A DNA stretch of 64,000 nucleotides, taken from contig CAWJSK010000001.1 of NCBI GenBank assembly GCA_963845535.1, positions 37,396 through 101,395 on the forward strand, written 5' to 3'. A program made the translations under genes and the position numbers. The notes under the pieces are model-generated. The model saw nothing but the letters and a program-made list of their open reading frames with translations. It was not told the origin of the DNA and made no database searches. This DNA comes from an uncultured Spirochaetota bacterium. Lineage in GTDB: Bacteria > Spirochaetota > Spirochaetia > SZUA-6 > Fen-1364. This document shows, piece after piece, positions 1-64,000 of this stretch. Numbering within the stretch: position 1 is the first letter of the stretch; every line of letters begins with the position of its first letter.

Positions 1-911
1 CGGAGAGTCCCGAAGGTCGGGATGCGCTCGAAGACCGTCATCAGGATGCTGCTTGTGATCACCGTGGCAGCCACCACCGCGATGATGATGTCGATCACCA
101 GGGAGTAGATGTTCCCAAGGTTGATGAGCGTGACCAGTCCGCCCTGGATTTCCCGCCAGGTTTCGACGGTGGGTTTCTCATCCGAGAAAAGGGAAGTGAT
201 ACTCTTTGCAACGCCCGGAGCCGCCTCTGGTTGGGTGAGGGTGATGCGGAGCTCAGAGGCGCTGTGGGGGAGGTCGAGCAGATTCTGCGCGTCCTTGAGC
301 CCGATGAAGAAGACACCCTCATCCGTTTGCTCGACTCCCGTGGAGAATATGCCTGTGACCGGATACGAGAGGTAATACGGGCTTCCGCTTGCGTCCTGGA
401 CCAGAACCACAATGGGATCAGAAAGCGCAAGGCCGAGCAGCCGCGCAATGCTTTCTGAGACGGAAACGCCTCCGGCGGAAAGGAATGATCCCGCGCGCAC
501 GCTTTTGCGCACGTCGGCAAAGAAGCGAGTGTCCGGCTCCACCGCCTGCCCGACGATGGCCACGTTCTTGTCACCATGGACGAGGAGCGCGCCGAACTGG
601 AGCATCGGCTCGATGACCGCAAGGTGCGGTGCAATGGAGGCGTCACCCTTGATCTTGTCGATCATGTCCTGAGGGTTGTTCAGGACGTAGGCAAGGGAGT
701 AAGGATCAAGCCGATTCTGCCATCCGGATGCATGGATCTGCACGTGTCCCGTCCCCTGGAGGAGGTTTTCGAAGAACGATGAACGCAGGCCGCCCAGCAT
801 TCCTTCCACGAATATCATGACCACGACGGAGACGGCCACGGAGACGGCAATCACGGTGCTCCTGCGTCGATGGCTGAGAATGCTCAAGATGGCAAGACGC
901 ACAAAAAACAT
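1..911 (-). CDS. ABC transporter permease, FtsX/MacB/LolE-like (N-terminal part; gene continues past window start)
   Basis: Absent from the ORF track because it runs off the edge. My translation from the ATG at 911 gives MFFVRLAILSILSHRRRSTVIAVSVAVSVVVMIFVEGMLGGL..., then a long extracytoplasmic stretch, then the TM segment IIIAVVAATVITSSILMTVFER. This is the usual MacB/LolE permease layout. ATGA overlap with the stop of the upstream ATPase gene. Confidence 0.7.
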   Translation of the reverse strand, partial: MFFVRLAILSILSHRRRSTVIAVSVAVSVVVMIFVEGMLGGLRSSFFENLLQGTGHVQIHASGWQNRLDPYSLAYVLNNPQDMIDKIKGDASIAPHLAVIEPMLQFGALLVHGDKNVAIVGQAVEPDTRFFADVRKSVRAGSFLSAGGVSVSESIARLLGLALSDPIVVLVQDASGSPYYLSYPVTGIFSTGVEQTDEGVFFIGLKDAQNLLDLPHSASELRITLTQPEAAPGVAKSITSLFSDEKPTVETWREIQGGLVTLINLGNIYSLVIDIIIAVVAATVITSSILMTVFERIPTFGTL

Positions 912-1603
912 CAGGACGCCTCCGCCGCGCCGGCAGTCTCAAGCTCACCGTCCTTGAGCCGGATGAGCCTGGTCGCGAAACTCAGAATCGCGGGGTTGTG
1001 CGTGGAGAAGATGAACGTCACTCCGTCACGCTCGTTGAGGCCCTTGATGACCTGAAGGACTTCATTGCCTGTCCTGCTGTCCAGGTTCGCGGTGGGCTCG
1101 TCCGCTATGACGAGATCGGGATGGTTCACCAGCGCCCGGGCAATTGCGACCCTTTGCCTCTGCCCGCCGGAAAGCTCGCCAGGCTTGTGTTTTCGAAACG
1201 GGGTCAGGCCGACCGTCTCGATGAGCTGGTCGGCAATTTCCCTTCTTTGGGCAGGGGAGACTCGCGCGAGCACCATGGGCAGCTCGACGTTCTCACGCAC
1301 GGAAAGGACGGGAACGAGGTTGAATGTCTGGAAGATGAAGCCGATCCGGTGCAGCCTGAGGTCCGCCAGCCCAGAGTCCGACAATGATCCGACGTCCCGC
1401 CCGCCGAAGAGGACCCTGCCTTGCGTTGGCGCGTCGATGCAGCCCATCAGGTTGAGCAGCGTCGTCTTTCCGCATCCGGAAGGCCCCATGACGGAAAGAA
1501 GCTCTCCCGGTTCCACGGAAAGGGAGACTCCGCGGAGCGCGTGGATGATGGCGTCCCCAAGGGCGTAATCTTTTGCGGCGTTCTGAAGCTCGATCAAGGA
1601 CAT
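911..1603 (-). CDS. ABC transporter ATP-binding protein (LolD/MacB-type)
   Basis: Walker A GPSGCGKTT, ABC signature LSGGQRQRVAIARAL, Walker B LVIADEPT, H-loop FSTHN. Confidence 0.92.
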   Translation of the reverse strand: MSLIELQNAAKDYALGDAIIHALRGVSLSVEPGELLSVMGPSGCGKTTLLNLMGCIDAPTQGRVLFGGRDVGSLSDSGLADLRLHRIGFIFQTFNLVPVLSVRENVELPMVLARVSPAQRREIADQLIETVGLTPFRKHKPGELSGGQRQRVAIARALVNHPDLVIADEPTANLDSRTGNEVLQVIKGLNERDGVTFIFSTHNPAILSFATRLIRLKDGELETAGAAEAS

Positions 1604-1613
1604 GTCCTCCCCC

Positions 1614-2957
1614 TTAGAAATGGACGATCATTCCTGCGCTGGCCGCAAGCCGCACCGGCAAGCTGCCGAACTCAGTGGTGCTGTCCTGTCCCCACGCGGT
1701 GATTGCGCGGGCAAACGCGTCTATTCCCTCCAGACCCGTGAAGCGAAGCTCGGCCTGGAGCGCCAGGCTCCAGTCCTGAAGATTGATGACGGCCGCGCTG
1801 TCCGCGGAGAAAAGCTTGTTCACCGAGGCGTTGATGGAAAGCGCCCCATAGTGCTGGCCGAGGGAAGGGATCACTTCCCCGCTGGAAAACCATGCGCCGC
1901 CGGCCACGGAGCCCAGGAGCGCCCCTGATTGGTTCCCGGAGCCGTGCGCCGTGGACAGGGCGGAAAGGAGGTCATCAAGAAACCTGCCGGCTTCGGAAGG
2001 GCTGTAACCCGTGCTGTCATACAGATACTCGACAGTCGCCGTGACAGAGGCCGTGTCCGTGGAAGCTGCTCGCTGCAGCCCGATGGTGGCAATCGGAAAG
2101 GCGCTTCCGAACCCGGGGCTCGAATACGAGCCGTCCGGCTGGGGGTACAAGTCGCTGTTGGACAGCTCCACGGCAACGGCGCCGTCAAGGATGAACCCCA
2201 GGACGTCCACGGAAAAGTCGACAGTGGGCCGAAGCACTCTTTGCCACTGCCATGTCGCGCCGGCGTGCAGGTCGAGGTCCCCGAGGAAAGCTTCGACGTA
2301 CAGGGCGTACCGCAGCTCCAGCCAGGGATTTTCCGCGGAGGGAAGGTAGGGAGCAAGAAACGGAAGCGATGGCGCAAGGCTCGTTTCCGTGGAGTAGGGC
2401 AGGCCCGGGAGCTCTGCAATGCCGGTAAAGGCCGTGTCCATGCGCACGCTTGCCGTGACGCTCAACGAGGCTGAGGGAGCAAGGGAAGCCGAGAAGCCGT
2501 AGAAGCCCTCCGAACGGTTCTGGGGATTCACCGGCGGATTGATCCTGTCACCGGGAAAGAAGGCGTACCCTGTTCCCCAGGAAATCCTCTGCTTGCCCAG
2601 GACGAGGGTCAGGGCGGGCAGGGGAGTCACGGCGACGTATGCCTGGAGCAGATCATTCTGCAGCGTCCCCCCGTCGGACCCCTGCCACCAGTACACGGAG
2701 TCCGCCACATACAGCTGACCGCTGTCGAAGGAAAGGCGCTCATTCAGGTCGAGCTGCGCCTGGCCGGTCAGGAGTTGAGAGCCCGCGCCCATTCCGATTG
2801 AGCTGGCTGTCACGGGGTCTGGCGCGGCAAGGAAATCCTGGCCGAAGATCTGCAGATCACCGAAGAGCATCTGCGTTTGTGCGGCCAAAGGGCGCGCGGC
2901 AAACAAGGTCATGAGAAGCAACGCGACCACGGTTGCTGTTGAAAAGAATCGCTTCAT
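1614..2957 (-). CDS. putative outer-membrane beta-barrel protein (unknown family)
   Basis: Signal peptide MKRFFSTATVVALLLMTLFAARPLAAQ. Alternating, aromatic-rich composition and a C-terminal ...GMIVHF ending in Phe, typical of OMP barrels. Sits inside the LolA-like/ABC operon. Confidence 0.55.
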   Translation of the reverse strand: MKRFFSTATVVALLLMTLFAARPLAAQTQMLFGDLQIFGQDFLAAPDPVTASSIGMGAGSQLLTGQAQLDLNERLSFDSGQLYVADSVYWWQGSDGGTLQNDLLQAYVAVTPLPALTLVLGKQRISWGTGYAFFPGDRINPPVNPQNRSEGFYGFSASLAPSASLSVTASVRMDTAFTGIAELPGLPYSTETSLAPSLPFLAPYLPSAENPWLELRYALYVEAFLGDLDLHAGATWQWQRVLRPTVDFSVDVLGFILDGAVAVELSNSDLYPQPDGSYSSPGFGSAFPIATIGLQRAASTDTASVTATVEYLYDSTGYSPSEAGRFLDDLLSALSTAHGSGNQSGALLGSVAGGAWFSSGEVIPSLGQHYGALSINASVNKLFSADSAAVINLQDWSLALQAELRFTGLEGIDAFARAITAWGQDSTTEFGSLPVRLAASAGMIVHF

Positions 2958-2978
2958 TGGGCATCCACCGCGCAGGCG

Positions 2979-3746
2979 CTATCTCGTGAGGGCCGCCAGG
3001 CTGAAGAGAGCGTCCGACAGGTCAGGCTTTTCCTCGAGGCTCGTTATGGTCATGACGGATTCGCGGTCAGGCTGATCGAGTGAGATCATGCGGATGACCG
3101 TGGGACGTTCGCGTCCGGCCAATTCCCGGATGCCCGTGAAGAGAGCGCGCTTGAAGAGCAGGCCGGATTTCGCGTAATACTCCCCCTTCAGCAGCATGTC
3201 GTCACTGGACCGGACCCAGAGCTTGATCTTCGAGTAGGCCACCGACTCATTGCGCGCCGTCCCTTCCAGCACGATCGTCGGCACGCTGCCCAGGTCTGGA
3301 TGGTCGATAGTCTCCGTGCCCGCGAGGCGCATGACGTACTCAGTCGAATACTGCGGGTCCCCGATGTCGCGGTTGGAGAAGACGCTTCCCTGGAATGCGG
3401 CCTTCGGGGAGAGCCTGATTGCCTGGCTGGTGCCCGCTTGTGGGTTGAAAAGCCACAGCGCGTCTTCCTTCTGGAGAAAGCGCAGCCCGCGCGACCGGGC
3501 AGGCGCGAGCAGCTCGACGCGCGAGCCAATGCTCCTCTTGAAGGACACCGCCATTTCCATCCGAGGAGGACTCTCGCCGGATTGCAGGGTTTCGAGCGTG
3601 GCATGCATGACGAAGGCGTCAGGAAAGACGGATTGCTCCGCGCTCCGAACAACCTGATCCGCCGTGAGGGCCTGGGCCTCCGCCGGCTGCAGGCTTTCGG
3701 AGAATACAAGCCCAACGAGCGCGAAAGCGAAGGTGATCTTTCTCAT
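2979..3746 (-). CDS. LolA-like outer-membrane lipoprotein-sorting protein
   Basis: The track ORF 2979..3869 has an implausible R/P-rich N-terminus. The internal ATG at 3746 (MRKITFAFALVGLVFSESLQPAEAQ, signal peptide) is preceded by AAGGAGG and overlaps the TetR stop as ATGA. The family call rests on resemblance to LolA-like proteins found next to MacB-type transporters. Confidence 0.6.
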   Translation of the reverse strand: MRKITFAFALVGLVFSESLQPAEAQALTADQVVRSAEQSVFPDAFVMHATLETLQSGESPPRMEMAVSFKRSIGSRVELLAPARSRGLRFLQKEDALWLFNPQAGTSQAIRLSPKAAFQGSVFSNRDIGDPQYSTEYVMRLAGTETIDHPDLGSVPTIVLEGTARNESVAYSKIKLWVRSSDDMLLKGEYYAKSGLLFKRALFTGIRELAGRERPTVIRMISLDQPDRESVMTITSLEEKPDLSDALFSLAALTR

Positions 3747-4381
3747 CTCCCGGCCTCCTTCGTGCGGGTGGATGCGCGCTTGCGGTCGCCGCGCTCGATT
3801 CCGCGCAGGATCAGGTCCGTGGACAGGCGCAGTTGGGCAAGGTCCGCCATTGAGCGGTCGAACACCCACAGGAGGAGGTTCCCCTCCATGGACGCCATGA
3901 TGGCGAGGGCGATCCGGCGGGAATCAACCGCGCGGAACTCTCCCGCGGCGATCCCCTGCTCGATGACCCTTTGAATACCGTCAATGAAGATCCTGAAGAA
4001 CTCCTGGAAAGCCTTCTTCATGACCTTGTTTCGAAACGCAACGGAATAGAACTCGAACGTGATTGGCATGAGCCTTTCCATCAGCGCGATGTCCTTGACC
4101 ATGGACTCCGCGAACGCGACAAGACGCTCCCGCGCGGGCCCCCCGGCATCAGCAAGGGTGCGGACGCGGTTCAGCTCCGGCCGCATAAGGCGCTCCAGAA
4201 GGGCCACGATGAGCGCGTCCTTGCTCTTGAAGTACCAGTACAGGAGCCCTTTGCTGAGACCGGTCTCCTGGACAATGTCATCCATGCGCGCGCCGCCGAA
4301 CCCCTTCTTGGAAAAGACGCGCGCGGCAGCCTCCACGATCTCAGCCTTGCGCTTGTCACTGACATCAGGTCGAGGCGCCAT
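3743..4381 (-). CDS. TetR/AcrR family transcriptional regulator
   Basis: N-terminal HTH KRKAEIVEAAARVFSKKGFGGARMDDIVQETGLSKGLLYWYFKSKDAL is canonical TetR_N. Confidence 0.92.
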   Translation of the reverse strand: MAPRPDVSDKRKAEIVEAAARVFSKKGFGGARMDDIVQETGLSKGLLYWYFKSKDALIVALLERLMRPELNRVRTLADAGGPARERLVAFAESMVKDIALMERLMPITFEFYSVAFRNKVMKKAFQEFFRIFIDGIQRVIEQGIAAGEFRAVDSRRIALAIMASMEGNLLLWVFDRSMADLAQLRLSTDLILRGIERGDRKRASTRTKEAGR

Positions 4382-4403
4382 GTCCTTCCTCCCGTGGCAT
4401 AGA

Positions 4404-4431
4404 ATAACTGGCCGACTGGTCGGTCAGTTAT
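4404..4431. promoter_or_regulatory. 28-bp imperfect palindrome, candidate TetR operator
   Basis: ATAACTGgCCGACtgGTCGGtCAGTTAT lies in the divergent region between tetR (start 4381) and the asnB-like gene. Confidence 0.5.
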
Positions 4432-4575
4432 CAATATCGCGTGAAACAGCCCGCGCGTCAAGGGAGAAAATGCCGAGACCTTTCCGCAGTTGACCCGGAA
4501 CGAGGCTCTGTCCACATTGAAAGTGAGGGATATCCCCTCGAGCGTACCCCTGCCAGATGGTCCGAGGAGGTTCAC

Positions 4576-6210
4576 GTGTGCGGAGTTTGTGGAGTCATTG
4601 CGAAAGACGGAAGAAGCGACACGACCGGTCTCGTGTTGAGGATGCTCAAGGAGATGAGCCATCGGGGACCTGACAGCGCGGGGGTCTGCTGGGACGGCGG
4701 GTCCATCACGGCCGCCAACCTGGAGGACCTGGTGCGTCGCGCCGGGGACGTGCGCGCGCCCAGGACGCTTGGGCACGCGCGGCTTCGCATCACGGGCGGG
4801 GACCGTGGTCTCCAGCCGTTTGTGGGCGGGGCGGGAAAACTCAGCCTTGTGTTCAACGGTGAGATCTACAACTTCAAGACGCTGCTCGGACTTCACCCCG
4901 GCTGGCAGAGCGACACCGATGGCGAAGTCCTCTTCCGCATGGTTTCGGAAGCATACGCCGGGGACCTTGTCGGCGCCGTCCAGAACACGGTCAGGTCGCT
5001 GGACGGAGTGTATGCATTTTCGGTGATGGACGCGCATGAGATCGTGCTTGTCCGGGACCGTCTCGGCGTCAAGCAGGTGTACTACGGGGAGAACGACGGC
5101 TTCCTGGCCTTCGCTTCGGAGCGCAAGGCTCTCTGGAGCTGCGCAATGCGAAGTCACAGGCTCAACCCGGGGGAAATCCTGCGCATGAGCCCGCGCGGCG
5201 TTGAGCGCGTACCCGGCCAACCCTTTTCGCTCCTGCCAATCACGTATACCGACGCCGCGGAGGCCCGCGCGGTGTATCGCCGTGCGATTGTGGAGGCTGT
5301 TCGCAAGCGCGTCGAGGGCCACCGCAAAGTCGGCGTTCTCTTTTCCGGCGGCGTGGATTCAGTCCTTGTCGCGCGAATTGCAATGGAGCTTTGCGCCGAG
5401 GTGATCGGATACGCAGGCGGCGTGCCGGGGTCTCCCGACCTCACAAGCGCCGTGGAGGCTGCTCGCGCCATCGGTCTCCCTCTTCGCGTCAAGGAGCTTG
5501 ACGGCCCTGCCATCGAGGAGCAGCTGCCGGAGACAATTGCGGCAATCGAGGACCGGGACCTCATGCAGGTCGAGGTGGCCATCCCCATGTATGCGGCTCT
5601 GCGGCTGGCGCGGGAGGACGGTGTTCGGGTGGTGCTGAGCGGCCAGGGAGCGGACGAGCTGTTTGGCGGCTACGAATGGTATCCCCCGATCCTGGCTGAA
5701 CAGGGGGAAACGGCGCTCCTGACCTGCATGTGGAGCGACCTCGCCAATCTCTACCGGGACACACTCGAGCGTGAAGACAAGATGAGCATGGCCCATTCCA
5801 TCGAGCTGCGCGTGCCCTTCCTGGACCCCGCGGTGATTGCGGAGGCAATGCAGATATCCCCGCTGCTCAAGATCGACACCACGGCCGGGTCCCAGGATCC
5901 TCTTCGCAAGCGGGTTCATCGGGACCTGGCGCTCGAGCTCGGCGTTCCGCGCTCCATTGCGTTTCGGCTGAAGGACGGGGCGCAGCATGGATCAGGCATC
6001 CACGCTGCCCTCGAAGCGGTCGCGAAAAAGCACACGCCCCGGCGCCGGCGCGCGCCCATTGTGCTGGACGAGCCGGAGCTTCGCGGAAGCGCCTTCCGCC
6101 ACGGGGGGATCGACGTGCATGGAGGCCTCTACGGGTCCGAGGAAGCGCGGGCGTACGTGAACGCGGCGGCGCGCAAAGTTTTCGAGCCGCTCGTGCGCGC
6201 AATTGCCTGA
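4576..6210 (+). CDS. asparagine synthase (glutamine-hydrolysing) family amidotransferase
   Basis: A GTG at 4576 gives the N-terminus M-CGVCGVI (Ntn-amidotransferase Cys2) and is preceded by GAGGAGG. The synthetase domain carries VGVLFSGGVDSVLVA (PP-loop SGGxDS). The track ORF starts upstream at 4441, which would bury the catalytic Cys. Confidence 0.85.
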   Translation: MCGVCGVIAKDGRSDTTGLVLRMLKEMSHRGPDSAGVCWDGGSITAANLEDLVRRAGDVRAPRTLGHARLRITGGDRGLQPFVGGAGKLSLVFNGEIYNFKTLLGLHPGWQSDTDGEVLFRMVSEAYAGDLVGAVQNTVRSLDGVYAFSVMDAHEIVLVRDRLGVKQVYYGENDGFLAFASERKALWSCAMRSHRLNPGEILRMSPRGVERVPGQPFSLLPITYTDAAEARAVYRRAIVEAVRKRVEGHRKVGVLFSGGVDSVLVARIAMELCAEVIGYAGGVPGSPDLTSAVEAARAIGLPLRVKELDGPAIEEQLPETIAAIEDRDLMQVEVAIPMYAALRLAREDGVRVVLSGQGADELFGGYEWYPPILAEQGETALLTCMWSDLANLYRDTLEREDKMSMAHSIELRVPFLDPAVIAEAMQISPLLKIDTTAGSQDPLRKRVHRDLALELGVPRSIAFRLKDGAQHGSGIHAALEAVAKKHTPRRRRAPIVLDEPELRGSAFRHGGIDVHGGLYGSEEARAYVNAAARKVFEPLVRAIA

Positions 6211-6224
6211 GCGCGCCGCCGCGT

Positions 6225-7094
6225 TCAGCCGTCGGCTGCGTCGATGAGGGCCACCAGGCTGCGCAGGCGCCGAATGACAGCGTCGGGCCGCGGGAGCCCT
6301 GGGCTGCCACGCGCCGGCGCGTAGGACCGGCCGTCCAAGGCCGCAAGGACGGTCATGAAACCCGCTTTCGCCGCGGGCTCAACGTCGTTCTGCTGATCAT
6401 TGCCTGCCATGAGGACTTCCTCCGGACGGAGCCCCGCCTCACGGAGCCTTTGGCGCGCAAGGTTGAAAAGGGCTTCTTCCGGCTTGGCAATTCCAAAGTC
6501 ACATGAGTAAAGGCACAAGGGGCTTCCGAACCCCAGGTCTTCCAGGTCCACCCCCAGGAGCGCATGCAGGAAGAGGGGTGTGTAGAATTGCGCGTTCGAA
6601 ATGATCCCGAGAACGGTTTCACGGCGGGCAAGGGCGCGGAGAAGGCTGAGGCAGCCGGGCATCTGCCACGCGGGATGGGTGGCCAACTCGTACTCGACGA
6701 TCATTCCCCGCAGCTCATCAGGCGGGCGGTCCGGGAAAAGGCCGGCCCATATGCTTTCGATGGATACCTCAGGATTCTCTTTCCCGAGCGCCCGCTGCGC
6801 GGCGTGCCGCTGGCTGATCAGAGACTGCAGGTCAGCCATCAACTTCGAGGCAGTCGTGGGCAGCCTGTGCCGCCGTGTGATGGCCTCCACCCCGCGCTGC
6901 TGCGCGGCGTGCCGCGGGTGAAGGTCACCGATGCGAATGAGAAGGGTTCCGTAGACATCGAAGAGCACCGCCCTTGGTTTCCGGGGAAGGCTGCCGAGGT
7001 CGGTCACTCCCGTGGGGACGGCTCGAATGCGCTTCGATCCTCGCTTGATCACATCAACCAGCTCATCCATCTCGTGAGGGCTTTCGAGTCTCAT
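6225..7094 (-). CDS. HAD-superfamily phosphatase
   Basis: Motif I FDVYGTLL and motif II IISNA, plus a C-terminal GNDQQNDVEPAAKAGF motif. A start at 7094 (MRLES) or 7070 (MDELV) lies just after the stop (7099) of the upstream GT gene; the longer track ORF overlaps that gene. Confidence 0.75.
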   Translation of the reverse strand: MRLESPHEMDELVDVIKRGSKRIRAVPTGVTDLGSLPRKPRAVLFDVYGTLLIRIGDLHPRHAAQQRGVEAITRRHRLPTTASKLMADLQSLISQRHAAQRALGKENPEVSIESIWAGLFPDRPPDELRGMIVEYELATHPAWQMPGCLSLLRALARRETVLGIISNAQFYTPLFLHALLGVDLEDLGFGSPLCLYSCDFGIAKPEEALFNLARQRLREAGLRPEEVLMAGNDQQNDVEPAAKAGFMTVLAALDGRSYAPARGSPGLPRPDAVIRRLRSLVALIDAADG

Positions 7095-7098
7095 ACCG

Positions 7099-8610
7099 TT
7101 AGTCAAACAGCAGCCTGAGGTGATGAGCGTCGAGGAAAGCGGCTCGCATCCTTTGCTGGACTTTCGCGGGATGGGCGCCCTGCGCCTGCGCTGCCGGATG
7201 ATCGAAAGATTCCAGCAGGTGATCCACCCGGGACGCGTACGCCGCAAGGCCGAAGGATTGATCCACCGCCTGGATGCGCGGCTGCGGGCGCTCGGCAAGC
7301 AGGGCTTCCAGATTTACCGCAAGGCCTTGGTTCCGCCTTTTCAGCTCGGACCGGAAGTCGGACTTTTCCGCCGCGGCCCGCAGAAGCCTCAGCTGCAAAG
7401 CCGGGTCGAGAAAGGAGAAATCCACAGCGTCAAAAGCGAAAATCCGCTGAAGCTCAGCGTTGAGCTTCCCGACAGCGTCCGCCGGGGCAAGCTTCGTCAG
7501 GCGCTTCAGCTTGGCCCCGTATCGCGTCTGCAACGCTTTTCTTTCGGCGGCCTCCACGGGGCACGGAAAGCTTGTGTAAAAATGCGCTGGATACCCGTCG
7601 TACAAACCGTCCGAGCCCGGAGTGGTATCAAGTCGGCGAGCCAGGAGGGGAAGCCCCCACTGAAGCGCCTGCACGAAGAGATAGCCAAAACCTTCCTGAA
7701 CGGAGCTGCAGACAACGATGTCGCAGGCAGCAGCCATTTGATCCACGCCCAGATCGGCCAGCCGTAGCCCGGCAGAGAGCTCGCCGGGGATGAGCCCTGA
7801 ACGGAACGCGCCCTCAACGAGGTTGCTGTACGCCCTCTCTGCGTCGGACACACCGGGGAGCGTGACAATGAGGCGCAGCGGAGCGTCCACCAGCCGAAGC
7901 ATCAGGCCCGCCTCGAGGACGTTTTTTCTGCGGATGCATCGCACGGGGTACAAAAGCGTTGGATGCGCCGGATCAGAACCAGGGGAAAGCCGGGAGCGCA
8001 GCGCGCGTCTGTCCTCATGCCTGGGCGCTGTCTCCGGGCGGGCAACCGGGTTTTCCAGGAGAAAGAGGCAGGACTCCGGCAGGCCTGCCCTTTTGAGCAG
8101 CCCGAGGTCCCTGCGATTTATCAGTGCGTAACGCACGCGCGGTCCGCAAGGATACAGCGGCGCAGTAATCGACCTGTCCAATGCGCGAAGGTTGTCGTAC
8201 CTGCCCGCCTCCGGGAAGTCGTGAGGCTGCAGGATCATCCGCGGCCCGTCCGCCAGAGCGGCAATGTGAAGCAGCGCCTCCGTGAGGAGCGGGTTCTTGC
8301 CCAGATGATAGTTGTGGACCCACCAGACTGCGCCGTTGCCGCCAAAGCGCTCCAGGAGGATCTCCGCCAGGTGCCGTGCTCTTTGCTTCCAGAGAAACCG
8401 GGAGAACGGGGGTGCAGGCGCGTAGTCGATCTCCGGCATGCAAGTGATCTGGGCACCGGGAATTGACGGCCCGTTCTCCGGCAGCCTGCCGGCCACGATC
8501 CTTATCCGGGAAACGCGGGAGGAGTGTTTGAGAAGCGCCTCTGCGCCGAGCCTGATGACGGAGGTCACGCCGCCGGGCATGAGGTGGTGATGAAAGATCA
8601 CCAGGTCCAT
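7099..8610 (-). CDS. GT4-like (GT-B) glycosyltransferase, about 500 aa
   Basis: N-terminus MDLVIFHHHLMPGGVTSVI. C-terminal SSVQEGFGYLFVQALQWGLPLLAR resembles the GT4 E-x7-E region. A HAD phosphatase follows 4 nt downstream. Confidence 0.6.
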   Translation of the reverse strand: MDLVIFHHHLMPGGVTSVIRLGAEALLKHSSRVSRIRIVAGRLPENGPSIPGAQITCMPEIDYAPAPPFSRFLWKQRARHLAEILLERFGGNGAVWWVHNYHLGKNPLLTEALLHIAALADGPRMILQPHDFPEAGRYDNLRALDRSITAPLYPCGPRVRYALINRRDLGLLKRAGLPESCLFLLENPVARPETAPRHEDRRALRSRLSPGSDPAHPTLLYPVRCIRRKNVLEAGLMLRLVDAPLRLIVTLPGVSDAERAYSNLVEGAFRSGLIPGELSAGLRLADLGVDQMAAACDIVVCSSVQEGFGYLFVQALQWGLPLLARRLDTTPGSDGLYDGYPAHFYTSFPCPVEAAERKALQTRYGAKLKRLTKLAPADAVGKLNAELQRIFAFDAVDFSFLDPALQLRLLRAAAEKSDFRSELKRRNQGLAVNLEALLAERPQPRIQAVDQSFGLAAYASRVDHLLESFDHPAAQAQGAHPAKVQQRMRAAFLDAHHLRLLFD

Positions 8611-8666
8611 GACTCTACAATAAAGGGCCTCGCCCCTTTGATGTCAATTCTCGTGCGCAATTTCCC

Positions 8667-9941
8667 TTGCCCTCTCGCAGGAGTGTGCCGTACTATGATT
8701 GTCGCCGGAAGGAAGGGAAGTTGATTTTTTCATTGAAACCTTTGAAAAATCTGGTCTCCTCGGTTGGCAGGCTGCTGCGACGCCGCAGCGTCGGTGGATC
8801 CGCCAAGGCCCCTCGTTCGGAAACCAGCCCCTATGTGAGCAGAATCCTGTCAGACGCCATCCTCCTCAACGAGATACCGTCCCCCACCGAGCGTGAGGCG
8901 GCTCGAACGGACTACATCCTGCAACGGCTCGGTGAGTTTGGCTATCAGGATGCCTCCGTGGATGATTTCGGAAACGTCACGGCGGTTGTGCCGGCTCGAG
9001 AAAGCACCGAGGAGCACGTCCTTCTGTTCGCGGACATCCGGTGTGAGGACTACTCCCCCATCGACAGCATGACAAAGCTGGAAGCGGACCGTCTGCGCGG
9101 GACGGGAATAGCGGAGAGCTCTGTGGCCGCGGCGGCACTCCTGGTCCTTGCGGAGTACCTGGCGCGCAACGAAATCCAGTACGACCGGACCGTCGTATTT
9201 CTCTTCACTTCCTTCGACCCTGGCGAACGCGACACCCAACCGCTGGAGCGCTTCCTCCAGGATTGGAAGGATCGCGTCCGCCTTGCCGGGCACGTGCGCG
9301 GGCTCGATCTGGGCAGGATCGAGGAGCGGCCGCTGGGCACGTGCAAGCTTTCCGTGAAGGTCCACACAGAGGAGCGCGCCGGTGCCGCACATGAGCCGGT
9401 TATTTCGGCCATCTGGGTCCTCGCCATCATCGCGAGCAGGCTGGGGAGCATCCGCTGGGACGCGCAGAACGACACGTTCCTGAACATCTCCCGCATGGAG
9501 GCCGGCGTCGGCTTCGGATGGTATGCCTCCGAGGGCGTGCTCGAGCTGGAGGTCTTCTCACCAATCGCCGCCACCCTCGATGTTGCGCGAAAGGCGGTAG
9601 AGGCCACCATTGCCGGGATTGCACAGGAGAGCGGCGCGGCGGTTGAAATCACCGTGAAAGCTTTTCTCCCCGCCGGCGACCCTGAGATCAACCAGGGTCT
9701 GACCGCGATTGTGCGGGGAGTCTACGACCGCCTCCACATCAAGCCCCGCACGGTATCCCTTCCCGGCTATGCCTCGTTTCTGAACTCCTTCGGCATCCCC
9801 GCGGTTACCCTGGGGATCACGACCGGCTCGAAGAGCTACACGGAAGAGTTCATCCATGTGCGCCCTCTGGAGATCGGATTTCGGCAGCTCCTCGCTTTTC
9901 TTGATGACTGCGCCGGCTGGCATAACGGGGGCCGACCGTGA
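8667..9941 (+). CDS. M20/M25/M40-family peptidase-like protein with apparently degenerate metal and catalytic motifs
   Basis: Overall M20 layout (LLNEIPSPTEREAARTDYILQRLGEFGY..., NVTAVVPA...). Where HxD, GxxD and EE are expected I read LLFADI, GTGIAES and FDPGE. The start is uncertain (TTG 8667 in the track; other TTG/GTG candidates downstream). The stop overlaps the gpgS start. Confidence 0.55.
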   Translation: MPSRRSVPYYDCRRKEGKLIFSLKPLKNLVSSVGRLLRRRSVGGSAKAPRSETSPYVSRILSDAILLNEIPSPTEREAARTDYILQRLGEFGYQDASVDDFGNVTAVVPARESTEEHVLLFADIRCEDYSPIDSMTKLEADRLRGTGIAESSVAAAALLVLAEYLARNEIQYDRTVVFLFTSFDPGERDTQPLERFLQDWKDRVRLAGHVRGLDLGRIEERPLGTCKLSVKVHTEERAGAAHEPVISAIWVLAIIASRLGSIRWDAQNDTFLNISRMEAGVGFGWYASEGVLELEVFSPIAATLDVARKAVEATIAGIAQESGAAVEITVKAFLPAGDPEINQGLTAIVRGVYDRLHIKPRTVSLPGYASFLNSFGIPAVTLGITTGSKSYTEEFIHVRPLEIGFRQLLAFLDDCAGWHNGGRP

Positions 9942-10906
9942 GAGGAGAGCAACGGATCCTTCAAAACACGTTCCATCACAACGACTTCAAGGACATGGCC
10001 CTGCTGGTGCGCCAGAAAGAAAGCCAGAACTTGAAGATCTCACTCGCATTTCCCACGCTGAATGAGGAAGCCACCATCGGCAAGGAAGTGCTCGTGCTGA
10101 AGACGGAGTGCATGGATCGGTTTCCGCTTCTTGATGAGATTGTCGTCATCGACTCCGGCTCCAAGGACCGCACACGGGAAGCAGCCACGGAAAACGGGGC
10201 CCGGGTGTTCTCTTCCGCTGACATTCTCAAGAAATATGGCTCCTACCGCGGCAAAGGGGAAAACCTGTGGAAGAGCCTGTATGTTCTTGCGGGCGACATC
10301 ATTGTCTGGATCGACGCGGACATCAGCAACATCGCCCCGAAGTTCGTCTACGGCCTGGTGGGGCCCCTCCTGCGGGACCCGCGCATCAGCTACGTGAAGG
10401 CGTTCTATGAACGGCCCTTCCGCGTTGCGGGTGAGCTCATCCCGGCCGGCGGCGGACGCGTGACGGAGATCCTTGTGCGTCCGCTGTTCTCCCTGTATTA
10501 CCCTGAGCTCGCGTGCCTCGTGCAGCCTCTGAGCGGGGAGTACGCGGGACGGCGAAACCTGTTGGAACGGCTTCCCTTTTCCGTCGGATACGGAGTGGAG
10601 CTGGGGCACCTCGTGGACATCTACCACCAGGTGGGGATCGACGCGCTTGCCCAGGTCAACATGGACCGAAGAGTGCACAGGAATCAGTCCTTGCAATCCC
10701 TCGGGAAAATGTCCTTCGGGATCCTGCAGACGTTTCTCGGCAGGCTGGCGAAATATGGGGAAGGAAGGATGCCGCCCGCGGCTTCTCAGCACGTGTCGGT
10801 TTCCGTCTCAGAGCAGTCACCTTGCATAGAGCAGGTGGATATCCCCACGGAGGAGAGGCCGCCCATGATCGACGTGGAGGAATATCGGCAGAAGTTTCAC
10901 CTCTAG
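9938..10906 (+). CDS. gpgS: glucosyl-3-phosphoglycerate synthase (GT81)
   Basis: ISLAFPTLNEEATIG, VVIDSGSKDRT, YRGKGENLW, WIDADI, GGGRVTEILVRPLFSLYYPELA and PLSGEYAG match my memory of GpgS/MpgS-type GT81 enzymes. GTGA overlap with the preceding gene. Confidence 0.8.
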   Translation: MRGEQRILQNTFHHNDFKDMALLVRQKESQNLKISLAFPTLNEEATIGKEVLVLKTECMDRFPLLDEIVVIDSGSKDRTREAATENGARVFSSADILKKYGSYRGKGENLWKSLYVLAGDIIVWIDADISNIAPKFVYGLVGPLLRDPRISYVKAFYERPFRVAGELIPAGGGRVTEILVRPLFSLYYPELACLVQPLSGEYAGRRNLLERLPFSVGYGVELGHLVDIYHQVGIDALAQVNMDRRVHRNQSLQSLGKMSFGILQTFLGRLAKYGEGRMPPAASQHVSVSVSEQSPCIEQVDIPTEERPPMIDVEEYRQKFHL

Positions 10907-10926
10907 CAGCCCAGAAGAGGAGAAAT

Positions 10927-12120
10927 ATGGCCATCGCCGTGGCACATGTCGTCAACCTGATCGAGTTCCAGATGAGCTTCCTGCTCTTCATTGCGCTTGC
11001 CGGCTATCTTCTGGCTTCCCGCATCAACCAGTCCGCGGTGATCGGCGAAATCCTTGTCGGGCTCATTGTGGGCCCCAGCCTGCTCGGAATAATCACATAC
11101 ACGGATTTCGTCAGCAGCATCGCGCACCTGGGGGCTGTCGTCCTGCTCTTCGTTGTGGGCCTGGAGTTTCGGCTGGAGGATGTCGCCCGGCCCCGCTACG
11201 TCCTCATTGCCGCCAGCGGGGTCGTTGTTCCCTGGATCATGGGCTACTTCGTCTCCATCCTGTCCGGATTTTCCTTCGGGAGCTCCGTGTTCATTGGCAC
11301 AGCCCTGACCGCCACGAGCATAGCAATCACCGCGAACGTTCTCAGGGAGATGGGGAAGCTTCATACCGAGGCGGCGCGCGCGATCATTGGCGCCGCCGTC
11401 ATCGATGACGTCCTGAGCCTGATCGTTCTTGCCGTGGGCAACGGGGTTGTATCCGGTGACATTTCTATCCCCTCTCTTTTGGTCATTTTTGCAAAAGCGG
11501 TCGGGTTTCTGGCGGTTGGGGGGCTGGCAGGTCACTTCGGGCTGCGCAGGTTGCTTGGCCTGATCGACTCGACTCGGTTTACGCGCCGTTACCCCGAGGT
11601 GACATTCATTTTCGCAACTATGCTCGCGTTCCTGTACGGGATGGGCGCGGAGCTGATGGGGTTGTCAGCCATCGTGGGCGCTTTTATTGCGGGCGCCTCC
11701 TTCGCAGGGGTGATCTTGCGCAACGGCAGGGATCTCTACAGAGGATCGGAATCCCTGATGATCATTTTCTCCTCCATTTTCTTCGTTTCTCTGGGAATCC
11801 TGGCGGATGTCAGAACGCTCAACGCAAAAGTTCTTGTGTTTCTCCTTGTCCTGACGGCGGTAGCGATTGCTTCGAAACTGATAGGGTGCGGCGGCGCCGC
11901 CCTTCTGAACCGCAGCTCGCTCCGCGACTCCGCCATCATCGGCTTCGGCATGGCGCCGCGGGGAGAAGTCGCAATGATCATCGGACTGATAGGACTCGAC
12001 AGCGGACTGATCAGCCAGGAGGTCTACGTGAGCATCATCCTCATGAGCCTGTTGACCACGGTCGTCACGCCTTTTGTTCTGCGGGGATGGCTGTACCGTC
12101 GCGCTGCTGGAGCCAGATGA
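10927..12120 (+). CDS. cation:proton antiporter (CPA2, Kef/NapA-type membrane domain)
   Basis: The ATG at 10927 follows AGAGGAG. MAIAVAHVVNLIEFQMSFLLFIALAGYLLASRINQSAVIGEILVGLIVGPSLLG is a typical Na_H_Exchanger N-terminus, with about 12 TM segments. The upstream part of the track ORF (from 10513) is an out-of-context extension overlapping gpgS. Confidence 0.85.
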   Translation: MAIAVAHVVNLIEFQMSFLLFIALAGYLLASRINQSAVIGEILVGLIVGPSLLGIITYTDFVSSIAHLGAVVLLFVVGLEFRLEDVARPRYVLIAASGVVVPWIMGYFVSILSGFSFGSSVFIGTALTATSIAITANVLREMGKLHTEAARAIIGAAVIDDVLSLIVLAVGNGVVSGDISIPSLLVIFAKAVGFLAVGGLAGHFGLRRLLGLIDSTRFTRRYPEVTFIFATMLAFLYGMGAELMGLSAIVGAFIAGASFAGVILRNGRDLYRGSESLMIIFSSIFFVSLGILADVRTLNAKVLVFLLVLTAVAIASKLIGCGGAALLNRSSLRDSAIIGFGMAPRGEVAMIIGLIGLDSGLISQEVYVSIILMSLLTTVVTPFVLRGWLYRRAAGAR

Positions 12121-12266
12121 AGGCATGAGGCGGCAAAAAGGGTGACGCCCCAGTCGAAAAACTTCGACGAGATCGGGCAGGTAAATTCTACAGAGAAAAC
12201 ATCGCCATTCGATGGCGGTCCCGCGCGCCAGCCCGTACAGTTTTACAGGAAGCAAGGAGAGAGCAC

Positions 12267-12680
12267 ATGCTCCAGTTCTACCTTCTCTCCGTCGTTGCAA
12301 ACCTGGTGGCCAGCCTCACCCTGGCGGGAGACTACTTTGGGGAGAGGATGCCATTCTTGAAATGCTTCGCGGAGGCGCGCTCCAGCAGGAGCGCTCGGAT
12401 CACCATCGGCGTTGCAGCGCTCGTGGTCGGGATCATCAAGCTATTTGTGCTTGCCCCCGGGGAAAACGTCATCATCCTGGGAGACTTCCTTCCCGCCGTC
12501 ACCGGGATAATCCTCGGGGGGGTCTTGCTTGCGGAAATCAACCAGGGAAAGGTGGCGCAGGCCGGCGAGCCAATCCGCAAGCTTTCCCATGCGGCCTTGA
12601 CCTACCGTGTCCCCGTGGGGATTGCCGGGATCATCATTACGTTCCTGCACTTCCTTTTTCCGAACATGATGATCCTCTGA
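12267..12680 (+). CDS. small integral membrane protein, unknown family (paralog 1)
   Basis: 137 aa with four hydrophobic segments, preceded by AAGGAGAG. Clearly paralogous to the next gene. Confidence 0.6.
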   Translation: MLQFYLLSVVANLVASLTLAGDYFGERMPFLKCFAEARSSRSARITIGVAALVVGIIKLFVLAPGENVIILGDFLPAVTGIILGGVLLAEINQGKVAQAGEPIRKLSHAALTYRVPVGIAGIIITFLHFLFPNMMIL

Positions 12681-12700
12681 TTTTTTCAGGAGGTGTCCGT

Positions 12701-13114
12701 ATGGCACAGTTCTATTTTCTGTCAATCCTGTCCAACATCGTTGCAGGGCTCACGCTGGCGGGAGATTACCTGGGAGAGAAGATCCCTTTTCTCGCGTCAT
12801 TCAAGAACCTGCGGGCAAACAGGCCGGCCACGGTGACCATTGCCATCGTGACGGCAATCATCGGGCTCATCAAGCTCATTGTTCTCTCTCCGGGTGAAAG
12901 CCTTCCCGTGGTTGGGGACCTCCTTCCGGCGCTTACGGGAATTGCCCTTGGCGGCATTCTCCTTGTGGAGGCTTTTCGGCTGAAGGTGGAGAGCCAGGGA
13001 GAGTCGCTGAAGAAGATTTCCGCCACGGTGCTGACGTACCGGGTTCCCTTGGGAATTGCCGGAGTCGTGGTGGGCGTGCTCCATTTCCTGTTCCCCGGCG
13101 TTCCCGTTCTCTGA
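12701..13114 (+). CDS. small integral membrane protein, unknown family (paralog 2)
   Basis: The ATG at 12701 follows CAGGAGG. MAQFYFLSILSNIVAGLTLAGDYLGEKIPFL... aligns colinearly with paralog 1, including LTYRVP.GIAG....LHFLFP. Same length, 137 aa. Confidence 0.6.
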   Translation: MAQFYFLSILSNIVAGLTLAGDYLGEKIPFLASFKNLRANRPATVTIAIVTAIIGLIKLIVLSPGESLPVVGDLLPALTGIALGGILLVEAFRLKVESQGESLKKISATVLTYRVPLGIAGVVVGVLHFLFPGVPVL

Positions 13115-13240
13115 GAGCGGGTCGCCACGCCTGGGTCGTGCACCTATAAAAAAGGCAGTTTTTGCAAGTTTTTAGACACTTTTGACGATTTTCATAGTGC
13201 TGGAAGTGACCCTTCATCAATTCGACTGACTCGGCGCGGG

Positions 13241-14992
13241 CTAATCGGCCAGGGCAGCTTGCGCCCGCAGAAGGTCGTGCAGCGTGACCACGGACGTGAT
13301 CTCCCCTGTGGACTCATCCCGCACCAGAACGATCCCTGAGGCGCTTTCCATCAGCCGCGCGCCCACCTCACGGACGCTCAAGGACGGCGGGCATTCCACC
13401 GGCGCCGTGATTCGGGGAGTGGAGTCCGTGGAGATTGCAGCCTTCATGTCCTCACGCATGACAATTCCGCTCACCTTTCCGTCCATGATGACGGGAAAAC
13501 GGCGGTAAGGGTAGGACGCCAGGTAGCTTTCCATGGTCTTGCGCTGGAGGTCCGGCAGGATGACGGCGCGCGTACGCGCAATCTCGGACACCGGCAGTTT
13601 TTGCCAGCTCTCCAGGTCCCTTGGCGGCTTGATCCGGATCAGCTCGTGGCCGTCTTGAAGGAGAAGGGCGTCATAGAAATTGTGCTTTCCGCCCAGCCGC
13701 GCAATGGCCTGGCTCACGATGGAGCAGAACATGAGCGCGGGGACCATCGAGAACTGGTGGGTCATCTCGAAAACTATGAGCAGGGCGGTCAGAGGCGCGC
13801 GCACCACGGCGTTGAAGCAGGCGCTCATGCCCACGGCCGCCAGGACAATGCGGTCAGCCGCGGTGAGGGGGAGCCAGATGCTTGCGATCCCGGCAAAGAA
13901 AAGTCCCGTCATGCCGCCGAGAAACAGAGTGGGAGAGAAGATGCCGCCGCAGCCGCCCCACCCGTATGAGGCAATGGTGGCCACGAACTTCGCCACCACC
14001 AGCACGCCCGCAACCTGCCAGACGAGCTTGTCATTCAGTGCGAGGGAGAGGTCATTGTAGCCGAGGCCGAATACCCCGGTGTGGCCGTTGATGAGAAACA
14101 CCGCGCAGCCCAGGGCCCACGTCACCAGCGCGCCTGACAAGGGCCGCAGCCAGGCCGGCAGTCGGCTGCGCTCGCGAACGCGGGACCGCAGCGTCAGGGT
14201 CAGGGTCTGAAACCCCACGCCAATAAAGGATGCCACGGCGGCCACGAGAGGCAGGATCAGGTACATGAGCCACGTGATGCCCTCCACCGAGGGAAGCGTG
14301 AAAGCGGGCTGCCTCCCGAGGAACGCCTCCACAATGAGCGCCCCAAGCACCGCGGCAAGGACGACCCCTCCGAGGACCCGGCTTCCGAACTCATTGTTGA
14401 GCATCTCCTCCAGAACGAACGTTATTGCGGCAAGCGGCGTGTTGAAAGCCGCAGCCAAAGAGGCAGCCGCGCCGGTTGCCGACGGCTGACGTCGGCCCGT
14501 CCTCGGGATCCCCAGAGCCGCAGCAAGGTTCGACGCGACTCCTCCTCCAACGTAGACGGACGGTCCTTCGCGTCCGAGACTCGTTCCGCCCCCCAGTGTC
14601 AGGACCCCGCCGATGAACTTCACGATCACGGACCTCATCTGGACGAGCCCGAGGTCCTTCCAGTAAGCCGCCTTGAGCTCCGGCACGCCGCTTCCCGCGG
14701 ATTTCGGGCTGACCTTTTGCATCAGAAGACCAGAAGCCGCTGAGGTGAGGGAGATGACGATCAGGCTCCCGATGACAAAAACCAAGGCGGGTCCCGTTGA
14801 AAGCCTCACGATGGTGACTCGGAAGAGCAAGTTCGTGAGCCACAGGAACGCGACCGCGGCTCCGGCTGCCGCGGCCGCAAAGAGAAGCGTGGAGAGAATG
14901 CCGCGAGTGTTTTCCGGAATGCGGCGAAGCTTTTGCAGGGACAGTACCATTGTCTCTATTAAAACAGATTCGATTTCATCGTGACAACCCAA
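13241..14992 (-). CDS. ClC-family chloride channel/antiporter with C-terminal CBS pair
   Basis: GSGVPELK, GREGPSV and GGIFSPTLFLG selectivity motifs, with a CBS-like C-terminus. An alternative ATG start at 14950 (MVLSLQKL) is possible. Confidence 0.85.
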   Translation of the reverse strand: MGCHDEIESVLIETMVLSLQKLRRIPENTRGILSTLLFAAAAAGAAVAFLWLTNLLFRVTIVRLSTGPALVFVIGSLIVISLTSAASGLLMQKVSPKSAGSGVPELKAAYWKDLGLVQMRSVIVKFIGGVLTLGGGTSLGREGPSVYVGGGVASNLAAALGIPRTGRRQPSATGAAASLAAAFNTPLAAITFVLEEMLNNEFGSRVLGGVVLAAVLGALIVEAFLGRQPAFTLPSVEGITWLMYLILPLVAAVASFIGVGFQTLTLTLRSRVRERSRLPAWLRPLSGALVTWALGCAVFLINGHTGVFGLGYNDLSLALNDKLVWQVAGVLVVAKFVATIASYGWGGCGGIFSPTLFLGGMTGLFFAGIASIWLPLTAADRIVLAAVGMSACFNAVVRAPLTALLIVFEMTHQFSMVPALMFCSIVSQAIARLGGKHNFYDALLLQDGHELIRIKPPRDLESWQKLPVSEIARTRAVILPDLQRKTMESYLASYPYRRFPVIMDGKVSGIVMREDMKAAISTDSTPRITAPVECPPSLSVREVGARLMESASGIVLVRDESTGEITSVVTLHDLLRAQAALAD

Positions 14993-15160
14993 AGGACCAC
15001 TATCCGCATGTCGAATTCTTTCGACTCGGTTTCATGACATGATTCGAGGGAAAAATCATCTCTCCGATGATACCTGACGGAGATGCCCGCCCTTACCATT
15101 GTTCCGTGAGGCTTGTGAGGCAGGCCCGCCGAAGAACCAGGACAGCGAGGGGATCGGACC

Positions 15161-15406
15161 GTGGAGGAAAAGATCGCTGAGTGCGCCGAGAGGATCTGGA
15201 CGCTGCTGGAGCAGGCTCAGGAAGTGAACATCCTTCGGCTGTCGGAGTTGCTGGGGGAGAGGAACGTGGTTGCCTACCAGGCGCTGGGATGGCTGGCACG
15301 GGAGAAGAAAATTCATTACGCGCAAAGAGGGAGCCAGGTTTTCATATCGCGTAAAGAGGAGGCCGATGCGCCTCCTGATCGAAGATCGTCGAGGAGGCGT
15401 GCATGA
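15161..15406 (+). CDS. small winged-helix protein (DUF2582-like)
   Basis: The 81-aa sequence EEKIAECAERIWTLLEQAQEVNILRLSELLGERNVVAYQALGWLAREKKIHY resembles the short wHTH family I recall as DUF2582. GTG start after GAGGGGA. Its stop overlaps the ATG of the next gene. Confidence 0.5.
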   Translation: MEEKIAECAERIWTLLEQAQEVNILRLSELLGERNVVAYQALGWLAREKKIHYAQRGSQVFISRKEEADAPPDRRSSRRRA

Positions 15407-17211
15407 AAAAAGGGATTTGGAGAGTCTGGGGTGTCGGGTTGGCGGCGGTTGTGCTGGCGGCGGCGCTGGTGAGCTGCCAGACGGCCAAACCAAACACGGC
15501 GGGCAACTCCATTCAGACCGAGCAGGCGGGGCTGGCGCCCAACGGGGACAAGGCGCACGCCACCATCGATTTCACGCTGGTGTTCGCCAACACGGCGGCA
15601 ATCAAGACGTGGAAGGTGGAGATGGTCAACGGGGGCAACCCGCAGAAGCAGTGGAGCGGGGACGCGAAAAGCCTGCCCTCCACTTTGACGTGGGACGGGA
15701 AGAGCGAAAGCGGGTCAATCGCCCCCGAAGGCAACTACACGGCGAAGCTGACGGTGGACTACGGCAGCGGGACGCCGGCGGCTACAGCGGAGAGCAGCTC
15801 TTTCATCCTGGATGTCTCCCCGCCGACGGGGAGCGTGAGCTTTGACCCGCAGCAGTTCAGCCCTGACGCGCAGGGCGCGGTGCAGCCGGTGACGGTGAAC
15901 ATCAAGGGCAGCAGCGCGGCAGCGAAGCTGGACAGTTGGTCGCTGGACATCATGGACCCGAATGGGACGGTGTTCCGCAGCTTTGACGGGAAGTGGCCCA
16001 GCGCGCAGGTCCAGTGGGACGGCAAGTCGGACAGCGGCTCCGTGGTGGCACCTGGAGCGTCCTATACTGCAAACGCCACGCTGAAGGATGAGTTTGGGCT
16101 GACGGGGCAGGCAACCGGAGCCATCGCGGTGAGCGGCTCGTCCCCCATGGCGGTGGGGCAGGCGCCGGGGACCTTTGGCGTCACTCCTCTGACCACGGGA
16201 TTCTCACCCAAAGGGACGGTGAAAGTCGAGAAGCTGTCCGTTGGCTACGGCAAGAGCGACGCAGTGAAGAGCTGGAAGCTGGAGATCCTGGATGGCAGTG
16301 GGGCTGCGGTGAAGACGTTCACCGGGGACGCTTCCAACATGCCCGCCACGACGAGCTGGGACGGGAACAACGACTCAGGGTCGATGTCCCCCGAGGGAGC
16401 GTACACGGCGCGGCTTTCGGTGGATTACGGCGGCGCCTACGCGGCGGGGACAACCACGAGTGACCGCTTTGTGCTGGACATCACCCCGCCGACGGGGAGC
16501 ATCACGCTGTCCGAGCCGCTTTTCTCCCCGATCGAGGGCTCGCCCACCATCACGCTGACGGTGGACGCCAGCTCGCGCACGGCGAAGATTGCCAGCTGGC
16601 GGATGGCCATCAATGATCCTGAGAACCACCTGTTCAAGGCGTTCGAAGCTACGTGGCCCACCAAGGACGCGGTGTGGAACGGCAAGGGGATCAACGGCGA
16701 CCTGGTGCAGTCCGCGGAGGACTACCCGGTGGTGGCGATGGTCAGGGACGAGTACGGCAACGCGGGAGAGCTGAAGTCAACGGTGCCGGTGGACATCCTG
16801 GTGGAGAAGACAGCCACGGGGTTCAGGATTTTGAGCTCGCGCATCTTCTTCAAGGCGTACACCGCGAACTACCAGGACGTCAGGCCTGACCTGGCGGCGC
16901 AGAACCTGCAGCGGTTGAACGCCCTGGGGGCCAAGCTGAAGAAGTTCCCCAACTACAGGATCAAGCTCGTCGGGCACGCGGTGATGATCCACTGGGACAA
17001 CAAGGCGCTGGGGGACATCGAGCAGCGGGACGTGCTGATACCGCTGTCCCAGGCGCGGGCGGAAGCCATCAAGAAGGCGCTTGTTGACAGGGGGCTGAAT
17101 GATTCGATGTTCGCCACCCAGGGGGTGGGGGCGTCGGACCAGTTGGTGCCTGACAGCAACCTGGCAGACAGGTGGCAGAACCGCAGGGTGGCCTTCTTCC
17201 TGGAGAAGTAA
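15403..17211 (+). CDS. OmpA-family lipoprotein with four Ig-like (FlgD-Ig-like) repeat modules
   Basis: Lipobox AAALVSC. Repeats appear in A-B-A-B order (WKVEMVNGG...TWDGKSESGSIAPEGNYTAKLTVDYG and WKLEILDGSG...SWDGNNDSGSMSPEGAYTARLSVDYG; WSLDIMDPNG... and WRMAINDPEN...). C-terminal OmpA_C domain: YRIKLVGHAV...SQARAEAIKKALVDRG...NRRVAFFL. Confidence 0.85.
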   Translation: MKKGIWRVWGVGLAAVVLAAALVSCQTAKPNTAGNSIQTEQAGLAPNGDKAHATIDFTLVFANTAAIKTWKVEMVNGGNPQKQWSGDAKSLPSTLTWDGKSESGSIAPEGNYTAKLTVDYGSGTPAATAESSSFILDVSPPTGSVSFDPQQFSPDAQGAVQPVTVNIKGSSAAAKLDSWSLDIMDPNGTVFRSFDGKWPSAQVQWDGKSDSGSVVAPGASYTANATLKDEFGLTGQATGAIAVSGSSPMAVGQAPGTFGVTPLTTGFSPKGTVKVEKLSVGYGKSDAVKSWKLEILDGSGAAVKTFTGDASNMPATTSWDGNNDSGSMSPEGAYTARLSVDYGGAYAAGTTTSDRFVLDITPPTGSITLSEPLFSPIEGSPTITLTVDASSRTAKIASWRMAINDPENHLFKAFEATWPTKDAVWNGKGINGDLVQSAEDYPVVAMVRDEYGNAGELKSTVPVDILVEKTATGFRILSSRIFFKAYTANYQDVRPDLAAQNLQRLNALGAKLKKFPNYRIKLVGHAVMIHWDNKALGDIEQRDVLIPLSQARAEAIKKALVDRGLNDSMFATQGVGASDQLVPDSNLADRWQNRRVAFFLEK

Positions 17212-17229
17212 GAGGGTCAGTGAAGACAA

Positions 17230-17268
17230 GGGGCCATTCTCCGCAAGGAAGGATGGCCCTCTTTTTTT
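17230..17268 (+). terminator. intrinsic terminator after the OmpA-family gene
   Basis: GGGGCCATTCTCC-GCAA-GGAAGGATGGCCC followed by TCTTTTTTT. Confidence 0.65.
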
Positions 17269-17286
17269 CGTAAAGGCACTGTTGAC

Positions 17287-19104
17287 ATGTCGAATCCATC
17301 TCTTGTTTTGCCCGAGGCGGGCATCAGCCCGAGGCCTTTGGGTCGGCCCGTCATGATCGTGCTTTCCATCCTCGCCGGCGTCATCTCCGGTTTCGGCGCG
17401 GTCATCTTTCGGGACCTCATCAGCTTCGTCCATAACCTTTCTTTCTCCGGTGTGATGTCGTTCACCTACGACTCGAACAGCCACTCCGCGGCCTCGCCGT
17501 GGGGGCTGTTCGTCGCGTTCGTGCCTGTGATTGGAGCGGCGGGGGTCACCTTCCTCGTCACGCGGTTTGCCCCTGAGGCAAAGGGGCATGGAGTCCCGGA
17601 AGTCATGGACTCCGTTCACCATGGCAGCGGCGTCATCAGGCCAATCGTGGCGCTGGTCAAATCAGTCGCCTCCGCCCTCTGCATCGGGACCGGCGGTTCC
17701 GTGGGGAGGGAGGGGCCCATTGTCCAGATCGGTTCGTCGTTCGGCTCGATGATTGGTCAGCTCCTCCCCATGCCGCCGAAGCAGCGCATCACGCTCCTTG
17801 CGGCAGGTGCCGCGGGAGGGATTGCGGCGACGTTCAACACGCCCATTGGCGGGATTCTTTTCGCTGTCGAGCTCATCCTCAATGAAGTCAGCACGGCCAC
17901 CCTGGTGCCGGTGGCAATCTGCACGGTCACGGCCACATATGTCAGCAGGTTCTTCTTCGGCGTCCACCCCTCGTTCGTGATTTCGAGCCTTACGGGCCCG
18001 TATTTGACCCTCGAAAGCCCGGGCGTCCTCATCTCCTACGCCGCGCTCGGGATTCTCATGGGCGCCGCTTCCGCCTTTTTCGTCCGCGTGATCTACCTGG
18101 CGGAGGACCTGTTCACGGAGCACTCCTTCAAGAACCCGTACCTCAGGCACATGAGCGCCATGCTTGTCCTGGGGGTGCTCTTCGCTCTCCTGCTGAAGTT
18201 CACGGGGCACTACTACATCGAAGGCGTGGGCTATTCAACCGTCCAGGACATCCTCACGGGAAGCATGACAAGCCTGCCGCTCCTGCTCTTGCTGTTCACC
18301 CTCAAGGTCATTGCCACCTCTGTTACGCTCGGCTCGGGAGGTTCCGGCGGCGTTTTCTCTCCCTCCCTCTTCCTCGGTGCAACGGCAGGCGGCGCCTATG
18401 GTATGGCCCTTCTCCTTGTGTTTCCTGGCCTCGGCGTAAGGCCGGCGGCATTCGCGGTGGCAGGGATGGCCGGAATAGTCGGGGGGACCACGGGAGCCGC
18501 GCTTACCGCCATCGTCATGATCTTCGAGATGACCCTCGACTACAGCGCCATCGTCCCCATTGCGATCACGGTGGCTTTCAGCTACGGGATCCGCAAGGCG
18601 ATCCTGCGCGAAAGCATTTATACGCTGAAGCTGACGCGCAGAGGACACACCGTGCCGGACGCGTTTCGCGTCAGTTTTCTCTCCCTCAAAACGGTCGGAG
18701 AACTGATGACGCGAGAGGTGGTTCCCGTCCCGGCCTCCGCCTCACTGGCCAGGCTCCAGCGCGCCCTACGCGACCATCCGGACGTGCCCTGGTTCCTGGT
18801 GACCGAGCGGGGCTTTGCCGTGGGGGTCATCTCACGGAACGACCTCCCCGGGGAGGCCGCGCCGGGGAGGTACAGACGGGGCTTCTCGACGAGGCTGATG
18901 AGATCGTACTCCAAGACGACGCAGAACGAGACGGCTTTCGACGCGGCGGCCCGCATGCGCTCCGAGGGGACCCTCGTTGCGCTGGTCTCCGATTCGCCTC
19001 TTGCGGTGCTCAAGCCGGCAGACGTCGTTGGCGTGCTTGGCAGGGAAGACCTGGGTGGTGTCATCGATGATTACGTGGACTTCTATTCCGACCACCGGGG
19101 GTGA
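17287..19104 (+). CDS. ClC-family chloride channel/antiporter with CBS pair (second paralog)
   Basis: GHGVPEVMD, GREGPIVQIG and GGVFSPSLFLG, with a CBS-like C-terminus. No obvious SD at 17287, so the true start may be further downstream. Confidence 0.85.
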   Translation: MSNPSLVLPEAGISPRPLGRPVMIVLSILAGVISGFGAVIFRDLISFVHNLSFSGVMSFTYDSNSHSAASPWGLFVAFVPVIGAAGVTFLVTRFAPEAKGHGVPEVMDSVHHGSGVIRPIVALVKSVASALCIGTGGSVGREGPIVQIGSSFGSMIGQLLPMPPKQRITLLAAGAAGGIAATFNTPIGGILFAVELILNEVSTATLVPVAICTVTATYVSRFFFGVHPSFVISSLTGPYLTLESPGVLISYAALGILMGAASAFFVRVIYLAEDLFTEHSFKNPYLRHMSAMLVLGVLFALLLKFTGHYYIEGVGYSTVQDILTGSMTSLPLLLLLFTLKVIATSVTLGSGGSGGVFSPSLFLGATAGGAYGMALLLVFPGLGVRPAAFAVAGMAGIVGGTTGAALTAIVMIFEMTLDYSAIVPIAITVAFSYGIRKAILRESIYTLKLTRRGHTVPDAFRVSFLSLKTVGELMTREVVPVPASASLARLQRALRDHPDVPWFLVTERGFAVGVISRNDLPGEAAPGRYRRGFSTRLMRSYSKTTQNETAFDAAARMRSEGTLVALVSDSPLAVLKPADVVGVLGREDLGGVIDDYVDFYSDHRG

Positions 19105-19110
19105 AGAGCG

Positions 19111-20502
19111 CTATGCGTGTATCGCCCAGCCCTCCACCGTCCGCATGGCCTCGCAGACGGCTTCCGAAAGCGTGGGGTGGGCGTGGATCATCTCCGCGAT
19201 ATCTTCCGGCAAGAGCTCCGCGGTACGTCCCAGGAGCATCTCGTGGATCATCTCCGTTGCGTCAGCTCCTACGATGTGCACGCCGAGAATCTCCTTCGTC
19301 TTCGGCTCATAGAGCACCTTGACGAACCCCTCTGACTGCTCAATGGCAACCGATTTGCCGGCGCCTCGGTACGGGAAGCTCGCCTTGGCGAACGAAATCT
19401 TCTGCTCCGTGGCTTTCCACTCGGGAAGCCCGAAGCTCGCCACTTGTGGCTCGCAGTAGGTGGCGCTGGGTATGGAAAGCGGATCCAGGCGCGGGCGCGG
19501 TGACTTTCCCGCCATGTGCTCCGTGGCGATCTCCGCCTCCTTGAAAGCCACGTGCGCAAGGAGCGGCGTGTTGACGACGTCCCCAATGGCGTAGATCCCC
19601 GGCACCCTGGTCTGGTTGTAATCCTCCACGGGGATGAACCCTTTCTCCGTCGTGATCCCGACTTTCTCCAGCCCAATGCCGTCCGTGTTGGGGGTACGGC
19701 CTACCACGACCAGGATCTGGTCCGCCTCAACGGTGGTACGCTTTCCCGCCTTGTCCTCCAGGACGACGCTGACGCCCGCTGCGCCTTTCTGCATTGAGAC
19801 AGCTTTCGTCCCCGTGTTCATCTGGATGCCGCGCTTTTGGAACGCGCGCGCCAGGACCTGCACCGCCTCCGCATCCTCGATAGGAAGGATGCGGTCCAGC
19901 ATCTCCACGAGGTGCACCTCCACGCCGAAAGAGTTGAGGACGTGGCTGAACTCCACACCGATTGCCCCCGCGCCAAGGATGATCGCTTTCTTGGGCAGCT
20001 TGGAAAGCATGATGGCGCCGGTGGAGGAAAGGACCCGCTGCTCGTCGAACTCGAAACCGGGAATAACACGAGGCCGGGACCCCGTGGCAATGACGATGTT
20101 CTTTCCGGTGACCTTCTTCCCGTCCTTCAGGGTCACCTCGTTCTTCCCGGAAATGGCCCCCTCCCCGACAATCGTTTCCACCTTGTTCTTCTTGAGAAGG
20201 AACTGGACGCCCTTGACCAGCGTGTCAGCGGCTTTTCGCGACTTGTCGAAAACGTTCTTGTAGTCGAAGCCCTTGGTGTCCACCGTCAGTCCCATTTCCG
20301 TGAGGCTCGGGATGGAGCGGAAAAGCTCCGCTTGATGGATCAGGGCCTTGGAGGGAATGCAGCCGACGTTGAGGCACACGCCGCCCACTTTGTCGCGCTC
20401 GATGACCGCGGCTTTCAAGCCGAGCTGCGCCGCGCGGATTCCCGCAACGTAGCCGCCGGGTCCGCCGCCGATCACCACAACATCGTAATCGTAACCAGCC
20501 AT
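19111..20502 (-). CDS. lpdA: dihydrolipoyl dehydrogenase (E3)
   Basis: YDVVVIGGGPGGY, redox-active GGVCLNVGCIPSK, and C-terminal HAHPTLSE. Confidence 0.95.
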   Translation of the reverse strand: MAGYDYDVVVIGGGPGGYVAGIRAAQLGLKAAVIERDKVGGVCLNVGCIPSKALIHQAELFRSIPSLTEMGLTVDTKGFDYKNVFDKSRKAADTLVKGVQFLLKKNKVETIVGEGAISGKNEVTLKDGKKVTGKNIVIATGSRPRVIPGFEFDEQRVLSSTGAIMLSKLPKKAIILGAGAIGVEFSHVLNSFGVEVHLVEMLDRILPIEDAEAVQVLARAFQKRGIQMNTGTKAVSMQKGAAGVSVVLEDKAGKRTTVEADQILVVVGRTPNTDGIGLEKVGITTEKGFIPVEDYNQTRVPGIYAIGDVVNTPLLAHVAFKEAEIATEHMAGKSPRPRLDPLSIPSATYCEPQVASFGLPEWKATEQKISFAKASFPYRGAGKSVAIEQSEGFVKVLYEPKTKEILGVHIVGADATEMIHEMLLGRTAELLPEDIAEMIHAHPTLSEAVCEAMRTVEGWAIHA

Positions 20503-20547
20503 GAATGCCTCCGTTTCTTTCTCGAACCGATGAACAGGGCGGCCGTG

Positions 20548-21828
20548 CTAGGCCAACGCCAACATGGGATTCTCAAACATGTCCGCCAGCTCTCTGAGGA
20601 ACGCGGCGCCCACCGCGCCGTCGATCACGCGGTGGTCGCAGGAAAGCGTGACGCGCATTCTCTGACGGATTTCGATTTTGTCTCCCGCGCCGACCACGGG
20701 CTCCTTGCGGATTGCCCCCACGGCGAGGATGGCCGACCCGGGCGGGTTTATCACCGCGGTGAACTCATCAATGCCGGACGAGCCGAGACTGCTGATGGTG
20801 AACGTGGCCCCTTCATACTCGGACGGCTGAAGCTTGCCCGTGCGCGCGCGTTCCACGAGGTCTGCCAGCTCGGCGTCAATGCCGAGGATCCCTTTCTTCC
20901 CGCAGTCTCGGACCACCGGCGTGATGAGGCCGTCGGGCTGAGCCACGGCCAGGCCGATGTCCGTGGCCGAGTGCCTGATGATGCTGTCCCCGTTCCACGT
21001 GGAGTTGACTTTGGGGTGATGCAGGAGCGCGCGCCCCGCGATTGCCATGAGGAAGGCGTTCATTGACGCTTTCTTTTCGCGCCCTTCGTTCAGCCGTGCG
21101 CGCGTTGCCAGCAGCTCATCCATGCCGATGGCAACGGTGAGGTAGTAGTGCGGGGCGGAGAACATCGACTCCGAAAGACGTCGGGCGATGACCTTGCGCA
21201 TGTTGGACAGCGGCACAACCTCGTCACCTGGCCCGGGCTTGTAGGCCGGTCCGCTTGCCACGCCGGCAAGCGCGGCCCCCGTTGCGCGGACGCCTGCGCC
21301 CGCCCCTGTCGGGGCCGCGTCCAGGTCTCGCTTGACGATCCTGCCGTCCGGACCGCTGCCGCGCACGCTCCGCAGGTCGATTCCTCTTTGGGACGCGATC
21401 CGCCGCGCAAGGGGGGAGGATTTGACCCTCCCGGTGGCGGGAGCCGCAGCCGTGGTTGCAGCCGCCGCGCGGGAAGCGACACCGGCGGCCGCGGCGGAGC
21501 CGATTGCGGCGCCGCCGGGAGCCGTCGTGGCGGCGGGCGCCCTGGCGGCAGCGGGCCTTGCGTCCGCCAGCAGGGCGGAAAAATCCTCCCCCGGCTTCCC
21601 CATGATGGCTATGGTGTCACCGACTTTCGCCTGCCCGCCCGCCTGCAGCATGATCTTGAGGAGCGTCCCTTCCGAGGTGGACTCGTAGTCCATGGTGGCC
21701 TTGTCCGTCTCCACCTCGCACAGCACGTCCCCCGAGGCAACCGTGTCCCCCTCTTTTTTGCGCCAGCGCACCAGCGTTCCCGTGTCCATGGTGGGGGAGA
21801 GCGCCATCATCAGGATTTTCTCAGGCAT
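20548..21828 (-). CDS. pdhC: dihydrolipoamide acetyltransferase (E2)
   Basis: Lipoyl domain MALSPTMDTGTLVRW...CEVETDKATMD, an Ala/Pro linker, a peripheral subunit-binding domain SPLARRIASQRGIDL, and catalytic DHRVIDGA. Confidence 0.92.
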   Translation of the reverse strand: MPEKILMMALSPTMDTGTLVRWRKKEGDTVASGDVLCEVETDKATMDYESTSEGTLLKIMLQAGGQAKVGDTIAIMGKPGEDFSALLADARPAAARAPAATTAPGGAAIGSAAAAGVASRAAAATTAAAPATGRVKSSPLARRIASQRGIDLRSVRGSGPDGRIVKRDLDAAPTGAGAGVRATGAALAGVASGPAYKPGPGDEVVPLSNMRKVIARRLSESMFSAPHYYLTVAIGMDELLATRARLNEGREKKASMNAFLMAIAGRALLHHPKVNSTWNGDSIIRHSATDIGLAVAQPDGLITPVVRDCGKKGILGIDAELADLVERARTGKLQPSEYEGATFTISSLGSSGIDEFTAVINPPGSAILAVGAIRKEPVVGAGDKIEIRQRMRVTLSCDHRVIDGAVGAAFLRELADMFENPMLALA

Positions 21829-22798
21829 AGAGCACCCTTTTCACTGCATCAACGATCTTGTCCACGGAGGGCTGCGCGGCGAGCTCGAGGCCGTGGTTGT
21901 ACGGCATGGGCACGTCCTCCGCGGATACCAACTCCACCGCCGCATCCAGGTCGTCGAAGCAGTTGCGGGATACGAGCCACGCCACGTGAGAGCCGACGCT
22001 CGCAAAAGGCCAGGCCTCGTCAATCACCACGCAGCGGTTGGTCTTGCGCACGGACTCATAGATGGCCACCTCATCCAGCGGCCTGATGCTGCGCAGGTCC
22101 ACCACTTCCGCGTCGATGCCCTGGGCGGCGAGGGCTTCCGCTGCTTCCAAGACCATCCGAAGCGGCTTGGAGAACCCGATCAAAGTGACGTCTTTGCCCG
22201 GACGCTTGATGTCCGCGGTTCCCAGCGGGACCACGTGCTCCCCGTCGGGGACTTCCCCTTTCCATGAGTACATCAGCTCCGCCTCGAGGAATACCACGGG
22301 GTTGTTGTCACGAATGGATGCCTTGAGCAGGCCTTTGGCGTCAGCGGGGTTGGAAGGGGCAACAACCTTCAGGCCCGGCACGTGCGCGTAGATGGACTGC
22401 AGCGCCTGGGAGTGCTGGGACCCGAGGAATTCGGCCGGTCCGTTGGGGCCCCGAAACACAATGGGCACCGAAAACTGGCCGCCCGACATGTAGCGCATCT
22501 TGGATGCGTTGCTGAAGATCTGATCCATTGCCTGCAGGGAGAAGTTGAGCGTCATCCATTCCACAATCGGACGAAGCCCTGCCATGGCCGCGCCAATTCC
22601 AATGCCGGTGAACCCCTCTTCCGAGATCGGCGTGTCGATGACGCGCTCAGGCCCGTACTTCTCCAGGAGCCCCTGGCTCACCTTGTACGCGCCATTGTAC
22701 TGGCCCACTTCCTCTCCCAGGAGAAGGACGCTGTCGTCACGCGCCATCTCCTCGTCGATGGCCGCGCGCAGCGCCTCCCGAAACGTGATGACGCTCAT
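21821..22798 (-). CDS. pdhB: pyruvate dehydrogenase E1 beta subunit
   Basis: ITFREALRAAIDEEMARDDSVLLLGEEVGQYNGAYKVSQGL...DTPISEEGF is a typical E1-beta sequence. Confidence 0.94.
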   Translation of the reverse strand: MSVITFREALRAAIDEEMARDDSVLLLGEEVGQYNGAYKVSQGLLEKYGPERVIDTPISEEGFTGIGIGAAMAGLRPIVEWMTLNFSLQAMDQIFSNASKMRYMSGGQFSVPIVFRGPNGPAEFLGSQHSQALQSIYAHVPGLKVVAPSNPADAKGLLKASIRDNNPVVFLEAELMYSWKGEVPDGEHVVPLGTADIKRPGKDVTLIGFSKPLRMVLEAAEALAAQGIDAEVVDLRSIRPLDEVAIYESVRKTNRCVVIDEAWPFASVGSHVAWLVSRNCFDDLDAAVELVSAEDVPMPYNHGLELAAQPSVDKIVDAVKRVLYA

Positions 22799-23823
22799 GC
22801 GTAGACGTCCTGGTACAGCGCCGACGGGTCGGGCTCCGGGCTTTCTTCCGCGAAGCGGACCGCTTCGTCACACACTGCCTTGAACTCGGCGTCCATGGCC
22901 GTGAAGTCCGCGTCGGAGAAGATGCCGGACTCCGTCATGCGGGACCTTTGGATGAGGATGGGGTCCTGTTTTTTGTACGATTCCAGCTCTTCGGGGGTCC
23001 GGTATTTCGCCGGGTCGCTCATGGAGTGCCCGCGATAGCGGTACGTGAGGACCTCCAGGAAAATGGGCGTTGACTCCGAACGGGCGCGTTCGGCGGCCGC
23101 GGTCACCTCGCGGTTCACTTCCAGCACGTCCATGCCGTTCACCTGGCTTCCCGGGATACCGTAGGAGGACCCCATGACCGCGAAGTCCGTGACGGAGGAG
23201 ACGCGGCGGAAGTCCGTTCCCATGCCGTAGTGGTTGTTCTCACAGATATAGACGATGGGGAGGTTATAGATCTTTGCCATGTTGAGGCTCTCATGGAAGG
23301 ACCCCTGGTGGATTGCCCCGTCGCCGAACCAGCAGAGAACGACGCCGCCTTCCTTGCGGTAGCGGATCTTCATGGCAACGCCCGTTGCAACGGGGATCTG
23401 GGCGCCGACAATGCCGTTGCCTCCGTACATGTGCCGGCCGGCGTCGAAGAAGTGCATGGACCCGCCCTTGCCCCGCGAAACGCCGGTGGCCTTGCCGAAC
23501 AGCTCCGCCATCAACAGGCGCGGCTCCATCCCGCAGGCAAGGGCGTAGCCATGGTCCCGGTAGGCGGCAACGACGTAGTCCTTGGCCAGGTCGATGGCCG
23601 CAATGGCCCCGACGGCAACGGCCTCCTGGCCGATGTAGAGGTGACAGAACCCGCCGATCTTCTTCAGGCCGTACATCTGGGCGGCCCGTTCCTCGAACCG
23701 CCGGATGAGGAGCATCTTGCGCAGAAGCTCGATCTGGAACGCGGCGTCACCCCCCCGTACCCCTTCAGCGCCGTTGTCGGATGTCGCGGGCGCGCCCACG
23801 CGCGCACCCTTCGTGCCTGCCAT
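22795..23823 (-). CDS. pdhA: pyruvate dehydrogenase E1 alpha subunit (TPP-binding)
   Basis: MLLIRRFEERAAQMYGLKKIGGFCHLYIGQEA..., GDGAIHQGSFHESLNMA and YRYRGHSMSDP. Confidence 0.94.
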   Translation of the reverse strand: MAGTKGARVGAPATSDNGAEGVRGGDAAFQIELLRKMLLIRRFEERAAQMYGLKKIGGFCHLYIGQEAVAVGAIAAIDLAKDYVVAAYRDHGYALACGMEPRLLMAELFGKATGVSRGKGGSMHFFDAGRHMYGGNGIVGAQIPVATGVAMKIRYRKEGGVVLCWFGDGAIHQGSFHESLNMAKIYNLPIVYICENNHYGMGTDFRRVSSVTDFAVMGSSYGIPGSQVNGMDVLEVNREVTAAAERARSESTPIFLEVLTYRYRGHSMSDPAKYRTPEELESYKKQDPILIQRSRMTESGIFSDADFTAMDAEFKAVCDEAVRFAEESPEPDPSALYQDVYA

Positions 23824-23843
23824 TGCCCGGTTCGCTCCTTCCG

Positions 23844-24281
23844 CTAGAAATGGACGACTTCCTTCCTGCCCTCCATGGGCAGGAAGCGCGTGGCATGCTC
23901 CACGACCGTCTCCAGGACAGCGACGTCCCGGTCGTCATGCGCAAGTTTCCAGAACGTCCGCAGGCGCGGGCCAATGACCTCCAGGACTTCCGCCCTGAGG
24001 GAGGGATTTTCCACCACGTTGATGGCGCCCCGGATGCTCACCACCTCGTCCAGGGACGGGGTCTGGAACATCCACTCCACCTGGGGGTGGGATTTGACCT
24101 GCGCCACCTTTGCAAACTTTCCGGCGGTGATGGCGTAGATGGCCCCGGGCCTGTCGCGCAGGACCGCGGGGGTGAGCCAGCGGATGTGGGGTTTGCCCTC
24201 GTCATCCACAGTGGCCAGAAGGCCGGTCTTGTGGGCCTCTATAATCTCCTCTACCCTGTTCATCACCTGACGGCTGTCCAT
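23844..24281 (-). CDS. pyridoxamine 5'-phosphate oxidase-family FMN-binding protein (general-stress-protein-26-like)
   Basis: 145 aa. EEIIEAHKTGLLATVDDEGKPHIRWL fits the PNPOx-like split-barrel N-terminus. Confidence 0.65.
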   Translation of the reverse strand: MDSRQVMNRVEEIIEAHKTGLLATVDDEGKPHIRWLTPAVLRDRPGAIYAITAGKFAKVAQVKSHPQVEWMFQTPSLDEVVSIRGAINVVENPSLRAEVLEVIGPRLRTFWKLAHDDRDVAVLETVVEHATRFLPMEGRKEVVHF

Positions 24282-24385
24282 ATGCTAGTGAAGATAGAGA
24301 AAAGCCGAAGCGCTTTCAAGCATAGCCATGGATGGCGGAGGTCGGCCGAGCACACGGATGTGCGGAAGGCCGACCATAGCCATGG

Positions 24386-26101
24386 ATGGCCAAAAGCACA
24401 TTTTCGACTATAGTAGCTTCCGTGCAAAAGAAGCCCTTCATCTGGGAGACGCACGGCATCCACGTGGGGACGGGCGGGGACCACGTGACCCATGGCATTG
24501 ACGACCTGGACAGCATCGTCGAACAGGCCGTCGGAATGGGCTTTCCTTCCCTGACCTTCATCATCCACAGCCCGCGGCTTACGCGCTTCCGTTACGCAAG
24601 CGAACGCGCCACGGACGTGAAGTTCATCCGGGGTGATGCCTCCTATTTCAGCTATACCGACACCATTGCGCGGCTTCGCGAACGCCATGGGGCGCGCATC
24701 GACATCCGCTACGGGGTGGAGCTGGAGTGGCTGGGCACCGGCCTCGGGATGCATTGGAGCAGGGCCAAGCTGTTCCAGGCGCACGGCGCGGACTTTGTGG
24801 TGAGCTCCGTTCATTTCGCCCCCAACGGCGTCCCGTACGACGGCTCCCCGGAGGACACCGAGCGGCTCATCAGGGAGCGCGGCGGCGTGGAGCAGCTTTG
24901 GGCAGGCTACTTTGATGAAGTGATCGAGATGGTGGACGCATCATGGCAATTCACCTCCGCGGTGGGCCACCTCGACCTGCCGAAGCTTTACGCGCCGCTT
25001 CCCTCATGCCTCGCGGAGGATAACGGCGCAGACACGGAGACCGAGCGCCGCCTGTCCACGCTGCTGGAGATGATTGCCGAGCACAACCTTGCCCTGGACG
25101 TGAACCTTGCCGGCCTGCGCAAGGGGGTCGGCATCTATCCGCACCCCAAGATTCTGCAAAGGGCGTATACGCTCGGCATTTCGATTGCCATCGGGACCGA
25201 CACGCATGATCCAGCGGACCTCGGCAAGGACTATGACGCGGGCCTGGAAGCGGTCAGGGCCGCGGGGTATCGATATTACGTCTCCTTCTCCCGTGGCATT
25301 CCCGAGAAGCGGCCGCTCTCCCACGGTCTCGAAGGTCCCTTCAAGGTGCTGAACCTGGGGATGGAGATCCTCAACCACCGTCTGGCCAGAGAGAAAAGGT
25401 TGGAGATCCCTCGGCTCTCTTTCGGCGGCGACTTTCGATCTCTCGCGAAAGTGTTTCCCGAGTCATCGTCCCTGGGATCATTTCATGCCGTGCGCGTGCG
25501 CAAGGAGGAACGGTCCGTCACCATCAGTGATCGGCTTCCCGCCTACGCGGGGGGAGAGACGACGTATCTTTTCTCCCACCATCGGGACCTGCCCGGGACG
25601 CTCGCCCTCTTGTTGAACACGCTGGCCTCGGAGGAGATCAATATCGAGACGGTCTGGCTGAACTCCCTGGAGGACGGCACTGCCACGGCATACCTCACGG
25701 TGGACGGGACTCCGGAGGCCATCCGCGAAGCAGTCGAGTTCGTGCTGGGAACTGCGGGGGACAGGTTCCTCCAGATCGACACAGACGTGCGGGTACGGCT
25801 TCCTCCGGTAAAAAAAGCCGCCATCTACCTCCTTGAGGTGGACGGGGTCTGGCTGCCCATGCCCGTCTCCCGCCAGATGATCATCACCGTTCATGGCAAC
25901 AGGCCCGGCGTCCTGCTCGTCCTCCTCTCGGCGCTTGCGTCCCGCAACGTCAACGTCGTGGACCTTCAGCTCGGCGCGAGGGGAGAAAAAGGGTTTGCCG
26001 CCCTCGGGGTGCAGGGGGATGAAAGAATCGTTGCTGAGGTTTTGACGCAGCTCGGTCCTTCGTACCTTGAAGCATCGCAAATCATTCTGGGAGGTTTTTG
26101 A
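24386..26101 (+). CDS. PHP-domain phosphoesterase (HisJ/histidinol-phosphatase-like) fused to two C-terminal ACT domains
   Basis: PHP-like His/Asp clusters (ETHGIHVG..GDHVTHG, SSVHF, GHLDL, IGTDTHD). Two ACT-like modules follow: HHRDLPGTLALLLNTLASEEINIETV and VHGNRPGVLLVLLSALASRNVNVVDL. Confidence 0.7.
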   Translation: MAKSTFSTIVASVQKKPFIWETHGIHVGTGGDHVTHGIDDLDSIVEQAVGMGFPSLTFIIHSPRLTRFRYASERATDVKFIRGDASYFSYTDTIARLRERHGARIDIRYGVELEWLGTGLGMHWSRAKLFQAHGADFVVSSVHFAPNGVPYDGSPEDTERLIRERGGVEQLWAGYFDEVIEMVDASWQFTSAVGHLDLPKLYAPLPSCLAEDNGADTETERRLSTLLEMIAEHNLALDVNLAGLRKGVGIYPHPKILQRAYTLGISIAIGTDTHDPADLGKDYDAGLEAVRAAGYRYYVSFSRGIPEKRPLSHGLEGPFKVLNLGMEILNHRLAREKRLEIPRLSFGGDFRSLAKVFPESSSLGSFHAVRVRKEERSVTISDRLPAYAGGETTYLFSHHRDLPGTLALLLNTLASEEINIETVWLNSLEDGTATAYLTVDGTPEAIREAVEFVLGTAGDRFLQIDTDVRVRLPPVKKAAIYLLEVDGVWLPMPVSRQMIITVHGNRPGVLLVLLSALASRNVNVVDLQLGARGEKGFAALGVQGDERIVAEVLTQLGPSYLEASQIILGGF

Positions 26102-27102
26102 TGACCGTAAGCTCTTTGTGCCGGGCGGCCCTGCGCCTCCTGCCGCTCGCCGTTGTCGCCATGCCCGTTATCGCCCAGGATCAGGAGCTGCCGGACGGGC
26201 TGTATGCCGAGATCACGACGGAGCGCGGCACCATTGTGTGCTCCCTGGAGTATCAGAAGGCGCCAATGACGGTGTCGAGCTTCGTCGGCCTTGCCGAGGG
26301 GACAATCCCCGCCAACGGCGCTACTGGCAAGAAGTTCTTCGACGGCCTCACTTTTCACAGGGTTGAGCCCGGCTTCGTCATCCAGGGCGGAGACCCCAAC
26401 GGTGACGGGACCGGCGGGCCCGGCTACGAGTTTCCCAACGAGATTCGCCCTGACTTGAGGCATGACCGTGCCGGCACCCTTTCCATGGCGAACGCGGGAC
26501 CGGACACGAACGGGAGCCAGTTCTTCATCACGCTTCGCCAGACGCCGAACCTCGACGGAGGCTACAACGTCTTCGGATACGTTGTGAAAGGGATGGACGT
26601 GGTGAACGCAATCAAGAAAGGCGACAGGATCACCGGCGTGCGCATCCTGCGCGTGGGCGACGCCGCGAAGGCGTTCGTCGTGACCCCGGAGAGCTTCAAC
26701 GCCCTGGTGGCCAAGGCAGAGGAATCCGAGCGCACCGCGGAGCTCGCGCTGATCCAGAAGAAATGGCCCCATCTCACCATGACAAAATCCGGGCTCATGT
26801 ACGAGGTGCTGGAGAAGGGGTCGGGGGGAAGCCCGCCGGCGGGGTCCACGGTCAGTGTGAAATACACCGGCATGCTTCTGGACGGCAAGGTGTTCGACAG
26901 CACGGAGGCCCGCGGCGCACCGGCCGTCCTGCGCGTGGACAGGGTCATCAAGGGATGGACCGAGGCGCTGCTTGCCATGAAGAGGGGAGAGCGACGGATG
27001 CTTGTCATCCCCCCGGAGCTGGCGTACGGGGAAAGGGGCTACCCCGGGGTCATCCCGCCGAACTCCTTCCTGGTGTTCGACGTGCAGCTCATAGATTTCT
27101 GA
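26098..27102 (+). CDS. dual-family peptidyl-prolyl isomerase (cyclophilin domain + FKBP domain), secreted
   Basis: Signal-like N-terminus. Cyclophilin motifs FHRVEPGFVIQGGDPNGDGTGGPGY and LSMANAGPDTNGSQFFI. FKBP motifs VKYTGMLLDGKVFDS, VIKGWTEALLAMKRGERR and LVFDVQLIDF. Confidence 0.88.
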   Translation: MMTVSSLCRAALRLLPLAVVAMPVIAQDQELPDGLYAEITTERGTIVCSLEYQKAPMTVSSFVGLAEGTIPANGATGKKFFDGLTFHRVEPGFVIQGGDPNGDGTGGPGYEFPNEIRPDLRHDRAGTLSMANAGPDTNGSQFFITLRQTPNLDGGYNVFGYVVKGMDVVNAIKKGDRITGVRILRVGDAAKAFVVTPESFNALVAKAEESERTAELALIQKKWPHLTMTKSGLMYEVLEKGSGGSPPAGSTVSVKYTGMLLDGKVFDSTEARGAPAVLRVDRVIKGWTEALLAMKRGERRMLVIPPELAYGERGYPGVIPPNSFLVFDVQLIDF

Positions 27103-27117
27103 ACGCAGAAAAAACCG

Positions 27118-27146
27118 TTGACAGAGCGCGCTTTTGCGCGTATACA
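27118..27146 (+). promoter_or_regulatory. sigma70-like promoter, TTGACA-17 nt-TATACA
   Basis: -35 at 27118-27123 and -10 at 27141-27146, directly upstream of the Trp leader ORF. Confidence 0.45.
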
Positions 27147-27155
27147 GAATCCGCA

Positions 27156-27233
27156 ATGAGCAATGCGCTTTTGTCGACAGTGAACCAGAACTGGTGGTGG
27201 TGGATCACGGGGAGGAAACCGCGGTCCGCCTGA
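27156..27233 (+). CDS. tryptophan-rich leader peptide MSNALLSTVNQNWWWWITGRKPRSA
   Basis: Read in the frame of track ORF 26763..27233. Four consecutive TGG codons at 27192-27203. The stop codon is embedded in the first arm of the alternative hairpins. Located upstream of trpB2. Confidence 0.6.
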   Translation: MSNALLSTVNQNWWWWITGRKPRSA

Positions 27234-27255
27234 AAGGGCGCCAGCGAAAGCTGAG

Positions 27256-27312
27256 ACCGCAGGCGGTTTCCCTCCCCCTGATCGAGAGAGGGTGGCCGCC
27301 CGCGGTTTTTTT
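27256..27312 (+). terminator. attenuator terminator hairpin followed by T7
   Basis: ACCGCAGGCGG (27256-27266) pairs with CCGCCCGCGGT (27296-27306) in 10 of 11 positions. CCCTC/GAGGG extends the helix, and TTTTTTT follows. Confidence 0.55.
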
Positions 27313-27319
27313 GTCGAAA

Positions 27320-27348
27320 GACCCGGGCACAAGCCGGGTCTTTTTTTT
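27320..27348 (+). terminator. second intrinsic terminator, GACCCGG-GCACAAG-CCGGGTC followed by T8
   Basis: Perfect 7-bp stem and an 8-T run, lying 8 nt after the first terminator and 90 nt before the trpB2 start. Confidence 0.6.
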
Positions 27349-27438
27349 AGCGCGGGTACTGTGGGCATTCTGGCGCGGGCCCATCCCGCAAAAAAGCGGC
27401 CGTGTGCCGCGGCGAAGTCTTTTCTCAAGGAGTCTTCC

Positions 27439-28800
27439 ATGACGGACGACAGGATCTTTCAGCTCCCCACCCGGGAGATACCCAAGAAATGGCTCAATAT
27501 CCAGCCATCCCTGCCCGAGCCTGTTCCCCCCATGCTCAGCCCCGCCGACGGCAAGCCCGTTCCCCTGGAAGCGTTCACTCCCCTTTTCCCCATGGGACTG
27601 CTCGAGCAGGAAGTGTCACAGCAGCGGGAGATCAGCATCCCTGACGAAGTGCTCAGGGTGTACTCCCTGTTTCGACCAACCCCCCTCATCAGGGCCAAGT
27701 TCCTGGAGGAAGCTCTGGGCACCCCGGCCACGATCTTTTTCAAGAACGAAAGCGTGACGCCCACCGGCAGCCACAAGCCGAACACCGCCATTCCGCAGGC
27801 CTACTACAACCAGAAAGAAGGCGTGAAGAAGCTCGTCACGGAAACCGGGGCCGGCCAATGGGGCAGCGCGCTTGCATTCGCGGGGGCGCATTTCAACCTC
27901 GAGATCAACGTGTTCATGGTCCGCGCTTCTTTCGAGCAGAAGCCGTACCGCAAGATCATGATGGAAAGCTACGGAGCGAAGGTGCACCCCAGCCCGTCCA
28001 AGGAAACTCAGATCGGGCGGAAGATGCAGGAGGACAAGAAGAACATGCCGGGATCCCTCGGCATCGCCATCAGCGAGGCGGTGGAAGTGGCGGCAACCTC
28101 CAAGGGCACGGTCAAATACTCACTGGGCTCCGTGCTCAACCATGTGCTCATGCACCAGACCGTGATCGGCCTCGAAGCCCGGGCTGTCCTGGAAGACCTC
28201 GGGCTCATGCCGGACATCATCATCGGCTGCCACGGCGGGGGAAGCAATTTCGGAGGCATCTGCCTTCCGTTCATGGAAGACAAGATGAGCGGGAAAAGGA
28301 ACATCGAGTTCGTCGCTTCCGAGCCGCTCGCCTGTCCGTCTCTCAGCAGGGGTGTCTACGCCTACGATTTCGGAGACGCGGGAAAGCTGATCCCGCTCGC
28401 CAAGATGTATACGCTGGGCCACGGGTTCATCCCGCCGGCTGTGCACGCGGGGGGCCTGCGCTATCACGGCGCTGCGCCCATCATATCGCTTCTCGTGGAC
28501 AAGGGGCTCATCCGCGCCGAGGCGCTGCGACAGAAAGAGACGTTCGAGGCGGCGGTGCTCTTTGCCCGCACCGAGGGGATCATCCCCGCCCCCGAGTCCG
28601 CGCACGCCATTGCGTCGGCCATCAGGGCCGCCAAGAAGTGCAAGGAGACCGGGGAGAAGAAAGTGATCCTCTTCAACCTTTCCGGGCATGGCCACTTCGA
28701 CATGGGCGCCTACGAGCAGTACTTTGCCGGGAAGCTCGAAGATTACGAGTACCCCGAAGAGGAAATTCGCAAAGCGGAGCTGGAACTGCCGAAAGTCTAG
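27439..28800 (+). CDS. trpB: TrpB2-type tryptophan synthase beta-like PLP enzyme (stand-alone)
   Basis: The ATG at 27439 follows AAGGAG. The N-terminal extension IPKKWLNIQPSLPEPVPPMLSP, the PLP lysine motif TPTGSHKPNTA, and GCHGGGSNFGG are typical of the TrpB2 (trpB_rel) clade rather than TrpB1. Confidence 0.88.
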   Translation: MTDDRIFQLPTREIPKKWLNIQPSLPEPVPPMLSPADGKPVPLEAFTPLFPMGLLEQEVSQQREISIPDEVLRVYSLFRPTPLIRAKFLEEALGTPATIFFKNESVTPTGSHKPNTAIPQAYYNQKEGVKKLVTETGAGQWGSALAFAGAHFNLEINVFMVRASFEQKPYRKIMMESYGAKVHPSPSKETQIGRKMQEDKKNMPGSLGIAISEAVEVAATSKGTVKYSLGSVLNHVLMHQTVIGLEARAVLEDLGLMPDIIIGCHGGGSNFGGICLPFMEDKMSGKRNIEFVASEPLACPSLSRGVYAYDFGDAGKLIPLAKMYTLGHGFIPPAVHAGGLRYHGAAPIISLLVDKGLIRAEALRQKETFEAAVLFARTEGIIPAPESAHAIASAIRAAKKCKETGEKKVILFNLSGHGHFDMGAYEQYFAGKLEDYEYPEEEIRKAELELPKV

Positions 28801-28868
28801 CCCGGCCGTAGCACAGCGCAGCCGTGCGAAGGCCGCGCAAAGGGTTCCCGGGCAACAGCCCTGGAACC

Positions 28869-29675
28869 CTATAAGGCCCCGAACTTCTCTCTGGCCAGCT
28901 CGAACCAGCGGTAGACTTTCTCGAACACGTCCAGGTAGTCCTGGTACTGGAGCTTCACCCGGATATAGTCGATCAGCTCCTGTGATCCCATCTTCCCGCC
29001 CTCCGTAAGGAGGGGGTTCTCCTGATGAACGCGCGCGCTGAAACGGCGGTACTCTTCGATGACCGCTTTGTCCACGGCATTTTCCGCGAGCGTCTGCAGG
29101 AAGAGCGACTCCAGGTCGATGAGCCACCCGTACACGATGGCAAGGCCGTGAATGACGCGGTACTCCTTGTCCGTGAAAATGATGAAGGGAAGCTCATTGT
29201 CGACGATCCGCAGTTCGCGGAAGTCGAACAGCCCGTCGGGAAAAACGCCGGCCTCGAGGTTCGAAGCCTCGTCTGGCCGCGAGCCTTCGGGGGGCTCCAC
29301 CTGGGCGGCAATCTCGGCCGCTTTCGCCTTCACGAACCGGTACAGCTCCTTCTGTTCCTCGTTGCTCGTCGGCGGATCCGGGAAGCGCTCGAACAGCCCG
29401 CCGCTGGAATCCTCGGAAAAGGCCTTGAGGACGCCGGAAACCGTCAGGTACGCCTTGGCGGCGTGAACCTCGAACCGCCGACCGCGGCAATGCTCGTTCA
29501 CGAGAGGGAGAGCGATCTTGTAGAGGTTCTTGATGAGGCTCGTCTTCTCCATCTGGTCCTCTGATTCCCGAAAGCCACTCCAGATCTCCAGGGGCTTCAC
29601 CCCGTCCACTGTCTGGAGGTCGAAAAACAGGTCCCGGATGAACTGGTCGATGCGTTCTCCGGTTTCTTTATGCAT
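28869..29675 (-). CDS. hypothetical protein (268 aa), last gene of the zwf-opcA-pgl transcription unit
   Basis: Ordinary, non-repetitive amino-acid composition. The ATG at 29675 overlaps the pgl stop by 8 nt. I recognise no family. Confidence 0.55.
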   Translation of the reverse strand: MHKETGERIDQFIRDLFFDLQTVDGVKPLEIWSGFRESEDQMEKTSLIKNLYKIALPLVNEHCRGRRFEVHAAKAYLTVSGVLKAFSEDSSGGLFERFPDPPTSNEEQKELYRFVKAKAAEIAAQVEPPEGSRPDEASNLEAGVFPDGLFDFRELRIVDNELPFIIFTDKEYRVIHGLAIVYGWLIDLESLFLQTLAENAVDKAVIEEYRRFSARVHQENPLLTEGGKMGSQELIDYIRVKLQYQDYLDVFEKVYRWFELAREKFGAL

Positions 29676-30438
29676 GTCTCACGTCCCTTCCAAAGTCCGC
29701 GTTTTCGGGCCCCAGGGCGTCGCGGGTCGCCATGAAAACTGTCCTGGTTCCCCTGATCCAAGCCGCGGGAGTGGCCGTATCCCCCCCGCGCGCCCTTTTC
29801 AGCGCCCGGGTTTTTTCCGTCCCCGCCACGAGGAACACCACCGTCCGCGCGGCGCTCAAGACGCCAGGGCACAGCGTAAGCCGCCAGCCCTTTGCGGTGG
29901 GCGAGTTGACGGCAGCGGCAAAACCGGGAACTTCCGGCCCTACTGCAACACTTTTCCCCGAGGAAAAGTGCACTGTGCCGTCGGGGAAAAGGGAGGCAGT
30001 GTGGCCGTCTGATCCCATTCCCAGGAAGGCGAGGTCCGCGTTTTGCCCAAGCATTGCCTCCCCGGCTTTTTGTCCGTAACGCTCGGCGCAATCCACCGGA
30101 TCCCCACGGCCAGCTTCCCAGGAGAGCACCGTGAAATTTGGAGCCCCAATGGGCCCAAGCAGGCTCCCGCGCGCCATGCCTTCATTGGATTGGGGGTCGT
30201 CCACCGGCACCCACCTCTCATCACCAAAGAGCCATAGCAATCTCCCCGTAGGGATTCTCTTCTCAACAATACCACGCGCAACGAGCCGGTACGTAGCCCT
30301 AGGAGTGTTGCCTCCGGCCAGTGCGACAATGGCGCGACCCCGTTCCCGAAGCGCTTCTTCGATTATGCCCAGGGCCATGGCGCTCGCAGCCTCCGCAAGG
30401 GCGTCCTCATCAGGATAGGCGAATGTGTCAGTGGTCAC
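29668..30438 (-). CDS. pgl: 6-phosphogluconolactonase
   Basis: IVALAGGNTP, LWLFGDERWVPVDDPQSN and FLGMGSDGHTASLFP. A GTG at 30438 lies just after the opcA stop (30443); the longer track ORF would overlap opcA. Confidence 0.85.
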   Translation of the reverse strand: MTTDTFAYPDEDALAEAASAMALGIIEEALRERGRAIVALAGGNTPRATYRLVARGIVEKRIPTGRLLWLFGDERWVPVDDPQSNEGMARGSLLGPIGAPNFTVLSWEAGRGDPVDCAERYGQKAGEAMLGQNADLAFLGMGSDGHTASLFPDGTVHFSSGKSVAVGPEVPGFAAAVNSPTAKGWRLTLCPGVLSAARTVVFLVAGTEKTRALKRARGGDTATPAAWIRGTRTVFMATRDALGPENADFGRDVRHA

Positions 30439-30442
30439 GGTT

Positions 30443-31498
30443 TCAGCCCCGACCCGCGCGCTCCAGCACTTCCTGGTAGACGGGATCACGGGTCATGGAA
30501 TCCACTTCTTCGAGGAGTATCTCTCCGTCCATGGGGAACTTGTAGGCGCCGCGCTCGGACCCGTTGGATACGCAGCCGCCGTGAGTGCAGCCGATCTCGA
30601 TCTGCTCCTGTCCTCCGAAGGAGAACCGAAGCCGAAAGCCCTCGGAGAGCTGGAACCCGGGCGTTGCGTGAACGAGGCGGACCTCATTGCCGCCGCGGTC
30701 CTTGCACGGGCTGAAGCTCTTGGCCGGTTCCGCCGGCAACCATCCCATCCGTGTCGACAGCCAGGAGAAGAAGAGCAGACCGTCCGCGGCGGACCCGCCG
30801 TCCAGGGTGACGGAGCGGATCTGGGAAAGCCTGGGGCGGGTATCCGGCTGATCGAACGCGCGCGCGGTGAGCTCGCGCAGCACACGGCTTCTTCGCCACG
30901 CGAAGTCGGAGATGAAAAACGAGCCGCCCGCTTTGTCCCGCAGGGACAGCAGGCTGCGCAGGGCGGTGAAAGCGGCTCCGTGGTCATCGCCGCGGGGCGC
31001 GTTCGGTCCGCCGCGAATACTTCCCGAATCCACGATCAGCTTGTCGATGAGGCTCGCGGCCTGGAGGATGGGGGCCTGCCATGAGTCTTCGGACCCGTCC
31101 AGGCTGTCCGGCCACCATGCGAAGACGGGCAGATCGCGGATGAGAAGGGGCGCCCAGGCGCCGGGGTCCTCTCCCCGTCCGTCCACCCCGCTTTCGATGC
31201 GCACCTCCTCGAAGCACACGCCGCGGTTTCTCCGGTCCGGGAAGCAGCGTCCGCTCACGATCACGTCCGTCTCCGCGGCGTCCACGTGGTCGATGGTGAT
31301 GATGCGCGCCGGCCTGCGCCCCAGCATGTACTGAAGCGATGGGGCAAGGGGATCATCCTTCTCCCGCCCCCTCCGCTCGCGGAAGATGACGAGCGTGAAA
31401 AGGTTGGTCTTGACGCCGGAGGAATACGGGTTCGACTCACGCTCGCGGATGCGGGCAATCTCGCGCTCGATGGAACGCGGGTCGAGGACGGTGCTCAC
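30443..31498 (-). CDS. opcA: OpcA-like glucose-6-phosphate dehydrogenase assembly protein
   Basis: Lies between zwf and pgl. The GTG at 31498 overlaps the zwf stop as GTGA. ...SSGVKTNLFTLVIFRE... and the overall length fit my recollection of OpcA. The family call is weaker than for zwf and pgl. Confidence 0.65.
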   Translation of the reverse strand: MSTVLDPRSIEREIARIRERESNPYSSGVKTNLFTLVIFRERRGREKDDPLAPSLQYMLGRRPARIITIDHVDAAETDVIVSGRCFPDRRNRGVCFEEVRIESGVDGRGEDPGAWAPLLIRDLPVFAWWPDSLDGSEDSWQAPILQAASLIDKLIVDSGSIRGGPNAPRGDDHGAAFTALRSLLSLRDKAGGSFFISDFAWRRSRVLRELTARAFDQPDTRPRLSQIRSVTLDGGSAADGLLFFSWLSTRMGWLPAEPAKSFSPCKDRGGNEVRLVHATPGFQLSEGFRLRFSFGGQEQIEIGCTHGGCVSNGSERGAYKFPMDGEILLEEVDSMTRDPVYQEVLERAGRG

Positions 31499-33075
31499 AG
31501 GCGCCTCCACTTTCTCTCCGGAGTTCCCAGGAGGCTCGTGGCAGCCTCCGGTCCTGAGCTGCCCGCCCGGTAGAGGGCGAGCCCGGGAGTGCCGGCGTTT
31601 CCCCACCCCCCCAAGATCTCCGTGATGAAAGCCCAGGCGGAGTCGACCTCGTCTTTCCTCATGTACAGCGTGGAATCCCCTACCATGGCATCAAGGAGAA
31701 GCCGCTCGTACGCGTCGGGAAGCTCTTCCCCGAACGCCGAACCGTACGAGAAGTCCATATTCACCGTGCGCATGTCGGTCGACGGGCCGGGGATCTTCGA
31801 GTTGAAGCCCATCATGATGCCTTCCTGCGGCTGGATTCGGAACGTAAGCACGTTCGGGGGCGTTCCCGCGGGGTGGCGTTCCGCAAAGAGCAGGAGCGGA
31901 GGTCTCTTGAAATGGATGGAAATCTCCGTGGTCCGCCGGGAGAGCCGCTTGCCGGTGCGCAGCAGGAACGGCACCCCCGCCCAGCGCCAGGAATCCAGGC
32001 GGACGCGTAGTGCGGCGAAAGTCTCCGTGACCGAGCCGGGGCTCACGTCCTGCTCCTGGCGGTAGCCGGGGACGTCTGTTCCGTCCACGATGCCGTGGTC
32101 GTACTGTCCTCTGACTGTCTCCGTGGCAACGCTGTCCTCACCGACGGGGACGATGGATCTCAAGACCTTCACCTTCTCGTCATGGATGCTGTCAGGGTTC
32201 AGGTCCACGGGCGGCTCCATGGCGACGAGGCACAGGAGCGTAAGCATGTGGTTCTGCATCATGTCACGCAGCGCTCCGGCCTGCTCGTAATAACGCCCGC
32301 GCGAGCCGATGCCGATGGTCTCCGCCATTGTGATCTGCACGTGATCGATGTAGCTGTTGTTCCACACCGGCTCGAAGATGCCGTTGCCGAAACGCATTAC
32401 CATGATGTTCTGGACGGTTTCTTTGCCCAGGTAATGGTCAATGCGATACGTCTGCCGTTCCGCAAAGGCGGCGGCGATGTGGTCGTTCAGGGCGCGCGCG
32501 CTTGCCAGGTCCCGACCGAGCGGCTTTTCCACTATTATACGCGCAAACCCCCGGGACTGGTCGGCAAGCCCAGCCTCATGAAGGCGCCTGATGATGACCT
32601 CATAAGAGTCCGGAGGCGTGGCAAGGTAGAAAATCCTGTTCGGCGGGTCCGCATACTCGTCCCGGATTGCCTGGTAGCCTTCCGCGGACTCGAAGGACGA
32701 GCGGATGAACCCCACGTTCTCCACGAAGGCGTCCTTCAGCTCGGAAGCGGCCTCCGGAACGTCGTCCGAGTCCAGCATTTCCCTCACGAGCTTCCGGAAA
32801 GTCTCCGTTGTCCATTCGCGACGCGCGAATCCGACGATGTGCACTCGCGGGATTCCCCCTTTTGCGTAGAGGGAGAACAAAGCCGGGATGAGCTTCCTCC
32901 CGGTAAGGTCACCGCTTGCTCCGAAAATGAAAAGCGTGAGCGGCTGCGGCTCGCGGGACAGGCCAAGGCCGACAAGGAGGGGGTTTTCGGCGCTCGTGAC
33001 GGGAACCGCGGCGCTTGCGGACCCATCCGCGTGTTTTTGAGCCTGCGTGAGGCGTGCGGCAACATTCTCTAGCAT
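31495..33075 (-). CDS. zwf: glucose-6-phosphate 1-dehydrogenase
   Basis: FIFGASGDLTGRKLIPALF (NADP site) and RIDHYLGKETVQNIMVMRF (active site). ATG at 33075 (MLENVAARL). The additional 177 upstream codons of the track ORF are R/G-rich and implausible. Confidence 0.93.
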   Translation of the reverse strand: MLENVAARLTQAQKHADGSASAAVPVTSAENPLLVGLGLSREPQPLTLFIFGASGDLTGRKLIPALFSLYAKGGIPRVHIVGFARREWTTETFRKLVREMLDSDDVPEAASELKDAFVENVGFIRSSFESAEGYQAIRDEYADPPNRIFYLATPPDSYEVIIRRLHEAGLADQSRGFARIIVEKPLGRDLASARALNDHIAAAFAERQTYRIDHYLGKETVQNIMVMRFGNGIFEPVWNNSYIDHVQITMAETIGIGSRGRYYEQAGALRDMMQNHMLTLLCLVAMEPPVDLNPDSIHDEKVKVLRSIVPVGEDSVATETVRGQYDHGIVDGTDVPGYRQEQDVSPGSVTETFAALRVRLDSWRWAGVPFLLRTGKRLSRRTTEISIHFKRPPLLLFAERHPAGTPPNVLTFRIQPQEGIMMGFNSKIPGPSTDMRTVNMDFSYGSAFGEELPDAYERLLLDAMVGDSTLYMRKDEVDSAWAFITEILGGWGNAGTPGLALYRAGSSGPEAATSLLGTPERKWRRL

Positions 33076-33102
33076 CGCAAAAAATGGTACATAATCTCCA
33101 CC

Positions 33103-33735
33103 ATGGAGACAAGCCTGAAGGTGTCCAACCCGTGGGCCGGGTCCCCCGTTTTTGTACGGGAACACACGCGGTCCACAATGGATGACGCCCGAGAGCTTGC
33201 CCTGCGCGGGTGCGCCGAGGGCACGGTTGTCGTGGCGGGTTTCCAGCAGAAGGGAAGAGGCAGGGCGCCCGGCAGGACGTGGCATTCGAACCCATGGGAA
33301 AGCCTCATGGCCACGATCGTGCTCAACCAAAGCTCGTTCGACTTCCCCGTGACCGAGCTGCCTCTGCGCGCTGCCGTGGCGGCCTGTCTGGCGGCGGAGG
33401 AGTTCGGCGTCAAGCCTGTCATCAAGCTGCCCAACGATCTGTTGGTGGAGGGACGGAAGCTCTCCGGTATCCTCTGCGAGACATGCAACCAGTCCGTGCT
33501 CGTCGGGATTGGCGTGAATTGCCTGCAGACCGCCTTCCCGGGGGCGCTCGCGGACACGGCCTGCTCCATCCTCCAGGTCACCGGTCGCGACGTGAACCCT
33601 TTCCATCTGCTGCCGCGAGTCCTTGTGCGGCTCAAGGAGACCGTCACGGACCCGTCCTGGCGGGAAAAGCTCCCGGCGCGCCTTCTTACGACAGGGAGAG
33701 GATTGGCCAGCCCTTCCGACGCGCCACCTTCCTGA
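33103..33735 (+). CDS. birA: biotin--[acetyl-CoA-carboxylase] ligase (class I, no HTH)
   Basis: GFQQKGRGRAPGRTWHS is the BPL signature GRGRxGRxW. Only 210 aa, and the 3' end overlaps the convergent HAD-IB gene by 50 nt. Confidence 0.78.
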   Translation: METSLKVSNPWAGSPVFVREHTRSTMDDARELALRGCAEGTVVVAGFQQKGRGRAPGRTWHSNPWESLMATIVLNQSSFDFPVTELPLRAAVAACLAAEEFGVKPVIKLPNDLLVEGRKLSGILCETCNQSVLVGIGVNCLQTAFPGALADTACSILQVTGRDVNPFHLLPRVLVRLKETVTDPSWREKLPARLLTTGRGLASPSDAPPS

Positions 33736-34342
33736 GGCGAAGATCCGGATTCACCACCACGGGATGCCCCACCGCCTCCAGGAGAGGCACATCGAAAATG
33801 CTGTCCGTGTAGAACGAGCACTCCCGCGGGTCTTCCCCCTGCGCGGCCACGAACTCCAGGACGCGCCTCTTTTTCTCCCGGCGGAACAAGGGGACACCGT
33901 CCACGCGGCCGGTGCAGGTGTCCCCCTCGAACTCCAGGCTCGTGGCAATCACGGTCTCGATCCCCAGGAAGCTCGCCAGCGGCATGATGATGAGGTCAAG
34001 CGACGAGGAGGCGAGGGCAACGGCGCGCCCGTTCTTCTTCCTCTCCGTGATGAGCGCGGCGGCGTCCCGGTAGATGTCCTTTCTCAAAAGCTTTTCGAAG
34101 CTCTCATCCGCGATCTGGTTCATGGTGGCTCGCGTGATGCCGCGCAGGTACGGGAACCCGGCCTTGTAATCCTTGAGCCGCAGCATTCCCAATCGATAGG
34201 TGATGGAATACCAGGGCATTGCGAGAATGACCCGCCAGGGGACCACTCCCTTGCGGACGGCCACGGAAACGAAGCGCGCCCCCGAGGACCTGCGCGTGAT
34301 GGTATGGTCGACATCGAAAAAATCAATGCCGGCCATGCTCAC
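33686..34342 (-). CDS. HAD-IB family hydrolase (SerB-like subfamily)
   Basis: FFDVDHTIT (motif I), ALASSS (motif II) and a C-terminal YTDSIFDVPLLE (motif IV). Confidence 0.8.
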   Translation of the reverse strand: MSMAGIDFFDVDHTITRRSSGARFVSVAVRKGVVPWRVILAMPWYSITYRLGMLRLKDYKAGFPYLRGITRATMNQIADESFEKLLRKDIYRDAAALITERKKNGRAVALASSSLDLIIMPLASFLGIETVIATSLEFEGDTCTGRVDGVPLFRREKKRRVLEFVAAQGEDPRECSFYTDSIFDVPLLEAVGHPVVVNPDLRLRKVARRKGWPILSLS

Positions 34343-35670
34343 TCCTCGATGCCTATCAGCAGGGAGAACCTTTCGCGTCGTTCACTGAGGAGGCCGGCGG
34401 GAAGCGGAGACCACCCTCCGAACGGATTTGCTTCCAGGAAGCGCTTGCGCCCCTCATGCGTCACGCGGAAGGAGGCAAGGTTCCAGGCATGGCTTCCCGC
34501 CGGCCCGGGACGAAGGAGCAGCGTGCCGCCCCCCCCGAGCGTTATGCGATGGAGGGAACCGGGCATCACGACCCAGGAGCCGCTGCCCGCTCGCATTGAT
34601 GAAATGCCGCCGTCAGGGGCTTCCGTCTGGATCACCGCCTCCTCCGCCCGCCCCAGCTCCGCAAGGGTGATCACCAACGGGGCATGCTCGTCGATGATTG
34701 CTCCCGGGGCGAACGCCGGCCAGCGGACATCCACTGTGATCTCCAGCAGCGGGCTGCTTTCGCAGAACGCATATTCGATGCTGAGCGACGCATTTTCCTG
34801 CGAATCGATGCCAAGCACCTCCCGCAGGCCCGTTCCCTCGTCTCCCTCGAAAGAGAACGAGTTTCTTGTGCGGAAAGTCCAGCGCTTTCCGCCGACGCGC
34901 AGATACGACCGGGCGGGGCGGAGGGGAAGGACGTCCCGCCCGTTCCGTGTGATGCCGGTGAACCTCCCGCCGGCAAGCTTCACGTCGAAGCCGTTTCCGG
35001 CGAGCGACACCTCACCGAGCATCTGCGCAACGAGGTGAGATCCGCCGGGCAAAGCGCCCGCGGGCGCCTCCTCTTTCCCGCCGACCACCGTGGCGGGAGA
35101 GGCGCTGGCGGCTCCCAGGGAAAGGCTGGAGAGCAGCTCACGGCATTCGTCGTTCTTTCTCCTCTTTTTTCTGACCCCTGCGGTTACGGAGGACAGCGCC
35201 TGGCGGAGCAACGGGGCGGGGAACGGGGACCAATCAAGCCCGGCGGCCGCCAGTTCCCGAAGTCTCCGGGATGAGGAATGCGCCGCGGTGAGAGGGGAGG
35301 GCGCCCCGGGCGGGGCGAGCCAGGGAGTCATGAGCTCCAGCGCTTCCTCGAGGACCTCCACCATGGCCGGTCCCGACAGGTCGAGCATGAGGAGAACGTC
35401 ACCCTCCCGGGGCCGCCGAATCCCACGGAGCCCGGCCACGGGGATGCGGGTGCAGGTGAAGCATTCCAGGCCGTCATCAGCGAACCAGCTTGTTCCGCGG
35501 CCGCCGGTGATCCCCAGCGTCTTGAAACCGTGACGCCGATACGCCGCCCGAGCTTCCGGGCGCAGCACGTCCGCGACCCTGGGCATCAGGACGTCAGGAC
35601 GGATCTCGAGAACCTGGGAAACGCCCGTCCCCCACGGATTTTCCATACCCCAGGAGAATCTCCTTTTCAA
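34339..35670 (-). CDS. hypothetical protein, probably the C-terminal part of a gene split by a frame disruption
   Basis: 443-aa ORF with ordinary composition. The first in-frame ATG is at 35646 (MENPWGTG). It overlaps the 113-aa ORF 35594..35935, which is in another frame. Confidence 0.5.
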   Translation of the reverse strand: MKRRFSWGMENPWGTGVSQVLEIRPDVLMPRVADVLRPEARAAYRRHGFKTLGITGGRGTSWFADDGLECFTCTRIPVAGLRGIRRPREGDVLLMLDLSGPAMVEVLEEALELMTPWLAPPGAPSPLTAAHSSSRRLRELAAAGLDWSPFPAPLLRQALSSVTAGVRKKRRKNDECRELLSSLSLGAASASPATVVGGKEEAPAGALPGGSHLVAQMLGEVSLAGNGFDVKLAGGRFTGITRNGRDVLPLRPARSYLRVGGKRWTFRTRNSFSFEGDEGTGLREVLGIDSQENASLSIEYAFCESSPLLEITVDVRWPAFAPGAIIDEHAPLVITLAELGRAEEAVIQTEAPDGGISSMRAGSGSWVVMPGSLHRITLGGGGTLLLRPGPAGSHAWNLASFRVTHEGRKRFLEANPFGGWSPLPAGLLSERRERFSLLIGIEE

Positions 35671-35935
35671 GCTCTTCGAGCGTGAGGACCGGATGGCAGG
35701 CGCCCGCGTATCCCATGGGAGCTATCAGGTCCAGGTCACGTCGGCCGTTCAGCGTCTTGTGCAGCCACATCTTGGTTTTTTGAAGGCTTTCCGCGGGGAT
35801 TGCCGGGAAGTTCCAAACGAGCGGGCGTTCGCCGGCCTTTTCCCTGATAAGGTCGCAGAGCGTCGGCAGGTTGTCCCATGAGCCGCGGTCCCACTGGACA
35901 CCCAGGAAGACCTGTCGCCCACCCCGTTTCGCCAT
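35594..35935 (-). CDS. hypothetical protein, probably the N-terminal part of the same split gene
   Basis: MAKRGGRQVFLGVQWDRGSWDNLPTLCDLIREK...HPVLTLEELEKE then degenerates. The downstream frame continues sensibly as SWGMENPWGTG. Confidence 0.45.
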   Translation of the reverse strand: MAKRGGRQVFLGVQWDRGSWDNLPTLCDLIREKAGERPLVWNFPAIPAESLQKTKMWLHKTLNGRRDLDLIAPMGYAGACHPVLTLEELEKEILLGYGKSVGDGRFPGSRDPS

Positions 35936-36018
35936 TCCCTCCTTTTTATCAGAAGGGAAGCCAAAGTCAAGGCGGAAGGCTCCCGGTGGCGCCGGGGCAA
36001 ATTTTCTGAAAAAAGCCC

Positions 36019-36047
36019 TTGATGATCTTCGCGCGTTTTTGTATCTT
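36019..36047 (+). promoter_or_regulatory. sigma70-like promoter, TTGATG-17 nt-TATCTT, for groEL
   Basis: Spacing and hexamers read directly from the sequence, about 75 nt upstream of the groEL ATG. Confidence 0.4.
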
Positions 36048-36087
36048 AGCCAAAAGCGCAGACACGCTCAAAACAATTCGCGCGTGA

Positions 36088-37773
<1,686 letters not shown>

Positions 37774-37828
37774 ACGCCCACGGCGGAGCTCAGCCCGCTC
37801 GTGTGATCAAGGCGAAGCCGTAGAGACA

Positions 37829-37857
37829 GGCCGCTCCGAAAGGAGCGGCCGTCTTTT
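37829..37857 (+). terminator. intrinsic terminator after groEL
   Basis: GGCCGCTCC-GAAA-GGAGCGGCC followed by GTCTTTTGT. Confidence 0.65.
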
Positions 37858-37896
37858 GTGCTTGAACAAGGCCGGCGCTTCTGTCAGGATTGATGC

Positions 37897-38190
37897 ATGC
37901 GCAGGGAGGACTACGTTTTCTGCATTGGATACGAAGGGAGCACGGCAATCGTGGACGGCAAACTGATGCGCAGGCATCGCTCCCACACCACCGGCCAGCT
38001 TGCTGAGGCGGGGCTTTTCAAGCAAGCCGTTTGCTCCGCGCTCTGGAGCGGAAGGCCGGAGGAGCTGGAGGAAGTTCTTTCTATTTTCAACCGCAAGACG
38101 GTGACAGGCGCGCGGACGGCGGAGGAGCTCACGAGGATCTTCGGGACCTCGGGCGTGCCCGAGGGGGTGAAGAAGGTCACGGTAGTCTGA
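37897..38190 (+). CDS. small hypothetical protein (97 aa)
   Basis: MRREDYVFCIGYEGSTAIVDGKLMRRHRSHTTGQLAEAGLFKQAV... has protein-like composition. It lies between groEL and the MerR gene on the same strand. No family recognised. Confidence 0.35.
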   Translation: MRREDYVFCIGYEGSTAIVDGKLMRRHRSHTTGQLAEAGLFKQAVCSALWSGRPEELEEVLSIFNRKTVTGARTAEELTRIFGTSGVPEGVKKVTVV

Positions 38191-38211
38191 GGCCGGCGCG
38201 AGGGGTGATGA

Positions 38212-38901
38212 GTGGAACCGAATGTCACGGCTGGCGTCCTGGGCGCGCTGACCCGTGAAGAGTTGATACGGCGCCTGCGGGTGACACCGGAGGAGCTCGA
38301 GCAGTGGACCAGCATCAACCTGATTGCCCCGCTTGACGGAAAAATGGACCTCTACCCTCCCTCGGCAATCGAGGAGGGGGAGCTCATCAAGAAGTTCTGC
38401 TCCCTCGGATATGCCCTGCCGGAAATTCAGAAAATCAAGCGCAGCGTCGGCCTGCCCGTCAGGGATGAAAAGGGGCATTACGTATCTCGTGCGGACTTTC
38501 TGACCATCGGCGAGCTGGCGGAGAAATGCGGGATCAACGTCCGAACGATCAAGTTCTGGGAGGAGAAGGGGCTCATCTCTCCGCACAAGCGCACCGAGGG
38601 CGGTTTTCGGCTGTACCGTCCTTCGGAAGTGGTCCGTGTCTCCTTCATCAAGGACTTACAAGCGTTCAATTATACCCTCGCTGAGATCGGCAACATCCTG
38701 CAGCTTGCGGGTCCTGATCTGGGTGCAACCGATGCCGACCTTGAAGGGATGGCAGGCGCGGAAATAGAGAAGATGCAGGGGGCCCTCGAGTACCTCGTGG
38801 GCCGAATGAGAGAAGTCCGCGATGCATCGTCGCGTGTGGAGCTTGTTTTTGCCCGGCGACTCAGGGCTGTTTCCCGCGCGGCGCGCCTGCGCAAGCGTTG
38901 A
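38212..38901 (+). CDS. MerR-family regulator with a degenerate N-terminal and a canonical second HTH module
   Basis: LTIGELAEKCGINVRTIKFWEEKGLISPHKRTEGGFRLYRPSEV is a canonical MerR HTH. An upstream LTREELIRRLRVTPEELEQWTSINLIAP looks like a second, degenerate copy. Confidence 0.72.
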   Translation: MEPNVTAGVLGALTREELIRRLRVTPEELEQWTSINLIAPLDGKMDLYPPSAIEEGELIKKFCSLGYALPEIQKIKRSVGLPVRDEKGHYVSRADFLTIGELAEKCGINVRTIKFWEEKGLISPHKRTEGGFRLYRPSEVVRVSFIKDLQAFNYTLAEIGNILQLAGPDLGATDADLEGMAGAEIEKMQGALEYLVGRMREVRDASSRVELVFARRLRAVSRAARLRKR

Positions 38902-38909
38902 CACGCTTG

Positions 38910-38939
38910 TTGACGCTCGCTCCGGCTTCATGGTATGTT
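38910..38939 (+). promoter_or_regulatory. candidate promoter, TTGACG-18 nt-TATGTT, for yajC-secDF
   Basis: Read directly from the sequence. A second TTGACA lies 12 nt upstream, at 38898. Confidence 0.4.
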
Positions 38940-38974
38940 TTCGCGGTTATTTATCTTCATCTTAAGGAAAGCAT

Positions 38975-39343
38975 ATGACAGGCATAATGGGTCTTTTTCC
39001 CCTCCTGTTGGGGACGCCGGAGGGCGGTTCCCCAGGTTCCAGCGGAGGCGGCGGAACGCAACTCGTCACGATGCTGGTCACCTTCGGGTTGATCATCGTC
39101 GTGTTCTACTTCCTCGTGATCCGTCCCCAGAACCGAAAGCAGAAAGACGCGAAGAGGATGCTGGAAAGCGTCCGCAAGGGGGACCGGGTGGTCACCGTCG
39201 GCGGCATGCACGGCTTCGTGGAGTCGGTCAAGGATGATGCGGTTGTCCTCAAGGTTGATGACAACGTGAAGCTCAAGTTCAACAAGAGCGCCATCTCGCA
39301 GGTCCTCGAACGCCGCGACGATTCGGGAGACACCAAGGAGTAG
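38975..39343 (+). CDS. yajC: preprotein translocase subunit YajC
   Basis: FYFLVIRPQNRKQKDAKRMLESVRKGDRVVTVGGMHGFV is the YajC signature. Confidence 0.88.
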   Translation: MTGIMGLFPLLLGTPEGGSPGSSGGGGTQLVTMLVTFGLIIVVFYFLVIRPQNRKQKDAKRMLESVRKGDRVVTVGGMHGFVESVKDDAVVLKVDDNVKLKFNKSAISQVLERRDDSGDTKE

Positions 39344-39351
39344 GTCATTTC

Positions 39352-41082
39352 ATGAAGAAGCGGTATCGGTTGCTCATCACGATCGTGCTTGTCGCGGTCG
39401 GTTTTTATTTTCTCTGGCCTTCGATCAAATGGTATTTCCTCACGCCGCAGGCGGACAAGGACATAGCGGAAAGCTCACGCAACCAGATCAAGGTCTACGC
39501 GCAGGAAAGGGCTGATGAAGTGATCAAGGCCCTCGTAGCCGCTGGGGACCAGGCCCCGTTGCCGAAGGAGTACTCGTACCTCATCCCCAAGGCAATCAAG
39601 CGCTACGTCACGGCCAAGCACGCCTCGCCTGCCACGTGGACGGTGCGTGACGTTTTGGCCGCGTACACGAGCCGTGAAGACCTTTCCGCGGACATCGAGG
39701 ACTGGTACCGCTCGCAGATGTTCGCTCTCAAGGACCTGAAGACCCAGACAATGCAGCTCGGGCTCGACCTTCGCGGCGGGATGTACGTCACCATTCGGGC
39801 GGACTTTGCCGCCCTGGAGGCCACCTCCGGGACGAAGCTGACCGACGCCCAGAAAGATGACAAGATGAAGACCACGCTGGAGGTCTTGCGGAACAAGATC
39901 GACCAGTTCGGGCTCACCGACCCGTCCATCAGGCGCCAGGGCTCTGACAATATCATCATCGAAATCCCCGGCACCTCGGACCCTGAGACGGTTCGCCGCT
40001 TCATCATGGGCAAAGGTCTCCTCACGTTCCACATCGCGGATACTGACGCGCTTCAAAAGGTGAAGGAATATCAGGCGGCTCACCCGGGCGTGCTCCTGGA
40101 CGCCGCGGGCAACGTCAAGGACACCGGAGTGCTTTCCGTCATCCCCGCCGGTGACGTCCTGCGCGGGGTGTTCCAGAAAGATTCCTACGGCCTGGACGAG
40201 CTGAAAGGGTTCACCGTCCTGCACCAGGAAGTCGGCCTGAACGGCACCGAGATCAAGGATGCCCAGGTGGGGCGTGACCCGGTCACCGGAGAGCCCACGG
40301 TCAACTTCATCCTTACCGGGGCGGGCGGAGAGACGTTCTACAAGCTGACCTCCGCGAACGTCGGGAAAGTCCTGGCGGTCGCGCTGGACAACAAGGTCAA
40401 AGCGCAGGCAACCATCCAGGAGCCCATCCGGGACCAGGTGCGCGTAAGCGGCTTCAAGCTCGATGAGGCGCAGGACCTCGCCCTCGTGCTGAGGACAGGA
40501 TCACTGCCCGTACCTCTTGAGATCACCAGCCAGCAGGCAATCGGGGCGTCCCTGGGGCAGGATGCAATCAGCCAGGGGATCAAGGCCAGCGCCCTCGGAC
40601 TGGCCCTCGTCTTCATTTTCATGCTCGCGTATTACCGCAGGGCAGGCATGAACGCCGTGCTGGCGAACATCCTGAACCTGTATTTCATCGTGGCCATCCT
40701 TTCCGTATTCAACTTCACGCTGACCCTTGCGGCAATTGCCGGCCTCGTGCTGAACGTCGGCATGGCCGTGGATGCAAGCGTCCTGATCTTCGAGAGGATG
40801 AAGGAAGAAATGCGGCTGGGCAAATCCACCCAGGCGGTCGTAAAAGCGGGATTCGAGCGCGCGTTCCTCGCAATCGCTGACTCGAACATAACGACCATCA
40901 TCGCGGCCCTCGTCCTGACCCAGCTTGCAAAAGGCTCCATCCAGGGCTTCGCGGTCACTCTGACAGTTGGAAACCTCGCAACTCTCTTCTCCGCGGTATT
41001 TGTTTCCCGTCTGATCTTTGACTTCAACGTCGAAGTGCTCAAGGTGAAGAAGATCCCGGTTTCCTGGAGACGACTTGCATGA
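39352..41082 (+). CDS. secD: protein translocase subunit SecD
   Basis: LGLDLRGGMYV and VRTGSLPVPLE, plus C-terminal RND-like TM bundle motifs. Confidence 0.93.
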   Translation: MKKRYRLLITIVLVAVGFYFLWPSIKWYFLTPQADKDIAESSRNQIKVYAQERADEVIKALVAAGDQAPLPKEYSYLIPKAIKRYVTAKHASPATWTVRDVLAAYTSREDLSADIEDWYRSQMFALKDLKTQTMQLGLDLRGGMYVTIRADFAALEATSGTKLTDAQKDDKMKTTLEVLRNKIDQFGLTDPSIRRQGSDNIIIEIPGTSDPETVRRFIMGKGLLTFHIADTDALQKVKEYQAAHPGVLLDAAGNVKDTGVLSVIPAGDVLRGVFQKDSYGLDELKGFTVLHQEVGLNGTEIKDAQVGRDPVTGEPTVNFILTGAGGETFYKLTSANVGKVLAVALDNKVKAQATIQEPIRDQVRVSGFKLDEAQDLALVLRTGSLPVPLEITSQQAIGASLGQDAISQGIKASALGLALVFIFMLAYYRRAGMNAVLANILNLYFIVAILSVFNFTLTLAAIAGLVLNVGMAVDASVLIFERMKEEMRLGKSTQAVVKAGFERAFLAIADSNITTIIAALVLTQLAKGSIQGFAVTLTVGNLATLFSAVFVSRLIFDFNVEVLKVKKIPVSWRRLA

Positions 41083-42626
41083 AGAGAGTCATCCAGTTCT
41101 CAAAGGCCCGATTCTTCTTCTTCGGGTTTTCCGCGCTGCTGATCCTGGTCGGAATCGGCGGATACATCATCCATGGCGGGTTCAATCTCGGGGTTGATTT
41201 CAAGGCGGGTATCGAGCTCCAGTTCCAGATTGCCCCCGCAAGTTTCTCCATCCAGTACGCGGGGCCCGACAAAGCGGAGATTTCAATCCCTGCGGGTGAA
41301 CAGGCCCTGACATCCGCCGGCAATATCATCATCACCATCACCAGCGCCAAAGACGGCACCTCCACGGCGTATCCGTTCCGCTACACGGATTACCCAACCG
41401 TGAAGGCATTGACCGACGCGGTTGCAAAGGTCCCCGGCATTTCCGTCCAGCCGAAGGGGAACATGGATGAGGTGCCCACCCAGCTCGTCCCGTTGCCGCG
41501 GCCCGCTGACGTCACAGACAAGGGATACACCATCAATCTGAGCCCGGGGCCCGGCCGCGGAGTCCAGACGACCCTTCCAGACGTTCGCACCACGCTTGCT
41601 CCGCTGGGCCAGTTCGAAATGCAGCAGGTGGGCGCGCCGGTCAGCCAGGAGTACATGGTCAGGGTGGAGGCCAAGACTGAAGACCAGAGCTTCCAGACCA
41701 ACACGGAAGCCAAGGTGCTGGAGCTCCTCGGGGCAAAGTACGGCCCTGACCAGATCATTCTCTTGAGCAGCAATTTCGTCGGACCGCGGCTTGCGCAAGG
41801 CCTTGTCACCCAGACCCTCTGGCTGGTGCTCATTGCGGTCCTCCTGATCCTCGCCTACATGATGTTCCGCTTCCACCCGCCCATTTATGCGATTGCGGCG
41901 GTCATTGGCATCTGTCATGACGCGCTCGTGATGATCGGATTCGACGCAGTCTTCCGCGTCCAGGTGGATGCAGCCACAATCGCCGCAATCCTGACCATCC
42001 TGGGGTACTCGATCAATGACACCATTGTCATCTTCGACCGGGTGCGGGAGAACAAGAACCTCATGCGCGGGACGGCCTTGAGGACCATCCTCGACACGAG
42101 CGTCACGCAGACCTTGAGCCGGACGTTCATCACCTCAGGGGCAACGCTGCTCACCGTCATCGCGCTGTTCATTCTCACCAGCGGTTCCATCAAGAACTTC
42201 GCCCTGAACATGATCATAGGTATCCTTGAAGGGACCTATTCGACGTTCATTTCCTCCTTCATTGTCCTGGAGTGGACGAAGATGAGTGATCGGCGGCACA
42301 AGAGACTGGAGATGGAGAAGTACGGTGTGACGGAGCACCAGGCCAGGCTCACGCCTGTCCTCGCTGAGGGAGCGTTCGTTGACGCGCAAGAAGAGCCGGA
42401 GCAGGAAGAGGAGGCAGCGGTGACCAGTGTGCAGAGCGCGCCGCAACCGGTGGGCGTTTCGCAGCCCGTGTCGGGGGCCTCTGCTGATGCGGCGGTCCAG
42501 GCCGCTCCAGGTCCGTCGCCGTCCTCCCAGGGCCAGGCGGTGGCGCAGCATGCTGGAGTGGCTCCGTCACTGTTCGGACACTCGGGTTCCCGCAAGAACA
42601 AGAAGCACAAGAGGCGGCACCACTAG
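41079..42626 (+). CDS. secF: protein translocase subunit SecF (enlarged periplasmic domain, long low-complexity C-terminal tail)
   Basis: GFNLGVDFKAGIELQF, ILGYSINDTIVIFDRVREN and SRTFITSGATLLTV. ATGA overlap with secD. The tail from about residue 420 is rich in E, A, P and Q. Confidence 0.9.
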   Translation: MKRVIQFSKARFFFFGFSALLILVGIGGYIIHGGFNLGVDFKAGIELQFQIAPASFSIQYAGPDKAEISIPAGEQALTSAGNIIITITSAKDGTSTAYPFRYTDYPTVKALTDAVAKVPGISVQPKGNMDEVPTQLVPLPRPADVTDKGYTINLSPGPGRGVQTTLPDVRTTLAPLGQFEMQQVGAPVSQEYMVRVEAKTEDQSFQTNTEAKVLELLGAKYGPDQIILLSSNFVGPRLAQGLVTQTLWLVLIAVLLILAYMMFRFHPPIYAIAAVIGICHDALVMIGFDAVFRVQVDAATIAAILTILGYSINDTIVIFDRVRENKNLMRGTALRTILDTSVTQTLSRTFITSGATLLTVIALFILTSGSIKNFALNMIIGILEGTYSTFISSFIVLEWTKMSDRRHKRLEMEKYGVTEHQARLTPVLAEGAFVDAQEEPEQEEEAAVTSVQSAPQPVGVSQPVSGASADAAVQAAPGPSPSSQGQAVAQHAGVAPSLFGHSGSRKNKKHKRRHH

Positions 42627-42649
42627 GCTGGGAAAGGCGCGTCGGGCTG

Positions 42650-43371
42650 ATGGCACGTCTGATCCGGATGTACATGTCCACCGGAGATCGCGCTTCGCGC
42701 GATGCGGCACTTGTGAAGCTCCTCTGCCTCTCTGACATCCACGGGGAAGGAGCTGCCTTGAGGGAAATCCTGCCAGGCGCCGCGGAGGGAGTAGACGCCG
42801 TGGTGCTGGCGGGGGATCTCACGCATCTGGGCGGGTACAAGGAAGCGGAGGCCCTTCTGGCTCCGCTTTTTTCTATTGGCCTTCCCCTCCTCGCCGTTGC
42901 CGGAAACATGGAATATGAAGGGGTGCGCCGCTACATCGGTGAAAAGGAGATCGACATCCACGGCAGGGGTGTCGAGCTGAACGGAGTGGGCTTCATGGGG
43001 CTTGGCGGTGGAACCCCATCCCCATTCCACTCCCCTGGGAGCTCACGGACGAAGAAGCGCGGCCTCTCCTGGCAGCAGGGCTTGCCGCAATTGCCGGGGC
43101 GCCCTTCAAGGTGCTCGTGTCTCACGCGCCGCCGCGCGGAACAAAGTTGGACCGCATCTTCGCCGGCGCGCATGCGGGGTCCGGCGCGGTACGGGAGCTC
43201 ATTGAAAGTGACGCTGTGAACGTGTGCCTGTGCGGCCACATCCATGAGGCCGCCGGAGAAGAGAGAATTGGCGAAACGCTGTGCGTGAATCTTGGACCGT
43301 TCAAGAACGGGAGATATGCCATTGTTGCCATCGAGAATGGTAGTGCTCGAGTAGATTGGAGGAAAAGATGA
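42650..43371 (+). pseudogene. calcineurin-like metallophosphoesterase, reading frame broken once (or a 1-nt assembly deletion)
   Basis: ORF 42650..43219 carries LLCLSDIHGE, VLAGDLTHLG and AVAGNMEY. ORF 43111..43371, in another frame, carries VLVSHAPP and LCGHIHE. The two join sensibly as ...SPFHSP-WELTDEEA... if one base is added in the C run at 43032-43035. Confidence 0.7.
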
Positions 43372-45351
43372 ACCTGACGGCTCTTAGCGCTGTCGCGAAC
43401 ACGGTGCGTTCCCTGAGCATTGACGCCGTTGAGAAGGCCAAGTCCGGTCACCCCGGTCTTCCCATGGGGTGCGCTGAGCTGGGCGCCCTGCTGTACGGAG
43501 AGCTGCTTTCCCACTGGCCGCAGGACCCGCAGTGGATCAACAGGGACCGCTTTGTCCTGTCCGCGGGGCACGGGTGCATGCTCCTGTATTCGCTTCTGCA
43601 CCTTTCAGGGTACGACCTGAGCCTGGATGACATCCGAGGCTTCCGCTCCCTCGGCTCCCGGACCCCCGGCCATCCCGAATGGGGACATGACCCCTGGCGT
43701 GGAGGCCACGGCTGGTCCGCTGGGACAGGGACTTTCAAACGCGGTCGGCATGGCCATCGCGGAACGCATCCTTGCGGCGAAGTTCAATACCTCCAGCAGG
43801 ACCGTCATTGACCACTACACCTACGTCCTGGCAAGTGACGGCGACATGATGGAAGGGGTGGCTTCGGAGGCGGCCTCCATCGCAGGACACCTGAAGCTCG
43901 GGAAGCTCATTGTGTTCTATGACTCCAACCAGATCACGATAGAGGGCTCCACGACCCTGGCGTTCTCGGAGGACGTGCTCAAGCGGTACGAGGGCTACGG
44001 CTGGCGGACTTTGCACGGTGACATGTACGACATGCCCGCCACCGCGGAGATGGTGGCGCAGGCCAAGAAAGCGGGGGAAAGGCCGACGATCATCCGCTTG
44101 CAGTCCATCATCGGAAAAGGAGCGCCGAAGAAGGCGGGGACTGCAAAGGCGCACGGTGAGGCGCTGGGACCTGAGGAGGCGGCCGCCGCCAAGAAGGCAA
44201 TCGGCGTGCCGGACGGGTGCCAGTTCTACGTCTTCCCCGAGGCGGAGGCGTACTTCAAAGCCCGACAACCTGCATGGAAATCCCGCTATGAGGAATGGAA
44301 AAAGACTTTCGAGGCATGGAGAAAAGAGAACCCGGACAAGGCAAAGGAGTGGACGCGGTATTTTGAGGACGGCAAGGCGGACTTGAGCGCGGTCACCCTG
44401 CCGTCGTTCAAAATTGGAGATTCGCTTGCCACCCGTGCCGCAGGAGGCCAGGTTCTGAACGCAATTGCGCAGGCTGTTCCCAACCTCATTGGCGGGTCAG
44501 CGGACCTTGCCCCGTCCAACAGCACAAACCTCAAGGACATGGGGGACTTCAGCGCGTCGAACCCCCTTGGACGCAATTTCCACTTCGGCATCCGCGAGCA
44601 CGGGATGGGCGGAATCTGCAACGGGATAGCGTACCACGGCGGCCTGCGGCCTTTCTGCGCAACGTTCCTCGTTTTCTCGGACTACATGCGGCCGTCCGTG
44701 CGCCTCGCGGCAATTGCCAAGCTGCCGGTGATCTACGTGTTCACGCATGACTCGGTTTTCGTCGGCGAAGACGGCCCCACGCATGAGCCGGTGGAGCACC
44801 TGGCGGCGCTCCGAGCCATCCCGAACCTGTTCGTCCTGAGGCCGGGTGACGCGGAGGAGACGGAGCTTGCCTGGAGAATTGCCTACGAGAGGCATGACGG
44901 GCCCACGGCGCTTGCGTTGACGCGGCAAGGGATTACCGTTTATCCGAAGGCGGACAGCGCGTGGCGGACCACCATCCGCAAGGGCGCCTACGTCGCAAAG
45001 GACTGTGACGGCGCTCCCGACGTTGTGATCATTGCCACGGGATCCGAAGTGTCGGTGGCAATTGCCGCCGCGGCGGAGCTGACGGAGCGCAAGGTGCGCG
45101 TGGTCTCCATGCTTTCACGCGAGCTCTTCCTCAAGCAGCCCGCGGACTTCCGCCACGCCCTGGTGCCGCCGGCCGTCCGCAAGGTGACTTTCGAGGCAGG
45201 CGTTTCGTTTGGATGGAAGGGCCCCTTTGATGATGACTCGGTGGTCACGGTTTCCATTGACCGCTTCGGCGAATCAGGCCAGTATCAGAAGATTGCGGAG
45301 CACCTGGGGATCACCGCTGCCGCGCTCGTGAAGCGGATCAGGGAGCTGTAG
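43368..45351 (+). pseudogene. tkt: transketolase, reading frame broken once (or a 1-nt assembly insertion)
   Basis: The N-terminal piece (track ORF 43356..43811; ATG 43368 after GGAGGAAAAG) ends correctly at ...[11 protein letters not shown]. The main piece (43627..45351) resumes at [14 protein letters not shown]. One extra base within 43681-43689 separates them. The remainder is canonical (SDGDMMEGV, GIREHGMG, THDSVFVGEDGPTHEPVEH). Confidence 0.85.
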
Positions 45352-45366
45352 CAGGCGGCCTCCGGG

Positions 45367-46243
45367 GTGATCATTCATCTGGTTGACGGCACCTATGAGC
45401 TCTTCCGCTGCTTCTACGGGCTGAAGCGCTCCACGAAGCCGGATGACGGAATGGGCGCCGTCCGCCTGGTCCTGAACACTCTGCTTGAAATGGTGGAGAA
45501 CGGAGCCACGCATCTCGGCGTGGCCACTGACCACGTCATAGAGTCCTTTCGCAACACAATGTGGCCGGGGTACAAGACCGGCAGCGGCGTGGACCCCGCC
45601 CTCCTTGCGCAGTTCCATCCCCTGGAGGATGCGCTTGGGGCATTCGGGTTCATCGTGTGGCCCATGGTGGAGCTCGAGGCGGATGACGCCCTGGCTTCAG
45701 CCGCAGCCGCGGCAGACGCGGACCCCTCGGTGGAGAAAGTCAGCATCTGGACTCCGGACAAAGACCTCGCCCAGTGCGTGGTTGGAGACCGGGTGGTGCA
45801 AGTGGACAGGCGGAGCGGGCAGATCCGCAACGCGGATGCGGTCCTGGCGAAGTTCGGCGTTCACCCGCGCTCCATTCCAGATTACCTTGCCCTTGTCGGT
45901 GACAGCGCGGACGGCTACCCGGGGATACCGGGCTGGGGGCCGAAGTCCGCGGCAGCGTTGCTTTCCCGTTACGCCAGCCTGGACGGAGGTTCCCATCACT
46001 GACCCGCAGTGGCGGCCCAACGCGGCAAACGCGGGAGGGCTGGCGCACAACCTGCGCTCCAACTGGGATCACGCCTTGTTGTTTCGGGATCTTGCGACGT
46101 TGAGAAAGGACGCCCCTGTTTTCCGCTCGGTCGAGGAGCTTCGTTGGAAAGGACCTCGGCCTGAAGCGAAGCCCCTGGCGCAGCGGATCAACGCCGGCTC
46201 TCTCCTGGAACGGGCAGAGCGGCTGGCGCAGCGCCTTGCCTGA
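45367..46243 (+). pseudogene. 5'-3' exonuclease (FEN/PIN-like, Pol I N-terminal domain family), reading frame broken once
   Basis: 45367..46002 gives MIIHLVDGTYELFRCFYG..., ELEADDALAS and LVGDSADGYPGIPGWGPKSAAALL. The C-terminus continues in the frame of ORF 45605..46243 as VPITDPQWRPNAANAGGLAHNL.... The junction is near 45981-45990. Confidence 0.75.
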
Positions 46244-46316
46244 AAATCAGTATCTTTTCCTTGAGAGGCTTGCGCGCTCATGGAAACGGAGATACCCGAA
46301 CTGCGCAGGCGGCTGA

Positions 46317-47703
46317 TCATTTCGGCGCGCGGCCTTTGGCAGCCTTTCGCGGCCCGCGGCCTCGTCCCCTGCCCCGGCTGCCGGCCGTCTTCGACCCCGC
46401 CTTGCGTTGCACAAGGCGTATCTCGAGGCGCGTGCTCGCAACTTCGCGCAAGCGCCGCATGCCTTCGGATTCGTCAATACGCCGGGTGATGGCTTCCCCT
46501 CCCTCCACCACGGCGTCCCTGAACTTGCGCAGCGCCTCCGCCATGGTGACCTTTTTCTTCGGTTTCCTGTTTTTCACGAGGCTGTAGAGGAACCTGCAGA
46601 TCTCCTCCGCCCCGGCGTGCAGCTTCAGCTTATTGATGTTGCGCTGGTACTCGGAAATGATGTCGGGCCTGATCAGCGAGCTTCGCGAGGCGCGTGGCAA
46701 GCTGACTTGGCGTGCGCGTGAGCCATCCGACCCGGTTGCCGATGACCCAGTTCGTGGTCTCCTTCTCATTCGCGAGGAAGCTCGAGATGATGAGGGGCCT
46801 GCCTTGGACGAGGGTCTCGAACACCTGGTTGGGCCCGGATTTTCCCACCACGACGTCCGCAGCGGCAATGAAGTCCGCAAGGTTGTTCACGTATCCCTGG
46901 ACCGCAATGCGCACGGGGCCTGTCGGGCCCGCCGCAAGAACCTCCAGGTCCCTCAGCAGCCGCACGTTCTTTCCGCAGACCACGACCACCTGGAGGGAGA
47001 GCTTCCGCTCGATGAGAATTGCTATGTACTTCTTGACGGGCCCCACCCCTTCGGCTCCGAAAAAGAAAAGAGCCGTGAAGGGTTTCGTCTCGAGCTTGAG
47101 CCTTCGTCTGAGTGTCGCCTTGCTTTCCTTTCGGCGGGCGAAGGACGGTTTGATGGGGAACTGGAACTCCTTCAGCCTGCTCGCCAGAATCCCTTTCTGG
47201 GCAATCTCCTCACGCGATTTTCGGGAGAACACGAGGCTCCAGTCGAAGTTGGGCGAAAACCAGATGTAGTGCGAATCGAAAGGTTCGGGGTTCAGCACCA
47301 CCGCGATGGCATCGAGCTGGCCAACCGTCTTGAGGAGCTCCAGGTAGTGCGTGAAAGTGAAATAGGTGGAGACGACAAGATCCGGCTTCTCATGCTCCAG
47401 GTACTGGACGAAACGCGGAAGGATGGTGATCCCCAGGATCCGGTCGATGATCTTGACCATGAACGGGTTGTCAGCGCCGCGGTAGAACGCGTTGATGAGC
47501 GGGGGATAGCGCAGCGCGCTGTTCCAGTAGAATCGATATATGTAGCGGAGAAAATTGGCTCCCAAAGCCAGCCCAAGGTTCACAACGTGGACTTCGAGGT
47601 CCTTGTACCCCAGGAGGTCGAACTGCTCTTTTATCGCCATGGCCGGGGCGATATGCCCGCCCCCGATGTCAATGGTGTACAGATCGATACGCTTCATCGC
47701 CAT
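46317..47703 (-). pseudogene. MGDG-synthase-like glycosyltransferase (GT28 family), reading frame broken near the C-terminus
   Basis: 46630..47703 gives MAMKRIDLYTIDIGGGHIAPAMAIKE... and GKSGPNQVFETLVQGRPLII. After ...QLATRLAKLA that frame decays (DQARHHFRVPAQHQ*), whereas the frame of ORF 46317..46880 continues plausibly (LIRPDIISEYQRNINKLKLHAGAEEICRFLYSL). That frame then stays open through a basic tail down to 46317. Confidence 0.65.
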
Positions 47704-47838
47704 GCGGCCAAAAGCTTAGCCCCCGTGCCGAAAACATGTCAACGTTCAATTTGGAAGCATAGGCGGCCGATGCGCTACGCCTCTCTTGCCGCCGGCCTCC
47801 TGCGCTCGGACTTCCCTGTCCCCTCCTTGTCCGCTCAC

Positions 47839-47869
47839 TTGACGAGGGGACGCTTTTTCCCGATAGTAT
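47839..47869 (+). promoter_or_regulatory. candidate promoter of the thrS leader (TTGACG, then GATAGT at 17 nt or TAGTAT at 19 nt)
   Basis: Hexamers read directly from the sequence, about 350 nt upstream of thrS. Confidence 0.35.
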
Positions 47870-47874
47870 CGAAA

Positions 47875-48211
47875 AGGCTTTGACGGAGACGAGTAAGCGG
47901 AAGCTCCGGTCGGCAGAGAGGGCGCCCTATGGCTGAAAGGCGCTTGGCCGTCTGCTGCTGAAAACCCCTCCCGAGCCGCGTTCCCAAAGACCCGGGTAGC
48001 CGGGCTCGAGTAGGATCCGCCGGATGACCCCGTGAAAGGTCGAAGAGAGGCCCGCGCTTCCATAGCGCAGTTTTGCAGCGTTATGACAGCGCCGGCAATC
48101 AAGGTGGAACCGCGGAGAGCCCCTTGCGGCTTTTCGTCCTTGGCGACGCGGACGGATGTCCACGCCAGACTATGGACGAGGCAGCCGTGAGGGGCTTCGT
48201 TTTTTCGGAGG
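47875..48211 (+). promoter_or_regulatory. T-box leader RNA (threonine-specific) upstream of thrS
   Basis: The T-box core AATCAAGGTGGAACCGCG at 48097-48114 matches the remembered consensus AAnnnGGGUGGUACCGCG. Stem I-like elements are GAGTA (47891-47895), an AGAGA bulge (47915-47919), an apical helix GGGCGCC/GGCGCTT, and GAAAACCCC (47960-47968) carrying an ACC Thr codon. A T6 run (48200-48205) lies just before the SD. Confidence 0.65.
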
Positions 48212-48217
48212 CAGAGC

Positions 48218-49960
48218 ATGCAGGACGTTCGACAGGACCATTTGTTCAGGGTGCGCCACTCGTTTTCCCACGTGATGGCGGAGGCAGTGCGTGAGCTTTT
48301 TCCTGACGCAAAGCTCGCTATTGGGCCGGCCATCGATGACGGCTTCTACTACGATTTCGACCTCCCCCGCGCGCTTACCGGGGAGGACCTCGCTGTCCTG
48401 GAAGAGAAGATGCGGGCCATCGTGGCCGGCAAGCACCCTTTCACGAAGAAGGTGATCTCCCGCGCGGAGGCCAGGAAGCTTTTCGGCGGGCAGCCATACA
48501 AGCTCGAGCTCATTGAGGAGCTTCCCGAAGGGGAGGAGATCTCCACCTATACGCAGGACACTTTCACGGACCTCTGCCGGGGTCCTCACGTGGAGAATAC
48601 CACTGAACTGCGGCCGGACGCCTTCAAGCTCACGACGATTGCCGGCGCTTACTGGCGCGGGGATGAGAAGAACAAGATGCTGCAGCGCATCTACGGCACG
48701 GCGTGGGATTCGAAGGCGGAGCTGGCCGAGCATCTGAAAAAGCTGGAAGAGATCGAGAAGAGGGACCACCGGCGGCTGGGTCGGGAGCTGGATCTCTTCT
48801 CCGTGCATGAAGAAGCCGGCGCGGGTCTCATCTACTGGCACCCCAAGGGCGCGCGGGTGCGCCTTGCAATAGAAGATTTCTGGCGCAGCGAACATTTGAA
48901 AAACGGCTATGAGCTTCTCTATACGCCGCACATCGGCAAGTCATGGCTCTGGGAGACGTCGGGGCACCTCGGGTTCTACAAGCAGAACATGTACGCGCCG
49001 CTTTCCATAGACGACGTTGACTACTACATCAAGCCGATGAACTGTCCGTTCCACCTCATGATCTACAAGAACCAGCAACGGTCGTACCGCGACCTTCCGC
49101 TGCGGTGGGCTGAGCTGGGAACGGTGTACCGCTACGAGCGCTCCGGCGTGCTGCATGGTCTTCTTCGCGTTCGGGGATTCACCCAGGATGATGCGCACAT
49201 CATCTGCACCCCCGAGCAGATCGATGATGAGATCCTGGAAGTGCTCAGGTTCTCTCTCAAGATCTGGAAGGCGTTCGGCTTCACCGACATCAAGGCGTAC
49301 CTTGCCACAAAGCCCGCTGACGGGATTGGTGACGACGCGACGTGGGAAAAAGCCATCGCCGTCCTGAAGCGTGCCGCTGAGAAGGAGAACCTCGACGTCG
49401 TGATGGACGAAGGGGGAGGGGCGTTTTACGGCCCCAAGATCGACCTCAAGATCAAGGATGCTCTGGGCCGCGAGTGGCAGATGACGACGATCCAGTTCGA
49501 CTGGAACGAGCCGGAACGGTTCGGGATCACCTACGTTGCCTCGGACAACACGCAGAAACGGCCGTTCATGGTCCATAGGGCGCTCCTTGGCTCGCTGGAG
49601 AGGTTCTTCGGCGTGCTGGTGGAGCATTACGGCGGCGCGTTCCCGGCATGGCTTGCTCCGGTGCAGGTCATGGCAATTCCGGTGGCGCCCGGGTTCGCCC
49701 CGTACGCCCAGGAGGTGGTGAAGACGCTTCAGAGGCACGGAGTGCGGGCTGAGGTGGACGCGGGTGACGAGCGGATGAACGCAAAGATCCGCAAGGCCCA
49801 GAACCAGAAGATACCGTTCATGCTCATCCTCGGAGAGAAGGAGCAGACGGGAAAGGCCGTTTCCGTGCGCGCCCGCTCGGGAGAGCAGAAGAACCTGATT
49901 CCTCTTGCGGACTTCCTTGCCCAGATCATTGAAGAGGTAAAGCCGAAAACCCTGGATTAG
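48218..49960 (+). CDS. thrS: threonine--tRNA ligase (short form without N-terminal TGS domain)
   Basis: Editing-domain motif RHSFSHVMAEAV, AGAYWRGDEKNKMLQRIYG, and class II motifs FYKQNMY, YRYERSG and GGGAFYGPKID. At 580 aa it starts at the N2 editing domain. Confidence 0.95.
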   Translation: MQDVRQDHLFRVRHSFSHVMAEAVRELFPDAKLAIGPAIDDGFYYDFDLPRALTGEDLAVLEEKMRAIVAGKHPFTKKVISRAEARKLFGGQPYKLELIEELPEGEEISTYTQDTFTDLCRGPHVENTTELRPDAFKLTTIAGAYWRGDEKNKMLQRIYGTAWDSKAELAEHLKKLEEIEKRDHRRLGRELDLFSVHEEAGAGLIYWHPKGARVRLAIEDFWRSEHLKNGYELLYTPHIGKSWLWETSGHLGFYKQNMYAPLSIDDVDYYIKPMNCPFHLMIYKNQQRSYRDLPLRWAELGTVYRYERSGVLHGLLRVRGFTQDDAHIICTPEQIDDEILEVLRFSLKIWKAFGFTDIKAYLATKPADGIGDDATWEKAIAVLKRAAEKENLDVVMDEGGGAFYGPKIDLKIKDALGREWQMTTIQFDWNEPERFGITYVASDNTQKRPFMVHRALLGSLERFFGVLVEHYGGAFPAWLAPVQVMAIPVAPGFAPYAQEVVKTLQRHGVRAEVDAGDERMNAKIRKAQNQKIPFMLILGEKEQTGKAVSVRARSGEQKNLIPLADFLAQIIEEVKPKTLD

Positions 49961-49976
49961 GATCCTCGGGAGGGGA

Positions 49977-51308
49977 ATGGCCGACATGATCATCAAACGG
50001 GACGGCCGTGCCGTCCCGTTCGACAAGGAAAAGATCACCTCCGCCGTCTACCGCGCGGCCGTCGCCTGCGGCGGAAAGGACAGGAAGGAGTCTGAACGAA
50101 TCACGGAGAACGTGCTGGCCATGCTTTCTGCCCGCCGGGAGGCGCGCACCTTCCCCACGGTGGAGGAAGTCCAGGACCTCGTGGAGAAGGCGCTCATCGA
50201 GCGCGGACACGCCCGAACGGCCAAAGCCTACATCGTTTACCGCTATGAGCACGCCCTCAAGCGCGCGGGACGAGAAAGCCTCACGTACTCGTCGGAGAAC
50301 ATCCCCTACCGCAAGCTTTGGGAGGCGCTGAGCTGGGCAATCGATCAGGGGTGCGTGAGCCTGTCCGAGCTTTCCGCGCTGATCGACGCTGGCAGGTACC
50401 GCGACCTGGTGGGAGCCTCCGACGCGTTTTATGAGCGTGAGCTTGCCTATGCCGCTCAGAGGATCCTGGATCGACGGGAGGAGCTTCGCGTTGTCATCAT
50501 TGCAGGCCCATCCTCCTCGGGGAAAACAACCACGACAATCAGTATCCGGGAGAAGCTGGCCGCCGCGGGGATCGCAACCGTCCCCCTGACGGTAGACAAC
50601 TACTTCTTCGACCTGGAAGACCACCCGAAGATCGGCGGGGATGACTACGATTTCGAGACCCCCCAAGCCCTCGACCTCGCGTTGATCGACGCCCACGTGG
50701 GCGCGCTCGTGGCCGGGGAGCCAGTGGAGGTGCCGCTGTACAACTTCAAGACCGGCCGGCGGGAGGGGACATCCGGGGTTCTTCGCCTGGGAGGGAATGA
50801 GATCCTCCTCATCGATTCGCTGCACGGTCTTTTCCCCGAGATGACACGGGGCGTCGGGGAGGAAAAGAAGTTCCGGCTGTACACCGAGACGCTTTCCCAG
50901 GTCAGGGATCGGGAGGGCCGCTATGTGCGGTGGGCGGACGTGCGAATGCTCCGCAGGGTCGTGCGGGATTCCCAGTTTCGCAATTACACCCATTGGCAGA
51001 CCGTCCGTCACTGGCACCTCGTGCGCCGCGCCGAGCTGCGCTACATCGTTCCGCAGCTTCGCAGGGCCCACGTGATCGTCAACAGTTATCTTCCCTATGA
51101 ATTGCCGATCATGAAAGCGAGGGTCGGTCCGAGCCTTCCCGCGCTCATCGAGGAGTTCTCGAAGGACCCCGCGCGGCAGGACGCCCATGAGCGCGCCGTC
51201 CGGGTGAAGGCGCTTTTCGACCAGATCCCCGCGGTGGAAGATGAAAGCCTGGTTCCGCCGAGCTCGCTTCTGCGCGAGTTCATAGGCGGAAGCATTCTCC
51301 CGTACTGA
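49977..51308 (+). CDS. ATP-cone domain fused to a uridine-kinase/PRK-like P-loop kinase
   Basis: MIIKRDGRAVPFDKEKITSAVYRA is an ATP-cone sequence. IIAGPSSSGKTTT is a P-loop, followed by DNYF and IDSLHG as in the Udk/PRK family. The start may be the ATG at 49986. Confidence 0.78.
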   Translation: MADMIIKRDGRAVPFDKEKITSAVYRAAVACGGKDRKESERITENVLAMLSARREARTFPTVEEVQDLVEKALIERGHARTAKAYIVYRYEHALKRAGRESLTYSSENIPYRKLWEALSWAIDQGCVSLSELSALIDAGRYRDLVGASDAFYERELAYAAQRILDRREELRVVIIAGPSSSGKTTTTISIREKLAAAGIATVPLTVDNYFFDLEDHPKIGGDDYDFETPQALDLALIDAHVGALVAGEPVEVPLYNFKTGRREGTSGVLRLGGNEILLIDSLHGLFPEMTRGVGEEKKFRLYTETLSQVRDREGRYVRWADVRMLRRVVRDSQFRNYTHWQTVRHWHLVRRAELRYIVPQLRRAHVIVNSYLPYELPIMKARVGPSLPALIEEFSKDPARQDAHERAVRVKALFDQIPAVEDESLVPPSSLLREFIGGSILPY

Positions 51309-51311
51309 TTC

Positions 51312-52157
51312 GTGGCCATGGTTGCACCACCTGGGATGAATACGATATTGACGAGCCCCGTGCTTTGGCTCGCTCTGGCCGGCATTTTTGCCGGCGCCGC
51401 GGTCAGCCGCGCGAGCGTCCGCACGCGGCATCGCCGAAACCCCGAGCGCGCTCGTACGGTGAAATGGGTGCTGTTCTGCATCTACCTCTCCGTGGGGATT
51501 ATTCTGGCCGTAGTCGCCGTCTTCGTTTCCGGGCCTGGTGGAATTGCGGACCCGAGGCTCGGCATTGCCGCCGGAATCGCGGCGGCGCTCTCCTTCGGCG
51601 CCACGAGATTCAAGAAAGCGCTGGGAATCCCGGTCCTCGTCCTCATCATTGCCTGCGCGGTGCTCGTTGGGCTCTTTCTTCAGAGCATCAAGGCTTTCAC
51701 GGGTGAGACGGTCATTGCCGCGGTGCGCGTGATCAGCGCGGACGGCGGCTCGATGCGGCTGGAGCTGATTCCCCGTGACGCCGAACCGGTTCTTCTCACT
51801 CTGGAAGGGGATTATTTCGCGCCCATCGTGAAGGTCGTGATCTTCGACGACATGCTGGTCTTTTTGGGCGCGAAAACGTGGTACCGGTTCGAGGGAATGA
51901 CGTCATTCAGGCTCATCAAGGATGATACGGGGTACCGGTTCCGCCAGGGTTCGACGGATTTCTATTTTCATCACGCTCCCGGGATTTCGGAGGATCTGTG
52001 GCACTTTTTCGAGGCAAACGAAAAAGGGATTCCAGGGGTGAAGACCGCGCAAGTGGAAATGGACCTGAAGAGACCGGATGCGCAAGCCCGCGAGTTCGCC
52101 ACGTATGACATCGTGGTTCGCAACAACGGGGGCGTCGAGATCATCCCTCGCTCATGA
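51312..52157 (+). CDS. hypothetical membrane protein (four predicted TM segments and a C-terminal soluble domain)
   Basis: Hydrophobic N-terminal half, then a soluble half (VRVISADGGSMRLELIPRD...YRFEGMTSFRLIKDD...). No family recognised. Confidence 0.5.
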   Translation: MAMVAPPGMNTILTSPVLWLALAGIFAGAAVSRASVRTRHRRNPERARTVKWVLFCIYLSVGIILAVVAVFVSGPGGIADPRLGIAAGIAAALSFGATRFKKALGIPVLVLIIACAVLVGLFLQSIKAFTGETVIAAVRVISADGGSMRLELIPRDAEPVLLTLEGDYFAPIVKVVIFDDMLVFLGAKTWYRFEGMTSFRLIKDDTGYRFRQGSTDFYFHHAPGISEDLWHFFEANEKGIPGVKTAQVEMDLKRPDAQAREFATYDIVVRNNGGVEIIPRS

Positions 52158-53015
52158 AGCGCCTTTGGCCCTGCCGCCCCGTGTGCGGCCGCCGCCGGCG
52201 CTGCTCTGCGTTCTGCCCGTGTCTTTCGGCCTTGGCGGGACCTCCGCGAACCTCCGCCTGAGATAGATCCCCTTGTCGGCCACGGAGGCGACGATAATCG
52301 CGGCAACCACCCATTCAATGACGGTGACCACCAGGCGGTCGCCAATCACAGGGACCCGGAAAAGCTGGGCAAGCTCCAGGACGTAGAGCACCATGGTGGC
52401 GAATATGGACGCCTTCCCGAGGAACGTGGCCACCGGATTCGCTTTCCCTTCGCGGAGAGCCAGCATGGCCATGCCGAATGCGAACAGGACGAGCCGCGCG
52501 ACGATCAGGACGAAGAACCAGGTCGGGATGAGGCTGTAATAGAGGAAGATGATCGACACGGCGACGATCATCAGGTAGTCACTCGTGGAATCCAGATACC
52601 GTCCCACAAACGTCACCTGGTGCCTCCTCCGCGCCACGATCCCGTCCGCGAAATCCGTCGCGAAAACGAGGCAGGCGAAAGGCAGGAGGATGGGCACAAG
52701 GAAGAAGGAAGAGGCCTGGACGATGAGGAACAGGAGCGTGGGGATGGAGCTCAATCGCGCGAAGGTGAGCGAGTTCGAGAGGTTCACCCGGGGAAGCGGA
52801 GCCTCCATGCCCTCGACGTGGAAGTCCGTCTTGCGGGACAGGAGGAACGCCGTCAGGGACCCATGGTAGAGGAGCATGATTGCCAGGTACAGGAAGAACC
52901 TCGGCCATGCCATGCGATACGAGGCGAAGACGATCGTGAGCAGAGTGATTTGGCCGGCGCAGAAGATGACTCCGTGAAGGACGATGCTTCGCTCGAGGGT
53001 CCTGCTGTCTGGCAC
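52152..53015 (-). CDS. CDP-alcohol phosphatidyltransferase family protein
   Basis: DFADGIVARRRHQVTFVGRYLDSTSDYL matches D-x2-DG-x2-AR-x8-G-x3-D-x3-D. GTG start in the track, uncertain. Confidence 0.8.
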   Translation of the reverse strand: MPDSRTLERSIVLHGVIFCAGQITLLTIVFASYRMAWPRFFLYLAIMLLYHGSLTAFLLSRKTDFHVEGMEAPLPRVNLSNSLTFARLSSIPTLLFLIVQASSFFLVPILLPFACLVFATDFADGIVARRRHQVTFVGRYLDSTSDYLMIVAVSIIFLYYSLIPTWFFVLIVARLVLFAFGMAMLALREGKANPVATFLGKASIFATMVLYVLELAQLFRVPVIGDRLVVTVIEWVVAAIIVASVADKGIYLRRRFAEVPPRPKDTGRTQSSAGGGRTRGGRAKGAS

Positions 53016-53053
53016 ACCGCGAATCTATGGGGCTTGTCGCCTCCTGTCAAGTG

Positions 53054-53144
53054 AACCGAAAGATTATGCCAACCGAAAGATCGGCGAAAGCGGTGCACGG
53101 CGAAAGCGGTGCACGGCGGATGCGGTGCAGCGGATGCGGTGCAG
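53054..53144. repeat. array of short tandem direct repeats (2 x 11 bp, 2 x 16 bp, 2 x 14 bp; four copies of the core GCGGTGCA)
   Basis: AACCGAAAGAT at 53054 and 53071. CGAAAGCGGTGCACGG at 53085 and 53101. CGGATGCGGTGCAG at 53117 and 53131. The array ends directly against TTGACG. Confidence 0.85.
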
Positions 53145-53172
53145 TTGACGAAAGGCCGTGGCGCACTATGAT
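53145..53172 (+). promoter_or_regulatory. candidate promoter, TTGACG-16 nt-TATGAT, 7 nt before the pgsA ATG
   Basis: Read directly from the sequence. It implies a leaderless or near-leaderless pgsA mRNA if the ATG at 53179 is used. Confidence 0.4.
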
Positions 53173-53178
53173 GCAGCC

Positions 53179-53754
53179 ATGACTCTGCCCATGACCCTTA
53201 CTGTGGGACGGATCGTCCTGGCGCCTCTGTTGTTCCTTCTTTTTCGGCTTTCCTCAGCCGGCAGGCTGGGGCTGGTCATCGCGGTCTGGGTGGTTTTCCT
53301 TGTGATCGAGGCCTCAGACCTTCTGGACGGCCACCTGGCGCGCCTGTGGCATCAGGAGTCGGAATTGGGTAAAGTCCTTGATCCGCTCGCTGATACCTTG
53401 TGCAGGCTGACGTACTTCATCCTTCTTGCGGCGGCCGGCATTCTCCCCCTGTGGATGCTCCTTGTTTTCATGTATCGGGACTTCGCCGTTGCCTACATCA
53501 GGGTCCTGGTGTCGCGGCAAGGCGTGATGCTGGCGGCAAGGATCACCGGGAAGCTCAAGGCGTGGACCTATGCAATTGCCGCAGGTGGAGGTTTTATGGT
53601 CTTTTCTCTCAGGACGCTGGGGGCGCCTTCCGAGTGGGTTGGGGGTTTCCGCTGGCTGTCCTTAGGGCTTTTTGTTATCGCCGTTGGCGTTGCCGTCTGG
53701 TCTTTCACCGATTACGCCGTGTTTTTTATGAAGAATTTCAGGAAAACTAGTTGA
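53179..53754 (+). CDS. pgsA: CDP-diacylglycerol--glycerol-3-phosphate 3-phosphatidyltransferase
   Basis: MTLPMTLTVGRIVLAPLLF... and DLLDGHLARLWHQESELGKVLDPLADTL (CDP-alcohol motif). The track ORF begins at GTG 53158. Confidence 0.82.
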   Translation: MTLPMTLTVGRIVLAPLLFLLFRLSSAGRLGLVIAVWVVFLVIEASDLLDGHLARLWHQESELGKVLDPLADTLCRLTYFILLAAAGILPLWMLLVFMYRDFAVAYIRVLVSRQGVMLAARITGKLKAWTYAIAAGGGFMVFSLRTLGAPSEWVGGFRWLSLGLFVIAVGVAVWSFTDYAVFFMKNFRKTS

Positions 53755-53780
53755 CATATTTGCGGGTGAGTTGATATATT
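53751..53780 (+). promoter_or_regulatory. candidate rRNA operon promoter, TTGACA-18 nt-TATATT
   Basis: Consensus -35 overlapping the pgsA stop, about 310 nt upstream of the 16S. Confidence 0.5.
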
Positions 53781-53942
53781 CTCATCTGCCTCAAGGGTAG
53801 TACTAACCTCTGATCAAGTTCTGAGGGGGAAAGTATCGTCTCTGGGGCAACGTGCGTGAGGAGGCCAAGCGGCCTCCGGAACGCAAAAACTCGTGGGAAA
53901 CCGCGGGGCAGTCGACAAGCACTTCGTGCTTATCGACCTACG

Positions 53943-53953
53943 GATCTTTGACA
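53943..53953 (+). promoter_or_regulatory. boxA-like antitermination motif GATCTTTGACA (16S leader)
   Basis: The same 11-mer, followed by TTAGGGAAGG-like sequence, recurs before the 23S. It resembles the E. coli boxA GCTCTTTAACAA. Confidence 0.4.
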
Positions 53954-54090
53954 GTTAAGGGAAGGGGAGAAAGAGGTCAGCAACTCTCGTGCTTTCGGGC
54001 ATGGGAGATGTGAGAGCGGGTCAAGCACGTGCTTAGGCATGTGTGAAATAGATGGATAAAAGACGCTCCCGCAAGGGAGTGTTGTATATC

Positions 54091-55637
<1,547 letters not shown>

Positions 55638-55771
55638 GAGATAGCGATTTCGCTCACGCGAAATCGCGGAACTGATCGCTCTCCCTCTACTCTCCTCCCT
55701 TTTCTGCATATACGCCGGATACTTTTAGTTTTCGGCTCTTAAGCCGTCTACACTGGGCGGTTGCAAAGCAC

Positions 55772-55844
55772 GGGGGTATAGCTCAGTGGCTAGAGCGGTG
55801 GCTTTGCAAGCCATAGGTCTGGGGTTCAAGTCCCCATACCTCCA
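55772..55844 (+). tRNA. tRNA-Ala (anticodon UGC)
   Basis: My manual cloverleaf has acceptor GGGGGTA/TACCTCC with the G3:U70 alanine identity pair. The anticodon loop is TTTGCAA and the T-loop is GGTTCAAGTCC. CCA is not encoded. Confidence 0.95.
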
Positions 55845-55903
55845 GGCGGACGAGTGCTGCTGAAAGCAGCACAGGGTCGACAACCTTCGCCTTATCACCT
55901 AGG

Positions 55904-55914
55904 GATCTTTGACA
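55904..55914 (+). promoter_or_regulatory. boxA-like motif GATCTTTGACA (16S-23S spacer)
   Basis: Second copy of the motif found at 53943. Confidence 0.4.
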
Positions 55915-56108
55915 ACATTAGGGAAGGAAGAACGAAGAGGCGCGTAGTCTGTCCATGTGGCACCGGAAAGACGAAGCGCGAGCGAGCGGGGAGGTCTGCC
56001 TGAGGACTGAGCCGCGAGCGAACATGTCTGCGCAGGACGGACCTCACACCTGCCGCGATACCGCACTAGGCGCTCGCTTGCCATATCGTTCGCGATAAGG
56101 GAAAATAT

Positions 56109-59111
<3,003 letters not shown>

Positions 59112-59291
59112 ATTTTCCCCTCCACTTCGCTATTCGCGAAGTGGGGAGGGCTTTGAGCGTGACGCCTAGCGCAGTACTCTGCGCGGAGTCCAGCGCTCGA
59201 AGCCCAAAACGCTAATCGCTTTTCCTCTTCGTTCTTCCCACCGTCTCCCCCCTGTGTGGGGTTGGTGGGGTTCTTTCCCTAAGTGAAGTTT

Positions 59292-59406
<115 letters not shown>

Positions 59407-59429
59407 TTTTTTTTGCCTCAAAACGACCG

Positions 59430-59628
59430 CACCTTGTTGGATAATCCGGAGCAGGGACGGACTTATCGAGACGTTTCTATTCTGTGGACGGGCCGCGTCA
59501 ACTTCAAGATTGTCCGCGACAGGTTAGCCTCCGTCGCCCCTGCTGGCGAAGCTTTTCAGTTCAGGCGCGAGTTCGAGATGTACCAGGAGGAGGCAAAGGC
59601 GAAGCACCGGGGGATCTGGGGAAGATAG
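59430..59628 (+). pseudogene. 3' remnant of a thermonuclease (SNase-like) gene
   Basis: ...GRTYRDVSILWTGRVNFKIVRDRLASVAPAGEAFQFRREFEMYQEEAKAKHRGIWG follows the C-terminal SNase pattern (YGR..., vN..Lv..GlA.v, ...eAk..k.GiW). There is no N-terminal half, because the ORF runs into the 5S gene. Confidence 0.4.
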
Positions 59629-60010
59629 CTATCCCCTCACACGCGTGGGTCTTTTCCAACAGCCGGGAGGCCTGCGCGCAGTCATCGACAAAGGCACACA
59701 GCCCTTTTTCACTTTCCGTGAAATCACTGATGAACGCAGAGAGATCATCCACGAGGTCCTGCCCCTTGTCCACGAGGGTCCGCGCGTTGCGGCCGCACAT
59801 ACCGCAAAGCTCTGCAATTGCGTCAAGGGGAACATCTCCTGAGGCCCGGGAAAACGCAGCTCGAGCATCTCGGAAACCCTGCGCGATCTCGGCGACGCCA
59901 CAGCGGATCTGCCGGCATTTCTCTTCGAGGTCGGTGACTCTTCTTTCAAACTGCTTGAGCTCCCGTGAAAGGATCTCGACGAGCCGTTCGGAGTCCAGCG
60001 GTGCTGCCAT
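59561..60010 (-). CDS. hypothetical coiled-coil-like protein
   Basis: Starting at the ATG at 60010: MAAPLDSERLVEILSRELKQFERRVTDLEEKCRQIRCGVAEIAQGF.... The C-terminal end overlaps the nuclease remnant and looks non-native. Confidence 0.35.
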   Translation of the reverse strand: MAAPLDSERLVEILSRELKQFERRVTDLEEKCRQIRCGVAEIAQGFRDARAAFSRASGDVPLDAIAELCGMCGRNARTLVDKGQDLVDDLSAFISDFTESEKGLCAFVDDCAQASRLLEKTHACEGIAIFPRSPGASPLPPPGTSRTRA

Positions 60011-60118
60011 TTCTTTCTGCTCCAACCTTGACCGCCATGACACGGCCATGAAGCAGAGCACTTGTTGCTAACCGGATAGTATACGCAGAGGGAAAAATCC
60101 GCAACTGAAAAAAGAATT

Positions 60119-60577
60119 TTGAGCCATCTGCGTAGTCGCTACCATCCGATGGCCGTTTTTCCGTGGAATTGGCCCCGTTTTCGGAAAAAGATGCCCCTCG
60201 CGGTCGATATCGTGCTACGACGGAGTCGCAACAAAAACCGTGCACAAGACCTGGGAGGGGCGCCATCGTTGATGAAAAAGCTGGAACAGGAACGCGATCA
60301 GGGCGGAGACGACTATCCGATCCGCTGGATGTGGAACGCGCTGGTCTCCGGGGTCGTCTTCCAACATCCGACGGTGGAGGCGCCGCTGCGGGAATTGAGG
60401 CGCAGCGGCCAGTTGCGCCAAGTTTGCGGCTTTGATGTGGCCAAGGGGCTGGGAGCAGTTTGCCCGCAGCATGAGAACAAGGGCCGACGGGTCCCGAGAC
60501 GCGGCACAGCGCAAAATCCTCATTTTTCGAATTTCTTGACAGCGCTTCGGTGCGGATTTATACTGAGGCTTCGATAA
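60119..60577 (+). mobile_element. remnant of an IS5/IS1182-type transposase gene (DUF772-like N-terminal region only)
   Basis: YPIRWMWNALVSGVVFQHPTVEAPLRELRRSGQLRQVCGFD... fits the pattern l.lk.l....s.R.l...l......fcGf seen at transposase N-termini. No DDE domain and no terminal repeats found. Confidence 0.35.
60536..60564 (+). promoter_or_regulatory. near-consensus promoter, TTGACA-17 nt-TATACT, upstream of the Mrp-like operon
   Basis: Read directly from the sequence. It lies inside the transposase remnant, 107 nt before the first mrp-like gene. Confidence 0.5.
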
Positions 60578-60670
60578 TGTGCTCGCGTGTGCTGGAGTAA
60601 GTCAGTCACCTCGTTCCAACAACAGCTAACCCCGCCGCGAATCTGAAGTTCAACAGAAGAGGGTTATTGT

Positions 60671-61168
60671 ATGGCCGTACAGGCACTCGTGCTGGCCAGC
60701 ATGCTCCTCTGCGCCGTCCAGGCTATCAGGTCTGATCGACTTCTGGTCTCCGCGCTCTGGCTCGCGGGCTGCAGCGCCCTCCTGGGATTGACGCTCGCCC
60801 TGCTCGGCGCCCCGGAGGTGGGGGTCATAGAGCTCTCCGTCGGAGCAGGGCTGGTAACTGTCATATTCGTCTTTGCCATCAGCATAGCGGGGGAAGAGCC
60901 CGCGTCATACCGCAGCCTTGTCCCGCGCTGGCTTGCCCGTGTGCTCATGGGTCTTTTTCTCTTCCTTCTGGTTTTCCTTGCCGTGCCGCGCGCTCTCTCG
61001 CCGGTCCTGGCCCCGCAGTCCTTGTCCGTTGTTCGGGCAATCTGGGAGGTCCGCGCCCTGGACACCCTGTTGCAGGTAACCCTCATCTTCTGCGGAGTGC
61101 TCGGCTCACTGGGACTGCTGGCAGAGCCGCGCGCGTCTGCCTCTGTGGCAAAAGGGGGCGCACAGTGA
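60671..61168 (+). CDS. fused DUF4040 (MbhD/MrpA-C-like) and MnhB/MrpB-like membrane subunit
   Basis: LGAPEVGVIELSVGAGLVTVIF matches the DUF4040 motif gAPDvAlTE..VGaG. The second half, with RALDTLLQVTLIF, resembles the MnhB DTlgE motif. Confidence 0.7.
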   Translation: MAVQALVLASMLLCAVQAIRSDRLLVSALWLAGCSALLGLTLALLGAPEVGVIELSVGAGLVTVIFVFAISIAGEEPASYRSLVPRWLARVLMGLFLFLLVFLAVPRALSPVLAPQSLSVVRAIWEVRALDTLLQVTLIFCGVLGSLGLLAEPRASASVAKGGAQ

Positions 61169-61479
61169 GCGGAATTTCAGTCTGGAGCATCTCCCTGGTC
61201 GCCGTCTTCGCCCTTGTCATGATAGGGATCTACGGCCTTTTGATCCTGCGCAACCTGATCAAGATCGTCGTTTCGCTTCAGGTATTCGCCAAGGGCACCA
61301 TCCTTGTCATGGTGGTTGCCGGTGGCATGCAGGGGCAGCCTGCCGTGGGGTCCAGCCTTGCCGTCACCGTCATCGTGGCAGACACCGTGGTGACCGTGAT
61401 CGCGTTGGCGCTTGCCATCCAGGTGCGCCGCTACTGCGGCACCCTGGATTCCCGCGCCATCTCGAGCTTGAAGAGATGA
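61165..61479 (+). CDS. MnhC/MrpC (NuoK-like) subunit
   Basis: 104 aa with three TM segments. MIGIYGLLILRNLIKIVVSLQVFAKG is typical. Start and stop both overlap the neighbouring genes. Confidence 0.8.
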   Translation: MSGISVWSISLVAVFALVMIGIYGLLILRNLIKIVVSLQVFAKGTILVMVVAGGMQGQPAVGSSLAVTVIVADTVVTVIALALAIQVRRYCGTLDSRAISSLKR

Positions 61480-63239
61480 GCATGGATACTTCACTTCTTT
61501 TCCCGCTCGCCATCTTCCTCCCGTGGATCGGCGCTCTTGCCGTGCTGGCGATGGGGCGTCACGGAGGGCTTCGCACTGCCCTGGCCATCGGGTTTGCCGC
61601 TGCTGACGGCCTGGTCAGCCTTGCGCTCATCCCGCTTGCGGGAACCGGCACCACGTTCTCCGTGCCCCTCGGGGGGATATTCGGCGACTTCAGCCTTGTT
61701 GCCGATGGCCTCGGGGTGTTCCTTGCCGCCGTGGCCGCCGTGGTCGGTTGCCTGGCGGTCGTTTTTTCGGTGGACTACATGCGCGGGGAGGAGGGGCTGG
61801 GCCGCTATTACGCGCTTGTACTGTTCTTCATTGGCTCCATGGTCGGGCTTGTTCTCTCCTCGAACCTTCTGGTGATCGTGGTTTTCTGGGAAATCACGGC
61901 GTTCTGCTCTTATGCCCTCATCTCGTTCCATAGCGACGACCCCAAGGCGGTAGCCGGAGGCATCAAGGCCCTCATCGTAACGGGGCTGGGCGGAATCGGT
62001 CTTCTTGGCGGCTCTTTCCTGATCTATGCGCAGATTGGCAGCTTCGATCTTCAGCAGTTTCTGGCCAGGGCATCCCATGTGCCCTCCGGCGTTCTGGCCT
62101 GGGTCGCTTTCTCGTTCCTCGCCGCCTCCGCGGCAAAATCGGCCCAGTTCCCGTTCCAGACCTGGCTGCCGGACGCAATGGAGGCCCCTACCCCGATTTC
62201 AGCCCTGATCCACGCGGCCACGATGGTGAACGCGGGAGTGTACCTGCTGGCGCGCGTGTTTCCGGCGTTCAGCGGCGTCCCCGGGTGGTCCACAACCGTC
62301 GTCATGGTGGGTGCCATCTCCGCTCTCCTTGCGGCCGTCATGGCCATCGCATCGACGGACCTGAAGCGCGTTCTCGCATATTCCACCGTCAGCCAGCTGG
62401 GCTTCATGGTTTTCTCAATAGGCGCGGGAGGCATCTTCCAGAGCCAGTTCCATCTTCTCAGTCACTCTCTCTTCAAAGCCTTGCTTTTTCTCGGCGCAGG
62501 CGCCGTCATTCACTCTGTCGGGACGCGGGACATGCGGGCAATGGGCGGCCTGTCCCGCAAGATGCCTCTCACCTGCGCTGTGTTCGTGGTGGGCGCGCTG
62601 GCCCTGGCCGGCATTCCTCCCGTCAACGGCTTCTGGAGCAAGGAGCTGATCCTGGAAGCCGGTCAGCTGCATGCGCCGTCCCCGGCATATCTCGTCATGC
62701 TGGCAACCGTCGGTTTGACAGCGCTGTACAGCGCACGGTGCGTCTGGATGGTTTTTTTCGCCCCCCCCGTTTCCGAGCCTCACGCGCACGAAGCGGGCCC
62801 TGCAATGCAGACCGCGCTCATTCCGCTTGCGGCCGGGACCCTTGCAAGCTGGCTTCTGGCCGGGCCGTTCATGTCCCTCCTGGTCCGTACGCTGCCGCTG
62901 CATTTCGGCTCCAGCCCGCGGGTCCAAAGCACGTGGGAAATGGCGCGTGAGGTCCTCCATTCCACCGGGACCTGGCTCGCCATGCTGGCGGTGGCCATGG
63001 GCATGCTTCTCTGGATTCTCTGGAGGCTATTTGTGCCCGCGCCTTCACGGCTGGAGCCGGCGCGCAAGGGCGCTGAGGCGGGTCTCGGGTTTGAGAGCAT
63101 CAACCGGGGCATCACGCGCGCAGTGCAGTGGTCCGGGGAGAAGCTTCGCGTGACGCAATCCGGCATCATCAACTGGAACGTGGCCGGAATCGTCATAGCC
63201 GTGGTGGCCGTCCTGGCCGTGCTGGCAGCGGGAGGTTGA
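61476..63239 (+). CDS. MrpA/NuoL-type proton-conducting antiporter-like subunit
   Basis: FWEITAFCSYALISF, KSAQFPFQTWLPDAMEAPTPISALIHAATMVNAGVYLLAR and SQLGFM. Confidence 0.88.
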   Translation: MSMDTSLLFPLAIFLPWIGALAVLAMGRHGGLRTALAIGFAAADGLVSLALIPLAGTGTTFSVPLGGIFGDFSLVADGLGVFLAAVAAVVGCLAVVFSVDYMRGEEGLGRYYALVLFFIGSMVGLVLSSNLLVIVVFWEITAFCSYALISFHSDDPKAVAGGIKALIVTGLGGIGLLGGSFLIYAQIGSFDLQQFLARASHVPSGVLAWVAFSFLAASAAKSAQFPFQTWLPDAMEAPTPISALIHAATMVNAGVYLLARVFPAFSGVPGWSTTVVMVGAISALLAAVMAIASTDLKRVLAYSTVSQLGFMVFSIGAGGIFQSQFHLLSHSLFKALLFLGAGAVIHSVGTRDMRAMGGLSRKMPLTCAVFVVGALALAGIPPVNGFWSKELILEAGQLHAPSPAYLVMLATVGLTALYSARCVWMVFFAPPVSEPHAHEAGPAMQTALIPLAAGTLASWLLAGPFMSLLVRTLPLHFGSSPRVQSTWEMAREVLHSTGTWLAMLAVAMGMLLWILWRLFVPAPSRLEPARKGAEAGLGFESINRGITRAVQWSGEKLRVTQSGIINWNVAGIVIAVVAVLAVLAAGG

Positions 63240-63240
63240 C

Positions 63241-64000
63241 ATGCAGTGGCCTGCCTTCGTCTGGCTCATGCTGCTCCCCATTGTCTCCTCTCCCTTTGTC
63301 TACATCGTGGGACGGCTCTTCCAGAGAACGCTGGAAGGTCCGGCAGCCGGGGGAGGCATTCCAACCACGCACCTGACCGGACGTACCGGCAGGCATTGGA
63401 GATCGAATCCCGTCCGATGGATCAGCTTCGCAGTGCTGCTTTTCACTTTTGTGCCGTTCGTCATGGCGTGGCGTGACCTTGCCCAGGGGAACGTCGCGCA
63501 ATTCTCCTACGGAATCATATCGCTGCGCTTTGACGGAATCAGCCTTCTTCTGGCTGCCGCGGTGCTGTTCCTCGGCATTCTTGTCTCGCTGTTTTCCGGT
63601 CCCTACATCGGTCACGAGGGAGGCCAGGAGAAATATCATTCCCTGCTGAACACGATGATTGGCGCAATGATCGGCCTGGGCTGCGCGTCTGACCTGTTCA
63701 ACCTGTGGGTATGGTTTGAGACTGCCGCGGTAGCCTCCTACATGCTTGTGTCGTATCACGCGCAGCAGCCATCGAGCCTCGAGGCCGGGGTGAAGTACCT
63801 TGTGCAGAACTCGGTGGGCTCCATGCTCGTCCTCATAGGAATCGGGCTGGTGTTCGCACAGGCAGGCACCCTGGACCTGCTGTCGTTGAAGGCGCTGGCC
63901 GGCGGCGCCGGCCCGGGAAACCGGCTTCTCGTGTCCATGCCGCCTGCGGCCGCGGCTGTCCTGGGGAGCTCCCGGCTTCCGCTTCTTGCTGCAGGTGCGC
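63241..64000 (+). CDS. MrpD/NuoN/NuoM-type antiporter-like subunit (5' part; continues past window end)
   Basis: Absent from the ORF track. My translation from the ATG at 63241 gives MQWPAFVWLMLLPIVSSPFVYIVGR...FDGISLLLAAAVLFLGILVSLFS...SDLFNLWVWFETAAVASYMLVSY...KYLVQNSVGSMLVLIG. Confidence 0.8.
   Translation, partial: MQWPAFVWLMLLPIVSSPFVYIVGRLFQRTLEGPAAGGGIPTTHLTGRTGRHWRSNPVRWISFAVLLFTFVPFVMAWRDLAQGNVAQFSYGIISLRFDGISLLLAAAVLFLGILVSLFSGPYIGHEGGQEKYHSLLNTMIGAMIGLGCASDLFNLWVWFETAAVASYMLVSYHAQQPSSLEAGVKYLVQNSVGSMLVLIGIGLVFAQAGTLDLLSLKALAGGAGPGNRLLVSMPPAAAAVLGSSRLPLLAAGA

Follow-up and report, generated by a model that had tools for sequence, protein, structure and literature searches.

Several described attenuators resemble the element analyzed in this work. 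In the trpL attenuator of E. coli and other enterobacteria (Rfam RF00513), UGG codons stand in tandem in a short leader ORF, and four RNA segments can pair as 1:2, as the 2:3 antiterminator or as the 3:4 intrinsic terminator with its U-run; the position of the ribosome decides between them. The choice is kinetic, since the antiterminator is the less stable structure and the terminator the more stable. The his attenuators of enterobacteria (and those of leu and thr) contain six segments, which pair as A:B, C:D and E:F or, alternatively, as B:C and D:E, forming a domino relay in which freeing one segment cancels the last hairpin downstream; there, this last hairpin alone is the terminator. A further leader peptide, TnaC, carries a single conserved Trp whose spacing to the Pro-stop at the C-terminus is constant; the termination downstream of it is Rho-dependent.

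In other phyla, candidate trp attenuators of Actinobacteria (Corynebacterium and Streptomyces) have been predicted by comparative genomics (Seliverstov et al. 2005, PMC1262725); like the element considered here, these have leader peptides rich in UGG (double or triple there), G+C-rich terminators ending in U-tracts, and antiterminators that share conserved complementary triples with the terminators. The 'trpB2A' of C. diphtheriae in that study is an operon with trpA, its trpB2 being simply a second trpB copy. Leaderless leader-peptide attenuators are described in Deinococcus deserti, where the set includes a trpEGD leader (PMC4007540), and in mycobacteria, where the sORFs are poly-Cys (bioRxiv 10.1101/834739). 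In these, the small ORF starts at or within about 1 nt of the transcript 5' end, so that sensing depends on leaderless translation. In Sinorhizobium meliloti, the rnTrpL/peTrpL attenuator precedes a single, separately located trp gene, and termination within its leader sets free a distinct small RNA (PMC6614838, PMC7298713). The original prediction for the present locus had presumed leader-peptide trp attenuation to be undescribed for spirochaetes and for orphan trpB2 genes; the literature that we searched agrees, containing no such description, although absence from it is no proof.

The DNA analyzed here is a 64-kb window from an uncultured Spirochaetota bacterium. Its trpB2 gene (27439..28800, forward strand, as are all features below) encodes a stand-alone TrpB2-type (TrpB-like PLP-dependent) enzyme of 453 amino acids. 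This predicted identity is confirmed by matches to the NCBIfam profiles PRK12391 (697 bits, 5.5e-210) and TIGR01415 (652 bits, 2.6e-196); with the canonical TrpB profile TIGR00263, the 453-aa protein scores below the cut-off. The start had been placed wrongly at 27440: the ATG is at 27439, behind a Shine-Dalgarno sequence, AAGGAG, read from the sequence at 27427-27432. The trpB2 genes of relatives have AAGGAG or AGGAG 6-8 nt before the ATG. As had been claimed, no other trp gene is recognizable in the window.

Upstream of trpB2 lies what is very probably, judging from sequence comparison, a Trp-responsive, ribosome-mediated transcription attenuator controlling this gene, for which our model includes a double-terminator relay. 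A promoter-proximal ORF with W codons, trpB2 downstream and an intrinsic terminator between them are all found. The attenuator reading of the original prediction came through every test that was run, with amendments to the pairing details and the addition of a second terminator. The logic is a known one; the lineage and the target gene are new, and the double stop signal is unusual. No Rfam cis-regulatory family reached its gathering threshold anywhere in the window. At E <= 10, the region 26900-27600 gave chance-level sRNA matches only, with no Trp_leader (RF00513), T-box or riboswitch; a Leu_leader fragment lay on the wrong strand and scored 14.6 bits against a gathering score of 50.

The element begins with a sigma-70-type promoter (27118..27146), read from the sequence as a -35 hexamer TTGACA (27118-27123), a 17-nt spacer and a -10 hexamer TATACA (27141-27146), which 9 nt separate from the leader ATG at 27156. 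The leader ORF (27156..27233) has 25 codons, encodes MSNALLSTVNQNWWWWITGRKPRSA and stops with TGA at 27231-27233; four consecutive TGG (Trp) codons, TGGTGGTGGTGG, occupy 27192..27203. All of these lie exactly where they had been reported. This W run is the only one of its kind in the 64 kb, and 0 of 100 shuffles carry one. A consensus promoter scan does not list the leader promoter, since its -10 rule demands a final T and TATACA ends in A. Compared with E. coli trpL, the leader has four W codons rather than two, and no Shine-Dalgarno sequence is present before its ATG.

The whole unit of promoter, W-run ORF and first terminator (T1) is found upstream of trpB2 in 17 distinct loci from Spirochaetia MAGs, which represent a group of free-living spirochaetes and over which TrpB2 identity ranges from 100 to 68 %; all the genomes are uncultured MAGs or metagenome contigs. 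The comparison of relatives that had been proposed thus finds both the W-run ORF and the stems conserved, with compensatory changes in the latter. The promoter (TTGAC[AT], a 16-18 nt spacer and a -10-like hexamer) holds an equivalent position in 17/17 loci, and three of them (L170, L171 and L173) have a divergent gene upstream, where the leader must have its own promoter. In every locus the leader start codon follows the -10 hexamer by 6-12 nt, which leaves no room for a Shine-Dalgarno sequence and argues, as had been suspected, that leader translation is probably effectively leaderless. Note that the transcription start is deduced here from this distance, whereas it has been mapped in D. deserti and mycobacteria, systems that differ also in phylum, target gene and terminator architecture. 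Three or four W codons (WWWW, WWW or WWGW) are present in all 17 leaders; the N-terminal part of the ORF is free in length and sequence, and the W run and its distance to the stop are kept.

The outer limit of this leader family is set, in our comparison, by L175, a Spirochaetota locus (TrpB2 identity 62 %) with a plain promoter and no leader. A protein search of genome and metagenome contigs listed mostly about 60 %-identical TrpB2 proteins from other phyla. Among about 155 such matches listed, W-rich leaders were found only at L059, L162 and L069; the other short 'WW' ORFs in those loci have no terminator. W-rich leaders ahead of trpB2 are seen in three unrelated lineages, namely Spirochaetia, a deltaproteobacterium-like group and an acidobacterium.

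The region 27150-27350, for which the original prediction had proposed a search for mutually exclusive structures, folds far better than shuffled sequences (-92.2 kcal/mol, z -3.76) and has two such structures available to it, the antiterminator 2:3 and the terminator 3:4. Five helices (1:2, 2:3, 3:4, 4:5 and 5:6) are all supported by pairing and covariation on the alignment of the loci (A1). Since the core stems are very conserved, with many invariant pairs, much of the pairing is uninformative. The fold expected in the off state, which combines 1:2 with T1 and the second terminator (T2), pairs 94.4 % of the alignment cells, compared with 39-57 % when slid, and contains 10 compensatory pairs, a level that 0 of 500 shuffles match.

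Hairpin 1:2 (27199..27230) joins segment 1 (GGUGGAUC, 27199-27206), which lies inside the Trp codons, to segment 2b (GGUCCGCC, 27223-27230), with an inner pair set CGG/CCG at 27208-27210/27219-27221. It is present in the MFE folds of 16/16 sequences and is also recovered by RNAalifold; its outer helix of 8 pairs is 93.8 % paired, with compensatory change at 3 pairs. Both this hairpin and T2 had been overlooked in the original prediction.

The antiterminator 2:3 (27209..27277) is formed by segment 2a (27209-27226) and segment 3 (27255-27277), which is also the T1 5' arm. Folding and comparison favor the register GGGGAGGAAACCGC + GGUC against GACC + GCGGUUUCC(C)UCCCC. An antiterminator had been claimed and does exist, but the pairing CCGCCTG/CAGGCGG then proposed for it is a competing, weaker register. 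When the T1 3' arm is left out, the antiterminator forms in 16/16 sequences at -28 to -49 kcal/mol, with 12-23 pairs between segments 2 and 3 and z-scores of -2.0 to -7.0 relative to shuffles. On the alignment, 88.2 % of its cells are paired, compared with 45-64 % when slid, and 6 pairs are compensatory; the covariation is modestly above that of shuffles, 28 of 500 of which reach the count of pairs changed on both sides. The leader stop codon is located directly 3' of segment 2a and inside the 1:2 helix, an arrangement unlike that of E. coli trpL. If ribosome footprints of assumed size are drawn, one on the W1-W3 codons ends at or before about 27210 and one at the stop spans about 27216-27243. 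The antiterminator, mutually exclusive with T1, would thus be free while the ribosome is on the W codons and masked while it is at the stop.

Terminator T1 (3:4, 27253..27312) is a long G+C-rich hairpin, with a core stem of 27257-27274 paired to 27288-27305, followed by U7 at 27306-27312; the hairpin and T7 of the original prediction are thus present. Its 18-pair helix is 94.8 % paired, has 5 compensatory pairs and is kept in the 17 loci. Terminator T2 (5:6, 27316..27348) consists of GACCCGG (27320-27326) paired to CCGGGUC (27334-27340), an AAAG/CUUU extension and U8 at 27341-27348. It is found in 15/17 loci, where its stem shows compensatory change (CCCAGG/CCUGGG and GCCGGG/CCCGGC, for example); it is unreadable in L007 (N's) and absent in L174. 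Since L174 works with T1 alone, T2 is not essential. A consensus terminator scan picked up no more of T1 than its tip and did not list T2, whose loop or stem is beyond the limits of the scan. A second terminator distinguishes this element from E. coli trpL, as does its target, a lone TrpB2 rather than trpEDCBA. Nor is a tandem terminator described for the actinobacterial set (PMC1262725), which belongs to another phylum, is unrelated in sequence and precedes trp operons.

Current gene callers predict TrpB2 proteins with N-terminal extensions that take in both T1 and T2. The trpB2 frame is open from a GTG at 27292, and translation from it through T2 was considered and dropped: the GTG lacks a Shine-Dalgarno sequence, and open frames of this kind are expected in G+C-rich DNA.

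A fifth helix is the proposed anti-T2 hairpin 4:5 (27298..27328), in which the T1 3' arm and U-run pair with an A-rich tract and the T2 5' arm. Its arms are GCCCG-C-GGUUUUUU (27298-27311) and GAAAGACCCGGGC (27316-27328), and its loop is 4 nt (4-9 nt in most loci). It is predicted whenever segment 6 is left out of the fold. The alternative pairings of a six-segment relay (1:2, 3:4 and 5:6 versus 2:3 and 4:5) are thus structurally available, and we propose that they function as one. In the his-type relays only the last hairpin terminates, whereas here 3:4 and 5:6 both have U-runs. Because both are complete intrinsic terminators, the relay would cancel two of them, and in the repressed state termination could occur at either of two points.

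The following model combines several inferences: that the promoter is active, that initiation is leaderless, that ribosomes take up the positions assumed, that T1 and T2 terminate transcription, that folding follows the stated kinetic order, and that the system responds to tryptophan. Transcription from the sigma-70-type promoter would place the mRNA 5' end at, or a few nucleotides from, the leader AUG, so that ribosomes must load without a Shine-Dalgarno sequence, in the leaderless mode. With charged tRNA-Trp in ample supply, the ribosome would pass the four UGG codons, reach the stop and, given the assumed footprint, cover most of segment 2; 3:4 would then fold as T1 and transcription would end at U7. 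Polymerases escaping T1 would meet T2, whose formation is possible because T1 keeps hold of segment 4. With tRNA-Trp in short supply, the ribosome would stall on the UGG run, masking segment 1 and leaving segment 2 free to pair with segment 3 before segment 4 is made, so that T1 would be blocked. The freed segment 4 and its U-run would pair with segment 5 in a tight hairpin and leave segment 6 unpaired; T2 would be cancelled also, and the polymerase would reach trpB2. With no translation at all, 1:2, 3:4 and 5:6 would all form and the gene would be off. Most likely, then, trpB2 is switched on only when tryptophan runs short.

The role of T2 in this model is where a competing explanation has the most to offer. 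It is possible, though rather unlikely, that the element is an ordinary single-terminator Trp attenuator in which T2 is an unregulated fail-safe or insulator that lowers expression in both states, the 4:5 complementarity being incidental, because T2 partly copies T1 and because U-runs face an A-rich tract. Segments 5 and 6 are similar to segments 3 and 4, respectively, which is what a duplication would leave, and part of the 4:5 complementarity would be automatic if T2 arose in this manner. In addition, T2 alone is usually 2-8 kcal/mol more stable than 4:5 and might displace it in time, in which case T2 would be constitutive; as noted, L174 lacks it altogether. In equilibrium folds with the ribosome on the Trp codons, T1 and T2 remain the MFE structure in most sequences, T2 being kept in 11/15. 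With the footprint masked, the induced fold (2:3 + 4:5) appears in 3/15 sequences (L085, L168 and L169), and L165 forms 2:3 and retains T2. The relay model consequently depends on co-transcriptional kinetics, as does the E. coli trp attenuator. Equilibrium folding alone cannot decide a kinetic switch, and served here as a caveat only.

However, an unregulated T2 would bring no gain in on/off ratio, yet its short spacing from T1 has stayed constant despite divergence in G+C content and neighbors. The 4:5 helix has 13 pairs, of which 93.9 % of cells are paired, compared with 22-68 % when slid, and shows compensatory change at 5 pairs, a level reached by 0 of 500 shuffles. Changes are linked through segments 3, 4 and 5: A-U-A has become G-C-G in L173, and U.G has become C-G in L168. 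Moreover, L059 and L162 have a sequence-unrelated trpB2 leader (..WWCWWW..) that also carries tandem terminators, with 12/13 complementary positions between the 3' arm of T1 and the 5' arm of T2. For the proposal that a dual-terminator relay of six segments, in which a single stalling event cancels two consecutive intrinsic terminators, operates in these two sequence-unrelated families, we regard the case as evenly balanced.

The short leader RNA terminated at T1 or T2, the leader peptide, or both might instead act mainly in trans, with control of trpB2 secondary. For this there is a precedent in the attenuator-derived rnTrpL and peTrpL of S. meliloti, although that leader has a Shine-Dalgarno sequence and one terminator, regulates trpE(G), and has had its trans functions demonstrated (PMC6614838, PMC7298713). 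Two strong terminators would also yield a stable, defined small RNA, and conservation is high over the 3' half of the ORF, in nucleotides as well as in peptide, with the C-terminal consensus ..GR(K/R)PRSA. However, the conserved nucleotides are exactly those paired in 1:2 and 2:3, which accounts for the conservation of the peptide, and the element is always attached to trpB2, whatever the neighbor. We therefore consider a primarily trans-acting leader improbable; such a function would in any case supplement attenuation in cis, not replace it.

The near-constant spacing of 9-13 codons between the W run and the stop in the 17 leaders, and the Pro located 4 residues before the stop in 13 of them, recall TnaC, and suggest a sensor of free tryptophan rather than of missing Trp-tRNA, in which the nascent W peptide would hold the ribosome at the stop. 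An arrested ribosome would mask segment 2 as well, giving the same regulatory sign. However, the spacing is accounted for by the RNA helices, and the leaders show runs of 3-4 W codons instead of the single critical Trp of TnaC, and intrinsic terminators with a complete 1:2/2:3/3:4 scheme instead of Rho-dependent termination. The C-terminal Pro-stop of TnaC is likewise missing: the last residue is Ala, Val, Thr, Arg or Leu, and the residues after the W run vary (ITGRKPRSA, QIDGERPRSV and RFQGETSWTAPET, for example). A TnaC-like arrest is thus very improbable, and we retain attenuation governed by stalling at the W codons.

No terminator lies between the end of the PPIase gene (27102) and T1, so T1 and T2 would also stop PPIase transcripts. 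Across the loci there are five different upstream neighbors (PPIase, metallo-beta-lactamase, ArgR, M20 peptidase and an NDK-like gene), and the unit persists in AT-rich genomes; since it is kept through these changes of neighbor and G+C content, it belongs to trpB2 and not to the PPIase gene. The distance from the T2 U-run to the trpB2 Shine-Dalgarno sequence is about 20 nt in L006 and about 10 nt in L167, and the corresponding distance from the T1 U-run in L174 is about 30 nt; these are too short for a separate promoter, so that trpB2 must be transcribed through the terminators. A chance ORF on the terminator(s) of the PPIase gene, with trpB2 under its own unregulated promoter, is hence scarcely credible and was rejected: the unit follows trpB2 beside different or divergent genes, its W run is kept in 17/17 loci, and several loci have no room for such a promoter.

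Attenuation of trpB2 in these bacteria would extend the leader-peptide mechanism to Spirochaetota and couple it to leaderless translation, a combination otherwise documented mainly in Deinococcus and Actinobacteria. The relay, if true, would give two independent chances of termination per polymerase, so that repression is squared and induced expression is not lowered. Such a simple, portable design, in which two terminators chained to one sensor sharpen an attenuator, would interest those who engineer RNA switches or build annotation pipelines.

The role of stand-alone TrpB2 is debated, with indole salvage, O-phosphoserine-dependent synthesis and others under discussion (PMC1854888, PMC11917138, PMC11085991). 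A sensor of Trp-tRNA charging wired to trpB2 would mean that the enzyme is wanted precisely when tryptophan is short. If the relay holds, the regulation of orphan trpB2 genes in several bacterial phyla would be evidence that their enzymes serve tryptophan supply, for example through indole salvage; and because W-rich leaders precede trpB2 in three unrelated lineages, this view of the enzyme would be general rather than anecdotal.

In this uncultured Spirochaetia bacterium, the region between the PPIase gene and trpB2 very probably carries a basic trp-type attenuator. On the + strand, a promoter composed of TTGACA (27118-27123) and TATACA (27141-27146) with a 17-nt spacer is followed, 9 nt past the -10, by the ATG (27156) of a leader ORF that ends at TGA (27231-27233) and encodes MSNALLSTVNQNWWWWITGRKPRSA. 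Its run of Trp codons, TGGTGGTGGTGG (27192-27203), has no counterpart elsewhere in the 64-kb window, and a run of this type appears in none of 100 dinucleotide-preserving shuffles of the window. Reading of 26400-29000 confirms the promoter, the leader ORF (27156-27233) and the W run where the original prediction had placed them. The trpB2 product is, as predicted, a TrpB2-type enzyme (NCBIfam PRK12391, 697 bits; TIGR01415, 652 bits), scoring far under the cut-off of canonical TrpB (TIGR00263); the start lies at 27439 on the + strand, one base before the implied one, with a Shine-Dalgarno (SD) sequence, AAGGAG, at 27427-27432. Neither the gene lists of identical contigs nor Pfam scans of another 30 ORFs in the window showed a second trp gene, and trpB2 is indeed stand-alone in this window, as had been proposed.

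The region 27150-27350, which had been suggested for folding, folds at -92.2 kcal/mol, compared with -74.3 +/- 4.8 kcal/mol in shuffles (z -3.76), and the alternative structures, antiterminator (2:3) and terminator T1 (3:4), were both recovered. We folded 16 sequences one by one, each starting at the first W codon and ending with the first U-run, and the same architecture appeared in each. In the window, segment 1 (GGUGGAUC, 27199-27206, + strand) lies within the Trp codons and pairs with GGUCCGCC (27223-27230, + strand) at the end of the leader ORF, forming hairpin 1:2. For the antiterminator, the T1 3' arm was left out of the fold, mimicking a polymerase that has yet to make that arm; segment 2 (27209-27226) then pairs with the T1 5' arm (27255-27277), giving 12-23 pairs and -28 to -49 kcal/mol across the sequences. 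Against shuffled versions of segment 2 the z-scores are -2.0 to -7.0, and the real pairing is equalled by no more than 13 of 300 shuffles (by none in 14 of the 16 sequences). The antiterminator is thus mutually exclusive with the terminator, as originally described, but its register is not CCGCCTG/CAGGCGG; folding gives GGGGAGGAAACCGC/GCGGUUUCC(C)UCCCC plus GGUC/GACC.

The leaders were also aligned using MAFFT (alignment A1), and the RNAalifold consensus contains 1:2, T1 and an additional hairpin, T2. On A1, 94.4 % of the pairs of the repressed fold are standard, compared with 39-57 % when the partners are slid, and 10 pairs show compensatory changes; none of 500 column shuffles matches these values. 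The corresponding figures for the antiterminator are 88.2 % against 45-64 %, with 6 compensatory pairs. Its covariation exceeds that of shuffles only modestly (28/500), partly because the core is near-invariant and partly because the MAFFT register is displaced in the four most distant sequences. Under assumed ribosome footprints, the geometry would agree with the classical attenuation model. For a ribosome that has W1-W3 in its A site, the leading edge would lie at ~27204-27210, covering segment 1 and leaving segment 2 free, and a ribosome at the stop codon would cover ~27216-27243, that is, most of segment 2. The proposed ribosome-mediated logic appears right in outline.

Relatives were gathered by exact-protein look-ups, a one-genome-per-species scan, a metagenome scan and graded-homologue look-ups, which yielded at least 16 further distinct trpB2 loci, with TrpB2 identities to the window from 96 % down to 68 %; the closest appear to come from peat and fen MAGs. 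All 16 share a TTGAC[AT] -35 set 16-18 nt from a -10-like hexamer, then a short ORF containing WWWW, WWW or WWGW, and a terminator whose long hairpin is followed by a U-run. In the comparison of upstream regions that had been proposed as a check, the W-run ORF and the terminator hairpin are kept in 16/16, and the stems show compensatory changes. The N-terminal half of the leader ORF varies freely in sequence and in length (9-18 codons ahead of the W run), as would be expected for a leader peptide whose product is irrelevant. The unit is retained in the AT-rich genomes of loci L170 and L171. The outer bound of the family is marked by a Spirochaetota locus (L175; TrpB2 identity 62 %) where a plain promoter stands without a leader.

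Close relatives have the PPIase gene upstream; its place is taken by a metallo-beta-lactamase-fold gene in L167, by an M20 peptidase gene in L172 and by a patatin gene in L174, and the upstream neighbour is divergent in L170 and L171 (arginine repressor) and in L173 (NDK-like). Since the unit persists beside differing or divergent neighbours, it belongs to trpB2 and should have its own promoter. Moreover, the distance from the last U-run to the trpB2 SD is ~20 nt in L006, ~10 nt in L167 and ~30 nt in L174, where no promoter fits; transcripts of trpB2 must therefore pass the terminator or terminators. In the window, the upstream gene (26098-27102) encodes a fused cyclophilin-type and FKBP-type peptidyl-prolyl isomerase with an N-terminal hydrophobic stretch, and has no terminator of its own ahead of the leader promoter; it is preceded by a gene (24386-26101) with a HisJ-family histidinol-phosphatase (PHP) domain and C-terminal ACT-like domains. 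A complete rRNA operon (54088-59406; 16S, spacer tRNA at 55772-55844, 23S, 5S) lies 25 kb downstream and offers a handle on the phylogenetic position of the organism.

In 17/17 loci, 6-12 nt separate the -10 hexamer from the first start codon usable in frame, and there is no space for an SD before it; what was first recorded as an oddity of one leader, a possibly leaderless ATG close to the -10, is a conserved arrangement. In L173 and L174 the distance is 6 nt, the canonical distance to +1. We infer that the leader ORF is translated leaderless, as a conserved trait of the family. Precedents have been mapped in Deinococcus deserti, including trpEGD (PMC4007540), and in the poly-Cys sORFs of mycobacteria (bioRxiv 10.1101/834739), whereas here the trait is predicted from sequence. 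On transcripts reading in from the PPIase gene, the leader AUG would be internal and without an SD, so the leader would remain untranslated, 1:2, 3:4 and 5:6 would form, and transcription would therefore terminate.

T2, which the original prediction did not mention, is a complete intrinsic terminator 8 nt past the T1 U-run (+ strand; GACCCGG/CCGGGUC, 27320-27326/27334-27340, extended by AAAG/CUUU and followed by U8 at 27341-27348). It is seen in 15/17 loci, with compensatory changes in L170 (CCCAGG/CCUGGG) and L171 (GCCGGG/CCCGGC); L174 lacks it and L007 is unreadable owing to N's after T1. In the fen MAG contig L007 (3980-4001, ..GCGGTTTNNAGGAG..), two N's cut the T1 U-run directly ahead of the trpB2 SD. 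An unregulated T2 would reduce repressed and induced expression alike and leave the on/off ratio no better, which is why we searched for another pairing. With segment 6 (the T2 3' arm) left out of the fold, segment 4 (GCCCG-C-GGUUUUUU, 27298-27311, + strand), comprising the T1 3' arm and U-run, pairs with segment 5 (GAAAGACCCGGGC, 27316-27328, + strand), comprising an A-rich tract and the T2 5' arm, in a compact hairpin whose loop is 4 nt long. On A1, the 13 pairs of 4:5 are 93.9 % paired, against 22-68 % when slid, with 5 compensatory pairs, and 0/500 shuffles equal this. Examples are U.G to C-G in L168, C-G to U-A in L170, and a linked change across segments 3, 4 and 5 in L173 (A-U-A to G-C-G).

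In the six-segment relay that these pairings suggest, the repressed fold would be 1:2, 3:4 and 5:6, the induced fold would be 2:3 and 4:5, and T2 would act solely on polymerases that had passed a formed T1. The 4:5 energy is -13 to -20 kcal/mol in most loci (-6 to -7 in the AT-rich L170 and L171) and that of T2 is -11 to -23 kcal/mol; 4:5 would thus resemble the antiterminator of the E. coli trp leader, which is likewise weaker than the terminator but formed earlier. The his, leu and thr attenuators are also of the six-segment type and are alike in the relay, but here the middle hairpin is itself a terminator. Part of the cross-complementarity would be expected if T2 originated as a partial duplicate of T1. 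At equilibrium, folds in which a ribosome masks the W codons still favour T1 and T2 in most sequences. L174 (1120-1375; Sediminispirochaeta sp., TrpB2 72 % identity), with a leaderless W-run leader and T1 but no T2, shows that T2 is not indispensable; it is a natural single-terminator version and a useful control for the relay idea. For the conserved dual terminator, the comparative evidence for a relay is good, and we regard a relay cancelling both T1 and T2 as about evenly poised.

Independent support for the relay comes from a sequence-unrelated leader family outside the Spirochaetota, found in a Deltaproteobacteria MAG (L059, 1-520) and a related metagenome contig (L162, ~2040-2500). It has a TTGACA-17-TATATA/TATAGA promoter and, unlike the Spirochaetia leader, an SD (GGAGGA); the peptides, MGKVVGSNAWWCWWWKTESVH and MAQRVASTSWWCWWWNKEEPAH, end in ..WWCWWW(K/N)... 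Two tandem intrinsic terminators follow, and ~230 nt containing a further small SD-preceded ORF separate them from trpB2. Between the T1 3' arm UGCCCACGGCUUU and the T2 5' region AAAGCCAUGGGCA, 12/13 positions are complementary, and 4:5 (-19 to -21) matches T2 (-18.6) in stability. A third unrelated W-rich leader, in an Acidobacteria MAG (L069, 36-195; ..RVWAWWCAG.., peptide MIQALRVPALGANSPNPSRVWAWWCAGMSGGCGA), lies ~190 nt upstream of trpB2 and has a single terminator, GCCCUCCG-GAAG-CGGAGGGC plus U6, and an obvious antiterminator pairing, CCGGAGGG/CCCUCCGG, with CCGGAGGG at the ORF end.

The trpB2 frame is open upstream to a GTG at 27292, within the T1 3' arm (27292-27438), and some database homologues (P0010, P0037, P0059, P0075) have 470-489 aa rather than the usual 451-459 aa. 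These models may have been called from upstream starts, swallowing T2, which would be an annotation artefact. Between T2 and the trpB2 SD, the window has a third small hairpin (27396-27410; GCGGC-CGUGU-GCCGC), which is also present in L085, L086, L087, L005, L165 and L166 and is missing from L006, L167, L170 and L171. The stem sequence differs among relatives (CCGCCCC-GUU-GGGGCGG, CCGCCC-GUGC-GGGCGG, UCCCCC-AGUUU-GGGGGA) with pairing retained. The window copy has no U-run on the + strand and was reported as a terminator-like site on the - strand by a promoter/terminator scan; the hairpin may stabilise the read-through mRNA at its 5' end. Among the relatives, the more distant L172 (4394-4582), L173 (4444-4620) and L174 (2764-2916) have a predicted same-strand small gene of 50-62 aa without a Pfam match directly 3' of trpB2.

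The leader belongs to no curated RNA family; in Rfam searches, no cis-regulatory family reached its gathering score in the window. Among open-access full texts, a search for trpB2 with a leader peptide or attenuation returned just an actinobacterial survey, in which 'trpB2A' of C. diphtheriae is a second trp operon (PMC1262725), and nothing relevant was found on Trp leader-peptide attenuation in spirochaetes or on tandem or second terminators combined with leader peptides. In agreement with the original prediction, no earlier description for spirochaetes or orphan trpB2 turned up in these texts, which is not proof of novelty.

The predicted element is real and was read correctly in outline, and its mechanism is well known: the Spirochaetia trpB2 leader would functionally be a trp-type ribosome-mediated attenuator, every testable defining feature of which was found. 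From sequence we infer that the promoter is used, that translation starts leaderless, that transcription terminates and that the switch responds to tryptophan. What is new is the lineage (Spirochaetota), the target (an orphan trpB2), the conserved leaderless sensing ORF and the conserved dual terminator. TrpB2 enzymes reportedly use O-phospho-L-serine, bind indole tightly and, in Thermococcus, take part in indole salvage (Busch 2014, Hettwer & Sterner 2002 and Hiyama 2014, cited through PMC11917138 and PMC11085991). A Trp-starvation switch on trpB2 would fit a tryptophan-supply role of TrpB2.

What the first reader, a model, noticed from the sequence alone, without database searches (positions are those of the whole stretch)
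47839..48217. T-box leader with a threonine (ACC) specifier in front of thrS
The 514-nt gap upstream of thrS contains AATCAAGGTGGAACCGCG (48097-48114), a close match to the T-box core as I remember it. The UGGA would read the NCCA end of a tRNA with U73. Upstream there is a Stem I-like arrangement: GAGTA (47891-47895), helix CGGC/GCCG, an AGAGA bulge (47915-47919), and the apical helix GGGCGCC/GGCGCTT with loop CTATGGCTGAAA. The descending strand is GAAAACCCC-TCCCGAGCC (47960 onward). This parallels the glyQS arrangement GAA-codon-A-CUUCGAGC and places ACC (47964-47966) as the specifier. A possible antiterminator is CAAGG/CCTTG (48100-04 with 48138-42) plus CCGC/GCGG. A T6 run (48200-48205) sits immediately before the SD GGAGG (48207-48211). 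T-boxes are mainly a Firmicutes device and are patchy elsewhere, so one in a genome with a spirochaete-like 16S would be taxonomically notable if confirmed. By eye I cannot decide whether the expression platform is a terminator (AGCCCCT at 48118-24 can pair with AGGGGCT at 48190-96 before the T run) or an SD sequestrator.
Basis: partly seen in the sequence, partly recalled or inferred. Interest (0 to 1): 0.6.

Follow-up and report, generated by a model that had tools for sequence, protein, structure and literature searches.

The report
Threonine T-box riboswitch before spirochaete thrS
The leader of this spirochaete's only threonyl-tRNA synthetase gene is a complete T-box riboswitch that should read uncharged tRNA-Thr and release a transcription stop: a well-known mechanism, but in a phylum the T-box surveys I could read do not list.

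Summary
Confirmed. Window 47871-48144 matches the Rfam T-box model RF00230 end to end. It scores 85.3 bits (E 4e-19), just under the curated cut-off of 93, so default annotation misses it.

All class I parts are present:
- a sigma-70-like promoter;
- a long Stem I with K-turn, specifier loop, AG bulge and distal loop;
- Stem II and the IIA/B pseudoknot;
- Stem III;
- the T-box core with a UGGAACC bulge;
- a 15-bp antiterminator and a mutually exclusive 26-bp terminator with U6, ending 1 nt before the SD of thrS.

The specifier is ACC (Thr), not AAC. In about 45 thrS leaders ACC never changes, while both flanking bases vary. The genome has tRNA-Thr(GGU) with U73, which pairs with the A of UGGA.

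Stem I, terminator and antiterminator all show compensatory changes across relatives. The leader precedes thrS in every family genome that has the gene. It also occurs in a second family of the order and patchily elsewhere (at least 20 of 401 Spirochaetota genomes sampled, 13 of 21 loci before thrS). The ThrRS tree argues for vertical descent within Spirochaetia, not recent transfer from Chloroflexota.

Verdict: a new member of a known kind. The mechanism is inferred, not assayed. Five congeners lack the Stem I tRNA-elbow platform.

The parts
47839..47867 (+). Sigma-70-like promoter: -35 TTGACG (47839-44), 17-nt spacer, -10 GATAGT (47862-67). The leader should start about 6-8 nt downstream.
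   Evidence: It is the only promoter-like site in 47650-48300, against 0.1 expected from shuffles. TTGAC[A/G]-17/18-GATA[G/C]T is kept at the same place in relatives (read).
47871..48144 (+). T-box leader as matched by Rfam RF00230 (Stem I through antiterminator).
   Evidence: 85.3 bits, E 4e-19, model positions 1-219 of 219. It is the only T-box hit in the 4.55-Mb assembly.
47876..47977 (+). Stem I. Basal helix GGCU/AGCC (47876-79 with 47974-77). K-turn GA motif (UUGAC 47880-84 opposite CG 47972-73). Helix GGAG/CUCC (47885-88 with 47968-71). Helix AGCGG/CUGCU (47896-900 with 47955-59). Helix CGGUC/GGCCG (47907-11 with 47946-50). AG bulge GGCAGAGA (47912-19). Helix GGGCGCC/GGCGCUU (47920-26 with 47939-45). 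Distal loop CUAUGGCUGAAA (47927-38).
   Evidence: On alignment A2 (17 relatives) the 25 pairs are 94.1% paired and 16 show changes on both sides. No shuffle of 500 reaches this, and slid controls give 35-49% paired. The 64 nt between AGUA and GAA is the commonest spacing among about 45 thrS T-boxes.
47960..47967 (+). 3' side of the specifier loop, GAA-A-ACC-C. The specifier codon ACC (Thr) is at 47964-66. The 5' side is ACGAGUA (47889-95), carrying the AGUA S-turn motif.
   Evidence: All thrS-linked leaders read GAA-N-ACC-N followed by the helix. The N before ACC is A, G or C. The N after is A, C, G or U. ACC pairs with anticodon GGU, and the tRNA-Thr(GGU) gene is present at C19:337048-337121.
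47978..48020 (+). Stem II. Lower helix GCG-U-UCC / GGA-UC-CGC. S-turn-like CAAAG and GAGUA strands. Upper helix CCCGG/CCGGG (47991-95 with 48000-04) with loop GUAG.
   Evidence: Aligned to the Stem II positions of RF00230, including the AGUAGG motif. GAAAG...AGUA is kept in relatives. The helix register is my own reading.
48021..48041 (+). Stem IIA/B pseudoknot. IIA is CGG/CCG (48021-23 with 48030-32). Loop AUGACC. F-box-like CCGUGA. IIB is GACC (48026-29) pairing with GGUC (48038-41).
   Evidence: The same CGG-loop-CCG-UGARA-IIB layout is found in 19 of 20 leaders searched. The IIB pair covaries: GACC/GGUC, GACCC/GGGUC, GCUC/GAGC, GCCC/GGGC, GCCCG/CGGGC, CCCU/AGGG. Single sequences are not significant against shuffles.
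48050..48096 (+). Stem III, long and internally branched: GCCCGCG...CGCCGGC. It is preceded by the purine string GAAGAGAG (48042-49).
   Evidence: CM alignment. Its length is highly variable among relatives. The purine string before Stem III fits the RRRxG motif described in PMC7583486.
48097..48114 (+). T-box core AAUCAAGGUGGAACCGCG. The bulge UGGAACC is at 48105-11. UGGA (48105-08) is complementary to the U73-C-C-A end of tRNA-Thr.
   Evidence: It is invariant in 21 family sequences. tRNA-Thr CGU, UGU and GGU all have U73, and CCA is not encoded.
48100..48142 (+). Antiterminator. Helix A1 is CAAGG/CCUUG (48100-04 with 48138-42). Helix A2 is GCGGAGAGCC/GGCUUUUCGU (48112-21 with 48128-37). They are separated by the 7-nt bulge.
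   Evidence: The MFE of 48097-48145 is exactly this fold, at -19 kcal/mol. The 15 pairs are 99.7% paired in 21 sequences, and 3 show changes on both sides.
48112..48205 (+). Intrinsic terminator. The 5' arm is 48112-14 plus 48117-39 and re-uses the antiterminator's loop and 3' strand. The 3' arm is 48174-81 plus 48183-200. It is followed by the U tract UUUUUU, whose first U (48200) pairs at the stem base (48200-05).
   Evidence: MFE -58.2 kcal/mol, z -4.3. The 26 pairs are 93.7% paired, and 8 show compensatory change. No shuffle of 500 reaches this, and slid controls give 41-53%.
48207..49960 (+). SD GGAGG (48207-11), ATG at 48218, and thrS (580 aa, no TGS domain). It is the only ThrRS gene in the assembly.
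   Evidence: Pfam tRNA-synt_2b, HGTP_anticodon and tRNA_SAD. tblastn of the genome finds a single full-length copy.

Best explanation
This is a class I (transcription-attenuation) T-box riboswitch specific for tRNA-Thr. It controls the organism's single thrS gene and probably the ATP-cone/uridine-kinase gene 17 nt downstream.

Proposed mechanism:
1. Transcription starts from the TTGACG-17-GATAGT promoter.
2. Stem I presents ACC in its specifier loop to the GGU anticodon of tRNA-Thr. Its AG bulge and distal loop would stack on the tRNA elbow, and Stem II with the IIA/B pseudoknot would support the codon-anticodon duplex.
3. If the tRNA is uncharged, its free U73-C-C-A end pairs with UGGA in the 7-nt bulge. 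This stabilises the weak antiterminator (-19 kcal/mol), and RNA polymerase reads through into thrS.
4. If the tRNA is charged, the far more stable terminator (-58 kcal/mol over 48090-48206) takes over the antiterminator's loop and 3' strand. Transcription then stops at the U6 tract.

Shown here: the sequence and structure match, the covariation, the cognate tRNA and its U73, and the conservation and gene linkage. Inferred from the family's established mechanism: tRNA binding, sensing of the charged state, and termination itself.
For: - Model match: RF00230 full-length hit, 85.3 bits, E 4e-19.
- Target gene: thrS lies directly downstream and is the only copy in the genome.
- Specifier: ACC is invariant across about 45 thrS leaders from several phyla, while both neighbouring bases vary.
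- Cognate tRNA: tRNA-Thr(GGU) is present, and U73 is complementary to UGGA.
- Stem I covariation: 16 of 25 pairs compensatory, 0 of 500 shuffles.
- Terminator covariation: 8 of 26 pairs compensatory, 0 of 500 shuffles.
- Antiterminator: 99.7% paired and folds as predicted.
- Energetics: terminator -58.2 kcal/mol, z -4.3, followed by U6.
- Promoter found at the expected place.
- Linkage: all 23 hits in relatives sit 5' of thrS. Three more family genomes missed by the filters also carry the leader.
- In family f8 the same switch ends in a textbook terminator (GGCUUUUUAUUUU) about 60-90 nt before the SD. This shows termination, not SD masking, is the family's mode there.
Against: - The score is below Rfam's gathering threshold (85.3 against 93).
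- The base 3' of the specifier is C (47967), where T-boxes usually have a purine. It is A in most relatives.
- In many congeners the U tract is degenerate (UUUGUCGUAU, UUUGUCAUUU) and the SD follows at once, so termination efficiency is uncertain there.
- There is no expression or biochemical evidence.
- In 8 of 15 other spirochaete genomes the bulge reads UGGU although tRNA-Thr has U73. The bulge-discriminator pairing rule is therefore not strictly kept in the phylum, though it is kept in this clade.
Confidence: 0.9

Rival explanations
1. It is a T-box that acts mainly on translation, like the class II ileS leaders of Actinobacteria. The long helix next to the SD would block 30S binding rather than stop RNA polymerase.
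For: The helix ends 6 nt before the SD in this genus. Many congeners have a poor U tract directly followed by GGAGG. Five congeners have a shortened Stem I of the kind otherwise linked to translational T-boxes (PMC7583486 section 6.2).
Against: GGAGG (48207-11) is not paired in the helix in any of 21 aligned sequences. The window has a clean U6 immediately after a 26-bp stem. Family f8 leaders have a classical terminator far from the SD. In L155, L171 and L020 the SD lies tens of nt beyond the helix.
Confidence: 0.06
2. The specifier is AAC (Asn) in the strict GAA-plus-codon register, so the leader senses tRNA-Asn.
For: In glyQS-type leaders the codon follows GAA directly, and the window reads GAA-AAC-C.
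Against: Relatives read GAACACC (L013) and GAAGACC (L023, L111). The triplet after GAA is therefore not conserved, whereas ACC is invariant. The Rfam consensus loop also has GAA-N-codon-A. The gene controlled is thrS. No tRNA-Asn gene was found in the 85%-complete assembly, so that side could not be checked.
Confidence: 0.01
3. The T-box-thrS unit was recently acquired by horizontal transfer from Chloroflexota (Anaerolineae) or Firmicutes. This is a rival about origin only.
For: Anaerolineae thrS genes of the same TGS-less type also carry ACC/UGGA T-boxes. T-boxes are patchy in Spirochaetota. Families f2-f7 of the same order have the orthologous thrS without the T-box core motif or a specifier loop (the model scan found nothing either, but it also missed known leaders).
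Against: In the ThrRS tree all spirochaete T-box thrS genes fall in one all-Spirochaetia clade of 37 rows (SH-aLRT 97). This clade is grouped in an unresolved fork with the T-box-less Leptospirales, and Anaerolineae sit in a separate clade. The tree is a quick LG+G4 search, and rows L104-L122 were chosen for having a T-box.
Confidence: 0.15

Closest known systems
Bacillus subtilis thrS and thrZ T-box leaders (Rfam RF00230, class I transcriptional T-box)
   Same: They control the same target gene. They share the Thr specifier (ACC in the Bacillus leaders, from my own knowledge of the literature) and the same domain order: Stem I with K-turn, specifier loop, AG bulge and distal loop, then Stem II, the IIA/B pseudoknot, Stem III, the T-box bulge, and competing antiterminator and terminator.
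   Different: The host is a spirochaete. The bulge reads UGGA, matching U73. The base after the specifier is C, not a purine. Helix A2 of the antiterminator is unusually long (10 bp). The terminator is 26 bp with a branched apical insert, and its U tract abuts the SD. The score falls below the Rfam cut-off.
Anaerolineae (Chloroflexota) thrS T-box leaders, for example Leptolinea tardivitalis (L035)
   Same: They have a TGS-less ThrRS of the same broad clade, a GAAAACC specifier context, a UGGA bulge, and a Stem I of about 64 nt.
   Different: The core lies only 84-98 nt from the start codon, and the sequence following the core differs (GCGUG). ThrRS is about 58-61% identical and sits in a different clade of the tree.
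Actinobacterial ileS T-boxes with intermediate or ultrashort Stem I (class II, translational; Sherwood et al. 2015, as reviewed in PMC7583486)
   Same: This comparison applies only to the five congeners noted in passing. They lack the elbow-binding platform and keep Stem II and the IIA/B pseudoknot.
   Different: The window's own leader has a full-length Stem I. The congeners keep a terminator-like helix that does not include the SD, and their specifier stays in an internal loop.

Membership tests
T-box leader (Rfam RF00230) | Score at or above the curated gathering threshold (93 bits) | tested here: not met
   85.3 bits. The shortfall comes from insertions in Stem II, Stem III and the antiterminator loop. 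The match is full length.
T-box leader (Rfam RF00230) | Statistically significant full-length match to the covariance model | tested here: met
   E 4e-19, model positions 1-219 of 219. E 7.7e-19 on the whole genome.
Class I transcriptional T-box | Stem I with a K-turn base and an internal specifier loop whose codon matches the amino acid of the downstream gene | tested here: met
   ACC at 47964-66 lies in the loop between the covarying helices GGAG/CUCC and AGCGG/CUGCU. The downstream gene is thrS. ACC is invariant in about 45 thrS leaders.
Class I transcriptional T-box | [quoted passage not shown] | tested here: not met
   It is C at 47967. Most relatives have A, but C, G and U also occur.
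Class I transcriptional T-box | Stem I distal AG bulge and distal loop (the tRNA-elbow platform) | tested here: met
   AGAGA (47915-19) is invariant in 17 relatives. The distal loop ...GGCUGAAA aligns to the model's GGUGaaA. The tertiary fold itself was not tested.
Class I transcriptional T-box | Conserved T-box core with a 7-nt bulge whose UGGN is complementary to the NCCA end of the cognate tRNA | tested here: met
   UGGAACC at 48105-11. tRNA-Thr(GGU), and also the CGU and UGU isoacceptors, have U73.
Class I transcriptional T-box | Cognate tRNA with a matching anticodon encoded in the genome | tested here: met
   tRNA-Thr(GGU) at C19:337048-337121.
Class I transcriptional T-box | Mutually exclusive antiterminator and intrinsic terminator (stem plus U tract) | tested here: met
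   The two folds share 48112-14 and 48117-39. Terminator: 93.7% paired, 8 compensatory pairs. Antiterminator: 99.7% paired. U6 at 48200-05.
Class I transcriptional T-box | Stem II with S-turn and the Stem IIA/B pseudoknot | tested here: met
   CM alignment. IIB covaries among relatives in at least 6 pair combinations.
Class I transcriptional T-box | Read-through induced by uncharged, but not charged, cognate tRNA | not testable with these tools
   This needs in vitro antitermination assays or reporter assays.
Class II translational T-box | SD sequence paired in the sequestrator helix | tested here: not met
   GGAGG 48207-11 lies 3' of the helix and of the U tract, and it is unpaired in the MFE fold.

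The most novel reading that the evidence does not exclude
The T-box-thrS unit may be an old, vertically inherited feature of class Spirochaetia that has been lost repeatedly. That would make Spirochaetota a genuine and so far undescribed T-box phylum.

Within this genus there is also a natural experiment. Five species have deleted the whole Stem I elbow platform while keeping the terminator-type expression platform. If those leaders still work by transcription attenuation, the platform is not essential for transcriptional T-boxes, contrary to the current view (PMC7583486 section 6.2).
Probability: 0.35. Interest if true: 0.6.

Novelty: new member of a known kind. Interest (0 to 1): 0.4.

Why it matters
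Three practical points follow.
- T-box control of an aminoacyl-tRNA synthetase operates in spirochaetes. A 2008 survey found none in 6 genomes of the phylum (PMC2494555, Table 3), and I found no later paper describing any.
- These leaders score below the Rfam cut-off or are lost by its filters. Standard annotation therefore under-counts them, and the figure of 5% of sampled genomes is a lower bound.
- The genus offers matched leaders with and without the Stem I platform. This is a ready-made comparison for asking what the tRNA-elbow contact contributes to a co-transcriptional switch.

For the window itself the mechanism is ordinary.

Tried and rejected
- **AAC (Asn) register.** Rejected, because relatives read GAACACC and GAAGACC with ACC invariant.
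- **Covariation between the bulge N and the tRNA discriminator across spirochaetes.** Uninformative. tRNA-Thr(GGU) has U73 in 15 of 15 genomes, while the bulge reads UGGA, UGGU or UGGG. The window's own pair is a Watson-Crick match.
- **Transfer of thrS plus T-box from Anaerolineae.** Not supported by the ThrRS tree.
- **SD sequestration.** No pairing partner for GGAGG exists in the helix.
- **MFE folding of Stem I alone.** Not better than shuffles (z +0.5), so the Stem I structure rests on covariation and not on energy.
- **The simple terminator scanner.** It misses the real terminator because the apical loop is long and branched. It reports only a short hairpin inside the antiterminator.
- **Rfam E-value scan of 13 further loci.** It returned nothing, even for L155, L167 and L171, which plainly carry the leader. 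Absence calls made with the model are therefore weak. For families f2-f7 I relied on the missing core motif as well.
- **Literature.** Searches for T-boxes in spirochaetes returned no relevant paper.

Full report
**Observation**

The default Rfam scan of the window reports only rRNAs and a tRNA. A scan of 47700-48260 without the gathering cut-off gives a full-length match to the T-box model RF00230 at 47871-48144. It scores 85.3 bits, E 4e-19, against a cut-off of 93. The same hit is the only T-box in the 4.55-Mb, 85%-complete assembly.

**Anatomy**

- *Promoter.* A sigma-70-like promoter, TTGACG-17-GATAGT (47839-67), is the only such site in the region. It is kept in relatives.
- *Stem I (47876-47977).* It has a GA/K-turn base, helix GGAG/CUCC, and a specifier loop (ACGAGUA opposite GAAAACCC). 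Above these come three further helices, an AGAGA bulge and a GGCUGAAA distal loop.
- *Stem I support.* On an alignment of 17 relatives, my 25 pairs are 94.1% paired and 16 show changes on both sides. No shuffle of 500 reaches any measure, and slid controls give 35-49%. Energy alone does not single out this fold.
- *Stem II, the IIA/B pseudoknot and Stem III.* Stem II (47978-48020) comes next, then a IIA/B pseudoknot (48021-41). The IIB pairing of the pseudoknot covaries among relatives: GACC/GGUC, GCUC/GAGC, GCCC/GGGC, CCCU/AGGG and others. A purine string and a long Stem III (48050-96) come next.
- *T-box core (48097-114).* It is invariant in 21 family sequences.
- *Antiterminator.* CAAGG/CCUUG plus GCGGAGAGCC/GGCUUUUCGU, around the bulge UGGAACC, is the MFE of 48097-145 at -19 kcal/mol. 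It is 99.7% paired in relatives.
- *Terminator.* It re-uses 48112-14 and 48117-39 as its 5' arm and pairs them with 48174-200. The fold is -58.2 kcal/mol, z -4.3. It is 93.7% paired, with 8 compensatory pairs and 0 of 500 shuffles. U6 (48200-05) follows, and then SD GGAGG (48207-11) and ATG (48218).

**Specificity**

The loop reads GAA-A-ACC-C. About 45 thrS-linked T-boxes were collected from the family, from other Spirochaetia, from Anaerolineae and from one Bacillota MAG. In all of them ACC is invariant. The base before it is A, G or C, and the base after it is A, C, G or U. This excludes the AAC register.

The genome encodes tRNA-Thr(GGU). All three tRNA-Thr genes have U73, which is complementary to the A of UGGA, and CCA is not encoded. 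thrS is single-copy.

**Distribution**

- All 23 T-box hits in 41 related genomes lie directly 5' of thrS.
- Three more family genomes that the filters missed also carry the leader. Every family genome that holds thrS therefore has it.
- A second family of the order (f8) has it too, with a textbook terminator well separated from the SD.
- Families f2-f7 have the orthologous ThrRS (65-73% identity) but no core motif upstream. The model scan was also negative there. That carries little weight, because it missed known positives.
- Across the phylum, 20 of 401 sampled genomes (18 of 153 genera) have a hit. Of the 21 loci outside this genome, 13 precede thrS. The others precede a transporter, a pheS-like gene, trpB, acyl-CoA-synthetase-like genes and an aminotransferase.

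**Origin**

The ThrRS tree is a quick LG+G4 search. It places all spirochaete T-box thrS genes in a single all-Spirochaetia clade (SH-aLRT 97). This clade is grouped with the T-box-less Leptospirales in an unresolved fork. The T-box-bearing Anaerolineae fall in a separate clade. This favours old inheritance with losses over recent transfer. The sampling of rows L104-L122 was biased toward T-box carriers.

**Mechanism**

By homology with characterised class I T-boxes (review PMC7583486), uncharged tRNA-Thr should be held by the ACC-GGU pairing and by the Stem I platform. Its free UCCA end should pair with UGGA and stabilise the antiterminator. Charged tRNA cannot do this, so the much stronger terminator forms. 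The structural prerequisites are shown here. tRNA binding, sensing of the charged state, and termination are inferred.

There are three deviations:
- the score is under the Rfam cut-off;
- C replaces the usual purine after the specifier;
- the U tract abuts the SD and is degenerate in many congeners.

SD sequestration is unlikely, because GGAGG is never inside the helix.

**Comparison and novelty**

The closest known examples are the B. subtilis thrS and thrZ leaders. A 2008 survey found T-boxes in 0 of 6 Spirochaetes genomes (PMC2494555). My literature searches found no description of spirochaete T-boxes. Earlier notes of this scan report similar thrS leaders in other spirochaete genomes. I confirmed the phylum-level pattern independently. 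This is a new member of a known kind.

**Side observation**

Five same-genus genomes have Stem I cut down to a 4-5 bp hairpin directly above the specifier loop. The gap between AGUA and GAA is 12-14 nt instead of 64, and there is no AG bulge or distal loop. All other domains and the terminator-like helix are kept. The review states that the platform is essential for transcriptional T-boxes, so these leaders deserve a test.

**Limits**

The organism cannot be named with these tools beyond Spirochaetota, class Spirochaetia. The nearest named MAGs are labelled Rectinemataceae, Spirochaetaceae or Treponema, at 65-69% ThrRS identity.

Noticed in passing
L014, L017, L018, L021, L022 (same-genus genomes G008, G010, G016, G009, G001), thrS leaders: Stem I is reduced to GAGUA-GGCG(G)-tetraloop-(C)CGCC-GAAAACCA. 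The AG bulge and distal loop (the tRNA-elbow platform) are deleted. Stem II, the IIA/B pseudoknot, the T-box core, the antiterminator and the long terminator-like helix are kept. These are candidate platform-less transcriptional T-boxes.
   Followed up: partly
L108, L109, L110, L112, L116, L118, L120, L122 (UGGU) and L106 (UGGG), compared with tRNA loci L125-L139: In 8 of 15 other spirochaete genomes the thrS T-box bulge reads UGGU, and in one it reads UGGG. Yet tRNA-Thr(GGU) has U73 in all 15. These leaders therefore do not keep the expected Watson-Crick match with the discriminator base.
   Followed up: partly
window 49977-51308 (+): An ATP-cone domain fused to a uridine-kinase/PRK-type P-loop kinase starts 17 nt after the thrS stop codon. 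The thrS-kinase pair is kept in at least 9 related loci, with or without a T-box. The kinase is probably co-transcribed with thrS and so comes under the T-box here.
   Followed up: partly
L004, L007, L010, L012, L008, L011, L020, L023, L155, L171 (Stem I distal loops): Many family leaders carry an extra hairpin of 10-50 nt inserted in the distal loop of Stem I, just 5' of the conserved GG(C/G)UGARA. Stem III length also varies, from about 20 nt to more than 130 nt. These insertions are what push the scores below the Rfam threshold or past its filters.
   Followed up: partly
L105, L107, L113, L114, L121, L123, L124 (other Spirochaetota genomes): T-box hits elsewhere in the phylum precede a sodium:solute-symporter-like gene, a pheS-like gene, trpB, HTH/cupin-acyl-CoA-synthetase-like genes and an aminotransferase. 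Their specifiers were not examined.
   Followed up: no
L039, L041, L085, L091 (Leptospirales and other Spirochaetota MAGs): A tRNA gene, not a T-box, lies a few hundred nt upstream of thrS in these loci. Its anticodon was not determined.
   Followed up: no
L167/L174 (G022, same family): thrS appears split into two overlapping frames (residues 5-162 and 161-579 on adjacent stretches). This is either a frameshift or an assembly error in that MAG. Its T-box leader is intact, and the base after ACC is U.
   Followed up: no
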